Made by a program: the position numbers and the translations under genes
Shown here: positions 1 through 52,016 of the stretch, piece by piece
Layout: every line of letters begins with the position of its first letter
Position numbering within the stretch: position 1 is the stretch's first letter
The notes under the pieces: model-generated
What the model was told of the DNA's origin: nothing
Database searches by the model: none
Seen by the model: the letters and a program-made list of their open reading frames with translations, nothing else
Origin: a virus
Lineage: Duplodnaviria; Caudoviricetes
Length of the DNA stretch: 52,016 bases
IMG/VR virus record: IMGVR_UViG_3300011438_000014
Span: 1 to 52,016 of that record
Reading direction: 5' to 3' (one strand)

Positions 1-786
1 CACTTTCTCCACTGGGCTTTCGATACGAGCGGCATCTGGTTCTCCTTTGCTTGCGGCTGGTCTTCCTGTAACGGCGTGGACGGTGGCTGGAATTGCGATT
101 GCAGCCCCGGCTGCAATCTTCCCCCACGCTGCCCCTTTCTGTTCGGGCGTGGATGCCTCCCGCAATTCTTTCGCTGCCTCCATCACGCTCTTTGCCCCTT
201 GCAATCCAAAGTATCCCGCCACCACCCGACTGACATATTGGCCAATCTTGGGGATTGCCGAAGCTCCCGCCGTGGCAGCAAGGATGACCTGATTCTCCGG
301 TGACACCAATTCCTGCGCGGCTTTGGTAAGTTCATTACCAAACGCCGCCTCGAACGCCATGTGTTCTGGAAGCGGGGCAGGCTTAGGTTCCTCTGCCTTC
401 AGTGGTTCCGTGCTGGACGTGACCGTTGGAAGCGACGGCATGGGGGCACGCTCACGCACCGGTGCCGCACCCACCTGTTCAGCCAATGCTCGAATCCGTG
501 GCGCTTCGGCTGCCTGCCGGCGCAAATCTTCCGGCGCGGTAATGATCGGATCGGTCAGCACCTTCACCCCTTTGTAGAGCGCCTGGCTGGCAGCGAGTGG
601 ACCGTAGGTGGTGGCTAAATCCTTTACCCGATCAAATGCGGAAGGTATTTTGGAAACTTCCTTGGTTGCCACATCAGGAGCACCGAAGACTTCTGCGTCG
701 GTAAGCTCTTTGGATGGATCACCAAACACGTCGGCATCCGAGAGTTCCTTCGATCCGAAAACGTCCGCATCAGTAAGTTCAGCCAT
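1..786 (-). CDS. 5' part of a large probable internal virion/ejection protein (runs off the window)
   Basis: Not in the ORF track. Translated by hand from ATG 786 (MAELTDADVFGSKELSDADVFGDPSKELTDAEVFG...); open to position 1. Lies 4 nt after the stop of the preceding gene at the end of the virion operon. Confidence 0.7.
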   Translation of the reverse strand, partial: MAELTDADVFGSKELSDADVFGDPSKELTDAEVFGAPDVATKEVSKIPSAFDRVKDLATTYGPLAASQALYKGVKVLTDPIITAPEDLRRQAAEAPRIRALAEQVGAAPVRERAPMPSLPTVTSSTEPLKAEEPKPAPLPEHMAFEAAFGNELTKAAQELVSPENQVILAATAGASAIPKIGQYVSRVVAGYFGLQGAKSVMEAAKELREASTPEQKGAAWGKIAAGAAIAIPATVHAVTGRPAASKGEPDAARIESPVEKV

Positions 787-790
787 GATG

Positions 791-1813
791 TCATGGCGCC
801 ATCCAGCCTGTGCCTGTCCAACGAAGGGCGCCTTTTGGTGTCTGATAAATCACACCGCGATGGCGCTGTAAAGGATCGAGCGGGGCCTGGACAATGGCCG
901 GTAGCTGCGCGGATGGTGCCGCGGAGAACCGTGGCGTGAACTGGAATCGACCGCTCTCCGCATCATAAGGCGACATCGCCAACGCCTGATTACGGTTCAC
1001 GTCCCGGAACACCTGAGATGCTTCTTTCGCCGGCATGGGCTGGAGATCTGGATCAAATTCGCCGGCCATGATATTCGCCAGCACCTTGGCACGATACGCC
1101 GCTGCGTCTTCAGGTGTCGCACGACTTCCAAACCAACGCGCCGGATTGTACCAACCGCGACTACCAGCACCGGGTGGTACTGTGTCCTGCGTGATGGTCG
1201 GTCCCATCTCCGTGGCCAATGCTCCACGCTGGATGTTGGCGATGCGCGCGTTCGTGGTGTCCGTGACGTTCCCGCGCTCCGTGTCCTGGTTCATCACGTC
1301 GCGCCGGTTCGCGCTGAAGATGGCCTTGGCCACGGGCAAATCCGACGGATTCAAATCTGGTCGAAGGGATGCGATCGTGTCTTCAGTGATAGCTGGATTG
1401 TCCGCCAGATACGGAGCCAGTTTTTCAAACTTCCCAAGCGCAACCTCCGATTGATGATCCGGCCCGTATCGCAAGTCCTGCTCGCGTTTTCTCAATGCCA
1501 GTTCGGCAAGGACGTTCGACTGATTCCGCCCTGAACCAGCCACGTCCTGATTGAACCTGGCCAGTCCGAGTTGATTCGAGAAAGCACGCTGGTCGAGTTC
1601 GTCATTCCTGCTCTGGGCAGCGATGGCGGCATTGGCCAGCAACCGTTGCCAGTCCAGTTGGGTTGCGGCTGCGTCCCGGTCCTGCTGCTGACGCTGCGCC
1701 TGTGCCGCGCGATTGGATGCCAGCGAGTTGAAGTAGCGCGAGTCACGCGCGGAGTCTGTCGCCAACTCACGGTTGGCTACGTCTGAATAGTCTGAGCCGT
1801 AAATAAACCTCAT
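791..1813 (-). CDS. Probable internal virion (ejection) protein
   Basis: Ala/Gln/Arg-rich helical 340 aa ORF; ATG 1813 overlaps the upstream stop (ATGA); position downstream of the nozzle gene matches podovirus core proteins. Confidence 0.55.
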   Translation of the reverse strand: MRFIYGSDYSDVANRELATDSARDSRYFNSLASNRAAQAQRQQQDRDAAATQLDWQRLLANAAIAAQSRNDELDQRAFSNQLGLARFNQDVAGSGRNQSNVLAELALRKREQDLRYGPDHQSEVALGKFEKLAPYLADNPAITEDTIASLRPDLNPSDLPVAKAIFSANRRDVMNQDTERGNVTDTTNARIANIQRGALATEMGPTITQDTVPPGAGSRGWYNPARWFGSRATPEDAAAYRAKVLANIMAGEFDPDLQPMPAKEASQVFRDVNRNQALAMSPYDAESGRFQFTPRFSAAPSAQLPAIVQAPLDPLQRHRGVIYQTPKGALRWTGTGWMAP

Positions 1814-1965
1814 GCGACGTGCTTCCATGCCCTGCGTGCAACAATAGCGCGAATTGCAGATTCAGAAAGTCCGAGTTTACAGAAACTAACCACGCGGGGA
1901 GAGCACGCTTCCCGAATCTCACGCACTTCACTCTCACCCAGTTTGTCTGATTCGCTCAGGTTCAT
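1810..1965 (-). pseudogene. Internally deleted HNH homing endonuclease remnant (C-terminal HTH only, 51 aa)
   Basis: MNLSESD-KLGESEVREIR...LSESAIRAIVARRAWKHVA resembles the C-terminal KLTExxVxEIR...IxxRxWxHV DNA-binding tail of phage HNH nucleases. No HNH core. ATGA overlaps on both sides. Confidence 0.6.
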
Positions 1966-3335
1966 GCGTAGTTCTCCACGTTGCTTCCGCCCCAATAATC
2001 GGGCTGAGAATTGAAGTCAGGATTCCACGGCACTTCAGTAGGGTATTTCTCCCAAGGACTGAGTGGTATTGGATTCGGTGTAGGTCCGTAACCCACTTGT
2101 TGCGCTGGCGGCGAACCATACGGCCACTCCCCATACTGCTGGAAGAATTGAAACTCCTGCGCCGGCGTCAAACCACCCCCCCGTCCAGCCGCCACGTTCT
2201 GATTCGGCTGGCCAATGGTCGGAGGCGGACTTCTCAAGATGGCATCGGCCGCTGGACTGTAACCGCCACCACCACTGTACACTGGGCCACCCACTCTCGA
2301 CGGAATCAATCCGGCCACGTTCGGTTCGTACGGCTTCCGCAATCCGTAGAATGTGTTGGCAAGGTCGATACGGGAAGCGTCCCCGAGCAAGCCGAGCTTG
2401 ATGGCCAGTTCTGTTTGCGGATTCGTCACCCGGTAATTGGTGTTGGCGTTTTCAGCAGCGCCTATTCCGTAGAGCCGGGAGAGATCGTTCTGGTTGATGC
2501 GTTGGCCAACCTCCGTTGGAACGATGCCGCGCATCAGGTCGTTGTTGAGCAGGTTGCTCCGCGCACCCAGCAATCGGTTCTGCCCCTCGCGCGAGTAGAG
2601 ATAGTTCTGCTTCAACTGCTCGGCGTTATCCACCGCTGCGGCCCGCGCCAAATCCCCGCCCTTATCAAGCACCTGCCGATCAAGGTAGGAATCATTCCCG
2701 CCTAACAGAGCGCCCATGTTGCGGTTGCGCAGCACAGCTTGAATGGCGGGACTCAGGGCGCCGGCCGTCGCAATACGCCGGGCTCCAGCCAGCTTGTCCA
2801 ACTCACCCCGCACCGTCCCGTCGTAGAACTCGCCGACCGAACCAATCTCCTGGTTGGTCAGCGCAGTGTTCTGTGGCGCCGCCGCCATAAAACTGCTCGT
2901 GAAGTCAGCCAGCGATGAACGGTTGCCTTCCCGGTCGGTATCGAAGTTGTGGAACTCACTGGAAAGCCGGTCAGCCAATGGCTGGCTGCGGGTGGAGCGG
3001 ATGACGGTGTCGGGTTGTGGACCGCTCAAGGAATTAATCTGGCCAAGGACGGATTGCGCTGCCGCATCAATGCCGGGGTTCTTGACGTTGCGCAGCGTCG
3101 TGAACGGATTGCTGGTATCGGTCGGGGTGTTGATGCCACCGGCTCCTTCGACGCCCGCATTCTGGGCAATGCGATCATTTCTCCACCGCGTGCCGGGCAG
3201 CATATCTGCCCACTCTGGATAAATCCTGGACCCCACTCCCGCCGACTGATCCCCCTGTAAACTGCCACCTACTAGCGGACGTGAGTACGGATTCTGGTTC
3301 TGAAGGAAGAAGTTGAAATCCGTTGAGCGCGCCAT
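1962..3335 (-). CDS. Probable internal virion (ejection) protein
   Basis: 457 aa, Gly/Ala/Asn/Gln-rich; position in the virion operon after the nozzle. Confidence 0.55.
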   Translation of the reverse strand: MARSTDFNFFLQNQNPYSRPLVGGSLQGDQSAGVGSRIYPEWADMLPGTRWRNDRIAQNAGVEGAGGINTPTDTSNPFTTLRNVKNPGIDAAAQSVLGQINSLSGPQPDTVIRSTRSQPLADRLSSEFHNFDTDREGNRSSLADFTSSFMAAAPQNTALTNQEIGSVGEFYDGTVRGELDKLAGARRIATAGALSPAIQAVLRNRNMGALLGGNDSYLDRQVLDKGGDLARAAAVDNAEQLKQNYLYSREGQNRLLGARSNLLNNDLMRGIVPTEVGQRINQNDLSRLYGIGAAENANTNYRVTNPQTELAIKLGLLGDASRIDLANTFYGLRKPYEPNVAGLIPSRVGGPVYSGGGGYSPAADAILRSPPPTIGQPNQNVAAGRGGGLTPAQEFQFFQQYGEWPYGSPPAQQVGYGPTPNPIPLSPWEKYPTEVPWNPDFNSQPDYWGGSNVENYA

Positions 3336-3379
3336 TTGCAGGGATTTATGCTCGCGCTACCCGCAATCCGCAAGGTGAA

Positions 3380-3574
3380 TTACGAACCGCCGACCTGCCG
3401 TTGCTTCTGTTGCTGCTCGACGGCGAGGTCGTAAAGCTCGAACGCGCGCTGCAATTCCGGGTGACAAGTTCCCCGAGTGAATCCGGCCAGCTTGGGAAAC
3501 GCGGGCTCGGCACGGCTGGCTTCCTGCGCCTGCCGTTTCAAGTCCTGAAGGTTATCTGCCTTTGTGTCAGCCAT
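3380..3574 (-). CDS. Small hypothetical virion-operon protein
   Basis: 64 aa from ATG 3574, which overlaps the nozzle-gene stop (TGATG). Confidence 0.6.
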   Translation of the reverse strand: MADTKADNLQDLKRQAQEASRAEPAFPKLAGFTRGTCHPELQRAFELYDLAVEQQQKQRQVGGS

Positions 3575-5589
3575 CAGCATTCCAGTCTCGCGTCGAACTC
3601 CATTCGGGAAATCGCCACCCCGACCCCAACATCTTCCGGGTCGGAATCTTGATTATGTATGACGATTTCAAAGTAGTGAAACTTGCCGGCGTGAAACAGC
3701 GGCCACTCGTACTGGTTGTCCGGACGTGTCCCTTCCGCTTCGTGCTGCGCTTCCGTTCGATCGCTTAGGCACAGCAACTTGAAGGGTTCACCCGTCTCCG
3801 GGTTCATCAGCGCTTCCCAGTAGATAGGGCAGTTCACCAGGTTCGGGTCCAGCGCCGTGGCTGCCACCCCCACCCGTAGACTCATTCTGCCCGGCACTGC
3901 TGCCACGTCGGGCTCGGCTTCCACGTTGAACCGCACCCAGGTCTTGTCGCTGCTCGGCTGCTGCAAGCCGATGGGACCACTGCGGGCGATGGAGATGTAG
4001 CCCCGGTTCTCGTACGTCCCACACTGCTCGAACCCGACACAGCGCTCCCGGTACAGCACGCTCGACAGTTGCTTGATGCACCGGTCAGCCACCGCTGCCA
4101 TTAGAAACAACGTATCGGTACTGCACTCATCGGCAGTGAACTCGGACCCGCACAAGTCCTGCACCGTGACGCCAGCCAGCTTGGTGCGCAGGGATGTCTC
4201 CGTCGGGGTGGCCTGCCAGTCCTCTGACACCACGCCATGAATCGTCAGTTCGGAAGCGCTGGTGTAATTGTCTGGCGTGTCGCCTTCCTCGCAAGTGACT
4301 GGCGTGTCCACGATGCAACGGTCCTGAACCGGCAACGCCCCGGCTGCGCAGATGCAATTCGACAGTATCCACTGGCGCAGCGAGGTGAGGTTGCGCGCGT
4401 TGTGATTCAGGAAGACCGAGAACCCTTCCTTCACGAACGCCGAGAAGTGGGTCTCCGTGTTCATCACCAATGTCTCTGAGTTGCACGTCTCGCCGGCCAG
4501 CACGTAGGAGAACCAGTACGCCTTCTTCGCTGTGTCGTAGCCAGCGCAGTGAGTGGCACACCGTGACTTGTCCAGCGTGTTGTTGATGAACAGGTGTGAC
4601 GCCGCACGGCGGGACCACTCTTCAATCTCCGGCCTCGGCAGGTAGAAATTGTAGCGGTAGATCCCGTCCTCGCCCGCGTAGTAATGATTGTCGCCATCCG
4701 ACACCAGCGTGCGCTTGAACTTCAGGCAGCGCGACCCAGCCTTGTCCGGCGTGTAGCGCTTGGTGAACGTGAGCACCACCGGGTTCCCGGACGAATCCGC
4801 AGCATCCGTCACCCGGACTTCCCACATGCCACGGTTGGTGTAAAGGATGAGCGCATCCGCAAGCTCGGCCGCATTGAGAACAATCTCTCCGTAAGCCAGG
4901 AACTTCCGTCCAGCCAGAGACGATGCGGTGTTCGGAACGTACGACAGCGGCTTCTTGTAATCCGACCACAGGATCAAGTTCGTCTGCCTCACGCCATCCA
5001 TCACCACGTTGGCGGCGAACACCAGATTGTTCCATGCGTACAGAAATCCAACCCGGGTGATGTTAAGCGTTTGGAAATCCGGGATCGGCTGGACATAACC
5101 ACCATCTCCGTTGGCTGGCTGGTCGATGACGTGATACACCGGCTCATCAAAGTCGTTTGAGAACAAGACCGTGGAGTTCACGTTCGCCGCCTGCATGATG
5201 ATCTCGCTGCATCCCGCAAGGTTCGGTTCTCCACCGAACTCATCCCAAATCACTGACCAATGCTGCGTGGCGTTGTTCTTCGCGAAGAGCGTGTTCTGGG
5301 TGGCCGCGAATAGTTTCGTGAAACCCACGGGCGTCTTGGCCTCGAACGTGAACGTCAGGTGCTGGCGGTCCAGCCCGTAGCGGTAGTGGAGGTCGGCGTT
5401 CTCGTACGCCTCAGTGGGAAGGAAGCGCTGATACCCCGTCATCCTCCGCATCTTCCGATCCTGTGGATTTGTTTCCCAGTTCTCGACGTAACGATACCCG
5501 CCGAACGGCACCGCATCCGGGGATGAGGTCATGTCCAGCGGACCCGCCACCGGCTGGAGCGTGAACGTTTTGTCGCAGATCGCATTCAT
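3574..5589 (-). CDS. Probable tail nozzle / tail tubular protein B-like (beta-propeller)
   Basis: 671 aa beta-rich protein with ILWSD and LILYT-type blade motifs; size and position typical of podovirus nozzle/gp10-like proteins. Confidence 0.6.
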   Translation of the reverse strand: MNAICDKTFTLQPVAGPLDMTSSPDAVPFGGYRYVENWETNPQDRKMRRMTGYQRFLPTEAYENADLHYRYGLDRQHLTFTFEAKTPVGFTKLFAATQNTLFAKNNATQHWSVIWDEFGGEPNLAGCSEIIMQAANVNSTVLFSNDFDEPVYHVIDQPANGDGGYVQPIPDFQTLNITRVGFLYAWNNLVFAANVVMDGVRQTNLILWSDYKKPLSYVPNTASSLAGRKFLAYGEIVLNAAELADALILYTNRGMWEVRVTDAADSSGNPVVLTFTKRYTPDKAGSRCLKFKRTLVSDGDNHYYAGEDGIYRYNFYLPRPEIEEWSRRAASHLFINNTLDKSRCATHCAGYDTAKKAYWFSYVLAGETCNSETLVMNTETHFSAFVKEGFSVFLNHNARNLTSLRQWILSNCICAAGALPVQDRCIVDTPVTCEEGDTPDNYTSASELTIHGVVSEDWQATPTETSLRTKLAGVTVQDLCGSEFTADECSTDTLFLMAAVADRCIKQLSSVLYRERCVGFEQCGTYENRGYISIARSGPIGLQQPSSDKTWVRFNVEAEPDVAAVPGRMSLRVGVAATALDPNLVNCPIYWEALMNPETGEPFKLLCLSDRTEAQHEAEGTRPDNQYEWPLFHAGKFHYFEIVIHNQDSDPEDVGVGVAISRMEFDARLEC

Positions 5590-6149
5590 CAGTGAGGCGG
5601 ATTCCCCGGATTGTAGCCTTGCGAATAACCAAAAGCCGGCTGCGACGGCAGGCTACTCAACCCGTTGGTCGTGTTCACCGCCACCACAACGTAGGTATGG
5701 GCACGGGCGGGCTGCACATGATCGTCGAAGTGCGGCTGGGCCGGCGCATCCACGCTTCCAATGACCACCCCATCACGCTGGATGAAGTAACGATTCGCGT
5801 ACTCGGAAGTCGTGAACGACACCCGGATCATCGTAGGGAACGTTCCACGGCTCGCGGATACCAGCGGAGACGGTGGCCGCTGCACCGCCGGCTGGGAAGG
5901 AGGCTGCTCAGGTGGCGTCACCACGGGTGGTTCAGTAGGGGAGGATGGGGCAGCGGCAACACTGGCTATCCCCAAACACACCATCGCCCTGAAGTCATCC
6001 GTCAATGTTCCGTCGTCGTTGAAGACCGTTTTGTACCACTGGGCAAACAGGGCTGGAGCTTGCAGCGATGCAATAAACTTCTCGCAGAAGTCGCCGTCGA
6101 TGGAGGCAATGGACTCGAAAATTTTGTTCGGTGTGATTGGCGAAGGCAT
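5589..6149 (-). CDS. Virion accessory protein: shared N-terminal module, Pro-rich linker and FN3-like domain
   Basis: C-terminal YFIQRDG...FDDHV...HTYVVVAVN..GLSS is a fibronectin type III pattern; the N-terminus is paralogous to the two upstream small ORFs. Confidence 0.65.
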   Translation of the reverse strand: MPSPITPNKIFESIASIDGDFCEKFIASLQAPALFAQWYKTVFNDDGTLTDDFRAMVCLGIASVAAAPSSPTEPPVVTPPEQPPSQPAVQRPPSPLVSASRGTFPTMIRVSFTTSEYANRYFIQRDGVVIGSVDAPAQPHFDDHVQPARAHTYVVVAVNTTNGLSSLPSQPAFGYSQGYNPGNPPH

Positions 6150-6150
6150 A

Positions 6151-6339
6151 TCAGGGGTGGGCTGCTTTCAGCAGGACTTTGTATTCCTCGGTGAACTCAC
6201 CGCCTTCAGTGTACATGAACGAAAACCAATCGTAGAAAACCTGGTTGACCAGCAGTCCATTCTGGAACTTCGTGCATAGCTCTCCACCTGGCACTGGCAC
6301 GAGTGCTTCCATTTCTGATGATGCAATTGGTTGTGGCAT
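6151..6339 (-). CDS. Small protein, paralog of the 5589-6149 N-terminal module
   Basis: MPQPI...GELCTKF...WFSFMYTEGGEFTEEY; TAATG coupling to the upstream gene. Confidence 0.65.
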   Translation of the reverse strand: MPQPIASSEMEALVPVPGGELCTKFQNGLLVNQVFYDWFSFMYTEGGEFTEEYKVLLKAAHP

Positions 6340-6542
6340 TACGTGAAGGCCGAGCAATCAATCCCGGCAAGGTCTGCGGCGAACGCGGCGGTCAAGGTGC
6401 CGTCCTCATTGAACATGTACCTCATCACCGCGGTGGCGATTTGCGGAAAGATAACATGCGCTTTAATGATCGCCACGCCGAGATCATCCCCAGGAAGAAC
6501 CACTGCGGCTTCAACCTCAGCCAGCGTTACGGAAATCGGCAT
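6339..6542 (-). CDS. Small protein, paralog of the 5589-6149 N-terminal module
   Basis: MPISVT...PGDDL...RYMFNEDGTLTAAF matches VFNDDGTLTDDF in 5589-6149. Confidence 0.65.
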   Translation of the reverse strand: MPISVTLAEVEAAVVLPGDDLGVAIIKAHVIFPQIATAVMRYMFNEDGTLTAAFAADLAGIDCSAFT

Positions 6543-6572
6543 GGGTCGTTATTGCATCTGCACACTCAGGCG

Positions 6573-7196
6573 TCAATGCGCTGGATTCTTCAGCAGGACA
6601 TCCACTGGCCACAACTGCTCCACTGTCCAGCCAGGCAGCATCTTCTTGATTCCATCAAACCCTGGCTCGTTTTCGTAAGCGCCATCCGTGCAATGTTCGG
6701 TGTGCAGATACCGCGTGCTCTCAAACGTTTTCAGACCACCGAGAATAATCAGGTCTTCGGCGGCTTGAGCGTCCATCCAGACAAAATCCACCGGCCACAG
6801 CGCGAATGAGTCGAGCATTGCAGAGAACACTTTCACGGGGCGAGGATCGAAACGAAGGTCTGGGTAGGCGTTGACTCCCTCACAGGACACAGGCTTGCGG
6901 ATGGAGCTCGAATCCGTATGTAGTTCCCCCGCCTTGGAATTGGTGGTTGAGAGATAAAAGTCCGTCCATCCAGTCCGATCGGAGAGCGCACAAGGATGCA
7001 GACTGACGTTCAGTTTTGCTTCCAGTCGTTCACTGACAATCGCACCCACCGTCCTCGGGTCCGGCTCAAAGCAATGAATCTCTGCGGCAGGAAACAATGC
7101 CCGCAGCCTTGCCGTGTCCACCATGCGGGAGCACCCAATCTCCAATATCCTGTGCATTGGCCCAAGCGTTGGAAGGATGGTGTAGATGTCGCTCAT
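6573..7196 (-). CDS. FkbM-family SAM-dependent methyltransferase
   Basis: ILEIGC, IHCFEPDP, ALSDRTG, LDSF, VDFVWMDAQAAEDLIILG and YLHTE motifs. Confidence 0.85.
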   Translation of the reverse strand: MSDIYTILPTLGPMHRILEIGCSRMVDTARLRALFPAAEIHCFEPDPRTVGAIVSERLEAKLNVSLHPCALSDRTGWTDFYLSTTNSKAGELHTDSSSIRKPVSCEGVNAYPDLRFDPRPVKVFSAMLDSFALWPVDFVWMDAQAAEDLIILGGLKTFESTRYLHTEHCTDGAYENEPGFDGIKKMLPGWTVEQLWPVDVLLKNPAH

Positions 7197-9775
7197 GGGG
7201 TTTTGCCGCTGACCAGCCCCACGTAATACGTGTTGCCACGTTCCGAAAAGAACTGCTGCGCCAGCTTACGATTCAATTGCTGCCCTGGATTCGAGTACTT
7301 GGCTTTGATCCAGTAGGGCGGGTGGTACTCATGCCAGATCGTGTGGTCGAGGTGCATGGGCATGTTCCAATAATCGATCCGCAAAGACGACGCTGCCTCA
7401 CCAGACACGTGCTCTTCCGCCAGGGTTCTGAAACAGGTGTCCCATGCCTCTCGACCAATCAACATGTCAGGGAGCTTGTTCCGGTGCATCCGCCACCACC
7501 CCGGCTGGAAGGCCATCAAATCAAAGCCGCCATCACAGCTTCCTCCGGTCAATGTTTTCAGATGCACCCACGGCGTTGGGGTGATGTTTCTCCTGAACGC
7601 ACACGCCACCCCGTTGTTCCTTTGCACCGCTTCGATGATTCTCTCTGGGGCCACCGTCGTCAGTCCGGCGTCTTTGTTGATGTACACCACGATGTCCTCT
7701 GGCATGGCGAACTTGCACCCGTAGTCGAACAGGTCACGCACGTACGGCACCGGCCGAGGGTCGCCAATCGACTCACTGGTGCGATGCAGATCAGAATCCT
7801 TGACCGGGAAATCCATCATAGCGCCTGTTTGGAAATGCAAATCCCACGAATAGCGCGCGTTCTCGAAACGCCTTTTGCAATCGTCATCCCATGGCGGAAC
7901 ATCCGAATAGATCAATAATAACTTCGGTGCGTACTGTTCCGGTGGGGCTTCGTGGCTTTTGAAATACGACCTGGCGTAATCGTATCCCGCCAGCAACCTT
8001 TCGTACGTGCCACCCTGTTGCGCGGCGTAGGTGCCACTGCCGTTGTGGACACCGTAATGGCTCAGCACCTCGTTGATATAGACCCACCCCTTCTTGCCCT
8101 GCTGCTGCCGTAGGTGGGCGATGATCTCCGTGCCGAGCAACATCCCCGGATGAAGGAAACACTGTGGTTCAGTCAGTGCGGCTTCGCACTCCTTCAAGGC
8201 ATGAATCAAAGTCCTGCGGTCGAACACCGTAATGATCGGGGACAACGTTGCTCCCCTTCTCAGAATGCACTGCTCCAAATCCGACGCTGGCATTGAGCAC
8301 GTTGCCCCTGTCCAGTAATCCGCAGGGGTGATGGTTCCATTCTCCCACAAGTGGGCGCCACGCCACGTCACGGCCAGGCCATCTTTCAGCGCCGGCAGAA
8401 TCATCGCCTTGTAACGCGACGCAAATTCCGGTGTCAGGCAATCGTCGTCGTGGAGGATGAGCACTCGTGAGGTGTCGGCGTAATAAGCCGCCCTCATCCA
8501 CGCAGCGTTGCAGCCGAGTTCCGGGCTCCGGTCCACGATAAGATTCGGCCTGAATGAATCCAGCAATGCCTTGGTCACTTCTTCGGTGGGCTCGGCGGAA
8601 GATACCACGATCTTGAACTTCGAGTCCACTGAAGCAATGGCTCGCTTCAGGTGTGCGGTACGTTTGAAGCTGGTGATACACACCGTCAACTCATCAGACT
8701 CCACTGGTGGCACATCATCCAACCGGGCGCGAGTCGGTGCCGTCCTGCCCATGAAACCGAACTCGCGCAAAACTTCGTGAAGGGCAGAATTTGAACGCTC
8801 CCATGAGAACTGTTGCGCCACCAACGCCGATTGCGCACCGAGTCCAATGGCGCGAGCCGGATGATTCGCAACCTCGCGCATCACCCTGATCAGATCCCCT
8901 TCGTCCACTTTTGCCCAAACCCCCTGTCCTTTCCATGCCTCCTGCGCTGGCTCAGTTACATGCGCCACGACGTATCCCCACGCTTCGCTGTGGTACTCGG
9001 CTGTACCCGCGTATTTGGGGGCGATGATTGGTCGTCCGCACGCCATCGCCTGGTGGGGCATCAATTCCCATCCACCGGTAGCCAGGGAAATGAACACGCT
9101 CAAGCCGTCGTACCATTCCTCCAGCTTTTCTTCCGCCAAGAACTCCCGACAAATCGCAACCCGCTTATCTGAACAATTGATCTTCGGGTCGTCCGGGAAG
9201 CATTTAAGCATGAGCCTGACATCCCCCCGATCCGGGAAAGCCTTCTGAAATGCGTCGATCACCTGATGCAGCCCCTTCCGGGCAAATCCATGCTTCAATC
9301 TCCCTGATGCGCCAAAGGTGGTGAATTCCTGCAACCTGACGAATTTAGGTTGAAACACCTTGGTATCGATCCCCATCGGCACGACCCGTATCGGCTTGTC
9401 CACCCCACACGCGCTGAACACCGTGGCGCACCACTGCGATGGCACCACGACTATCTCGGCCATGTTCACGAAATCGACCGCTTCCCTCGTCAACCGCGTG
9501 GACTCGCACATCGTGATGTAGCAGGTGCGCTTGCCAGGTGTCGGCATCTGCGTTGGTGGCGAAAGCAATATCTCGAAGGGTTCAGGCTGTGGCTCGTTGA
9601 CGATGCGGCGCGTAATCCAGTCAGGCACAAATTGCGCGTAACCGCTGTTGTGGCGAATCGGTCGGATGCTGACGTAGGTGTTGGGCAGCGCGTTCAGCGC
9701 CTCCAGCACCTTCTGGCTGTGCATCCCGTAGGAGGAAAAAGAGTCAAGGATTCCGGTAAAGGTAAGTCGTGTCAT
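7193..9775 (-). CDS. Multidomain glycosyltransferase (GT-B/GT4-like, GT-A/GT2-like and a third putative GT-A domain)
   Basis: GT4-type VVPSQW, VVPMGID, GWELMPHQAMACGRPII and FSWE; GT2-type LTVCITSFKR and ILHDDD; C-terminal VYINKD...GFDLMAF...IGREAWD. Confidence 0.85.
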   Translation of the reverse strand: MTRLTFTGILDSFSSYGMHSQKVLEALNALPNTYVSIRPIRHNSGYAQFVPDWITRRIVNEPQPEPFEILLSPPTQMPTPGKRTCYITMCESTRLTREAVDFVNMAEIVVVPSQWCATVFSACGVDKPIRVVPMGIDTKVFQPKFVRLQEFTTFGASGRLKHGFARKGLHQVIDAFQKAFPDRGDVRLMLKCFPDDPKINCSDKRVAICREFLAEEKLEEWYDGLSVFISLATGGWELMPHQAMACGRPIIAPKYAGTAEYHSEAWGYVVAHVTEPAQEAWKGQGVWAKVDEGDLIRVMREVANHPARAIGLGAQSALVAQQFSWERSNSALHEVLREFGFMGRTAPTRARLDDVPPVESDELTVCITSFKRTAHLKRAIASVDSKFKIVVSSAEPTEEVTKALLDSFRPNLIVDRSPELGCNAAWMRAAYYADTSRVLILHDDDCLTPEFASRYKAMILPALKDGLAVTWRGAHLWENGTITPADYWTGATCSMPASDLEQCILRRGATLSPIITVFDRRTLIHALKECEAALTEPQCFLHPGMLLGTEIIAHLRQQQGKKGWVYINEVLSHYGVHNGSGTYAAQQGGTYERLLAGYDYARSYFKSHEAPPEQYAPKLLLIYSDVPPWDDDCKRRFENARYSWDLHFQTGAMMDFPVKDSDLHRTSESIGDPRPVPYVRDLFDYGCKFAMPEDIVVYINKDAGLTTVAPERIIEAVQRNNGVACAFRRNITPTPWVHLKTLTGGSCDGGFDLMAFQPGWWRMHRNKLPDMLIGREAWDTCFRTLAEEHVSGEAASSLRIDYWNMPMHLDHTIWHEYHPPYWIKAKYSNPGQQLNRKLAQQFFSERGNTYYVGLVSGKTP

Positions 9776-9866
9776 GGGATCATTTCTTCAATCAGTTTGA
9801 TGCGCTGGCAGCTTCAATCCCAGAGCACACAGATAAAAAGCGCATTCCATTTTCAGGTCGTGTCAT
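9772..9866 (-). pseudogene. Internally deleted C5-cytosine DNA methyltransferase remnant
   Basis: Frame from ATG 9866 reads MTRPENGMRFLSVCSGIEAAS (motif I of phage Dcm-like MTases). A second frame reads QRIKLIEEMIP-stop (typical tail after motif X), whose TGA overlaps the GT start ATG 9775. The two halves meet at CCAGCG. Confidence 0.75.
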
Positions 9867-9877
9867 GTCGTGGCGGC

Positions 9878-9906
9878 ATTCCACCCGAACCACCACCACC
9901 CGTCAA
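9878..9906 (-). promoter_or_regulatory. Putative sigma70-like promoter TTGACG-N17-TGGAAT
   Basis: Consensus-like hexamers with 17-nt spacing, followed by the CACGAC motif and ATG 9866. Confidence 0.45.
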
Positions 9907-12900
9907 GTCACTGTTACAGTGTCGGAGTCGGAATTGTTCCCCGGTGTTGAATCGGTCTGGGAACCACCCACTGTAACGGACAATGTCGCCGTACCGGGTC
10001 CGCCTGCATGAGCCAGGAATGTGCCCACTTTCACTTCCCCGCTGGCCATATTTCCAAGAGCCACCGCAAAACCGCTGATGGAATCGCCGCTGAACACACC
10101 GGGTCCGCCATAACCGAAGATCGAGTACCCGATCTCGTTCATGTCCGCTGATAAAACCACGCCCGTCGCTGCATCTGGCCCGTTGTTTGTAACCGTGACC
10201 ACGAACGTAATCACCCCGCCCGGGGACGCTGCCGGATTGGGTGTTCCTGGCGTGATTACCACCTGCAAGTCTGTCTCGGGTATCACCGGTGGAATCGTCG
10301 TCGTAATCGTCAGAGACCAATCAGTGATCTGCCCAACGTCCAGCACGGCGTCGTCTTGCACGAAAAGTCTCCACGCTCCATTGGGCTGCTTACCGACCAG
10401 CACATCCAGTGATGTCTGATGTGGGTCCGGTGGCGCCGGTGCTGGCATCCCTTCCGAGGCTGCGTCGTAGTTGGCGCTCGAATAGACCGTGGAATTTACG
10501 ATGGTCGCGGCGTCAGGGATGGCCGGGAAGGCTGCCCCGTCATCGATCGAGAAGTTCACCCCTGGCGTCAGGATGTCCGTCGCTCCCCCCGCATCACCCA
10601 TCACGATGATGTGCGTGCCATCCGGGGCCACGAGAACAATGTCCACGTCATCCGGGTTGGTGTGGAAAAATCCGGTGATGTTCAACCGGACGTTCGAGAT
10701 CACCCCGGTCAATCCCTCCACATACTTCACTGACGGATACGGAGTGGCCGCAGCGTTATCGTTGATGGTGATCAGACCGGTCGTCGAAGGACCATCGCCA
10801 AGGCGCCGAATCTGGAACCCGTTCACTCGTGACAGCCCATCCGCGCCAAGACCCGATGTAATGAGCACCATGTGGCCTGCCGTGCCCACCACGCAACGAA
10901 TGCGAACGTACTGGAATCCATCGCCCCACGTCCCGCCGTTAGCGCCTGGGCCGTTTACGGTCGAAAGCGGCCCGTAAGTAGTCACGACCGAAGGAGCGTA
11001 CTGCGCCGTGAAGGTGCCCACCTCCAATTGAAACACCGAATTCGAGTCATCCGCTGCCTGATGGCCATAGAGATAGAACTCGTACTCACCAATCGGGAGT
11101 CCACTCAAAGCAATCCTGGTCGCCACCGGTGCAAGCGGATCTCCGCCACTGCCGGCGATTCCACCAAAACCACTCTGCATCATAGCGTCCGGGTGGGTCG
11201 GATTTGACCTCGACACCAGTGAATCCACCACGGTCGCGTAAATGTCAATCTGCTGACCGCTGACATTCTTCGCCCGAACATTGATCGTGGGCGATTCCCC
11301 GCCAATCACCGTCCAGAAATCCGTGGAGTTGCCACCCGCCGCAGCAATTCCAACTTTGGTCGGTTCCGCTGCACTCGATTTGCAGTTGAAGTTGAGCAGG
11401 CTGTCCACATCGAAATCATACGCGCAGACTAACGCCGCTTCCGCTGCCGCACATGCCGCAGCCAAAGCCTTCGCATCTGCGTCCGCCTGGCTGATGATGC
11501 TTGTCTGGGTGGATGTCCTCGACACATCGCTCCCAGTCGTGTCGGCCGGACATGACTTGGCGCAGGTCTTCGTCGAGGTGTAAACAGTTGGTGGCGCCGG
11601 TTCTTCAAGGTCCACGGAAATGATAGGATCGGGCGCCTGGGTCGCGGGCGGTATATTGAAACAGTCATTGCCGCAGTAGTAGCCATAGCCATATCCACCC
11701 CCCGGCATCTCAACTTCCCCAGGGCCGCAGCCCGGTGGAATGTAGGTCAGATTCTCATTGTCCCATGTCTCAAGGAACAGCAACTCGCCTGTCGTCAGGT
11801 TCTCCAACTTAACGATGTCAAGCAGATAGCCGAACGCACCATCCGCATCCGCGATGTATTGTAGAATCAGCTTGGACTCGGTATTGGCCGCGACATTGAA
11901 CTCGATGATTTCATCCGTGAAATTCTGGTTCCATTCCCGCGTGATTTCCTCCGACACATCTCCAAGTGTTACCAGTTCCTTCCCAGTCGCAGCCGGCGAC
12001 CGCTGGTTGCCGGCGTAACGAAGAGTGAGCCGATATTGATTGCCCGGGGTGAAAGCGAACGCCTGCTTCGTCTCGATGGTGGAAGCGAACTGCGCACTAC
12101 TCCCTGCCCGGTCCACGTAAAGCCCGTTGCCGGGAATCAGATCGTACAACGACACCCCGTCACTGCCGGTGCCGATCAGGTCCATGTGGCCGGCTGTGAT
12201 GTTCCAATTCGTGAAACCTGTGTAGTTGAGAGATGCCCGGGAGGCGTACAAATCCCCCTCCGGAATGCAGTCACCCGAACAGAAGTAGCTCTTGACCCCA
12301 TCCAAAGCTGACAGCACATCCGACACGCTGGCCGAATGAGCGTTCAGGAAGAACCCACCGCTTGCGATGCGATTACCCAACACAAACCCAGCCCCGTTCG
12401 CACGCACACCGACACAGATGATGATTCCGCCTGAATCGAAGAACGACTGCGCCATCGGCACCGGATCTTCCCCGAGCTTGTTCTCGAAGTCCGATACCAC
12501 CACGATGATTTTGTGCGACGAAGTCCCAGACACCTGCGCATCCACCGATTGAATCGCTTCCTCCAGCGCAGCGCCGATATTCGTCTTGGATTGCGCTTGT
12601 GGGATACCATTGATGCCGGTGGTCAATTGAGCAGCCGAGCCTCCAAAAGTCACCACGCCAGCAGGTGCTTCGTTGAACGAGTAAAGAGCGATGGAATCCT
12701 TGGTCAGATCGATTCCGGTCACGAACTTGCGGGCTGCCTCCTTGGCAAAGGACAACTTGGTGGCGTACAGCCCCCCAAACTCTCCGCTCATCGACTTCGA
12801 GTTGTCCACCAGGACCACGATGGCATTCACGATGTCGTCGCAGCAATCCGCCCCAGCCATGACCTGCACCTGCGAGTAGGCGCGCTTGCCCATCCACTCC

Positions 12901-13304
12901 ACCGAGATGGTCGAGATACCCTGCGCCAGCCCTGTCACATTGCCGCCGATGGCGCCGATGAGGGTGATGTCCTGGTTGGAAGAACGGTAGGTCAGACCGG
13001 TTAGGATCTCCGTCTCAGTTGTGCCACGGCGCACGTACGTCCGAAGCTGGACCGACTTACCCTCGCAGAGAGTGAGCGCCGACGGCTTGATGACGATGGT
13101 GTCGGTGTTAGCCCCGCAGATTTCGGGGTGAGCGGCAGCGAAGTTAAGGTCAGTGCAGCGCGGATCGATTCCACAGATACCCGGGTTGGCCGCGGAAAAT
13201 GCCGGATCGTCACAGCGCGGATCGCGTGAGCAAAGATTGGCCTGCTTCTGGCGCTCGATGGCGTCTTCGCATGGAGGTGTGATGAGTTGGTCGAAGTTCT
13301 TCAT
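9903..13304 (-). CDS. Large Cys-rich virion appendage protein: Ig-like (Big_2), VWA, DUF5977-like, P-domain (proprotein convertase-like) and DUF11-like
   Basis: VWA MIDAS DNSKSM, TNIGAAL and VVSD; ISQADADAKA; HTNPDDVDIVLVAPDGT...NGAWRLFVQDD...GQITDWSL (P-domain); TVTNNGPDAATGV...DSTPGNNS (DUF11). Confidence 0.75.
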   Translation of the reverse strand: MKNFDQLITPPCEDAIERQKQANLCSRDPRCDDPAFSAANPGICGIDPRCTDLNFAAAHPEICGANTDTIVIKPSALTLCEGKSVQLRTYVRRGTTETEILTGLTYRSSNQDITLIGAIGGNVTGLAQGISTISVEWMGKRAYSQVQVMAGADCCDDIVNAIVVLVDNSKSMSGEFGGLYATKLSFAKEAARKFVTGIDLTKDSIALYSFNEAPAGVVTFGGSAAQLTTGINGIPQAQSKTNIGAALEEAIQSVDAQVSGTSSHKIIVVVSDFENKLGEDPVPMAQSFFDSGGIIICVGVRANGAGFVLGNRIASGGFFLNAHSASVSDVLSALDGVKSYFCSGDCIPEGDLYASRASLNYTGFTNWNITAGHMDLIGTGSDGVSLYDLIPGNGLYVDRAGSSAQFASTIETKQAFAFTPGNQYRLTLRYAGNQRSPAATGKELVTLGDVSEEITREWNQNFTDEIIEFNVAANTESKLILQYIADADGAFGYLLDIVKLENLTTGELLFLETWDNENLTYIPPGCGPGEVEMPGGGYGYGYYCGNDCFNIPPATQAPDPIISVDLEEPAPPTVYTSTKTCAKSCPADTTGSDVSRTSTQTSIISQADADAKALAAACAAAEAALVCAYDFDVDSLLNFNCKSSAAEPTKVGIAAAGGNSTDFWTVIGGESPTINVRAKNVSGQQIDIYATVVDSLVSRSNPTHPDAMMQSGFGGIAGSGGDPLAPVATRIALSGLPIGEYEFYLYGHQAADDSNSVFQLEVGTFTAQYAPSVVTTYGPLSTVNGPGANGGTWGDGFQYVRIRCVVGTAGHMVLITSGLGADGLSRVNGFQIRRLGDGPSTTGLITINDNAAATPYPSVKYVEGLTGVISNVRLNITGFFHTNPDDVDIVLVAPDGTHIIVMGDAGGATDILTPGVNFSIDDGAAFPAIPDAATIVNSTVYSSANYDAASEGMPAPAPPDPHQTSLDVLVGKQPNGAWRLFVQDDAVLDVGQITDWSLTITTTIPPVIPETDLQVVITPGTPNPAASPGGVITFVVTVTNNGPDAATGVVLSADMNEIGYSIFGYGGPGVFSGDSISGFAVALGNMASGEVKVGTFLAHAGGPGTATLSVTVGGSQTDSTPGNNSDSDTVTVT

Positions 13305-15403
13305 TTGGTAAGCTCGAACATCTCAATCAACACCCCAACCCGATTCCAAAACTCCAACTTCAGCGACGTGCATGACACCGTGCATTTCTGCGCTCCGAAG
13401 TCGCCGTCATAAATGAACTTGTTGTAGGGCGACAGGGCACCATTGATCGTCACGATGGATTTGCCTCCTGCCCCGTTGGCAATGTATGGCAATCCATCCA
13501 CCTCCAACCGCTCGTACCAGTGAATGTGCCCGTTCATCACCAAGTCCGCGCCCCACGCCTTGAACGGCCAGCGCAAATCGGGATACGCCAAGAACCCATC
13601 GCCGGCCAGCGTCGCCTGCGTGGCTGCTGTATGATACGACGTGTAGGCTGGCTGGTGCATCACGACCACTTTCCACTTCGCCGTCGAAAGCAGCAAGCCG
13701 ATGCGCAACCACTCGGCCTGGGCGGACGTGGGGTTGTTACCGAACTCCGTCTGCTGATTCACCTGGCTATTGTCGAACCCGGCATCAACAAAGAAGAACT
13801 GCACCGGGCCCCTGACCACGGTATAGAACGGGCGGATGTTGCCCTCCACTGTTTGCAAATCCGCAACCCCGAAGTAGTCAAACTCGATGTCCAGGTGGGC
13901 GGATGGATCTCGGTCATGGTTCCCGATTGTTGCGTAGAAGTTCTGCCGTGACGCTCCCGTCCCGTACGCACCGGAATACTTTCCGATGTAGGACGAGTAG
14001 TAACGGCCCACCCGATTGTCCAAATCCTCTTTGGTCAGCGTGGCGTCGTACCAATTATCCCCGGTGGAAAGAATGAACTCCGGCTTCCATCCCAACACCA
14101 TGTCCGCCACCTGCTCGGTCGGCGTCCCGACTGCCCCGAAGTCTCCAATAATCGCAAATGACGTATCTCCCGCCGATTCCGGCGCCACGTCGTCCTCCTG
14201 CTCGGCTGTCGTCGGCAGGCGGCGCTGGGTGCAGTCCTCGACCGGATCACCCTCGCGCTTCTTCTTATCCCAGTACATCAGGTTGGCTAGTTCACCCTCC
14301 ACGTCCCGGCCGTCCCCGTAGAACTGGATGTAGAGGTCACGCTTCTTCTGCAAATCGCACCCGAAGTTGTCCTCGTGCTTCCACCGCACGAACGTCCGAA
14401 TCGCTGCCTGGATGTCGGCTCCCCAAATCACTTCATCGACGATGTCGTCGTCCTGCCAGTCCTGCTTCCACCCATCCCATTCGAGCACGACCTTCTCGTT
14501 GCTCTGAATCCACGGTGCCACGTAAACGCGGTTACGTTCGACAGCCCACATCCCCAGCCGGGCCCGCCCATTCGGTGAATCCGTCGAAGACTCGGCGTAC
14601 TTGAACCCCTGCTGAAGCGCCGGCAGTCCGGCATTCTCGGGATTCGTGAAGGCGCAGCGAAAGTGATTGGACCAGCACTGGACATCCCGAAAGGAAGCAG
14701 CCTCGTAAAACACGGTGTCGCAATTGTGAACGAGTACACCATCAGTAAAGAACTCCGATTCTCCCTCAACTGTGAGATCGTAAACGGGGACGACGCAACG
14801 GAGCGGTGTGACGGCTTGAACACGTAAGGGAGCAAAACTTTGCTTTTTTGAATTTGTTGTGAGTGACAGTAGTGTATGAGCACCTGTCAACAATTCAAGC
14901 GGAATCCATCCATTTTCATTCGTCCAAATCCGGTGTTTCGGCGTGGCTAAAAAACTATTACCATCTTCCAACCGCACTTGGCGGACAATCGCTTTTGCGG
15001 AAGTCATCCCGCTCCAAAGAATCCGTCGAAAACCTTTTCGTGTGAGCACGCGATCTTTGGTTGTCAGCTTTTCTATCGGCACTTGCCCCCGCGCAGTTGT
15101 AACCATCGTGCCAGCAGGGAAGCACCAATCATCGTTCGCGATGCTGTAAACCCGCCTGATGACGCCCGGCCCGTCAACTGTGGGCGGTGAATCAAACACG
15201 GTCAGCCCACAGCGCACCAAAGTTTTGCAGGCAGCAATGACGCTGGTGTTGTTCTGGCGGTTCAACAGGCACCACTTGGCGATCTCGACCATCGCTTCGT
15301 TGAAGAAGATGTTGTGGGCGGCGACGAGGTTGGCTGACTCACCCGGTGACACCCAGATGGTCCGCCGGAGCTTCGTCTTGAAATCTTTGTGGGTCAGTGA
15401 CAT
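13301..15403 (-). CDS. Putative head-tail adaptor/tail protein with a mini-intein, fused to a calcineurin-like (purple acid phosphatase-type) metallophosphoesterase
   Basis: C-terminal GDFG, GDNWY, GNHD, HQP and GHIH motifs; Hint domain at residues 94-227; adaptor role inferred only from position after the capsid gene. Confidence 0.75.
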   Translation of the reverse strand: MSLTHKDFKTKLRRTIWVSPGESANLVAAHNIFFNEAMVEIAKWCLLNRQNNTSVIAACKTLVRCGLTVFDSPPTVDGPGVIRRVYSIANDDWCFPAGTMVTTARGQVPIEKLTTKDRVLTRKGFRRILWSGMTSAKAIVRQVRLEDGNSFLATPKHRIWTNENGWIPLELLTGAHTLLSLTTNSKKQSFAPLRVQAVTPLRCVVPVYDLTVEGESEFFTDGVLVHNCDTVFYEAASFRDVQCWSNHFRCAFTNPENAGLPALQQGFKYAESSTDSPNGRARLGMWAVERNRVYVAPWIQSNEKVVLEWDGWKQDWQDDDIVDEVIWGADIQAAIRTFVRWKHEDNFGCDLQKKRDLYIQFYGDGRDVEGELANLMYWDKKKREGDPVEDCTQRRLPTTAEQEDDVAPESAGDTSFAIIGDFGAVGTPTEQVADMVLGWKPEFILSTGDNWYDATLTKEDLDNRVGRYYSSYIGKYSGAYGTGASRQNFYATIGNHDRDPSAHLDIEFDYFGVADLQTVEGNIRPFYTVVRGPVQFFFVDAGFDNSQVNQQTEFGNNPTSAQAEWLRIGLLLSTAKWKVVVMHQPAYTSYHTAATQATLAGDGFLAYPDLRWPFKAWGADLVMNGHIHWYERLEVDGLPYIANGAGGKSIVTINGALSPYNKFIYDGDFGAQKCTVSCTSLKLEFWNRVGVLIEMFELTK
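14723..15124 (-). mobile_element. Mini-intein (134 aa, no homing endonuclease)
   Basis: Block A CFPAGTMV, block B ATPKHRIW, block F VYDLTVEG and block G VLVHN followed by +1 Cys; more AT-rich than its flanks. Confidence 0.92.
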
Positions 15404-15405
15404 CG

Positions 15406-15783
15406 CTATTCATCCGCCGTAGGTCGCATCGCTTGGCTAACCACCACAACAGGTGCTTCCCCCGAAGGGGACGGTGTGGACGGGCTCCCGGGCTGTCCGT
15501 CGGTGGAAGGTAACACCCGCTTTGGTTGCCACTCGTCCCTCCATACTCTCGGCAGCACGGTCAGCTTTTTTTTTAGCCACTCATCGTACTCCGCCTTCGT
15601 AATGGAAGTCACCCCGCCCACTCCACGCTGCACGCATTGCCACAAGGAGTCCGACAGGAACTCGCTCTGCGGCGCTATCACTCCGTTGTGATTGTCGATC
15701 ATCACCCAGTTCTTCCACGGGGTGCCATTGGCCAGAACAATCGAGACCCGAGGCTCAACCTTGTGAAAAAATCTCTGCGCCAT
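15406..15783 (-). CDS. Hypothetical protein downstream of the major capsid gene
   Basis: 125 aa ORF colinear with the operon, 2 nt before the next start. Confidence 0.7.
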   Translation of the reverse strand: MAQRFFHKVEPRVSIVLANGTPWKNWVMIDNHNGVIAPQSEFLSDSLWQCVQRGVGGVTSITKAEYDEWLKKKLTVLPRVWRDEWQPKRVLPSTDGQPGSPSTPSPSGEAPVVVVSQAMRPTADE

Positions 15784-15838
15784 GCGCGTTTATCACGCAG
15801 CGGCCAGCGTTTGGCAAGAGTTCACTCAACGAGTATCC

Positions 15839-15873
15839 AAAAACAAAACGCCGGATTCAACAGAATCCGGCGT
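15839..15873 (-). terminator. Rho-independent terminator after the major capsid gene
   Basis: Perfect 11-bp stem ACGCCGGATTC/GAATCCGGCGT with a 4-nt loop, followed on the minus strand by TTTGTTTTT. Confidence 0.85.
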
Positions 15874-15892
15874 GCGAAAAACTACCACTCAA

Positions 15893-17665
15893 TCATACAA
15901 GATTGTCATATGGATACGACCGCCCAGTCGTGATTGGTGGCTCCACTGAAAAATTGTGAATCCACAAGGATTTCAAAGGACACTCGACTATCGGCATCCC
16001 CGCCTGCGAGGTGAGCGTCTGCATCTTGTGCGACACTTCCATCACACAGCGGAACGTCGAGTCGTACTTCGCCAAATCCTGAATGTCGGCCGTCTTGTAC
16101 TCGCGTCGATTCGACGCGATGTGAGCGTAATACATCGACCCGCCCGTGTTGCCGGACGGCTTGCCGATGTCGAGCGCCAGCAACAGGTTGCCGACCGTCG
16201 GCTGGCCGAGGGCGACGTTCTCGTCGTAGAGATCATCGAAGAACTCGTCGGTGGTCAGGTTGATGCGGATGCCAGACGGACGCTTGAAGAAGAAGCTGTC
16301 GTAGATCATCCCCATCTCGTTGACCTTGCCCTGCTCGATGTTGAAGACCTCCTTGCCCTTAAACTCCACGTCGAGATAATCGATGTAGGCGGTGTAGAAG
16401 TTCGCCTTGAAGATCGAATTACAGAACCAGTCGATGTCCGTGACCTTCCGTCCGCCCGTTTTTCGGGCGCGCACCAGATCATAATTGAAGTCCAGGAACT
16501 CGTAGAGGTTCAGCTTGTTTTTCTGCAAATCCTTGACCCGGTCGCAGACCCGAAGCTGCTCCTTCCAACCGACGAAGTTCGCGCGGCGCGCAATCAACTG
16601 CCCGCCACTGGCTGTCACGCCGCTTGGATCGAGGACCGACCCGGCGATGGTGTTGATCGCCTCCAGTGATTCCCAGTTCTCCTTGTCCTGATTCGGGAGC
16701 GGCTTCTGGAAGAAGATGGCATTGACCAGGTTGACCTGGAAGTTGTGCTCGTCCTGCGCATTGCGCTTGGCCATGTCGATGTCGCCGAACTCCTTAAAGG
16801 CCGGGTTGGCGTCGAACAGGCGTTCGTACACCAACTCGTACTGTTCGTCGGTGCAGCGCGCCTCGCGCATCGTCTGGTAGAAGAAAAGAACCTTCTTGCG
16901 CGGATCGATGTTCGCGCGGTTCTGGCACCATGACTCGAAGTCATGAACGTTGTTGATGCCGGGAATGATGTAGCCCGCCTCTGGCGCGGCATCAAAGGCA
17001 CCAGCTGACCCGGCGTTTTCAGAACGCACCACAAGATCAACGTAGCTGGCTGCGGCATTCACCGCGGAAGCCAGCACGCGCCAGTTGCCCTGCTGTGCCA
17101 CACCAGGGCCGCTGACGTTGAACAGGAACAGCACGTCGCGGTTCCTGAACCAGTTCACATCCAAAGGAATCCCATGGCGCGTTTCCACCCGGATAACCCG
17201 ATCCGTGCCGACATCACCCAACGCAATTTGCGCGTTCGTCAAGGGGTAGGTTGCCAGGTCTCCGTTCAGTGCATCGTACGCCGCCGGGGTCCAGCCGGAT
17301 GTGACCTTCCAATGGTCCTTGTTCACCACGGATTCCTGGTTCGCGATGATGAATGGCTGGATGAGGCTCGGCCCGCCCATCACCTTCTGGCCAGGATTGA
17401 TCGCGGCACGCGCCTTGGTCATGTCGGCGTTCGCCATAATCCAGTCGTACATGGCGTAACGCTGCACACCGCAGGCTGCCATCTCGATAGAGTGGAAGAG
17501 CCACGCATCGAGATCCGCGAACAAACCGGACGGCGTGAATAGAGCATCAAGCTCTGAGGCCGTCAGATGTTTGAGCGAGGCGCGGGTGATTGATCCGCAC
17601 GTGTCGTTGGAGAGGCCGATTACCGGGCTGCATTGAGCCGCAAACCGATCAGAGATTGCTAACAT
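15893..17665 (-). CDS. Probable major capsid protein
   Basis: 590 aa with strongly biased codons; follows the scaffold-like gene and is followed by a terminator; FYQTMR/E...IFFQ arrangement is compatible with an HK97 fold. Confidence 0.7.
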   Translation of the reverse strand: MLAISDRFAAQCSPVIGLSNDTCGSITRASLKHLTASELDALFTPSGLFADLDAWLFHSIEMAACGVQRYAMYDWIMANADMTKARAAINPGQKVMGGPSLIQPFIIANQESVVNKDHWKVTSGWTPAAYDALNGDLATYPLTNAQIALGDVGTDRVIRVETRHGIPLDVNWFRNRDVLFLFNVSGPGVAQQGNWRVLASAVNAAASYVDLVVRSENAGSAGAFDAAPEAGYIIPGINNVHDFESWCQNRANIDPRKKVLFFYQTMREARCTDEQYELVYERLFDANPAFKEFGDIDMAKRNAQDEHNFQVNLVNAIFFQKPLPNQDKENWESLEAINTIAGSVLDPSGVTASGGQLIARRANFVGWKEQLRVCDRVKDLQKNKLNLYEFLDFNYDLVRARKTGGRKVTDIDWFCNSIFKANFYTAYIDYLDVEFKGKEVFNIEQGKVNEMGMIYDSFFFKRPSGIRINLTTDEFFDDLYDENVALGQPTVGNLLLALDIGKPSGNTGGSMYYAHIASNRREYKTADIQDLAKYDSTFRCVMEVSHKMQTLTSQAGMPIVECPLKSLWIHNFSVEPPITTGRSYPYDNLV

Positions 17666-17675
17666 GGAGCCGAGT

Positions 17676-19292
17676 TTATCGGCCCCGGCTTCTGGCTACT
17701 GCACTTTTCCCGTCTGTGACCGTCTCTTTGCCGCCCCTGGCGCCGGTGTCCACCGCATCAGACGCGGAAGCTGTCGATGGCGAGCGGGTGCGAGTGCCAC
17801 GGGGAGTTTCTTCCTCCGCGACCTTCTCTTCCTTTTTCTCGTCTTTATCGGCTTCCTTCTTGCCTTCCTCCGGCGTCGGTGCCGCCCCGGCTTCTGGCGG
17901 CTTTGGTGTGCGATGGCCGACCCGCTTCGTGAATTTCTCGATTTCCCGCTTGGCGGTGTCGGCGTAGGTGGCGATTAAGCCTCGACGGAAATCCCCCTCG
18001 GTGAGCGTGTAGTAGTTGGCATTGAGCGCAGCCACCGCTTCACGTTTTGCCTTTGCGTCCAGCGTGCCGTCCTTGGCGATTCGGTTGTACTCGTTGTTGA
18101 AACCCGAGTTCGTGACCAGGCGTTGCTTGCCCCTCATCGTCTGCTCGGGCGGCATCTGCAACATCTCGCCTTCGAGGCTCCGCATGAAGTTCAACAGGTC
18201 CGCGTGGGGATAGATGCGACGACCGCTGACCTTGAGCGTCAGGGGTTGTGAGATTTTCGCCGGCCATACATCGTCAAACTGCGTCAGTCGGTGAAGCTCC
18301 ACGGTGAGCACGGCCAATTCTTCCGCTGTCTCCTGGAGGATCTCGGTGACGACCGGATCTTTGGCCATCATCTTCTCGGTGATTTCCTTGGTCAACGCCT
18401 TGCCATCACCGTTGCCCATCAGTTCCGCCAACTCAGGTGCAGCCACTTCGATAAACTCCATCACCGCACGCTGAGAATCTTCCGCGATACCCTTCTGGGC
18501 GTCCTGGAATTCCTGGCGTCGCTTCGTGACCTTCTCCTGCTCGGTGTGCTTGCCCTCAGTTTCCTGCCGGGCTTCCGCCTTAACCAAATTGTCGCGAGAC
18601 ATGTCGTACTCGTCAGCGTCGTAGAGCGGTTCGCTTTTATAGAACGCTTTGTGCTCTTCGGCCTGATCGTCGAAGTCCTCACCAGGATGGGCTGCCTCCC
18701 ACTGCTCCTGATATTTGGCTTCCTTCTCCCAGAACCGGAGCGTCTTCTCTGCAAAACCTTTTTCAACCGTGCCGTCCTCTTCCATCTGCTGCAAGACCCG
18801 CAGCTTGCGCTTGTCCTTCGTGGGCAATTCCAACTCGGTCTTCAGTTCTGGCTTGTCGATCTTACGCTCGACAGGTTCCTCGGCGCCGATTGGTGGCGGC
18901 ACATCGACCGGCTCACGCTTCGCGGCCGGCTGCTTAGCCGGGGCTGGCTTGGGGTCAGGTTTCTTTTCCTCGACCTTCGCGTCAGGCTTTTTGCCCTCGG
19001 CTTTGTCAGCGGGTTTGTCCTCAACTTTGGCGACAGGCTTTTCCTCGACCTTCTTCTCGACGGTTTTCTTTCTCCCGGCCCCGCGCGTCATGTCCTTGAG
19101 TTCGCGCTGCTGCTGCTTCAACTCTTCCGGGGTGAGTTCCTTTTCCGCCTTCTCGTCGGGCTTTTTGTCCTCGGCCTTTTCATCAGCTTTAGCGGTTGGC
19201 TGCGGATCGGGTTTCTTTTCCTCTTTCTTGCCACCATCGGCGGCATCGGCTTTGAGCAGGATCGAGTGGCGGTGGAGTGTGGAAGATTTCAT
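17676..19292 (-). CDS. Probable capsid scaffolding protein
   Basis: Highly charged Lys/Glu/Pro low-complexity protein between the portal region and the capsid gene. Confidence 0.6.
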   Translation of the reverse strand: MKSSTLHRHSILLKADAADGGKKEEKKPDPQPTAKADEKAEDKKPDEKAEKELTPEELKQQQRELKDMTRGAGRKKTVEKKVEEKPVAKVEDKPADKAEGKKPDAKVEEKKPDPKPAPAKQPAAKREPVDVPPPIGAEEPVERKIDKPELKTELELPTKDKRKLRVLQQMEEDGTVEKGFAEKTLRFWEKEAKYQEQWEAAHPGEDFDDQAEEHKAFYKSEPLYDADEYDMSRDNLVKAEARQETEGKHTEQEKVTKRRQEFQDAQKGIAEDSQRAVMEFIEVAAPELAELMGNGDGKALTKEITEKMMAKDPVVTEILQETAEELAVLTVELHRLTQFDDVWPAKISQPLTLKVSGRRIYPHADLLNFMRSLEGEMLQMPPEQTMRGKQRLVTNSGFNNEYNRIAKDGTLDAKAKREAVAALNANYYTLTEGDFRRGLIATYADTAKREIEKFTKRVGHRTPKPPEAGAAPTPEEGKKEADKDEKKEEKVAEEETPRGTRTRSPSTASASDAVDTGARGGKETVTDGKSAVARSRGR

Positions 19293-19304
19293 ACATCGCG
19301 TCGT

Positions 19305-19649
19305 CTATTGTGTCGTGTTCGTTTTCGGAACCTTGACCACCGCCTCATAGAGAGCGAATGGCTCATCGGATTCACGCTTTTTCCCCGAAGCTATCTCTTC
19401 GAGCAAGATTAAAAATTCCTCCAGCATCCTGGCTTGGTCCGCCGCCTTGGTCGCCTCCACCTTGTCACTGTCATCACCCGTGGTGACGTGATCGATCAAA
19501 AGCTCCCCGGCCAACAGTGTTTGCTCAAGCGACCTGGAGCGCAGGATCAGGCATAGATCCCGGTATGCCGGCTGGCGCAGCCATTCCCGGAGCGCCCGGG
19601 CTCGTTCCTGAGTTAGCGGCACCTGGCTGACTTGGATCTGTGGGTCCAT
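19305..19649 (-). CDS. Hypothetical helical protein after the portal
   Basis: 114 aa; start lies inside the last 125 nt of the portal gene. Confidence 0.65.
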   Translation of the reverse strand: MDPQIQVSQVPLTQERARALREWLRQPAYRDLCLILRSRSLEQTLLAGELLIDHVTTGDDSDKVEATKAADQARMLEEFLILLEEIASGKKRESDEPFALYEAVVKVPKTNTTQ

Positions 19650-22002
19650 TGATTGGCGGCAGTTTCAACAACTGCCAGATTAAGTCAACTTTCTGAGTCA
19701 GTTCCTCATCCTTCTTCAGCATGGGAACGATGCCATCCTTCACCTCGGTCAGAATCTTGACCTCGACCTCTTTGGCGAACTGTTCCTTGACCTGATCAAC
19801 CAATTGCTTCAACTGCGCTTTGGCTTGTTCTGCCTGCTTCTCCGGAGTCAGCCCGGTGTTCTTCAGTGGCACATCCAGCGGCAACTTGAGCAGTTTCGCG
19901 ATGGCGTTGGCCAAAGCAATGGCCTGGTCAGGTCCGAGGGCTTGGGCCGTGATCGGGTTGTTCAACAGGTCGCGCGACCATTCCGACAGCACTCGCGCCG
20001 TCTCGCCATCGGTCGCCTCATCTCCGCTGTTCGGCAAAAGCGAGAACGACAGCAGGTCAGACAGCACCTTCGACGCCTTTCCCTTGACGTGGGCTCGGCC
20101 AGCCGATCGTTCCGGTTCTTCCACAAACGAGAATCCAATCTCTTCCAGCACCGCCTTGTCCACATCCTCTTCGTAAGGAATCTCGGCCGTGAAATCGTCT
20201 TCACCTTCGTTCATCCACGCCTCGTACACCTGATAGCCCCAAGCGTGCATGAAAGCGTCCACGGGGATGCCGATGTACTGGAGCGCGTTGGTTGTGGTGC
20301 CACCCAGCGACACAATCTCTGCCCGTGACTGTTCGTGCGACGCAGCTTGTCCCACCTCCTGTGATGAAAAATTGTTCACGCGCTCCGCAAGCGCGATGAC
20401 CGTGCGGGCCGCGGTGAGAATCGACTGCGTGTCAATCTGCGGGAACCGATGCGAGTAGATCGCGGCGCCGATGTTGTCACGCTGCCGGTGGGTCTTCTTC
20501 CCGTCGAAAGTCTGGAGATTCAGCGTGCGAAAGAATCCTTCCCCCAAGTTCTTCAGCTTCTCGATCGACTTCTTGTCGAGAATGTTCTCATCAATGAGTG
20601 TGTACTGCGCCAAGTTTTGCTTTACCGAAAGGATGTACTGCGAAATCAAATTGCTCAACTGGTCCTGAAACGGCGCCAGCTTCAGACCCATCGAAGCGTC
20701 TTCGACCTTGCTCTCGTCGCCGTTGTCCCGAAGAGAAAGGATCGCCCGGTAGCACAATGGCTCGGCGTAAACAATCGTACCATCCCCAGCGCACATGAAG
20801 CGCGCCCAGATCGGATATTCGTAATCTCCCAACCCTTCATCCTTGGGAATTATTCGCTCACGGTATTCGTACGTGACCACCGATTTGTCCGCATCGGCGA
20901 TGCTGTAGTAGTTGCCTTCCCTGATCGCGTTCTCTCGATCCAAGTTTCCTCGCCCCGTTGGTGGCATGTTTGCGGCACTGGGTGCGTTGATGACGCAGTT
21001 GTTGAAAAAGATATTGAGAAACGACGTGTTGTCGGTCCACCAACTCACGTCACCCATCGACACCGTTTCCAGATTCCAGAGATCCTTGTTCTTCTGGAGT
21101 TCCTTGAACGGCAACACCTTCCAGTGGCCACCCCAGTCACAACCCGTCTCGGTGTTAAAGGTCCGCACCGGATGGGCACGATCCCAAAACACACGCGATG
21201 GATGCGGGAGAAAGTAACGCAGCCCCTCCTTGGACACGTACTTCTCGTAGTTGTCCGGGTCGCCCTTTTTCTTCTTGGCCGGCTTGGAGTCGGCGGTCTT
21301 TTTCTTCCCCTTCTGGCGAAGCTGTTCTTCCCAGTGCCAGTTCTCCTGCGTGAACAACAGGGCGCCCTGGGGATACAGCAGCATTTGATGCACTGCTTGG
21401 TCGAGTGTCGCCAAGTAGTTGTACTGCTGCGACATCACGCGCATCCGCGACTTCACCGCGCTGCACTTCAGGCGGTTCTTTCGCGTGTTAACGGCCGGTG
21501 GGTAGTCGAAGAAGTACTGCTTGTTCCGATCGTTTACAATCTTCGCCTTCCGCATCGACAACATCCCGTGGACGAGCGGGATGGTGATGGCAAAAAACAT
21601 CGGGACGTTGAGCTTCTTGATTTCCTTGCCGGTCTTGGGATCGAGATCGACCGTGAACGATTGATTGAGATCAAACCCGAACATCGTGAGGGCTTTCTCG
21701 GCTTCCTCGGTGGTCTTGCTGGTTTCAGCGATGTTCCAGAGAAGGGTGGGACTGACCTGCCGGTAAGGGGCATCCCAAATGAGGTCGCACGCCCGAATCG
21801 TACGGAAATTTTTCGTGCAGTAATCCCGTCCGCTGACACATCGGGCACGTATCCGCTCCTGTAAGGCGTCGAGCTTTTCATTCCCATACTTGACGACCGG
21901 CATCCGGCCACCCTTGGCCTTCTTGGGCGCCGGCAATGTCAGAAGCGTCTTCCATTTCGCCACTGACACGCCCATTGCCTCCAAAATTCCTTTGTCGATC
22001 AT
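19525..22002 (-). CDS. Probable portal protein
   Basis: 825 aa; first large gene of the head operon; P22/N4-like layout (LAPFQDQLSNL, SRAEI) with a coiled-coil and Pro/Gly-rich tail. Confidence 0.7.
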   Translation of the reverse strand: MIDKGILEAMGVSVAKWKTLLTLPAPKKAKGGRMPVVKYGNEKLDALQERIRARCVSGRDYCTKNFRTIRACDLIWDAPYRQVSPTLLWNIAETSKTTEEAEKALTMFGFDLNQSFTVDLDPKTGKEIKKLNVPMFFAITIPLVHGMLSMRKAKIVNDRNKQYFFDYPPAVNTRKNRLKCSAVKSRMRVMSQQYNYLATLDQAVHQMLLYPQGALLFTQENWHWEEQLRQKGKKKTADSKPAKKKKGDPDNYEKYVSKEGLRYFLPHPSRVFWDRAHPVRTFNTETGCDWGGHWKVLPFKELQKNKDLWNLETVSMGDVSWWTDNTSFLNIFFNNCVINAPSAANMPPTGRGNLDRENAIREGNYYSIADADKSVVTYEYRERIIPKDEGLGDYEYPIWARFMCAGDGTIVYAEPLCYRAILSLRDNGDESKVEDASMGLKLAPFQDQLSNLISQYILSVKQNLAQYTLIDENILDKKSIEKLKNLGEGFFRTLNLQTFDGKKTHRQRDNIGAAIYSHRFPQIDTQSILTAARTVIALAERVNNFSSQEVGQAASHEQSRAEIVSLGGTTTNALQYIGIPVDAFMHAWGYQVYEAWMNEGEDDFTAEIPYEEDVDKAVLEEIGFSFVEEPERSAGRAHVKGKASKVLSDLLSFSLLPNSGDEATDGETARVLSEWSRDLLNNPITAQALGPDQAIALANAIAKLLKLPLDVPLKNTGLTPEKQAEQAKAQLKQLVDQVKEQFAKEVEVKILTEVKDGIVPMLKKDEELTQKVDLIWQLLKLPPINGPTDPSQPGAANSGTSPGAPGMAAPAGIPGSMPDPALQVA

Positions 22003-22153
22003 ACGCCAAGTGCAATCTGCTCAGGCTTTAGGATCTTGTCTGATTTAACAATGTTCTCAACCACCCAGAGCGGTTGCAGGTTTTCCATCGCCTCGCGATG
22101 ACTTTCCCGGTAAGCCTTTTTGTGGCTTTATCTTTGCCAGGATTGGGACGCAT
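21999..22153 (-). pseudogene. Internally deleted HNH/EndoVII-like endonuclease remnant
   Basis: ATG 22153 follows the upstream stop directly. One frame reads KKAYRESHREA-MENLQPLWVVENIVKSDKILKPEQIALGV-stop, matching the NLQPLWxxENxxKSDK C-terminus of this family (compare NLRPEWATKN in 50179-50754). Its TGA overlaps the portal ATG. Confidence 0.7.
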
Positions 22154-22393
22154 TTATTTCTTTTTCATCATCACCGCCTTGGCTGCCGGCGACGCCGTCT
22201 CGGGCATCTCCATCTCCGGCTCTTCCGCGGGATCCGCTTCGTCCTTCGTGACGGAATCCAATTCGATGTCGTAGCTACCGTCCGGTTTGGCTGTACCAAA
22301 AGTGCCGGAGAATGTGCCAGTGACCGCCTCACCCGGTTTGCATGTGGAAAACGCTGAGGCGTAAGTCGCGGGACTGACTGTGAGTGTGTCCAT
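22154..22393 (-). CDS. Small acidic hypothetical protein, first gene of the head operon
   Basis: 79 aa; preceded by a promoter-like element. Confidence 0.65.
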   Translation of the reverse strand: MDTLTVSPATYASAFSTCKPGEAVTGTFSGTFGTAKPDGSYDIELDSVTKDEADPAEEPEMEMPETASPAAKAVMMKKK

Positions 22394-22440
22394 ACCCGAT
22401 TCATGCTTGAAAAGCTACTGAGAGGCAACGCTAATCTCCT

Positions 22441-24045
22441 GTGATGCAAGACCACGACACGAACCAGTTCCTTCCAACTCTCTCCGAGAAGGGGCAATAC
22501 CTTTACAATCTCGCCGTGCGCGCCCGCGAGATGCACCGGCACGTGGCACCCGCCTGCCTCTGTTCCGGGTCAGTGTTGTCCACCAAAACCTGGTCCGTGG
22601 CCACCTTGGTCATGCGGCATCTTTGGGAAACACCGGGGGCACGCTTCGTTATCTTCTCCACCCGCGTTAAAACCCTCTCCGACGCCGGCCCGTGGAAGAT
22701 TTTCTATAAGAAAATTTTGCCTGAGTGGTGCCACCCGGAAACCGGGATCGGAATGAAGATTCTATCCCAGACACGGGATGGAATTTTTGGCCCCATCGTC
22801 AACTCCACCACGCGCACCATCCTGCTGCGTGTCTCCAATTACTACGGCGGCATGTCCGAAATCCAATTGAACTCGATCCAGAACGAAGGCGAGATCGACG
22901 ACAAACTTCTTTCCACCTCCTATTCCGGCATCTGGTTTTCCGAATTGAAGCTCTGGAAATCCCCCAATCTGTTCAAGGTTTCACGCAACCGGCTCCGCAT
23001 GGACCACATCGAGCCCTGGCAACACCTCTGGATTGCCGACACCAACCCACCAAAGGAAGCCACGAAGTCATGGATTTACCCGCTCTGGTTCAAGGCAGGT
23101 GAAAAACAGATACCAGACCACCTTGCCAGCCGGGTCACACCAGAAATTTTGGATGAGGTCCGGCGCTCCATGCATCTGATCGAGTGGACGATGGACGATA
23201 ACCCGTTCATGTCCGATGAGGCCAAACAAGCCAAGCTGCTGGAACTCTCCGACGACCCGTATGTCTATCAGCGTGACGGTCTTGGATTGTGGGTGTCAGG
23301 TGGTGAAGGCTCCAATTTCCTGTTTACTAGCGTGTTCAAGAAACATGAACACGTCATTGGGATCAAGGACAGCGAATACCCACACCGCGGCGCTATCAAG
23401 CTCGCCGCTGGCTCCGACCATCTCTACAGCGGTTGGGATCTTGGCGGTGGCGCCAACCACGCGGCCGGTATCATCGAGAAACGCCTCGTCCTTTCCCCTA
23501 CTGGCCCCATCTCGGTCTTCTCCGTGATTGCCTCCGTATCGCGCACTGATGAGCACGTTCTCATCCAAGACTTCACCAAACTTTTCATGACTGAACGGGA
23601 GAAGATCGCGAAGCGCTATCCCGACCGAAAAATCAGCATGACCCACTACAGCGACGACAGCGCCGTCAACCAGCCTCGGGCCTCCGGTGCGGGGTTCGAT
23701 TACCTGGAGGTGATGATTGCCTCCCGCAGTGACACTGACCCGGAAAGCCAGATCGTTCTCGTCGGTGTCCCGAAACCGAACAAGAGCGTGGGCGCCCGCA
23801 TCCGATTACTGCGTCGCCTGATTCGCGAGGGACGTTTCTACGTGTCCGCCAACTGCGAGGATGTAATCGCCATGCTCGAAGAGGCGACATCGAGCGCCAC
23901 GGAAGAAATCGAGTGGAGCGAACACAAGCACGTGTTCGACTGGATCAGTTACGTGCTCTGGATGCTCTGCGGGGATGAACTGGAAGAGATGTCACAGGGA
24001 CCGAAAGCTGAAGGTGACTCCACTACGATTGCTGTGCCTTTGTGA
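22441..24045 (+). CDS. terL: Terminase large subunit
   Basis: Walker A-like SGSVLSTKT, Walker B-like GIWFSE, motif C IADTNPP, DDNPF, RNase H-like GWDLG and a terminal HVFD. Confidence 0.85.
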   Translation: MMQDHDTNQFLPTLSEKGQYLYNLAVRAREMHRHVAPACLCSGSVLSTKTWSVATLVMRHLWETPGARFVIFSTRVKTLSDAGPWKIFYKKILPEWCHPETGIGMKILSQTRDGIFGPIVNSTTRTILLRVSNYYGGMSEIQLNSIQNEGEIDDKLLSTSYSGIWFSELKLWKSPNLFKVSRNRLRMDHIEPWQHLWIADTNPPKEATKSWIYPLWFKAGEKQIPDHLASRVTPEILDEVRRSMHLIEWTMDDNPFMSDEAKQAKLLELSDDPYVYQRDGLGLWVSGGEGSNFLFTSVFKKHEHVIGIKDSEYPHRGAIKLAAGSDHLYSGWDLGGGANHAAGIIEKRLVLSPTGPISVFSVIASVSRTDEHVLIQDFTKLFMTEREKIAKRYPDRKISMTHYSDDSAVNQPRASGAGFDYLEVMIASRSDTDPESQIVLVGVPKPNKSVGARIRLLRRLIREGRFYVSANCEDVIAMLEEATSSATEEIEWSEHKHVFDWISYVLWMLCGDELEEMSQGPKAEGDSTTIAVPL

Positions 24046-24379
24046 TTTCCGCGTACAACCGCAGCAGCCGCGTGTACATTTTCACCTGCGCAATGGAGCC
24101 CGTCTCCGTGTAGGTCATGCTCCGCGTCCGCAGGTAGGTAATCTGACGCCTGGCTCGCAAGTGATCCACCCCGCACGCCGCAGCGAAAGCGTCCACCACG
24201 TCCACCGCCACGCCTTTCCACGTCTTCCTGAATGAGAGTTCCGCAATGGTGGACTTGGGTAGCTTGGAAATCTGCCCAAGCTCTCGGTGAGATAAACCCC
24301 GCCAGCCTTTCCCGTGTCGGCAACGCGCGAGCAACCGACACACGCAGGGCGGCAGGCGATCTAATTTATCAAGAATCAT
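24023..24379 (-). CDS. XRE-like helix-turn-helix protein
   Basis: LSHRELGQISKLPKSTIAEL HTH pattern; start could be GTG 24451. Confidence 0.6.
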   Translation of the reverse strand: MILDKLDRLPPCVCRLLARCRHGKGWRGLSHRELGQISKLPKSTIAELSFRKTWKGVAVDVVDAFAAACGVDHLRARRQITYLRTRSMTYTETGSIAQVKMYTRLLRLYAEITKAQQS

Positions 24380-24453
24380 TTTACCGCAAACACCAACCAC
24401 GCAACGAACCACCCAAGGGGCCGACAGGTAGGCGCGCGTCTCCGATTGCACGG

Positions 24454-24675
24454 CTATTCAGGCGGCAACTGCGAATTCGTCACAATGCTCGCGTAACTGT
24501 CCTTCTCGATCTGCGCCTTCGCCGCCTCGAAGTCAGCATCGGTGACAGTTGGCTTCGCGAGCAAATCCTTGATGGCCAAGAACGCACCCGGCGCGTTTTG
24601 CAGGAGCCACTGGATGCCAGCGATGACGAGTTGGGCAGTGAGATTTTGCATGGGAGATTTCGTTTCAGTTGGCAT
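24454..24675 (-). CDS. Small amphipathic protein in the lysis-like cluster
   Basis: 73 aa colinear ORF with a hydrophobic N-terminal half. Confidence 0.6.
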   Translation of the reverse strand: MPTETKSPMQNLTAQLVIAGIQWLLQNAPGAFLAIKDLLAKPTVTDADFEAAKAQIEKDSYASIVTNSQLPPE

Positions 24676-24687
24676 AAAATTGTGGTG

Positions 24688-25146
24688 TTATACTTTCAAT
24701 CCAAACTGTCTCAACAGCCCGATGGCTTGGGCGAGGGCTTCAGTGGATGCCGCCACGGCCGCGTTGAGCCGGTCTTGTGCCGTGGCTACGCCGGGGTCAT
24801 TGGGCGGCACCTTGGCGAACGCCTGCGCGGCGCTCAGCACAGCAATCTGGCTGGCCTGATACTTCTTCCAGGCATCCGAAACCTTCCCCTCCTTTGCGAG
24901 CATCTCGGCCCTGCGCCGATCCGCCCCCGGCACATCGGACTTGGCAAGTTCCGCAATCTCCTTGTACTGCGTGCCGAGATACTCATTCCACCCCCGCAGC
25001 GCAGCCACGGCCCCGGCGTGCGTTATTCCGCTGGCCACATAAACGGTCCGGGTTGGAGTGGACTTGCACCCGCTGCACCCGATAAAGAACACCGGGGCAA
25101 CAAACATGACGAAGGCGAGCAAGGATGACGTGATGAGCTTCTTCAT
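24688..25146 (-). CDS. Lipoprotein (possible spanin component)
   Basis: MKK, hydrophobic stretch and FIGC/SGC lipobox followed by an Ala-rich helical body. Confidence 0.65.
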   Translation of the reverse strand: MKKLITSSLLAFVMFVAPVFFIGCSGCKSTPTRTVYVASGITHAGAVAALRGWNEYLGTQYKEIAELAKSDVPGADRRRAEMLAKEGKVSDAWKKYQASQIAVLSAAQAFAKVPPNDPGVATAQDRLNAAVAASTEALAQAIGLLRQFGLKV

Positions 25147-25202
25147 GCCTTTAACCGTGCGCTGACCAGTTCCCAAATACAAGCCTGAAAGTTTGCAAGG
25201 GG

Positions 25203-25571
25203 TCAATTGATCCCGTCATTTTTTATCTCATCATTCGGTGGTTTTGTAATTTGCACTGAAGTCTTGCGCGTCACCGTCAGGATTGGTTCCTCGCCCTGCA
25301 CTTCAGCCCGCGTGGTGATGGTCGTGTCGGTCTGGATAACATCCGGCAGTGGTGATTTCTGCAAGCGCGTGAAGAAACCAAAACAGCCCGCCACAATAAA
25401 GTTGACCGCCATCAACTTTAGCGTGTTCTCCAAACCGGCCTGGATGTTGAACTTGTCCGGTGCGATCATGATGGCAGACAATCCGCTCGTCACGGCACCC
25501 GCGCCACCGCTTAGGAACGCCGATACCAGCCCGGCGAACCAAACCAATGGGTCTTTGAATCTCATACTCAT
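25203..25571 (-). CDS. Holin-like membrane protein
   Basis: Two hydrophobic segments, LQKSPLP and a hydrophilic tail; two close starts (MSMR). Confidence 0.55.
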   Translation of the reverse strand: MSMRFKDPLVWFAGLVSAFLSGGAGAVTSGLSAIMIAPDKFNIQAGLENTLKLMAVNFIVAGCFGFFTRLQKSPLPDVIQTDTTITTRAEVQGEEPILTVTRKTSVQITKPPNDEIKNDGIN

Positions 25572-25574
25572 AGG

Positions 25575-25841
25575 TCAAATCTTGTCCTTAAACTTATTGA
25601 ACGCATCGGTGTTTCGATCCAGCGCGTCAACGGTTTGCGCGCACACGGCCGTCACCTCGCTGCTGTGCTCCATCAGCTTTTGATACATCCCAAGAATTTG
25701 TGCATCCTTTGTATCTGATGCGGATTCGCTCCGCTTCTGCTGCTTAAGAAATGTCCACACCAACACGACAATCGCGGTCAGAAACCAAACACGATCACCT
25801 TGCGTCGCCAGCCATTTTCCGAACTCGATCCCATCATTCAT
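25575..25841 (-). CDS. Single-pass membrane protein (holin/antiholin-like)
   Basis: One TM segment followed by a coiled-coil C-terminus. Confidence 0.55.
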   Translation of the reverse strand: MNDGIEFGKWLATQGDRVWFLTAIVVLVWTFLKQQKRSESASDTKDAQILGMYQKLMEHSSEVTAVCAQTVDALDRNTDAFNKFKDKI

Positions 25842-26065
25842 TTGTGATGCCGTTTCCCATTATCATCTCGGTGTTTCCAACAACTAATTGCGAAAAATCC
25901 CAACGCAATCAGGATTATGCAGGTGATGGTCGGAAAAGCCATCCCTACAGGTCCATTCCAAGTTGAAAGTATTGGTGAACTGAAATTTCCGATCAAGCTG
26001 CTGGTTGCAATGCTTAGGATCGTTATCGAAACCAAGCGCAAAAAGATTCGGAGTAAAAAGTTCAA
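25838..26065 (-). CDS. Two-TM membrane protein
   Basis: TTG start after GGAGG overlapping the upstream stop; two hydrophobic segments. Confidence 0.5.
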   Translation of the reverse strand: MNFLLRIFLRLVSITILSIATSSLIGNFSSPILSTWNGPVGMAFPTITCIILIALGFFAISCWKHRDDNGKRHHK

Positions 26066-26232
26066 TGCTTTCCTCCCTTCTCGTTCTCGCCATTCCACGT
26101 ATCAGCCAATCGCTCGTTCAACTTCTTCTGCCGCTTGCGCCTCGCCTTCCATTCCATCTCGGTCACCCGGCGACCGTGCCAAATCCACACTCCGGTCTGA
26201 TGCTCGTCCGCCACCTTTTTGCGTGCAGTCAC
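26062..26232 (-). CDS. Small basic hypothetical protein (56 aa, below the ORF-track cutoff)
   Basis: MTARKKVADEHQTGVWIWHGRRVTEMEW...GGKH; GTGA and TTGA overlaps with both neighbours. Confidence 0.55.
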   Translation of the reverse strand: MTARKKVADEHQTGVWIWHGRRVTEMEWKARRKRQKKLNERLADTWNGENEKGGKH

Positions 26233-28946
26233 TGCCGCCTCCCCGCCCGAATGCCTGGCCCAAACTTGATGCTGGAAATAATTGATGCGGCACCACCTCC
26301 CCCTTCCGGTGCTGCATTAGTTGCCCCTGCATCCACCATCACGTTGAAGGCACTCTGATAGTTCGTGTCGAAGGTGTTCGTCTGCAACGAGCCATCCGGC
26401 AGCGTGACCTTCACGGTGTAGTCATCAAGGCGGGCAAATTGGAATGGCGCGATCCCCCATTTACTTGCACCAATCGCTGTCAGGAAATGCCAGTTCGTTG
26501 CGCGCGTCCGATTGGTGATCCAAATCGTGTCCGCAACAACAGGCTGGCTGTAGATGTCTGGCGGGTTGGTCAGCGTCTGAAACGTGATCGGATTGTAGAA
26601 CGCATTCGAGACTCGCAGCGTGGACCAGTCCTGATTCGTGCCGTTGTTCACGCGCACCAGCGCGGTTAGGTTGGTGTTAATCATGGACGCTACCACCACG
26701 CTGACCGTGCTGCCGTGGGTGTGGTTCGTGACCGTGTAGAGCACCCCGTTGCTCGTCATGATCGCGTTCGTTTCAAGGATACGCGCGAGCCACGAAAACG
26801 TCGCGTTCGTCGTCGTGGCCATCTTCGAGTAAACGATCAAATAGCCATTCGTGTTGAACAGGAAATGATGATCCATCGAAGTCAATTCCGGCAGCTTGTT
26901 CGTGTTGTAGTAGGGAGAAGCATCGTTGTAAGCCGCCGTCGGCACGATGAAGTTGCTGCGGTTGTAGGCACGCACAGTATCGCTGGCCGTGTAGATGAAC
27001 TCACCGATATTCGTAAACGCGGTGATACGCGAATACCAGTCGTGAATCGGATCGCCGATGGGCGCCTGGATGCCCAGCCCGTTCACTTCCACCATGCCGA
27101 AGTGATAGTCCGGGTGCTTCTTGTAAAAGCTCGCTCCACTGGCCGTCACGTTCGCGCCGTAAGCAGATAAAAAGAATGAGCCATCTCCCCATCCGGCGTG
27201 CTCCACGCGGCCAATGCCGGGCCGGGCCGCCGTCTCGAAGCGCACAGCGTTCGTGAACGCTCCTTCATTATCCGGTGTCGTGCCCGCCGCAATGACCCAG
27301 CCGTCGCGCAGGTTTACGTAAGCATTGGACGGCCACGGGGCGGGTGTGAAATTGGTGTTGAAATAGTAGAGGCTCGACGAATCCAGCAACGCCGATTCCT
27401 CGGCAAAGCCTGTTGCTGTTTTCTGGCGGAGATGCTGTTGCAGCACGTAAGGATTCTGCGTGAGCATTGCTGCCTGTCGCATTCGCGAATAACCCCACGT
27501 CGAGGCTTGAGAAACCCCAGGTAAATCACCCCAACGATCGCCAATCGAATGAAACAGAATCGGCTCGAAGTAGGCGAGATGCTGTGCCTCGTAGAGGACG
27601 ATGGGGCTTCGCTTGAGGTCAACCTCATCGAACTTGATCCACGCCGTTTGCAGCGCGGACAGATTACGACCACCGTAGAATACTGACTGGTCTCGATACG
27701 TTCCCTCATCCATGCGGGCGTGGTCGTGCCGGGCAATGAGGAAGTTGAGGAAGAATGGGAACGCATCACGCGCCACTTGGGAGTGAGAATACAGGAGCAT
27801 CGAGAACATCAGTCCAGACCCGATGTCCTCGCGGCTGTGACCGTCACCCTGTTTTGGGCCGCTGCCAAAGTGCATCTTGCGCTGGTTATAGGAGTAAACT
27901 CGATTCGTGTTATCCGCCAGGGCAGGATCGCGCTCATCGAGAAACCACCAATCCTGGTTCATGTAAAACAGGATGGTGTTTTCCATCGCCATCTGATTCG
28001 TAGCGCGCTGGTTGGCTGACATGTCGTTCCAGAAGAAATCCACCGACAGCGCCCACAAGTGCAACAGACCGCTGTTCATAATGTAGGCGCTCACGCGGTC
28101 GTTGCCGCGCATCGGATTGTGATACGTGCTCGACATCCACTGGCGCGCGAACAAGTCCACCAAGGCGGGAGCGTTCGACGCCAAAATGTTTGCGCGCAAA
28201 GCGGAGTCCGTGGTGAAGTTGTAAATCAGCCCGACTGTGGCGATTTCCTGAGCGTGACCGTAGAACGGCTCGCTGTTTGTGAACACGTTCGGATTCCAAA
28301 ACCATTCGTTGGTGATGACCTGGCTCACGTAGGTTTCGTAAGTGGACCACGTTCCAAGTAGCGAGTTGCCCGCCCGATACCACGCGCCCACCGCATTCGA
28401 GTTCGCGGCGTTGAACCACATGTGTGGATGGATATTAGTCAGTCGGGCCTGCACCCAGTTCGTGTCCGCCAGCATGGCGCGATTCCAGTTCGAGGCCGTG
28501 GCGCTGATGCTGAAGTGATGGACGGCGCTCGTGCTCACACTGGCCGCGCCGACTCCGTTTGATGGGTAATAAACGACGCGCCACCAACTCGTGCCGCCGT
28601 AGGTTACACCGCTCGCGTTTGTGATGGGCGGCAGGAAATTGTAGAGGTTGTTGGACGTGGTGATGTCCCAGTAGGGCGTCGTGAAGTCGGCTGATGCATT
28701 CGTCGTAAGTTGAAACTTGAACACCTTGGGCGTCTCATCAGTGCCAATCAGGTAAGGGTCTGGCGTATAGACCCAGTTGAACAACGGCGGGTTGTTCGTC
28801 GCCACCAGTCCGTCATCAGGCACGAAGCCTTGCGAAAGAATGAACTTGGCCGAGGACGGCAGCGTCAGTGCCGCTTCGCCGCCGATGCGATGCGCAGCCT
28901 GCGTCGTCATCACACTCAAAACCAAAATGTAAAGACCGCGCATCAT
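26229..28946 (-). CDS. Secreted heparinase II/III-like (DUF4962-type) polysaccharide lyase homologue
   Basis: Signal peptide; PDDG...NNPPLFNW; HPHMWF; HAGWGDGSFFLSAYG resembling HxHxDxNSFxLxAYG of oligoalginate lyase/heparinase II folds. Confidence 0.65.
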   Translation of the reverse strand: MMRGLYILVLSVMTTQAAHRIGGEAALTLPSSAKFILSQGFVPDDGLVATNNPPLFNWVYTPDPYLIGTDETPKVFKFQLTTNASADFTTPYWDITTSNNLYNFLPPITNASGVTYGGTSWWRVVYYPSNGVGAASVSTSAVHHFSISATASNWNRAMLADTNWVQARLTNIHPHMWFNAANSNAVGAWYRAGNSLLGTWSTYETYVSQVITNEWFWNPNVFTNSEPFYGHAQEIATVGLIYNFTTDSALRANILASNAPALVDLFARQWMSSTYHNPMRGNDRVSAYIMNSGLLHLWALSVDFFWNDMSANQRATNQMAMENTILFYMNQDWWFLDERDPALADNTNRVYSYNQRKMHFGSGPKQGDGHSREDIGSGLMFSMLLYSHSQVARDAFPFFLNFLIARHDHARMDEGTYRDQSVFYGGRNLSALQTAWIKFDEVDLKRSPIVLYEAQHLAYFEPILFHSIGDRWGDLPGVSQASTWGYSRMRQAAMLTQNPYVLQQHLRQKTATGFAEESALLDSSSLYYFNTNFTPAPWPSNAYVNLRDGWVIAAGTTPDNEGAFTNAVRFETAARPGIGRVEHAGWGDGSFFLSAYGANVTASGASFYKKHPDYHFGMVEVNGLGIQAPIGDPIHDWYSRITAFTNIGEFIYTASDTVRAYNRSNFIVPTAAYNDASPYYNTNKLPELTSMDHHFLFNTNGYLIVYSKMATTTNATFSWLARILETNAIMTSNGVLYTVTNHTHGSTVSVVVASMINTNLTALVRVNNGTNQDWSTLRVSNAFYNPITFQTLTNPPDIYSQPVVADTIWITNRTRATNWHFLTAIGASKWGIAPFQFARLDDYTVKVTLPDGSLQTNTFDTNYQSAFNVMVDAGATNAAPEGGGGAASIISSIKFGPGIRAGRRQ

Positions 28947-29734
28947 AAACCGCCCGGACGACAGGCGGTGCCGGAGTTGTAGAGTGCCGTCTTCTCGCCA
29001 GCGGTTAGTAATCGCTTAGTTATGAACACCTCGTCTATGAGCACATCGGCATAGCCCACCGCCGTGTCAATGCCGAGATAAAAGATGGCTGCCCCATCCA
29101 GTGGTCCGTTGGACATGGGGGCGCCAGAGACGCTCGCCGTGCCGTCATTGATCGAGATGCTACCAAGCTTATCCCCGGCGTCATACCAGCACACGACGAA
29201 ATACCAGGTGTCGTTGTTGATGGTTTCGGAGCTGGAGACATCTACCCCTCCCCCGGCCCCGGAGTCCACCACGGTGAAATTGATATTGTCGCTGGCGGTC
29301 TTCTTGATTTTATATTCGCCGGTCTTCTCGACCAGCCCCGTCCCCGCCGCCTGATCGCTCTTGGTCTTGAACCAAAATCCGATTGTGAACGTGCTACTCA
29401 CAGACACATCGGCCGTATCCGCACGTGTGAAATACTCAGCGTTGCCCGTGGTAAACTCCGCCGCGTTGGAAATTTTACCGGCCTGTGAAGTCACCGTGTT
29501 ATTGTCCGTCAGGGTGTTCGCCCCTTTACTATCCGCACGGTCACCGCTGGCTTCGTCCAGTTTCCAATATGCCTTGAGGTCGGAGTCGTTGACCGTATCG
29601 CAACCACCACCCGCAACGGGGGGAGGTTGTGGCTGTGGAGACTTTTGCACGCGCAACGCCGCCATCGGTTGCAACGAGAAGGCAATCGAGACAACAAGGC
29701 AGAGACAAAGCGCAATGGAAATAAACAGTTTCAT
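28943..29734 (-). CDS. Secreted LamG/concanavalin A-like domain protein
   Basis: Signal peptide; AYWKLDE, FTIGFW, WYFVV and IDEV...LTAGE..ALYN. Confidence 0.8.
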   Translation of the reverse strand: MKLFISIALCLCLVVSIAFSLQPMAALRVQKSPQPQPPPVAGGGCDTVNDSDLKAYWKLDEASGDRADSKGANTLTDNNTVTSQAGKISNAAEFTTGNAEYFTRADTADVSVSSTFTIGFWFKTKSDQAAGTGLVEKTGEYKIKKTASDNINFTVVDSGAGGGVDVSSSETINNDTWYFVVCWYDAGDKLGSISINDGTASVSGAPMSNGPLDGAAIFYLGIDTAVGYADVLIDEVFITKRLLTAGEKTALYNSGTACRPGGL

Positions 29735-30681
29735 CGATAATACTCCGTGATCAAAATCATACCCTGCCGCCCATTTCCACCCGCACGATTCGCGTTTGAA
29801 ATCGCCGCGGCCCCGCCACCACCAGAACCGTAGCCGGTGCCGTCACCTCCGGCAGCGGCGGTCTGGGGGGCACCTCCCCTACCAAACGGCGAGCAGCTTG
29901 CCCCGGTTCCAGAGATAGCCAGCAGAGCGCTCAGGGTGATCCCGTGACCGCCCGGATTTCCTCCCGTGGAAATGATTCCCCCTGTCGCCACCGTTGCGCC
30001 CGCGCCACCGATCCAGACTTTATTCGTAGTCACAGCCGTTGCCCCTCCCCCACCGGACCCCCCTGGTGCGGAGCAGAGATTTGTAAACGACGTGGTTCCA
30101 CCATTCGTTCCGTTGTTCGCTCCCGCTGCTCCACCGCCGCCCATCGCCCCGATTGTGCAAGTGTAAATCGAGCCAGCCGTGACAGTCATGTTGGTTTTGA
30201 AATATGCTCCACTACCACCCCCGCCGCCGCCGTAGCCTTGTGACGCGCCACCTGCCCCACCTCCACCACCCCCACCGGCACCTACTCCTTCCACTATGAT
30301 GTAGATGCAACCAGCAGGAACGGTGTAATTGCCGATGGTCAGGTTGGTGATAATTGTGTAGGTGATGTTCGTGACCGCACGAGTTCCAACAAGGTTGCTG
30401 AGGATAATATGCGACGCTTGAACGGCAGAATTATTTGTCAGAACTCCGGTGCCCACTGCGTTAGACAATACCACATTGGCAGGCTGATACACTGCGGCAT
30501 TCGTTAACACACCAGTCCCGGAGGCATTGGTTAGCACGCTCGATGACGGCTGATACCCCGACGAATTGGTCAACACCCCAGTTGCAAGAGAGTTGCTGAT
30601 AAACGTCCGGTAGTCAGCTTCTGTAGCCGCTTTCGCGGATACACCAAGCAGAATTACGATGAGTAAAGCGAGTTTTGTCAT
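29731..30681 (-). CDS. Signal-peptide protein with ~22-aa repeats and a glycine-rich tail-fibre-type C-terminal domain
   Basis: MTKLALLIVILLGVSAKA; three GVLTN..xQx repeats; YTVPAG..YIIVEGVGAGGGG...GGNGRQGMILITEY. Confidence 0.75.
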   Translation of the reverse strand: MTKLALLIVILLGVSAKAATEADYRTFISNSLATGVLTNSSGYQPSSSVLTNASGTGVLTNAAVYQPANVVLSNAVGTGVLTNNSAVQASHIILSNLVGTRAVTNITYTIITNLTIGNYTVPAGCIYIIVEGVGAGGGGGGGAGGASQGYGGGGGGSGAYFKTNMTVTAGSIYTCTIGAMGGGGAAGANNGTNGGTTSFTNLCSAPGGSGGGGATAVTTNKVWIGGAGATVATGGIISTGGNPGGHGITLSALLAISGTGASCSPFGRGGAPQTAAAGGDGTGYGSGGGGAAAISNANRAGGNGRQGMILITEYYR

Positions 30682-33600
30682 TTGAATTTGTCCACGCGAA
30701 CTCTGAATGCGGACGGTGGCAAATCAATGGCGGTGACGGCGTTGTAGTTTTCCAGAACCACGTGAACGGTGTCGTTGCTGGCGATGAACTTCAGATTGCC
30801 CCCGGTGAAAATGTTGGTCCACGCTGCGGACACCACGTCCAACTGAGCGGCCCCCGGCACGGTCCAGACAACACTGCCGACCCCACCTGCCGCCACGTTG
30901 GCCAGGTCCAGAGAGTTCGTGCTTGCGTAGAGCGTGTTGGTCTGGGTGCCGCCGATGGGAAGACTATCCGCCACCATCGCATTCGTTCTTCCCGAAACAG
31001 AGCGCACAATTATCGTGGTGGTGCCATTCGAGGCCAGCGTGGATGGCTTGCCGTTGTTCCAAATCCACGTTTCCGGCCAGCCAACAGTAACTTCATTAGT
31101 GCGGTTCACGATGTCCACCGATACGACGCGGGACGGGCCGATGTTTGAGTCCGTGAATCCAACCGCCGTCGTGCCGATGGCAATGAAGTTGGTCAGTGAA
31201 TCGCGCGCCGCGAAGTCGAGGTTCGTGGTGCTATTCGCCGGCTCCGCGATGTAGATTCCTTTGTTGGTGAAGATGCCAGTCCACTGGTTCGTGATCGGGT
31301 CGGTGATGGAAGAGCCTCCAAGCGACGATCCTTCCACCCAGCATAATTGCCCGGTGCATGAACCCGCCACGCCGTAAACCAAATTTGACAGGACTGTGAT
31401 GGGTCGCGTCAGGCCAACCGGGGTGTTGGTGGGATATAGAACGGTCATGTTGGAAACAATCTGGCCCGATTGACGGGTGAAGAAATTCCCATTGCCATTG
31501 GTGCTCGCGTAACTATCAGCAGTGGCTTGACCCGGAAACTGGGACATGCCAACGACCAAATTCCAATTCGTGACCGGCCCACCGTTGTTCACGGCCCCGG
31601 CATTGGTCTGGGTGCCGCCCACAGACAAGTTGTGTGTCACCGCCACATTCGACGGAGCCAGCGTGAGCATTTGCAAATCGGTTCGATAGAGGGCAACGAA
31701 GCGGTTGGAAACGTCGTCATACCACGCAGTTCCAGATCCATCACCCAGGAATCGCCATGAAGCAACACCGACACCGCCTGTCGTCCATCGCAAATAACCA
31801 GAACCACCCGTAGCCCTGGCGATTTCCAGAATTGTAGTCCCGACTGGATTCGTGGCTTGGATTCCGCCCCGCACCCGAAAGAGCGCATTCGTGCGGTCCC
31901 AATTCACAGTGTTGGTTCCGGCAAATACTCCTGCCTGATTGAACTGCAAATCTCCAGAATTTCCACCGGGCGTGCCAGTGCCCGTCGCCGTCAACGTGCC
32001 CGCCGTCAAATCCAGTCCTGAGCCGATGGTGGCGATGGAGAAAAGACCGCTCCCATCAATCCACGGAATGCCCTCGCTCTGTTGCGGAAAATGAATCTGG
32101 TAATCGCTGAACCCGAATTCCGCCAAGTTCACCCCATCCGCCGACTCGATAATCGTGCGCTGGTTAGAGCCGTGCAGTGTGGCATCCTGAATATAGCTCG
32201 CGCCTTCCAGTCGGCTCGCACCCAGATTTGTAAACGTGAGTCCAGCGCCGTAGCGGTTGGTGATGGGATCAACGATTGAACTGCCAGCTCCACTATCAAT
32301 GCCAGTGGAGTTGGTCACGACTTGGCTCCCATTGCCGTCGAAGATTTGCCCCGTAGCCGTGATGCGGAAGCGGGTGATGAAATTGCTATTCCCGTCAGAT
32401 TGGCCAATGCGGAAATCGTAACCAGGGCGAAAATAAACACGCATCCCCTGGGCCAAATCATCCATGCCCAGCGCCATGAAGTTCGTGCCAATCGAAGCGT
32501 CGTCATAAATCCGCACCGCGTCATTCGTCTTGGTCTGCCCGCCCAGATTCAAGCGGCCTAAATAACTCAATCTCATACTTCTAGTTCCGGCGCTCCCCAA
32601 GTAAATAGTCCCGTTTGTGAAGCTGATGAAATAACTTTCATTGCTCGCCCCGTCCCGATTCACGATTGCCCATTCTTTACCCGTGCCGGTGAATAAGCGT
32701 GGCCCGTCCGCGCCTTCGGCGATCCCGCTTGATGATTGGCCATTGTTGCGAGTGATAAGGCGTGTGCCGGTGTTATTGCCCCAGGCAAATACGCCGCTCG
32801 CGTTGGTCGCTCCTTTCAACACATTGAAATCCGTGGGCAGGTTGCGGTTGATATTATCCGTGGTGCCACCGTCCACTGAGTAAGTGCCGCTCACGTTGCC
32901 TTGCAGGAAGTTCTCCGACTGCCCGACCCAATCTCCCTGGACGTGGTAGTTCGCGATGGCCTGGCTGGCGATGGCGACGCCGTAAGTCGAGTTTGAGCGG
33001 ATGTAGAAGCCGTAAAAGTTTAGCGTCGGACCATTGCTGCCGATGTCCGCGATGTTATTGCCGTAAGCCTGAAGGCCCGGCCCGGCCGTGACGCCACGGA
33101 TTTCGCCACCGTGAAAATTCCAGATCCCTGCCCCGTCGATATACACTCCGGCGTTGGTCTGGTTCAGCCACTGGCAACCAATCAGGTCGACAATGCCAAG
33201 GAAATTGGAACTCGATTGCAAACCGACATTACCCCCCTCGAAGATGGTGTTGACGAATTTGTAATTGGCGAAGTTGCGCGTGGCTCCCCAGCCACCCAGA
33301 CCGCTGTTCTGCTGCGCCAGCCGATGCACTTTGAATCGGCTGTTGGAGACCTGCACGTTCCGGTTCTGCCCCAGATCGCTAGGCTGACCGGCGAAGCCCG
33401 CCACGAAGTCGCCATTGAAGCCGTCGATGGTCACATTCTGCGAACCGAATGTATCAATGGCGCTGCCGCCCGTGACAACGTTTGTTCCGAAGGCTTTGCA
33501 GCCAACCATATTTACGATGTCGCAGTCAGCGAACTCATGGGCATCGCCCACGTTGACGTTGAGAGGATCGGAGTAACTGCAAAAGCGTTCCTGCACGTTC

Positions 33601-34316
33601 GTCGCGCGAATGAAGAGAATGCCTTCCCCGCCGTTGAACGTGCTCAGATTCTCCGTGGTAGGATTAAGGCAGTCCGTGCAGACATAAACATTGCCGTGGC
33701 TGGAATGCGTCCCGCCGTTGATGGTCAGATTGCGCACCAGGAAGTTCTTCGCATTCTTGGCAAATACTGCCGACCCGTTACTCGCCTGAGCATAGCCACC
33801 CGTCCAGTTCGGTTGCGCATTCGTGGGACCGCCCGTAATCGTGCCGCCGCCCTCGATGGTCAGGTTGGTCGAATTGTAAACCGCGATGATGTCATTGCTC
33901 GCCGTGCCGGTGATCTGCGAGTTGGTCGCGGCTTGCAAGACCACCCCATCCGGGATCACAAAGCGAATCGGATTGCGGTTGGAAAGGATGAGCATGGCAC
34001 GATGCCCGGAATGGCCCGGGTTGGCGTATAGATTTGTCAGAAACAGCGTGCCCCGATTCGTTGACACGATGAAAGTCCCACCACCGATGGAGTCCAGATA
34101 ATTAACCCCGAATTGCAAGTTGCTGCTGTTGACGCTGTTTGTGATATGGGCACCAAATCTTTCTCCGGTCAAAACGGTCGAAAGAACCGCATTGCTCCCC
34201 AGTGCCATCCGCGCATCAATCAGCGTATTCGTGTTTTTGAGTTCGGTGCGGCTCACGGCTTGGCCGAACAGCAACAACGGAAACATCACCGACAGAAGAC
34301 AAAGAAAGTTTTTCAT
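30678..34316 (-). CDS. Signal-peptide tailspike/fibre-like protein with a pectate-lyase-like beta-helix
   Basis: MKNFLCLLSVMFPLLLFG signal; right-handed beta-helix repeats (NLTIEGGGTI, NVTIDG); fibre motif PGGNSGDLQFNQAGVFAG; duplicated GSSIxDPITN. Confidence 0.75.
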   Translation of the reverse strand: MKNFLCLLSVMFPLLLFGQAVSRTELKNTNTLIDARMALGSNAVLSTVLTGERFGAHITNSVNSSNLQFGVNYLDSIGGGTFIVSTNRGTLFLTNLYANPGHSGHRAMLILSNRNPIRFVIPDGVVLQAATNSQITGTASNDIIAVYNSTNLTIEGGGTITGGPTNAQPNWTGGYAQASNGSAVFAKNAKNFLVRNLTINGGTHSSHGNVYVCTDCLNPTTENLSTFNGGEGILFIRATNVQERFCSYSDPLNVNVGDAHEFADCDIVNMVGCKAFGTNVVTGGSAIDTFGSQNVTIDGFNGDFVAGFAGQPSDLGQNRNVQVSNSRFKVHRLAQQNSGLGGWGATRNFANYKFVNTIFEGGNVGLQSSSNFLGIVDLIGCQWLNQTNAGVYIDGAGIWNFHGGEIRGVTAGPGLQAYGNNIADIGSNGPTLNFYGFYIRSNSTYGVAIASQAIANYHVQGDWVGQSENFLQGNVSGTYSVDGGTTDNINRNLPTDFNVLKGATNASGVFAWGNNTGTRLITRNNGQSSSGIAEGADGPRLFTGTGKEWAIVNRDGASNESYFISFTNGTIYLGSAGTRSMRLSYLGRLNLGGQTKTNDAVRIYDDASIGTNFMALGMDDLAQGMRVYFRPGYDFRIGQSDGNSNFITRFRITATGQIFDGNGSQVVTNSTGIDSGAGSSIVDPITNRYGAGLTFTNLGASRLEGASYIQDATLHGSNQRTIIESADGVNLAEFGFSDYQIHFPQQSEGIPWIDGSGLFSIATIGSGLDLTAGTLTATGTGTPGGNSGDLQFNQAGVFAGTNTVNWDRTNALFRVRGGIQATNPVGTTILEIARATGGSGYLRWTTGGVGVASWRFLGDGSGTAWYDDVSNRFVALYRTDLQMLTLAPSNVAVTHNLSVGGTQTNAGAVNNGGPVTNWNLVVGMSQFPGQATADSYASTNGNGNFFTRQSGQIVSNMTVLYPTNTPVGLTRPITVLSNLVYGVAGSCTGQLCWVEGSSLGGSSITDPITNQWTGIFTNKGIYIAEPANSTTNLDFAARDSLTNFIAIGTTAVGFTDSNIGPSRVVSVDIVNRTNEVTVGWPETWIWNNGKPSTLASNGTTTIIVRSVSGRTNAMVADSLPIGGTQTNTLYASTNSLDLANVAAGGVGSVVWTVPGAAQLDVVSAAWTNIFTGGNLKFIASNDTVHVVLENYNAVTAIDLPPSAFRVRVDKFK

Positions 34317-34318
34317 AA

Positions 34319-34678
34319 TTATTCCCACACCGTCGTCGTGCCTGTGCCCGACACTTTCCACCACGTCGAACCGTCACCACCCAATGCCACTCGGCTGTGG
34401 TACACATCACCAACCGAGCCAACCTGCACTCCGTTCGGATCGAACCCGGCTCCTTGGTAATAAGTCAAGCCGGCACCACCACCGCCGCCACCACCGCTGA
34501 AGATGAGCACCCACGTACCGCTTTGGTACAAGTAGAAGTCGCCTGTCTGGGTATCGAACGCCGGCTCGTCTTCGTAACCAACACCTGTTGGGGCTCCGGC
34601 GGTGTACAATGTTTTCTGTGGAATTCCCCAAGTCGGGGGATCTGGATGATACCCAATGTGATTCAAGTCTTCGGCCAT
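34319..34678 (-). CDS. Short tail-fibre-like protein without a signal peptide
   Basis: Fibre motifs APTG...FDTQTGDFYLYQSGTW and DPNG...GDVY...WWKVSGTG. Confidence 0.65.
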   Translation of the reverse strand: MAEDLNHIGYHPDPPTWGIPQKTLYTAGAPTGVGYEDEPAFDTQTGDFYLYQSGTWVLIFSGGGGGGGAGLTYYQGAGFDPNGVQVGSVGDVYHSRVALGGDGSTWWKVSGTGTTTVWE

Positions 34679-34716
34679 TGGCGCACGCTATTCAGTTGCA
34701 CAGGGTTTGGCAACTT

Positions 34717-35211
34717 TCATTTATCGGCTACGACAGTCTTGTGATCGTGGAAATGAACATGCTGGTGCGGTGCCGGCGACCTGATGCTTGGCGCCACGCC
34801 TTCACTACTGCCCTTCTGGCCGACATGATCCATCTTCAGTGTGCGGTTCTGTTTGTCGATCGCTGTCGCCAGTTTGTGCATCGCGTTGGTGAGATCTAGC
34901 AGTCGTTTCCCTTCAGCTTTCAAGGCCTCGGTTGCGATCCTGGCCATCACTGGCAACATGAAGCTGGCGGAAATAAATGCCGATCCATTCGCGGCCGTAA
35001 CGACACCGGCGGCCGACAGATCAACTCCAACCTTCCTCAAGGTATCCATCATGTTGCCGCTCAGCGTGACAACACCGAGTTCTTTTCCGATGCGCTGAAA
35101 ATCCGCCAGGGGCACGTTGGGTGGATCTTCCTTTTCGTCCACCACGCCGACGATCACGTCTTCGACTGGCCTTGAGGGTAGTAGGTGCTGCGGTATTTGC
35201 GGTTCATTCAT
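34717..35211 (-). CDS. Hypothetical helical protein
   Basis: 164 aa from ATG 35211 (ATGA overlap with the HNH stop). Confidence 0.65.
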   Translation of the reverse strand: MNEPQIPQHLLPSRPVEDVIVGVVDEKEDPPNVPLADFQRIGKELGVVTLSGNMMDTLRKVGVDLSAAGVVTAANGSAFISASFMLPVMARIATEALKAEGKRLLDLTNAMHKLATAIDKQNRTLKMDHVGQKGSSEGVAPSIRSPAPHQHVHFHDHKTVVADK

Positions 35212-35786
35212 AAAAGAAACATCTGATCGTGTTTCGCCCACTCACGCAGCTTTTTGTCGTTCTTGCTCAAATTACACGGAGGACAGGCCACGCAAAGATT
35301 TCCGACCGTGTGTGCCCCACGTTCAGCTTGTGGGTTCCGTGGATTGATCGGAATAACGTGATCGATATGGGCGGTCTTTCCAGGAGTCCGTTCGCCACAG
35401 TAGTAGCATGTCACCCATCGCTTGCGTCGCACTGCACCAATAAACTCAGGAATACCACGCGGGTCATATTCCGCTTGCGTCATGGCAACTCGCCGCCGTT
35501 CTTTTGCACGGCGAATCTCTTCCGGGTTATGCTTACGGCGCTCGCGCTTACGCGCGTTGATGGAGTCTTTGCTTTTCTTCCACTTCTCGCGCGCATTGGT
35601 ATTGAGTTTAAGGCGGTTCCTGATTCTCCATTGACGCTTAAACTCTTTTGCCTTTTCTGGATTTTCACGCTGCCATTTGCCAGTATCGTAATCAGGATTC
35701 CTCTCGTAAAATCGCCGCGAGATAAGTTTCTTGTGAGCTTTCCATTTTTCAGGATCTTCTGTTTTCCAATTCTGCTTCGTGCTCAC
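35208..35786 (-). CDS. HNH endonuclease
   Basis: CYYCG...HIDHVIP...GAHTVGNLCVACPPCNLSK with a basic N-terminus. Confidence 0.9.
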   Translation of the reverse strand: MSTKQNWKTEDPEKWKAHKKLISRRFYERNPDYDTGKWQRENPEKAKEFKRQWRIRNRLKLNTNAREKWKKSKDSINARKRERRKHNPEEIRRAKERRRVAMTQAEYDPRGIPEFIGAVRRKRWVTCYYCGERTPGKTAHIDHVIPINPRNPQAERGAHTVGNLCVACPPCNLSKNDKKLREWAKHDQMFLL

Positions 35787-36270
35787 TCGTTGTTCCTGTT
35801 ATGCCACGGCTGAGTTGTTCCGGCCAGCCTATCCCAATCCCATCTTCAGCCACAACTCCTGCCTGAACGAAAGCCCAGCACCTTTTTGACTCCATGCTCG
35901 CTGCCCACGGCATTGAACAAAGGCACCCCAACTGCTCACGACGGCGCTCTGTCTTGAAGATGAGGTATTCCGTTTTGTGAATCGCCATCACCGACATGCG
36001 CCACGGGCCGAGCCAAGTCTTCCCGGGCATCCCGCATTGCCAGTTTTTCGCGTTGAAGATTTGACAGCGTTGACACGAACGCAGCCGACGATACGTCGTC
36101 CAGAACGACGCCCGTTTCGCGCCGGCCACGGTACGCAGCAGACTCAGACCGCGAGAAGCCAGCACGGGCAAGAAACCCGCGCGATGCCCGAGCGAACTTG
36201 CCATGACTCCGGCGAGTAGCCGTAGCCAAGCGAACGAACGGCTGAGTGACTTGCTGAAGGTACGACGCAT
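35749..36270 (-). CDS. Cys-rich putative zinc-binding protein overlapping the upstream gene
   Basis: RRLRSCQRC...CG...GCLCSM...CW pattern seen in small phage Zn-binding proteins. Confidence 0.5.
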   Translation of the reverse strand: MRRTFSKSLSRSFAWLRLLAGVMASSLGHRAGFLPVLASRGLSLLRTVAGAKRASFWTTYRRLRSCQRCQIFNAKNWQCGMPGKTWLGPWRMSVMAIHKTEYLIFKTERRREQLGCLCSMPWAASMESKRCWAFVQAGVVAEDGIGIGWPEQLSRGITGTTSEHEAELENRRS

Positions 36271-37066
36271 AAAGTTCCAAGGTTTGCGGCAGTAACCGCT
36301 TCATGGTGTCACCAACACTGCCAAGGTAAACCGCTCCATGACGGCGCGCTTTTTTTGCGATCTCCACCGCCTTGATCATCCTCCACCACATGTTCTTCGG
36401 ACGGGCTTCGATCGACCAGTACATGTGCGAATCTTTCTTGCACCAGAAAATCAATTTGGGGTCCATCAGATCATCAGCCGTGCCGCGCTCGATTAGTTTT
36501 TCGATGGTCGTTTGCAATAACTGCCTGTCTGAAAGTATCCTTTTTCCGCCTGACGTTTGCTTGCCCTGCTGCATGTGAAAGAGAAAGGATTTCCAGTTCG
36601 GCCGGTACGGCACAGCGTAGAGATCGCAGAACCCCATCGGCACCGGCCGCTGATGATTGAGCATCCATGACAGTCCATGTTTGCAGAACGACACCCAGAT
36701 GATTTCCGCCTTCACCGGGTCGTTGACGATGCCGGTGCGCGCATACTCGGTGATGAATTCGCTTCGATTCACTTCCGGGCTGGCACGGAACGTCATTGGC
36801 GGAATCGCGCGCCACACGATCTGCTGCTCGGGCTCAATCGCCGGCTGCGCCATCGCCATCAGCACCGGACGAAGAATCCACCATGTGCCATCACGGTACG
36901 ATCCCGCGCTGTTCAGTTTTGCTTCGAGTGCCTGGCGTTGAATGTTCAACAGTGGCAGTTCGGTGAAGACCGTCACCGCAGCCACGTCGGTTTGCTCCGG
37001 CCACCCCACTGCGATCGGCAGCGACCACGCTTCCTCGTTGACCATCCATGTCTCCATTCTGCTCAT
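35936..37066 (-). CDS. Hypothetical protein (Trp-rich)
   Basis: Long ORF (open from 37144; start uncertain) heading the leftward operon. Confidence 0.65.
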   Translation of the reverse strand: MSRMETWMVNEEAWSLPIAVGWPEQTDVAAVTVFTELPLLNIQRQALEAKLNSAGSYRDGTWWILRPVLMAMAQPAIEPEQQIVWRAIPPMTFRASPEVNRSEFITEYARTGIVNDPVKAEIIWVSFCKHGLSWMLNHQRPVPMGFCDLYAVPYRPNWKSFLFHMQQGKQTSGGKRILSDRQLLQTTIEKLIERGTADDLMDPKLIFWCKKDSHMYWSIEARPKNMWWRMIKAVEIAKKARRHGAVYLGSVGDTMKRLLPQTLELYASYLQQVTQPFVRLATATRRSHGKFARASRGFLARAGFSRSESAAYRGRRETGVVLDDVSSAAFVSTLSNLQREKLAMRDAREDLARPVAHVGDGDSQNGIPHLQDRAPS

Positions 37067-37236
37067 TCGATACCCTGTCCGGGGTTGTGGACACAAATCT
37101 ATTTCGCTTGATTGCCAGTCTGCATTGGAGTAATCACGCCCCACGACAAGAACACGACCTGAAATGAATTAAAGAGAGCGCTGCGCGTTCCGCACTTCCT
37201 GCCGTGGGATTCTTGCCGAAGAAAGGTACAAACAAA

Positions 37237-38004
37237 GTGAGTAGGGCAAATCCAAATGCAGGCGTAACGAACCCAAGTTCGAGGTGGTTTGAATGGCGAG
37301 GCGGTGAAGGTGTCATCCAGTGGTACGACAAAGACCTGGCCGCAAAGAGCAAAGATAAAAAAGCGGGCAACGTGGTCATCAAGGTGGATGCTAAGCACCC
37401 GTTCCGCTTCATCGTGCTGGACGTTCTTGCCAGCGTGAAAGGCTACAACAAGAAGCGCAAGAGCGGCATCTACAGCAATGAGGTCCGCGACACCCGCAGT
37501 GATCCTTTCATCGTGAAGTTCTTCGATGGCGACACCATCGCAGAAGGGGTTTGGGCCGACATCAAAGACAAAGTGGTCGCCAACAAAGGCGGGTTCTGCG
37601 CGGTGTGCTACATCGCGTTCAAGGACGGTGATGAACTCAAGATTGGGGCCATCCAGTTGAAGGGTTGCGCCCTTGGTCCGTGGTTCGACTTCCAGAAGAA
37701 GCACCGGAACGACATCGACACCAAGGGAGTGGCCATTGTCGGCTCCGAAGACGACACCACGGGAGATGTGGAATTCAAAAAGCCGATCTTCGTCGTGGTG
37801 GAAATCTCGCCTGAGACAAACGTGAAGGCTGGAGAACTCGCCAAAGAACTGGCCGCGTTCCACGCCGCCTACTTCTCACGCACGACTGTTGCGCGCACGG
37901 AGAAGGACACAGCCAGTCAGCCGGATGCTGGCGACGATGAACCTCCGACGGATCGGGAACCTGACGAACCGCCCGCGGATGACGAAGACTCGGTTCCGTT
38001 TTAA
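37237..38004 (+). CDS. Phage single-stranded DNA-binding protein
   Basis: GTG after AAAGGT; beta-rich core and an acidic tail ending DDEDSVPF. Confidence 0.7.
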   Translation: MSRANPNAGVTNPSSRWFEWRGGEGVIQWYDKDLAAKSKDKKAGNVVIKVDAKHPFRFIVLDVLASVKGYNKKRKSGIYSNEVRDTRSDPFIVKFFDGDTIAEGVWADIKDKVVANKGGFCAVCYIAFKDGDELKIGAIQLKGCALGPWFDFQKKHRNDIDTKGVAIVGSEDDTTGDVEFKKPIFVVVEISPETNVKAGELAKELAAFHAAYFSRTTVARTEKDTASQPDAGDDEPPTDREPDEPPADDEDSVPF

Positions 38005-38028
38005 TCTTTACTGTTTCCGTTTTGGATT

Positions 38029-38919
38029 ATGAATATCGAAAAGTTCCTCAAGGAAACCATCGCCCTTCCGCCGCAGTTCGGGGTCACGGAAGATGCGGAA
38101 ACAAAGCGCAACGAACTCATCACCACCAGCGCTCAATACAAAGTCGCCACCACTCCCACCGAGGCCAACTCCCTGGGGGAAGCAGCACGCGACATCCAAA
38201 CATTCATCCGCGATGTGGAAAGCCTTGGGCTATCCCTGCGCCAACCACTCAACGCCGCCTCGAAACAGATCAAGGCGGTCGAGGATGATTACCTTGCCCC
38301 ACTGCGCGCAGAGAAGGAACGCTGTGAACGCATTACCGGCAATTACTTCGCCGCGGAGAGACGGCGGGTCGCGAAAGAGAACCGGTTGCGCCAGTTGGAA
38401 ATTCAATGGCTCGAACAGGCCCGCCTCGACGCTGAACGTAAAGCCAACGAAGAGCGGGAACGGGTCGCGCGCGAGAATCGTAAGGCAGAAGAACGGGCTC
38501 GGGCAACCGAAGCCAAGATCACGAACGCCAAACAACTGGAGGCTGCCATCAAGGCTGAGGCTGCCCGCAAAGAGGCGGCTGAGAAAGCCCGGCTCGAAGC
38601 CGAAGCGCTGGCCGAACAAGCCCGCAAAGCATCCGAGGCGGCACAGGCGGCTATCCGGGCGCCGCTCCCGGAAGTTCACAAGGTCGGTGGCGTCGTCACT
38701 CGCCGGGTGATGAGGTGGGAAGTCACCGACCTGAAAGCGCTGGTGAAAGCACGGCCGGAGCTTTGCAAGATCGAGGCCAAACCGTCGGCGATTCAATCGA
38801 CCTGCGTCCCTCGCTTCCTCAAGGATTCGGACGAAGTGGACACAACTTCTGTCCAAGGTTTGAAACTCTGGTGGGAAGACGACACTTCGACCAAGCGTTG
38901 GGGTAGTGGTACAGTTTGA
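38029..38919 (+). CDS. Coiled-coil protein of the recombination/replication module
   Basis: Long Ala/Glu/Arg coiled coil and C-terminal WEVTD...VQGLKLW. Confidence 0.65.
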   Translation: MNIEKFLKETIALPPQFGVTEDAETKRNELITTSAQYKVATTPTEANSLGEAARDIQTFIRDVESLGLSLRQPLNAASKQIKAVEDDYLAPLRAEKERCERITGNYFAAERRRVAKENRLRQLEIQWLEQARLDAERKANEERERVARENRKAEERARATEAKITNAKQLEAAIKAEAARKEAAEKARLEAEALAEQARKASEAAQAAIRAPLPEVHKVGGVVTRRVMRWEVTDLKALVKARPELCKIEAKPSAIQSTCVPRFLKDSDEVDTTSVQGLKLWWEDDTSTKRWGSGTV

Positions 38920-39028
38920 ATCGCCGTCCTGAGATTTCGCCCGCAAAATTTGGAATTACGATACGCCGAACGCTGGAGGCGTAGTCGATCAAGCAGTATC
39001 CAGCATAACCAAAACGAAAGGTTAGATC

Positions 39029-39385
39029 ATGGCCCGGTCAATCAAAAAACACATCAAAGCAATCGTTGAGCAATTGGAGGTTCTGCTCATCGATCACACC
39101 AAAGACTTGGCACGAATGATTCAGGAATCCGAATCGGAATCCATCACCGTGCCGCTGTCTCTGTTCATCAGCGACGCACCGGGCACTCAACGTGTCTCGG
39201 CTACGATGACCCTCACCACAAAGGAGGTCTTCAAATGCGCCATTGACATTGACACCGGCCAGGAGGTGCTGCCGCTCAAGGATGAGTGGGTCAAGAAGAC
39301 CAGCCTGAAGGCCAAGCAGCAGGAGAACGCCCGCAAAGCAAAGCTCGAAAAGGCTTTGGCAGCCAAAGCCGACGCCCCGAAGTAA
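39029..39385 (+). CDS. Hypothetical protein
   Basis: 118 aa with SD AAAGG. Confidence 0.7.
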   Translation: MARSIKKHIKAIVEQLEVLLIDHTKDLARMIQESESESITVPLSLFISDAPGTQRVSATMTLTTKEVFKCAIDIDTGQEVLPLKDEWVKKTSLKAKQQENARKAKLEKALAAKADAPK

Positions 39386-39458
39386 AACTTCGTTGACGGG
39401 AACGCGCCGGGTCACTACAACTCGGCGTGTTCCCAATGGCCTTGGCGGGCCAAGCACG

Positions 39459-39578
39459 ATGAAATTCATCAACAACTTCGACAAGAACCCACTCAGGGAA
39501 AAGAGCTTCTCACTGTGCATCAGCATGGTGTCGTGCGCTCCCGCCACCCTGAAGTGGGTTCCTTTCGAGGTTGTATGA
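39459..39578 (+). CDS. Putative leader peptide (39 aa) translationally coupled to the initiator gene
   Basis: ATG 39459 to TGA overlapping ATG 39575 (ATGA); embedded in complementary segments. Confidence 0.5.
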   Translation: MKFINNFDKNPLREKSFSLCISMVSCAPATLKWVPFEVV

Positions 39579-40387
39579 AGAAAATATCGGCTCCGACCTA
39601 CACGCAGATCCCAAACTCCATTCTGGACGATCTTGGTTCTTTTGAGGAAGTAGAACTCACGGTCATTCTGTTCATCTGCCGCCAGACCTTCGGTTGGCAT
39701 AAAACCAAAGCCCGCATCACTCTGGAACGCCTCATTTCCGGGACCGGGCGCAGCAATGGGCAAATCAACGTCGCCATCACCAAACTTGTGAAGGAAGGAC
39801 TCATCAAAAAAACAGCATCCCACCGTGATGGAAATGAGTACGAAATCGTTTTGGAGCAGGGAGAACCAGTTCTCCAACCACCGGAGAACAGTTCTCCAAC
39901 CACCGGAGAACAGTTCTCCAACCACCGGAGAACAGTTCTCCAACCACCGGAGAACCCTAATAAGGAAAGAAAGTACTCAAATAAAAGAAGTACCGAACCT
40001 GACGGTTCGGAGAACAAGCGGAGAAAAACCTGTACGCCTGGGGAAGTACCGCTGAACTCTCATAAGCAGTTCGTAAAAGAGTGGGCAGAAAAGTACCCCC
40101 AATGGCACCGCGGAGAGAAATACATCTTCGTCGGCGCCAAAGACGGGGCCGCCGTTAAACGCCTGTTTTCGTCCGACCCTCCGATGCCGGTTGACCACTT
40201 GATTCGGATTGCTGTGGCGGCGTGGCAGCGCACCGACCTGTTCAACTGCAGGCAGGCTTCATCTATCAGTGGGTTCGTTTCGCGCATCAATGACATCCGA
40301 GCCGAACTCAACAGCACCCGGAATGGCAAAAATGTGGATCACAACCAGATGCAGGAAAAAACCAAGATCAACGTGAGGATTGAATGA
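39575..40387 (+). CDS. Replication initiator, lambda O-like
   Basis: YTQIPNSILD...VILFICRQTFGWHK winged-helix N-terminus; internal iterons; followed by a DnaC-like gene. Confidence 0.85.
   Translation: MKKISAPTYTQIPNSILDDLGSFEEVELTVILFICRQTFGWHKTKARITLERLISGTGRSNGQINVAITKLVKEGLIKKTASHRDGNEYEIVLEQGEPVLQPPENSSPTTGEQFSNHRRTVLQPPENPNKERKYSNKRSTEPDGSENKRRKTCTPGEVPLNSHKQFVKEWAEKYPQWHRGEKYIFVGAKDGAAVKRLFSSDPPMPVDHLIRIAVAAWQRTDLFNCRQASSISGFVSRINDIRAELNSTRNGKNVDHNQMQEKTKINVRIE
39867..39954 (+). repeat. Replication origin iterons: 4 x 22 bp CAGTTCTCCAACCACCGGAGAA
   Basis: Four perfect tandem copies, each with internal dyad TTCTCC/GGAGAA, followed by an A-rich tract, inside the initiator gene as in lambda ori. 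Confidence 0.9.
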
Positions 40388-41070
40388 ACATCACCCCCAA
40401 AACACCGGAACAATTAGCCGAAGAAAAACTTTTCAAAGATCGGCGACACCAACAGGAAGTTCAGGATCTTCGCAAAAACTGGAATGCTCCCGTCCGTCAT
40501 GCCCAACGATGCCCTGAAATGGTTTCTGAATGGGGCGTCGTGTTTGAGAAGCTGAAGGCATTGATCGAGCCATCCAAAGGGCGAACGATTGCGCTGGTCG
40601 GAGGGAGAGGGAGTGGCAAAACCCAGATGGCGGTGGAAGCGATGAAGTTCAAAACCAACCTGTTGAAATCCGCCTTGTTCACCACTTCGGTTGACCTGAT
40701 CACCGAATTCCAGGACTGCATGGGGCCAAAGGCTGTCTGCACCCGCATGGAGGTAATTCGTAAATACCGGGAGCAAAATCTGTTGGTGCTCGACGAAAGC
40801 GGAAAGCGCGGTGAGACAGTCTGGGAGAACTCGGTCATTTTCGGGTTGCTGAATCACCGCTACAACGACCTCACGGACACGATCATTATCGACAACCGGG
40901 CACCTGAAGAATTCATGGCATCCATCGGTGATTCCTTGGTGAGCCGGATAAGTGAAGGTGGAGCTATCTTCGATTTCAAGTGGGAAACCTTTCGTGATTC
41001 CGCATTAGATCCGATGGATGCTCCCGCAGGCGCCGGTAAATCCTCATCCAAACCACCACTGAACCTATGA
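40384..41070 (+). CDS. DnaC/IstB-like AAA+ helicase loader
   Basis: Walker A GGRGSGKT, Walker B LLVLDE, LNHRY..TIII and SRI. Confidence 0.85.
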   Translation: MNITPKTPEQLAEEKLFKDRRHQQEVQDLRKNWNAPVRHAQRCPEMVSEWGVVFEKLKALIEPSKGRTIALVGGRGSGKTQMAVEAMKFKTNLLKSALFTTSVDLITEFQDCMGPKAVCTRMEVIRKYREQNLLVLDESGKRGETVWENSVIFGLLNHRYNDLTDTIIIDNRAPEEFMASIGDSLVSRISEGGAIFDFKWETFRDSALDPMDAPAGAGKSSSKPPLNL

Positions 41071-41354
41071 ACTCTTGCGAACACCCTGAATCTGAATTCG
41101 TGCCCACCCCTGAACTGATTCACCACGGCAAAAACGTGTGCGTTCAGTGCGGAGCATTCCTTGGCTGGGCGAAGAAGCCCGAGACGATTGAGAAGGAGAA
41201 GCGGAACGCCGCCATCTTGGCCATGCTCGAGACGCAACGGTTGACTGAGTGGGAAAAGGGGTTCGTTCTTTCGTTGGAGAAGCAGGGAAGGCATTTCTCG
41301 CCCAAGCAACAAGAAACTCTCGACAACATCAATCTGCGCTATGGCTACACCTGA
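41067..41354 (+). CDS. Small zinc-ribbon hypothetical protein
   Basis: HHGK..CVQCG.FLGW; LTEWEKGFV.SL...SPKQ. Confidence 0.7.
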   Translation: MNSCEHPESEFVPTPELIHHGKNVCVQCGAFLGWAKKPETIEKEKRNAAILAMLETQRLTEWEKGFVLSLEKQGRHFSPKQQETLDNINLRYGYT

Positions 41355-43206
41355 AGCCCCGTACATCCCGCAGAAAACTTTGGATGAACTGCACTCCAGT
41401 CACCCTGAAGGCACCCGGCACGCCGCGATGATCAAGATCGCGATGGCGCTTTTAGGGAATGGTTTTTCCGACCAAGCGGTGTTCGCGGAACTGCGGGCCA
41501 AGTTCGATGCGGAAAAAACCGACAAGGAAATCCGCGCTGTGATTTCGTGGTGCAGCGAGAAACACCCGACACCATCTGGGTTCGGAGCCAAGACCAACGG
41601 TCATCCTCCGAAGAAAATCCATTACGAAAAGAAAACCCGACCGGCATCAGCACCCGAGAACACCGACCAGTCCGCCGACCAGAAGGTCGATTGGTATTTG
41701 AACGGAAACACGACATCACTCGAACAGTGGAAGCAGCGCAGCAAGGTTTACTGGAGTGGCGACATGTCATCGGTCGCGTTCGAGAACCTGTACGCGCCCG
41801 ATGACAACATCAACATCGTGTGCCAGTTCACGGTCAGCGAAAAAGGAAAAGCGAATCCCAAGGGCGGTGGTAAAACTCTAGCGCGCGACGAGTGGGTGAA
41901 GTGGTTCAAAACGAAAGGCATTCCGCGCTCCGAGGCTGGCGCGTGGATTCGCATGAACCCCTGCTCGGACACGGGCACCGGCAAAGGTGGCGCCATCCAG
42001 GATTGCGACATCCAATCCTTTCGCTACCTGCTGCTTGAAAGCGACGTGCTCTCAGTCGAGCGCCAACTTTCACTTTACGCCCGGTTGAAATTGCCTATTG
42101 CCGCCCTGCTTTCCAGTGGTGCCAAAAGCATTCATGCCTGGATCAAAATCGCCGCGGCCACCAGTGAGGCTTACACCGAGAACGTCCTGAGAATTCTTTC
42201 GGCCCTGAAGCCGTTTGGGTTCGACCAGAGCAACAAGAACCCTTCGCGCCTGTCACGCCTGCCAGGAGCCAAGCGCGGTATCGGAGCGGTCGGAGACGGG
42301 TTGCAGCAACTCATTTACCTGAATCCCGCCCCGGAAATTGTTTTAGATGACGAGGCGCTGACTCGGTTTGAAATATCACTTACTGTTCCCATCCCTGACT
42401 GCAAACCCCTGAAGAAGCTGGCTCGTGAAACGCGCGCCCGCTACGAGGACATGCACGCTAACCAAGGAAAACTCGGAGTGCGGGTCGGCATCAGGGATTG
42501 GGATCGGGATACTGGTGGGTTCAAAGGGAAGCAGATGACAGTGCTGGCGGCTGGAACCGGAGCCGGCAAAAGCAGCATGGCCCTGAACCTGATCAACGGC
42601 GCCCTGAAAACCGGCCACGGCGTTGCGTTGTTCACTTTGGAAATGGACCGGGAAGAAATCTTCGACCTGCTTCTGTCCATGAATCACCGCATCAATCGCA
42701 ACTTGTTCAACACGGGCTGCTTTGAGGTCGATGACGTGGAACGAATCGATCAAGGGCTGGCCGCGCTGGAAGATAAACCTCTCTGGATTTATGACGAAGC
42801 GATGCAGACCGTCGAGTCAATCGGTGATCGCATCAAAGCGTTGATTGGGCAGATTGGACTCGTCGTCATCGACTACGTGCAGATTGTGACCCCGGATGAT
42901 CAATGCGCTCCACGGGAGCAGCAGGTGGCAGACATTGCCCAAGGCTTTCGGATTCTTGCCAAGGACACCAATCTTCCGTTCATCATTCTTTCCCAGGTTA
43001 GCGACGATGGAAAATTACGCGAGTCACGAGTGGTTGGTCATGCGGCCCACACTGTTCTCATGTTGGAACTCGATGATGAGAATGATGAGAAAGCCCTTTT
43101 GAAAGTGGTGAAAGGAAGGCGCATCCCAAAACGAAAATATCACCTGCGCTACGAACCTGAGTACTGCATCATTGGCGATGAACCACTGACTGATTTACCA
43201 TTGTAG
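41341..43206 (+). CDS. Primase-helicase fusion (PriCT-like, AEP/RepB-like primase and DnaB-like SF4 helicase)
   Basis: LLESD, SGAKSIHAW and NPSRLSRLPG (primase); AGTGAGKS, FTLEM, IDYVQ, LSQ and LRES (DnaB). Confidence 0.85.
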   Translation: MATPEAPYIPQKTLDELHSSHPEGTRHAAMIKIAMALLGNGFSDQAVFAELRAKFDAEKTDKEIRAVISWCSEKHPTPSGFGAKTNGHPPKKIHYEKKTRPASAPENTDQSADQKVDWYLNGNTTSLEQWKQRSKVYWSGDMSSVAFENLYAPDDNINIVCQFTVSEKGKANPKGGGKTLARDEWVKWFKTKGIPRSEAGAWIRMNPCSDTGTGKGGAIQDCDIQSFRYLLLESDVLSVERQLSLYARLKLPIAALLSSGAKSIHAWIKIAAATSEAYTENVLRILSALKPFGFDQSNKNPSRLSRLPGAKRGIGAVGDGLQQLIYLNPAPEIVLDDEALTRFEISLTVPIPDCKPLKKLARETRARYEDMHANQGKLGVRVGIRDWDRDTGGFKGKQMTVLAAGTGAGKSSMALNLINGALKTGHGVALFTLEMDREEIFDLLLSMNHRINRNLFNTGCFEVDDVERIDQGLAALEDKPLWIYDEAMQTVESIGDRIKALIGQIGLVVIDYVQIVTPDDQCAPREQQVADIAQGFRILAKDTNLPFIILSQVSDDGKLRESRVVGHAAHTVLMLELDDENDEKALLKVVKGRRIPKRKYHLRYEPEYCIIGDEPLTDLPL

Positions 43207-43245
43207 TTGACCTCCGCTGCCATTTCGCTACAAAAGCAGCACGAC

Positions 43246-43779
43246 ATGAATCACGACACGGCCACTCGTTACGAAAATTTCGTCCGCAAGCTGGTGGGCA
43301 GCTACACCGAGCACCCCGACATCCTCCAGGTCACAGCCCGTGAACGCGCCGGCACGGTGGCGGTCGTCATCACGCCGGCCCCAACCGATTTTGGGAAGGT
43401 GCTGGGCAAACAGCGCAAGGCTTTAACGGCTTTGGAAGTGTTGCTCTGCTGCATGGCCAACCTCGAAGGGGATCGTATCTCCGTGCAACTGATTGAGCCC
43501 GAGAACCGGATGAACAACCGGCGCGTACCGGAGATTCTGAATCCGCGATGGAGTGATGCTGATGACAAGGAGATGGCAGGGCTGCTTTCGGAAGTTCTCG
43601 ACAAGACCCTGCGGCTTGACGCCGAAATCGTGATCAAGCCGATGTCGGGTGAGACGATGCTGACGATCGTGCCACAAAGCCATGTTCCACCGGACGTGAT
43701 CGGAGCGCTGCACACAATCTTTCGCGCGGTGGGTGCGACAAAAGGAAGGCGCCTGGTCGTGAACGCAAGGACGCAATGA
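43246..43779 (+). CDS. KhpA-like RNA-binding protein with tandem KH-type domains
   Basis: LVGSYTEHPD.LQV...DFGKVLGKQRKALTAL matches the KhpA/YlqC pattern; the second half repeats the fold without the GxxG loop. Confidence 0.75.
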   Translation: MNHDTATRYENFVRKLVGSYTEHPDILQVTARERAGTVAVVITPAPTDFGKVLGKQRKALTALEVLLCCMANLEGDRISVQLIEPENRMNNRRVPEILNPRWSDADDKEMAGLLSEVLDKTLRLDAEIVIKPMSGETMLTIVPQSHVPPDVIGALHTIFRAVGATKGRRLVVNARTQ

Positions 43780-43805
43780 ACACACAACAAAAGGATATTC
43801 AGTGA
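43776..43805 (+). other. 9-codon bridging minigene (MNTQQKDIQ)
   Basis: ATGA overlap with the upstream stop and GTGA overlap with the downstream start. Confidence 0.5.
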
Positions 43806-44074
43806 TTACCCGTTTGAACGCATTTGCCACCAGTGACAACCAAACCTTCGCCAACCTAGATGCCGCCATCGGGCATGAGCTTTCACTGATATTCCCGGAC
43901 AGCGCATACCCACCGCCGACGGTGGAAACGATTCTCAAGAACCGGGACAAGATCGTCGATTTGCTCACCACGACGCCAACGAGCAAAACCAAAGCTCGCC
44001 GCGTGAACGGCGGAACGAAGAAGCGCAAAGCCAAGACTGACAACACGCCGGAACTGCCGGTCACGACGCCATGA
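43802..44074 (+). CDS. Hypothetical protein
   Basis: 90 aa, coupled GTG start. Confidence 0.65.
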   Translation: MITRLNAFATSDNQTFANLDAAIGHELSLIFPDSAYPPPTVETILKNRDKIVDLLTTTPTSKTKARRVNGGTKKRKAKTDNTPELPVTTP

Positions 44075-44077
44075 TGC

Positions 44078-44401
44078 GTGAACTCAGGCTCAAAACTGAT
44101 TCCAGTTCCACTGGAGCACAAGGACAAGGGATGGAAAATCCACTGGCTGAAAGTCACCCCGCTGGCCCACGAAGGCATTGCACGCTTCAAAGTGCAGAGC
44201 GAGCATGGCAGTTCGCTTTACCTGGTAGATCTTCAGTCGGATCAAGGCACGGGGCGCTGCGGTTGTCCGAATTTTTCCATCGGTCGCGCCAAAGATCCTT
44301 TGCACTCTTGCAAACACTGCAAAGCCGTGCGCATTTATCTGGGTGAAGAACTGGTGGAAAGCTGGCTCCAAACACGACACGAACACGACAAAACACAGTA
44401 A
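44078..44401 (+). CDS. SWIM zinc-finger protein
   Basis: FKVQS...YLVDL...CGCPNF...CKH. Confidence 0.75.
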   Translation: MNSGSKLIPVPLEHKDKGWKIHWLKVTPLAHEGIARFKVQSEHGSSLYLVDLQSDQGTGRCGCPNFSIGRAKDPLHSCKHCKAVRIYLGEELVESWLQTRHEHDKTQ

Positions 44402-44408
44402 GGAAAAC

Positions 44409-45161
44409 ATGAATGCGATAGAAAAACAAAACACCAACACGGCCCTTGTGCCAACGTGCCAGGACATTGAAGTCACGGCAATTGAGCCGGGGGAAATGCT
44501 GCCGGCACAGTATCAACTCATCGACTGGTGCAGGCGAAAATGTGCGGCGCTGAAGATTGAGAAGAAGGAACTCACAGACGCCTTCGATCACGCCATTGTC
44601 CACAAATGGAAAGGTGCCACGCTGAAAGCGCACGCGGATCGTATCGCCAAACGCATCACGTTCTACGGCAAGATTGGTGCGGCCTTGGAGGCTGGCTACT
44701 GCATCGTGCCGAACTTCCCCGTGTCGCTGTTCGCGATTCGGACTGACCGGGATAAACCACTCAAGATGATGGTGACTTCGCAATGGGGTAGCTACAACCA
44801 TGACCAACCCGCTGATGGTGCGCCAATTGGAGAAGGTGAATACAAGAACCCATCACCAGTGGTGTTTGAGAAACCTGTCACTGTTATCGTGAACGGCAAA
44901 GAGGTTCAGAAGAGACAGTATTGGGCCGAAGACTTTGAAGCCGTGGACTTCCCGATCCAGATGGCCAAGCCGAAAATTATGGAGGCTACCACACGCGCAA
45001 TGGCGCTGAACATCTTCGACGAGTTCGGTATTCTGCCTTCTGCCAGGAACAAAGATCCACTCATCGTTGGCCGTGTAAAACTCGCTGGTGCTTACAGGCA
45101 CGGTGAAGACGGCCGAGTGACGTTCATGGTGGCGTGGCACTTGAACACCGCGATGCTGTAA
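44409..45161 (+). CDS. Hypothetical protein
   Basis: 250 aa with SD AAGGA. Confidence 0.75.
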   Translation: MNAIEKQNTNTALVPTCQDIEVTAIEPGEMLPAQYQLIDWCRRKCAALKIEKKELTDAFDHAIVHKWKGATLKAHADRIAKRITFYGKIGAALEAGYCIVPNFPVSLFAIRTDRDKPLKMMVTSQWGSYNHDQPADGAPIGEGEYKNPSPVVFEKPVTVIVNGKEVQKRQYWAEDFEAVDFPIQMAKPKIMEATTRAMALNIFDEFGILPSARNKDPLIVGRVKLAGAYRHGEDGRVTFMVAWHLNTAML

Positions 45162-45270
45162 AGGTGAAGTGAAGCCTTACTTTTCAGCCAATCCTTTCCG
45201 TTTAAAAAATGAAATTCGTCGTTTGTTCCTAACTGATTCTTCTGTCTTTGAGTTTGAACTCAAGCGCAAC

Positions 45271-45588
45271 ATGAGAGCACGCATCAAACCCATCTCCGGC
45301 AAACTCGCCGCCGCCAGTCGCATCTACAACGAGCGCGTCAAGGTGTGGCTGGTCGGGAAACAGTGCGCGGTGTTTCACCAGTTGCCGGCGACTCAGTGTC
45401 ACCATCGCTTCGGAAGACGCGGACGGCTGCTGCTCTGGGAACCAGGATGGTTGCCAGTGTGCGATGCAGGACATGCGCTCATTCACTCCACCCCGAAGGC
45501 TTCCATCACTCGTGGTTTCATCGGCCCTGTGGGCACGTGGAACGATTACGAACGCGCGAAGAAATACGTGGAGGCCAATGAGCCTTGA
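45271..45588 (+). CDS. Small HNH-fold nuclease-like protein
   Basis: C...ATQCHH..GR.G......WLPVC..GH..IH; start may be 45169. Confidence 0.65.
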   Translation: MRARIKPISGKLAAASRIYNERVKVWLVGKQCAVFHQLPATQCHHRFGRRGRLLLWEPGWLPVCDAGHALIHSTPKASITRGFIGPVGTWNDYERAKKYVEANEP

Positions 45589-45949
45589 AAGCGACCTCGA
45601 AGCAAAAGGGTGGATCAGGGACAGCGTCGGCAATTGGAGTCACCCCAGCCGCGTCACTGATGCTGTCGGTCGTGGGGATCGGCAACGTGCCAAGCTTCAA
45701 AAACACCAAGTCGATCGGGCGCAACCGAAAAACCGGAAAGCCGCGCATCTTCACAAACCCAAAAAAGAAAAAGTGGATGGAGGCGTGCATCAGCAGTTTC
45801 ATGTCTCAATTGCGTGGCGCGTATCCGACGCTCGAAAACGTGATGCGTGGGGAATGTCCGAAACTATTGCCGACTGCATCGTGTCTGCCACTCGACGATT
45901 CCTTGGACTGGATGATACCCGGATCTCAAAGCGTGGAGCGCGTCGCTAA
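45578..45949 (+). CDS. Overlapping frame B carrying the central RusA-like motif
   Basis: FHVSIAWRVSDARKRDAWGMSETIADCIV resembles VxIxxxxPDxRRRDxDNxxKxxxDxL. Confidence 0.5.
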   Translation: MSLESDLEAKGWIRDSVGNWSHPSRVTDAVGRGDRQRAKLQKHQVDRAQPKNRKAAHLHKPKKEKVDGGVHQQFHVSIAWRVSDARKRDAWGMSETIADCIVSATRRFLGLDDTRISKRGARR

Positions 45950-45989
45950 AGGACTTGAAGGAGCCATCATCGTAATCACCCCGTTATGA
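45585..45989 (+). CDS. Overlapping frame A carrying the N- and C-terminal RusA-like motifs
   Basis: VPSFKNTK...KWME at the N-terminus and LDDS...V.KG.EGAIIVITPL at the C-terminus; lacks the RRDxD segment. Confidence 0.6.
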   Translation: MKATSKQKGGSGTASAIGVTPAASLMLSVVGIGNVPSFKNTKSIGRNRKTGKPRIFTNPKKKKWMEACISSFMSQLRGAYPTLENVMRGECPKLLPTASCLPLDDSLDWMIPGSQSVERVAKGLEGAIIVITPL

Positions 45990-46636
45990 CTCTCAAGCAA
46001 TGCACAATATGTCGCACGCTCAAATCCCTGAACATGTTCAGCAAGGATAGGCGCGCAACTGACGGACGGACATCGGGTTGCTTGGCCTGCTACCGTAAAC
46101 AGTCCAAAATTACATATCAAAAAAATCTAAAACAGTATCGTGCAGTGAGGCGCGCTTACGCCAAATCCCACCAAAAGGAAGCCAACATCCGAAGCAGGAA
46201 GCACTATCTAGCTAATCGCGCTGCAATCATCGTGCGCACCACCGCATACCGTAAGGCTAATCCAGACGTGCACAAAAGAGCGTGGCAGAAGTGGTATAGC
46301 AATAATCGAGAAAAACGACGAGACATCGAGAGGCGTTATCGCAAGCTGAACCCGATAAGGATGCGAGGACACGGCCGGAAGCGTAGGGTCAGAATGCGTG
46401 CAGCGTGGGTTGAGAATGTTGACTACCCTGCACTGTTAAAACGATTTGGTATGTGGTGCTACATCTTCCAGAAATCCATTCGTCGGCGTTCCCAACTTCA
46501 CTTTGATCACGTAATTCCCATTTCTCGCGGAGGCTCTCACTCCAACGATAATGTTCGCCCCGCGCACGCGCTTTGCAACATGAAGAAACACGCCAAACTT
46601 GGTTATGACGCTTTCAGTGGCCAAAAACAAAGCTGA
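45986..46636 (+). CDS. HNH endonuclease with N-terminal zinc ribbon
   Basis: KQCTIC...CLAC; HFDHVIPISRGGSHSNDNVRPAHALCN. Confidence 0.9.
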   Translation: MTLKQCTICRTLKSLNMFSKDRRATDGRTSGCLACYRKQSKITYQKNLKQYRAVRRAYAKSHQKEANIRSRKHYLANRAAIIVRTTAYRKANPDVHKRAWQKWYSNNREKRRDIERRYRKLNPIRMRGHGRKRRVRMRAAWVENVDYPALLKRFGMWCYIFQKSIRRRSQLHFDHVIPISRGGSHSNDNVRPAHALCNMKKHAKLGYDAFSGQKQS

Positions 46637-47126
46637 CGAAATAGTCGGCTTGCTGACTCCGTTTTGCATCCCCGGTCATTGCATGGTCGTTGGGAGCGTA
46701 CGTCGATGCGTGCCAGAACCTCGTGATATTGAGGTCGTAGCTTGTCCAGACCTCGCCAACCAGAATCATTTCGATTACACGGTGAACCTGCTCAAGTCCG
46801 GCCGCATCGGGGTGGTGCAGAAAGGAATGTTCCCAGCACGCTACACCCAATTAATGGGAACCATCTGCAATGTGGACATCTTCTGGTGCGATAAAAGGAC
46901 GTACGGGTTGAACTTATTCATTCGGACGGGCTCAGCGCAGTTCGCAAAAGACGCACTCGTCCATTGGAAAAAAATCACCAACGGCGGTTACAGCGAGGGC
47001 GCCATCCTCCACCTGGCCGACGGCACACCTGTCCCGACACCGACTGAGCAGGTAGTGTTCGAGGCGTTGAAATGCAAGTGGGTTCCGCCTGAGAAGAGAA
47101 ATCGACCTATGAGGGAGGACTCGTGA
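46605..47126 (+). CDS. Minimal DNA polymerase X (palm and thumb only)
   Basis: GSVRR....DIE, VDIF, RTGS and TEQVVFEAL..WVPPEKR. Confidence 0.85.
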   Translation: MTLSVAKNKADEIVGLLTPFCIPGHCMVVGSVRRCVPEPRDIEVVACPDLANQNHFDYTVNLLKSGRIGVVQKGMFPARYTQLMGTICNVDIFWCDKRTYGLNLFIRTGSAQFAKDALVHWKKITNGGYSEGAILHLADGTPVPTPTEQVVFEALKCKWVPPEKRNRPMREDS

Positions 47127-47680
47127 GTTATCGTCCGATAACGGATTTCTGGTTTCTTGCCCGGTGTAAGTATAAAGACGGCTCCAAGCGGTACGGCGGA
47201 TATTTGGGCGGTTTTTTAGAACGCGCCCGTCGCCTTGTTGGCGCCAGCATTAACGAACCCGTGCTGCACATCTGCGGTGGGAACGCCCACCTCTATCCCT
47301 ACGCTGGTGGTTACGGCGATCAAGATGAGCGGCTGGACTTGGACGTGGCCGTTAAGCCAGAGCATCTGTGGGATTGTTCAGTATCGATTCCTCACCAGAC
47401 GTTTCGTGGAAGTGAGGATTGGGCCGGGATGATCGCGGACCCGCCTTACTCAGCGGAGGATGCCAAACAATACGCGCCCGGCGCTGACAAGTATCCGAGT
47501 CCGAACAAAATCGTTTCCCTTGCGTGTGAGGTGCTTCCTGTCGGGCGCAAGATAGGCATCATCCACTACATCGTGCCGGCGTGCCCGAAGAACGCGAAGT
47601 TCATCGCCTGTGTCGGCATCGTATGTGGTTTCAACAATCGAATCCGTGCCTTCTCCGTCTATGAAAGAATCAGTGAATAG
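47123..47680 (+). CDS. Amino-(N6A/N4C) methyltransferase-like protein
   Basis: VLHICGG SAM-binding-like motif, DLD and catalytic DPPY. Confidence 0.75.
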   Translation: MSYRPITDFWFLARCKYKDGSKRYGGYLGGFLERARRLVGASINEPVLHICGGNAHLYPYAGGYGDQDERLDLDVAVKPEHLWDCSVSIPHQTFRGSEDWAGMIADPPYSAEDAKQYAPGADKYPSPNKIVSLACEVLPVGRKIGIIHYIVPACPKNAKFIACVGIVCGFNNRIRAFSVYERISE

Positions 47681-48023
47681 CGACGTAACCATGACGTGCC
47701 CCAAGTGCGGCACCATCCTCGACGACCACGACGGCTTCGGCTGCCTAGCCCACGGCAAGTGCGGTTACTGCTCCCACCCATCGACTCTCGACGGGTTCTG
47801 CGGCATCTGTGGCGTATTCGTGGATGGCGACCCGAAGGCGTGCGCGCTAATGAAGGGTGACATCGTGCTTTACAACGGCGGCCGCCATGAAGTTCTGGAT
47901 ACGGTCACGGATCAATTCGTGAAGCTGGATGTGAATGGGAAACGGTGGTGGACCAACCGGCGTTACGCCCAATTCCTGAAGCGCCCCTCCGTCCATGACA
48001 AGTTCCGCGCAATGCGCCCGTAA
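47673..48023 (+). CDS. Cys-rich zinc-finger protein with an SH3/KOW-like tail
   Basis: CPKC, CGYC and CGIC; KGDIVLY. Confidence 0.65.
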   Translation: MNSDVTMTCPKCGTILDDHDGFGCLAHGKCGYCSHPSTLDGFCGICGVFVDGDPKACALMKGDIVLYNGGRHEVLDTVTDQFVKLDVNGKRWWTNRRYAQFLKRPSVHDKFRAMRP

Positions 48024-48143
48024 ATCTTTGCAGCCGGAAGCTCTCTCATCTATTAAACCCAAAATGATGCCATGCCACGGTGTCGGACGACGGCTGCAAA
48101 GACCAGTGACAAAGAAGAGCGCCACCTTATCACCCCATCCATC

Positions 48144-48665
48144 ATGCGAAAGCTAAAAGTCCCGCGACCCCTCCGGCGCTTTTATCTCTACCCGGACGGC
48201 GGCTGGATTCACTTCCGCGTCTTCATCTGGAAGACTCAGCACGACATGTGGCTGGCGCTCCCCGACAAGGGCGCCAACTTCGCGGCCATCTCCTGCGGGG
48301 GCGAAAGGTACGTCAAGAGGAAGAAACGCTGGCAGTTCCGCGGTGAGATCGGCCAACTCCATTTCTACCACGACAGCGCACGCACGGGAATCATCACCCA
48401 TGAATGTTGCCACGCCGCCCACACCTACTTCAGATTCCGAAAGTGGTTCGCTCCGATCGTCGTCAAAGACGACAGCCCATATCGGCCTGGCCGAAAGTGG
48501 GTGACAAATCGCGAGGAAGTGTTCTGTTGGGTGATGGGCAACCTGGTCCGGGAGTTCATCGTAAGACGGGAGAAGCTGTGCTGCCAACCGAAGGCGATGC
48601 CGAACTGGTTCAACCCGGTGAAGTTCCGCGTGTATACGAAGCCGTTGGGGTGGGACGGTCAGTGA
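48144..48665 (+). CDS. HExxH metallopeptidase-like protein
   Basis: IITHECCHAA with downstream EE. Confidence 0.65.
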   Translation: MRKLKVPRPLRRFYLYPDGGWIHFRVFIWKTQHDMWLALPDKGANFAAISCGGERYVKRKKRWQFRGEIGQLHFYHDSARTGIITHECCHAAHTYFRFRKWFAPIVVKDDSPYRPGRKWVTNREEVFCWVMGNLVREFIVRREKLCCQPKAMPNWFNPVKFRVYTKPLGWDGQ

Positions 48666-48736
48666 AAATCTTTTTTAGTTGACGGCTCGCGGTGGGTACA
48701 GTTCCATCGCTTCACGATACGAACAAGACGAGAATT

Positions 48737-49042
48737 ATGACAAACCTGCTTACCGGTATAGCGCTTGCGACCAACATCCTGGCGACGAACCACGTGGAGT
48801 TCAGAACCAACATCTTTGAGCGCGACCATCCCACCAATACGCTTTACATTTACAATCGGGTGAACATGAACCTGATTCCATTTCTGATGATTCGGGAAAC
48901 AAACATCACCCGCATCGAAACTCTTGAATACAACTGGCGCGGCGAACGGGTAGTCCTGCAAAGCGTGGAAAGCAACATTTTTTCAGTGCGAGCCGTCTTT
49001 CACCTGGACTGGTGCAAGGGTGAATGGGAACGGATACCATGA
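48737..49042 (+). CDS. Hypothetical Thr-Asn-rich protein
   Basis: 101 aa with repeated TN dipeptides. Confidence 0.6.
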   Translation: MTNLLTGIALATNILATNHVEFRTNIFERDHPTNTLYIYNRVNMNLIPFLMIRETNITRIETLEYNWRGERVVLQSVESNIFSVRAVFHLDWCKGEWERIP

Positions 49043-49251
49043 CAATGGAAGCACGAGACCCCGTTTTCGGGATGCCCTGGACGCCCGGGAAGCTCCGGCA
49101 CGCCTACGACTTGTTTCAGATCAGGGACGAGTGGAGTTTCTGCTCCAAGTGCCATCGGATAACCGCTCGGGTATTCGATGGCCGGTGTTTTTCCTGTCAC
49201 CGAAACCTGTTCAACGCGCTCGGGCGCAAACCCTGCCCGCCACTGCCATGA
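49039..49251 (+). CDS. Small zinc-finger protein
   Basis: CSKC and CFSC; ATGA coupling on both sides. Confidence 0.6.
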   Translation: MTMEARDPVFGMPWTPGKLRHAYDLFQIRDEWSFCSKCHRITARVFDGRCFSCHRNLFNALGRKPCPPLP

Positions 49252-49814
49252 ATAAAAACACAGCCAAAATAACCGAACCGATTTGGGACAGCCGGAACTC
49301 CGATGAGCCGAAGAGTGAGACGCCGCGCACTGACACTTTCTCAAAGGGCTATTACGAAGACCTTTGCTGGATCGACTTCGCCCGCGCGCTTGAGCGCGAA
49401 CTCAACGCCGAGAAGAAATGGAAAGCCGAAGACCCACAGATGTTGCGTGAGCAAATTAGAGTTGCTGGCAAAAGGCTGCGTAGTGAGAAGCACCAGGGCA
49501 GATGCAATGCAGAGGCAGCCGACAACTGGCGCCGGGCGTGTGCTTCCGCCGAGCAAGAGCGGGATGCGTTGAGAAAAGCGCAGATCGAAAACAATCACAA
49601 CTGGCAAGCAGTGGAGGAAGTTAATGCAATGGCCGCTGAATGCGACACCCTCCGCGCACAGCTACAAGTGGCGAAGGCGGTCATCGAAACCATTCCACGA
49701 TACAATCTGTCCCCAGACGCATCGATAGTCTGGATAGGCAGTGATGCTTGGTTTACTTGGGCGAACAAGCGCAACAAAGCCCTCTCCCAACTCAGCGCGG
49801 AGGAAAAGAAGTGA
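49248..49814 (+). CDS. Coiled-coil hypothetical protein
   Basis: SETPRTD...FARALERELN motif common in phage accessory proteins. Confidence 0.7.
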   Translation: MNKNTAKITEPIWDSRNSDEPKSETPRTDTFSKGYYEDLCWIDFARALERELNAEKKWKAEDPQMLREQIRVAGKRLRSEKHQGRCNAEAADNWRRACASAEQERDALRKAQIENNHNWQAVEEVNAMAAECDTLRAQLQVAKAVIETIPRYNLSPDASIVWIGSDAWFTWANKRNKALSQLSAEEKK

Positions 49815-50116
49815 GTGAACTGCTGGAAGCTCCATGCCTGTTTGGAGAACGCTGTACCGCCACACCCCACACGGCCCCCGAGACCTGCCCAACCGCGCTC
49901 CTGGACCACGGCGGGCCAGCGCAGCCTTGTGTCGTGTGTCGGGTCAACACCCGGGGCGCCACGTTGGCCGGCGACAAACGAACTCCTTTGTGCTGGAAAT
50001 GTTATCAGCGCATCAGCGACAACGAATTGGCGGCGATCGGAAGCAGAACGCCGGAGAGGAACCAGTCAAAGCAACCGATCGTCCGCCCACTCCGATCGCC
50101 ACCCCACCGACGCTGA
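49811..50116 (+). CDS. Cys-containing hypothetical protein
   Basis: GTGA coupling; CVVC and CWKC. Confidence 0.55.
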   Translation: MSELLEAPCLFGERCTATPHTAPETCPTALLDHGGPAQPCVVCRVNTRGATLAGDKRTPLCWKCYQRISDNELAAIGSRTPERNQSKQPIVRPLRSPPHRR

Positions 50117-50178
50117 CCTGCTCTGGATTCCCAAATCCATCGTCGAACATACCTCCCAAACCGGCCCCCAACACATCG

Positions 50179-50754
50179 TCACCCTCCTAGGCTGGTGGAT
50201 ACAGAAGGTGGGGCTGTAGGTTCCAATGATTGCTGCGCCGGCGTCAGTTCTGACATCACATGCTGCCGCTTGTTCTTCGTCGCCCACTCCGGTCGCAGGT
50301 TTAGATGATGAAAACACGCCCGCTTCCCCTCTTCCGTCAGCAATATCTCCTTGAACAGCGCCACCGCCTTGATATGCCCCACCGTCCACCCATTCCCTCC
50401 AAAATTCTCCCACGTCATCCCCACTTCCCACTGCCTTTCAAGGCGCGCCCTGAACTCTCCCACCGTACACCCAAGCAACTTCTCCGCCGTTGGTGAAATC
50501 CCTCTCCGAATCGCCAATCGAAGCACACTCCGACCACGATCCGCCACCCCAACCCACGGATTCTTTGCCCTCCAAGCCCGGTTCGCACCCATCATCTTCT
50601 CACGATTGTCCCAATACCACTTCTTCATCACCTTGCGACGTTTACTCAACCTCCGCGGATTATGAATGATCCTCGCCGCACTCTCCCTCCTTAATCGCTT
50701 TGCCCACTCAGGATGCTCCAATACCCACTTCTTCGTTCGTTCACTCGGTGTCAC
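50179..50754 (-). CDS. HNH/EndoVII-like endonuclease
   Basis: LLGCT..EF...LE.QW..GMTWENFG..GW.VGHIK...CFHHLNLRPEW. Confidence 0.85.
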   Translation of the reverse strand: MTPSERTKKWVLEHPEWAKRLRRESAARIIHNPRRLSKRRKVMKKWYWDNREKMMGANRAWRAKNPWVGVADRGRSVLRLAIRRGISPTAEKLLGCTVGEFRARLERQWEVGMTWENFGGNGWTVGHIKAVALFKEILLTEEGKRACFHHLNLRPEWATKNKRQHVMSELTPAQQSLEPTAPPSVSTSLGG

Positions 50755-50987
50755 GCCTCACCCCCAATCCCAGGAAACATCACCCTTACCTGCCCCAGCG
50801 TGAAATCCCGGCCCCCATTCAACAGCGCGTAAGCGTGGGACCGCGACACCCCCAAACTGCCCACGATCGTGTCCACCCGATCCATTGCCCGCCTCTCCAA
50901 CTCTGCCCTCACCGCCTTTTGCGACAACGTTTGCCCACTCCCACCACAGCTTTTACACGGTTTCTCCATAAAAAGGCCCATATTCAT
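50751..50987 (-). CDS. Small Cro-like HTH protein with a CxxCxGxG knuckle
   Basis: PCKSCGGSG; LGVSRSHAYALLNGGR. Confidence 0.65.
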   Translation of the reverse strand: MNMGLFMEKPCKSCGGSGQTLSQKAVRAELERRAMDRVDTIVGSLGVSRSHAYALLNGGRDFTLGQVRVMFPGIGGEA

Positions 50988-51332
50988 CGCTGAGTATTTC
51001 TGAGCACAGCTAGTATGCAAGCCTGAATACTAAAGAACTCAAACCAGCCAGGGGGCAGCAGCCCAATTCTGAAATCGCCAAGTAATGGTAAGACGGACAT
51101 CCCCCTTCACGAGCGAACCTGGCATACCGGTCCCCGCTATCCACCGGGTCTTCTATGCGCGAGGAAAAGCGTCATGATGTTCGGTGAAAATGACTGTTCA
51201 CGCTCAAAATTGAAAGGAATGGCCGCAAACATTGAGCGAAACGACATAGCGCACAAGATCAGTTATGTTTAGTTGGTGGTATTCCCTTGCTTTCGCGAGA
51301 CTGAGGCGGGAAATTGTTCGCTCGCGTCGAGT

Positions 51333-51361
51333 ACACTACTTTACGAGCGGAAAACTGTCAA
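51333..51361 (-). promoter_or_regulatory. Strong sigma70-like promoter TTGACA-N17-TAGTGT
   Basis: Perfect -35, 17-nt spacer and TAnnnT -10 in a non-coding region. Confidence 0.6.
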
Positions 51362-52016
51362 CATTTTGTTGGATCAACCCTCCCGTCGGGCAATCCTAAG
51401 TGGTTTGCTTATGATACTCAACTTTTGTGGGCGGCGATTGTCAGCGGTCTTGCCGCCGGCTTGTTGGCGTGACGGTCTAGCGGCATTGCGAGCAATCCAC
51501 GCGGAGGATTGTTTCATTCATCTCCGGTCTCGGGCAGTCGTTGAGAAATTTTTTAGGGTGAGTTCGACGCGATAAACATTGGTTGTTTGCGTGGTATTGG
51601 TGCATGGGTTGAAAAATAAAGTTTGCGTTCTCTTTTGGGGTTGCTTATGGTCAGCGGCAGTTGGTTTTGCTCGTTCCTACAAAACGAGTTGCGACACGAC
51701 AAGACACGGGAAGGGCAGTCCTGCCGCACGGAGTGAATCCATGTTTCACGTGGAAGCAACGGCTTTGAGCCATTGGCCGCGTGCGGAGAATCGGGGCAAA
51801 TTTGCCCCGTTGTGATTCGCTGCGCGCAGTCCGTTAGCAGCGTGCGGCAGTCTTCAAACCGTACCAGCGTGCGCGATCGCGTGCGTTGACCGCTCCCAAG
51901 TCGGCAAAGCCACAACATCGGCAAAACATGAAAAATGCAGATCAAATCGACGGCGCCACGCGCACGTCCGCCACGTTAAACAACGGTTCATTGGCCAATG
52001 GCAGGGGAATCATGCC

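Follow-up and report, generated by a model that had tools for sequence, protein, structure and literature searches.

The RusA-like domain of a phage gene family is divided over two overlapping reading frames and is probably reassembled from two chains

How can a RusA-like Holliday junction resolvase be made when its motifs are spread over two overlapping reading frames, neither of which holds them all? This question is raised by the window, i.e., the whole stretch of DNA analyzed here, a linear virus record of 52,016 bases taken in full with a completeness of about 67%. The sequencing runs containing most of the stretch are freshwater-sediment metagenomes, and no RNA dataset was listed among the 13 runs matching it. 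Two ORFs, called A and B in the following, overlap on the same strand by 365 nt with B in the -1 frame, as described by an earlier sequence-only reading of the window, and all motifs quoted there for both frames were located in the sequence. That reading offered two routes to an active enzyme: programmed frameshifting, possibly -1 and then +1, or complementation between two overprinted polypeptides. It also pointed to starts of both frames near a GGAGG, which was found at 45570-45574, 3 nt ahead of the ATG of B and 10 nt ahead of the TTG of A, and to an A_AAA_AAG heptamer in frame A, which is likewise present. The coordinates of the pair and its neighbors are collected in Table 1.

Table 1. 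Features of the split pair and of the neighboring genes, in positions of the window
Feature	Position	Strand	Description
Primase-helicase gene	41341-43206	+	upstream of the pair
KH-domain gene, phage KhpA/KhpB type	43207-43779	+	PF13083 3e-9; replication arm, upstream of the pair
Upstream ORF, 139 aa, weakly HNH-like	45169..45588	+	phrog_740 HNH E 0.13; stop overlaps the start of A (TTGA); outside the pair
Shared initiation region	45570..45588	+	GGAGG, ATG of B, TTG of A, TGA of the upstream gene
ORF of chain B, 123 aa from ATG	45578..45949	+	-1 frame relative to A; passenger N-terminal part, then RusA strand, Arg loop, D70, helix
ORF of chain A, 134 aa from TTG	45585..45989	+	alternative ATG 45660; RusA-like front and back, passenger linker between
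Front module of frame A	45663..45812	+	first strand, G-x-VPSFKNxK, hairpin, KWM helix; A conserved, B variable
Motifs of frame A	VPSFKN 45687; KWM 45771; LPLDD 45885; KGLEG 45948
A_AAA_AAG heptamer	45761-45767	+	in frame A; Lys-rich in both frames
Catalytic module of frame B	45797..45901	+	FHVSIAW strand, SDxRKRD, TIADC helix; frame A is linker here
Motifs of frame B	VSIAW 45803; RKRD 45833; TIADC 45863
D70 equivalent in frame B	45842-45844	+	within SDxRKRD
Trp at the D72 place in frame B	45848-45850	+	RKRDAWG of the window
Back module of frame A	45885..45989	+	LPLDD, KGxEG, last strand
DD in frame A	45894-45899	+	D90/D91 equivalent
HNH endonuclease gene	45986..46636	+	PF01844 6e-10; phrog_1035 endonuclease VII 4e-20; ATGA overlap with the stop of A
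Stand-alone 175-aa protein, DNA polymerase beta thumb domain (PolX-like)	46599-47126		PF14791 3e-7

The pair is located in the plus-strand replication arm of the window, where Pfam and PHROG searches also placed a methyltransferase gene downstream of it. The HNH gene that follows, with its match to the endonuclease VII family, could encode a second junction nuclease or a homing nuclease, and could do junction work in the phage of the window. The neighbors differ from locus to locus, with the two frames staying together next to various helicase, exonuclease, Erf, HNH, and methyltransferase genes (69 of 102 flanking ORFs scanned). The genes neighboring split loci have replication and recombination functions.

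Frame A returned 13 full-length homologues at 44-65% identity in a word-index search and 351 clusters at E<=1e-10 in an exhaustive search. Frame B is seldom annotated as a gene, with 2 and 7 proteins found. A DNA search with A alone identified 18 loci in viral records, 49 in metagenomes, and 2 in genomes. In all 18 viral loci the -1 frame is open and carries the motif S-D-x-R-x-R-D-x-D-G-x-x-S-T-x-x-D-C, with the third frame closed. The same motif is open in the -1 frame, again with a closed third frame, in 42 of the 51 loci from outside the viral set (two cut by contig ends), and the remaining nine (L062-L070), which represent three distinct complete sequences, have all modules in one frame and a closed -1 frame. 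A DNA scan with the PSFKN motif only, blind to the middle of the gene, gave 50 hits. Family members account for 15 of these, 14 of them distinct and 2 new, and every one is split. The set used for counting comprises 43 split loci including the window, with a median pairwise identity of 43%, after removal of the nine single-frame loci, identical copies, one truncated locus, and seven loci of at least 85% identity; as the 43 loci are related, counts over them are not independent trials. The split first noticed in the window extends to its homologues, both frames being open with the same division of motifs in each of the 43 diverged loci.

Matches to the family in MAGs were limited to one scaffold of Verrucomicrobiota and one of Ca. 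Methylomirabilota, and no others occurred in genome samples of 401, 401, and 301, which overlap mutually. A set of 50,697 cultured-phage records held no match to A of the window or to the B protein of locus L018. Two frame-A proteins (P0035 and P0073) continue into long tails, which may result from lost stops or fusions and which presumably resemble SSB and a helix-turn-helix domain.

Along the 43 loci, conservation passes from A at the front to B in the middle and returns to A at the back. Among 19 hand-chosen pairs, front identity was 0.62 in A and 0.37 in B, middle identity 0.47 and 0.72, and back identity about 0.6 and 0.3, respectively. Profiles of the three parts tile a single-frame relative in order, with the front of A on residues 2-44, the middle of B on 82-111, and the back of A on 115-144. 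Both the RusA-like identity and the distribution of its motifs over the two frames are upheld. Against profiles made from 32 RusA proteins, the middle of B reached an hhalign probability of 90-93 (E ~1e-6; 87-93 for the catalytic module), the parts of A alone stayed below 2, and a profile of the A-B-A mosaic reached 93.5-96. The profile of the middle of A aligned to nothing, in agreement with the view that this part is unrelated to RusA. The positions lying under the B Asp codons D84, D89 (D70 of RusA), and D99 (D80 of RusA) read T, I, or M in 142, 149, and 150 of 150 A proteins, respectively.

Of 50 B proteins, 21 matched the RusA-like phrog_34 at E<=1, with 9.7e-5 as the best value; the window's B is not one of these. 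The top PDB sequence match of the B profile was RusA 1q8r (E 0.1), with RRRDLDN aligned on RrrDadG, and an Atlas search with B returned nothing informative. No RusA was found in the PDB sequence search with the A profile. Pfam RusA (PF05866) matched neither the window frames nor 20 B, 30 A, and 3 single-frame proteins, and was absent from a six-frame search of the whole genome; PHROG gave no RusA match for either frame of the window.

For a test at the level of single loci, A-B-A mosaics were joined with X at the joints and scored against three profiles. The mosaic exceeded both single frames in 37 of 43 loci against all RusA, in 36 against 12 short-loop RusA, and in all 43 against the single-frame relatives, with the reverse mosaic scoring about zero. 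For the window, the mosaic and A alone scored 4.5 vs 5.4 bits against the broad RusA profile, and 7.7 vs 6.3 and 36.4 vs 32.5 bits against the other two. The idea that a chimera should outscore the single frames is borne out in most loci, but not by the window's own mosaic against the broad RusA profile, where nothing is gained.

The AlphaFold2 model of A, computed with 150 sequences, has a pLDDT of 81 and shows the first and last strands, the hairpin, and a single long helix. Its middle is of low confidence (pLDDT 58-64), and the second strand-helix unit is absent. Its fold matches to RusA are weak. Foldseek ranked a phage RusA first in BFVD (probability 1.00, E 0.02, 54 columns, rmsd 1.7), 1q8r ranked second among 48,161 structures (Z 3.3, rmsd 5.8, 77 aligned), and the Atlas search gave RusA matches at TM 0.48-0.51. 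The four-stranded sheet and two helices are not found in one chain; their elements are divided between the two ORFs.

Selection for two open frames was assessed against a null in which one protein was held fixed and its synonymous codons were resampled over the 43 loci. Frame B has 0 stops over the front of A, where 63-107 are expected, and frame A has 0 over the middle of B, where 32-62 are expected, while control segments fit the expectation (101 stops vs 77-115 and 58 vs 49-69). The Phe codon of PSFKN is TTC in all 43 loci; TTT, which makes up about a quarter of the Phe codons in the genes of the window, would put a stop in frame B. The passenger parts are nearly free of amino-acid constraint, the fourfold-site difference of A being 0.66 at the front compared to 0.57 after the B stop. 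Open yet otherwise nearly free, they behave as expected of putative read-through linkers. The stops of B begin at least 5 codons past the first D of A's DD in the 43 loci. For the window alone, the chance of an open frame is 0.04-0.16 for B and 0.21-0.43 for A, which is not small, and the case for the double opening therefore rests on conservation.

By a fixed rule (ATG, GTG, or TTG), a start codon is available for A in 42 and for B in 41 of the 43 loci. An ATG of A ahead of the first strand occurs in 37 of 43, compared to 19.5 +/- 2.8 under the null (maximum 27 in 300) and 3 of 43 in frame C. When B starts were picked by hand, one was found in 42 loci, 22 of which read NTGA at this point. Over the 42 loci, the distance from the B start to the A start downstream is 4-82 nt. 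The exception, L055:45-326, is the only split locus without a common B start, having no ATG, GTG, or TTG, and may represent a rare start, an error, or decay. Both starts lie in weakly folded RNA, and Shine-Dalgarno signals are weak in most loci. At the N-terminus of B, upstream of the A start, a motif MPRWTxE(E/D)L recurs (L008, L014, L018, L019, L022, L043, and others), which may form a helix in B or act as an RNA signal when A is initiated.

At the sequence level, the locus consists of two same-strand, out-of-frame ORFs with their own starts, both of them under selection. Of the two routes proposed at the outset, complementation of overprinted polypeptides agrees with these data, each frame being free of stops in 43 of 43 loci and having its own starts. 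We strongly infer that A and B are two separate chains and consider it likely that these, separately translated, assemble one RusA fold, with junction cleavage as the putative activity. Ribosomes would start at either of two start codons that are separated by a few bases and in many cases adjoin the stop codon of the gene upstream. The strand and helix of B would slot into the incomplete sheet of A, the middle of A being looped out, and two such A+B units would together correspond to the RusA dimer. D70/D72 of B and D90/D91 of A would make up the metal site, and the complex would work on branched DNA in phage recombination and replication. Taken as a whole, it seems rather more probable than its opposite that one domain is dealt A-B-A over two frames, in register with an unsplit homologue, and rebuilt as an A2B2 resolvase with a metal site from both chains, across hundreds of phage lineages and hidden from gene callers and profile searches.

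In RusA, residues D70, D72, K76, and D90 are critical, D70, D72, and D91 form the cation site, and residue 70 of one E. coli RusA subunit contacts D91 of the other (PMC1636454, in part). The RusA site is thus already built from two chains. In the 43 split loci, frame B has D70 in all and R69 in 41, while the second D of A's DD is present in all and the first in 41, with E in the other two. D80 is nearly invariant as well. The D72 place is occupied by D in 35 loci, Trp in 5 (window included), and Ser in 3. The N73 place is Gly in all 43, and K76 is absent from all 43 (S30, E7, A3, T2, D1). As N73 and K76 are also missing in the single-frame relatives, both absences are family traits, and the invariant Lys in the FKN of A may stand in for the missing residues. 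A second DD seen in the window's frame B is not conserved as a pair.

The RRDxD segment that frame B had been said to supply is there in the form of RKRD with D70, but its second Asp is Trp in the window (RKRDAWG). The Trp-at-D72 clade, recognizable by RD[AGS]WGM[SA]ET, includes the window, L003, L022, L023, L024, and P0015-P0019. Its members are possibly inactive, or the site is possibly rebuilt using the Glu at the K76 place, and the cutting activity of the window's pair is therefore less certain than its assembly. The pair resembles RusA in the way its layout would work, and probably in function too. It nevertheless lacks several of the features by which RusA membership is judged, and the window's own copy is among the less canonical ones.

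An alternative with a small but real chance is that both chains are made and their complex is not an active resolvase, at least in the clade with D72 replaced by Trp, acting instead as a junction binder or as a regulator or poison of another RusA. The absence of N73 and K76 throughout and of D72 in 8 of 43 loci, as well as the endonuclease-VII-like HNH gene directly downstream in the window, favor such a loss of activity. It is opposed by the near invariance of D70, R69, D80, and A's DD at a median identity of 43%, and by the lack of any other RusA to regulate, Pfam RusA being found elsewhere in none of 16 split-type phage records (9 of them at least 90% complete).

IS3-type elements use -1 frameshifting on A_AAA_AAG, and the sequence-only reading gave weight to this heptamer in the window. 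Slippage on this sequence is known from E. coli (PMC5009743, in part), and the 60 nt on its 3' side fold at -21.8 kcal/mol compared to -16.8 +/- 2.7 in base shuffles, forming a modest hairpin. At the column of the window, however, A_AAA_AAG occurs in only 2 of 43 loci, and slippery heptamers number 15 in frame A vs 8 and 15 in control frames. It precedes the conserved helix of A, and a shift at this position would drop that helix. No slippery heptamer, homopolymer run, or +1 motif is conserved at either junction in the 43 loci, and the A_AAA_AAG of the window is most likely incidental. Two further candidates were rejected as shift signals, since both follow from the encoded residues: TTT_CGA/AGA at the Phe-Arg of B (13 of 43) and CCC/TCC before the B stop or an Arg codon (12 of 43).

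A single frameshift could make the second chain, either as full-length A plus a product of A-front and B-middle or by a 5' shift from one start, with products that complement each other. One -1 shift is the explanation given for Drosophila APC, where selection also switches 0/-1/0 and the zero frame provides a linker (PMC5009743, in part), and the modest hairpin 3' of the heptamer makes some shifted product possible in the window. We regard this origin of the second chain as improbable, since B is open up to its own start, which lies upstream of the A start, the ATG of A is enriched (37 vs 19.5 under the null), and no shift motif is conserved.

A double programmed shift, -1 into B and +1 back into A, would give one A-B-A polypeptide; it accords with the switch of selection from 0 to -1 to 0, with the mosaic as the best RusA-like sequence, and with the shiftiness of A_AAA_AAG in E. 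coli (PMC5009743, in part). Such a polypeptide would need neither the front of B nor the middle of A, yet no stop interrupts these unread parts in any of the 43 loci (0 stops vs 95-168 expected). B has its own start, and the heptamer is rare at its column, stands before A's conserved helix, and has no conserved counterpart at the junctions. The programmed -1 then +1 shift of the earlier reading is accordingly unsupported and very improbable.

The sequence itself was verified in four assemblies, of which X1 (possibly the source) and X2 cover the whole overlap and X3 (45563-46033) and X5 (45636-46150) a large part of it. They agree over the overlap with zero indels and one substitution, and no stop is created. 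The split layout is real and conserved, and both frames are under selection. That it is an artefact or recent pseudogene, in which compensating indels or sequencing error disrupted an ordinary rusA, is practically negligible: the single-frame relatives L062-L070 could be cited for it, but the four assemblies are concordant, the layout is common to 43 diverged loci, and the A family comprises 351 clusters with the RusA motif in frame in 0 of 160 A proteins.

Homologues with all motifs in one frame, named beforehand as evidence against a split gene, do exist; they form one distant lineage only and give no pointer to a recent indel. The uncultured L062, L066, and L069 match phrog_34 at E 0.03-0.04 and share GxVPSFKN, KWM, DxDGxxxT, DDS, and KGxEG with the split forms, from which they differ in that one frame holds all motifs and the -1 frame is shut by stops. 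In a quick tree of 122 columns, the single-frame sequences cluster with the split ones to the exclusion of canonical RusA (SH-aLRT 99), with the single-frame branch being long and its position unplaced. No further single-frame relatives were detected in viral contigs beyond one 17-residue match. In the single-frame relatives, e.g., L062:1510-1950, about 35 additional residues follow the first helix and precede the middle strand, at the point of the frame switch in the split forms; this stretch may be the scar of a re-fusion or the original break site. As to the origin, two opposite indels may have displaced the middle, which was then rescued by a start in the displaced frame; otherwise, the single-frame lineage may have re-fused.

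In known overlapping genes, the overlap originates when a new protein is overprinted on an existing one. In the split family, the two frames look like fragments of a single ancestral protein whose order on the DNA has been preserved. If this holds, translation starting in the displaced frame can rescue and fix two frame-shifting indels, and genes can thereby undergo fission and come to overlap in a way that is absent from the reviews searched. The split accounts for a large phage protein family of 351 clusters that has remained unannotated because gene callers mostly keep frame A, which matches no RusA profile, and drop the catalytic frame. The system is small, with two chains of about 120 aa and an established junction assay, and suggests looking for interleaved frames in other families.

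In the freely accessible literature searched, neither a domain interleaved between two independently started frames nor a split RusA was reported, although the GeneTack cluster tables could list such a pair. The terms rusA and resolvase do not occur in the portions of PMC8788219, PMC5009743, and PMC3711429 covered. Overlapping genes with interacting products are known from 11 viral cases (PMC8227390, in part).

Among known systems, E. coli RusA (prophage DLP12; 1Q8R; PF05866; phrog_34) is alike in element order, the Arg-rich loop, D70, the helix, the DD pair, and the setting in phage recombination and replication. It is one chain forming a homodimer (PMC1636454, in part), whereas in the window the elements alternate over two frames, and the split family differs further in lacking N73, K76, and any Pfam match, with Trp at D72 in the window. 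Frameshifting of the dnaX and IS3 type shares the A_AAA_AAG (PMC5009743 for dnaX, in part), but the heptamer of the window lacks conservation, and its position does not fit the point at which selection switches frame. In Drosophila APC, purifying selection likewise moves from frame 0 to -1 and back to 0, the middle of the zero frame serving as a linker; a single frameshift there yields products with a common N-terminus (PMC5009743, in part), while in the split loci the -1 frame stays open back to a start of its own and no shift site is conserved. In the lambda Rz/Rz1 spanins, one phage gene similarly sits inside another on the same strand in a different frame, and the two products form one complex (PMC6139136, in part), as is predicted for A and B. 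Rz and Rz1 are different protein types in two membranes (PMC6139136, in part), whereas A and B appear to be parts of a single domain, in collinear order, of which an unsplit homologue exists.
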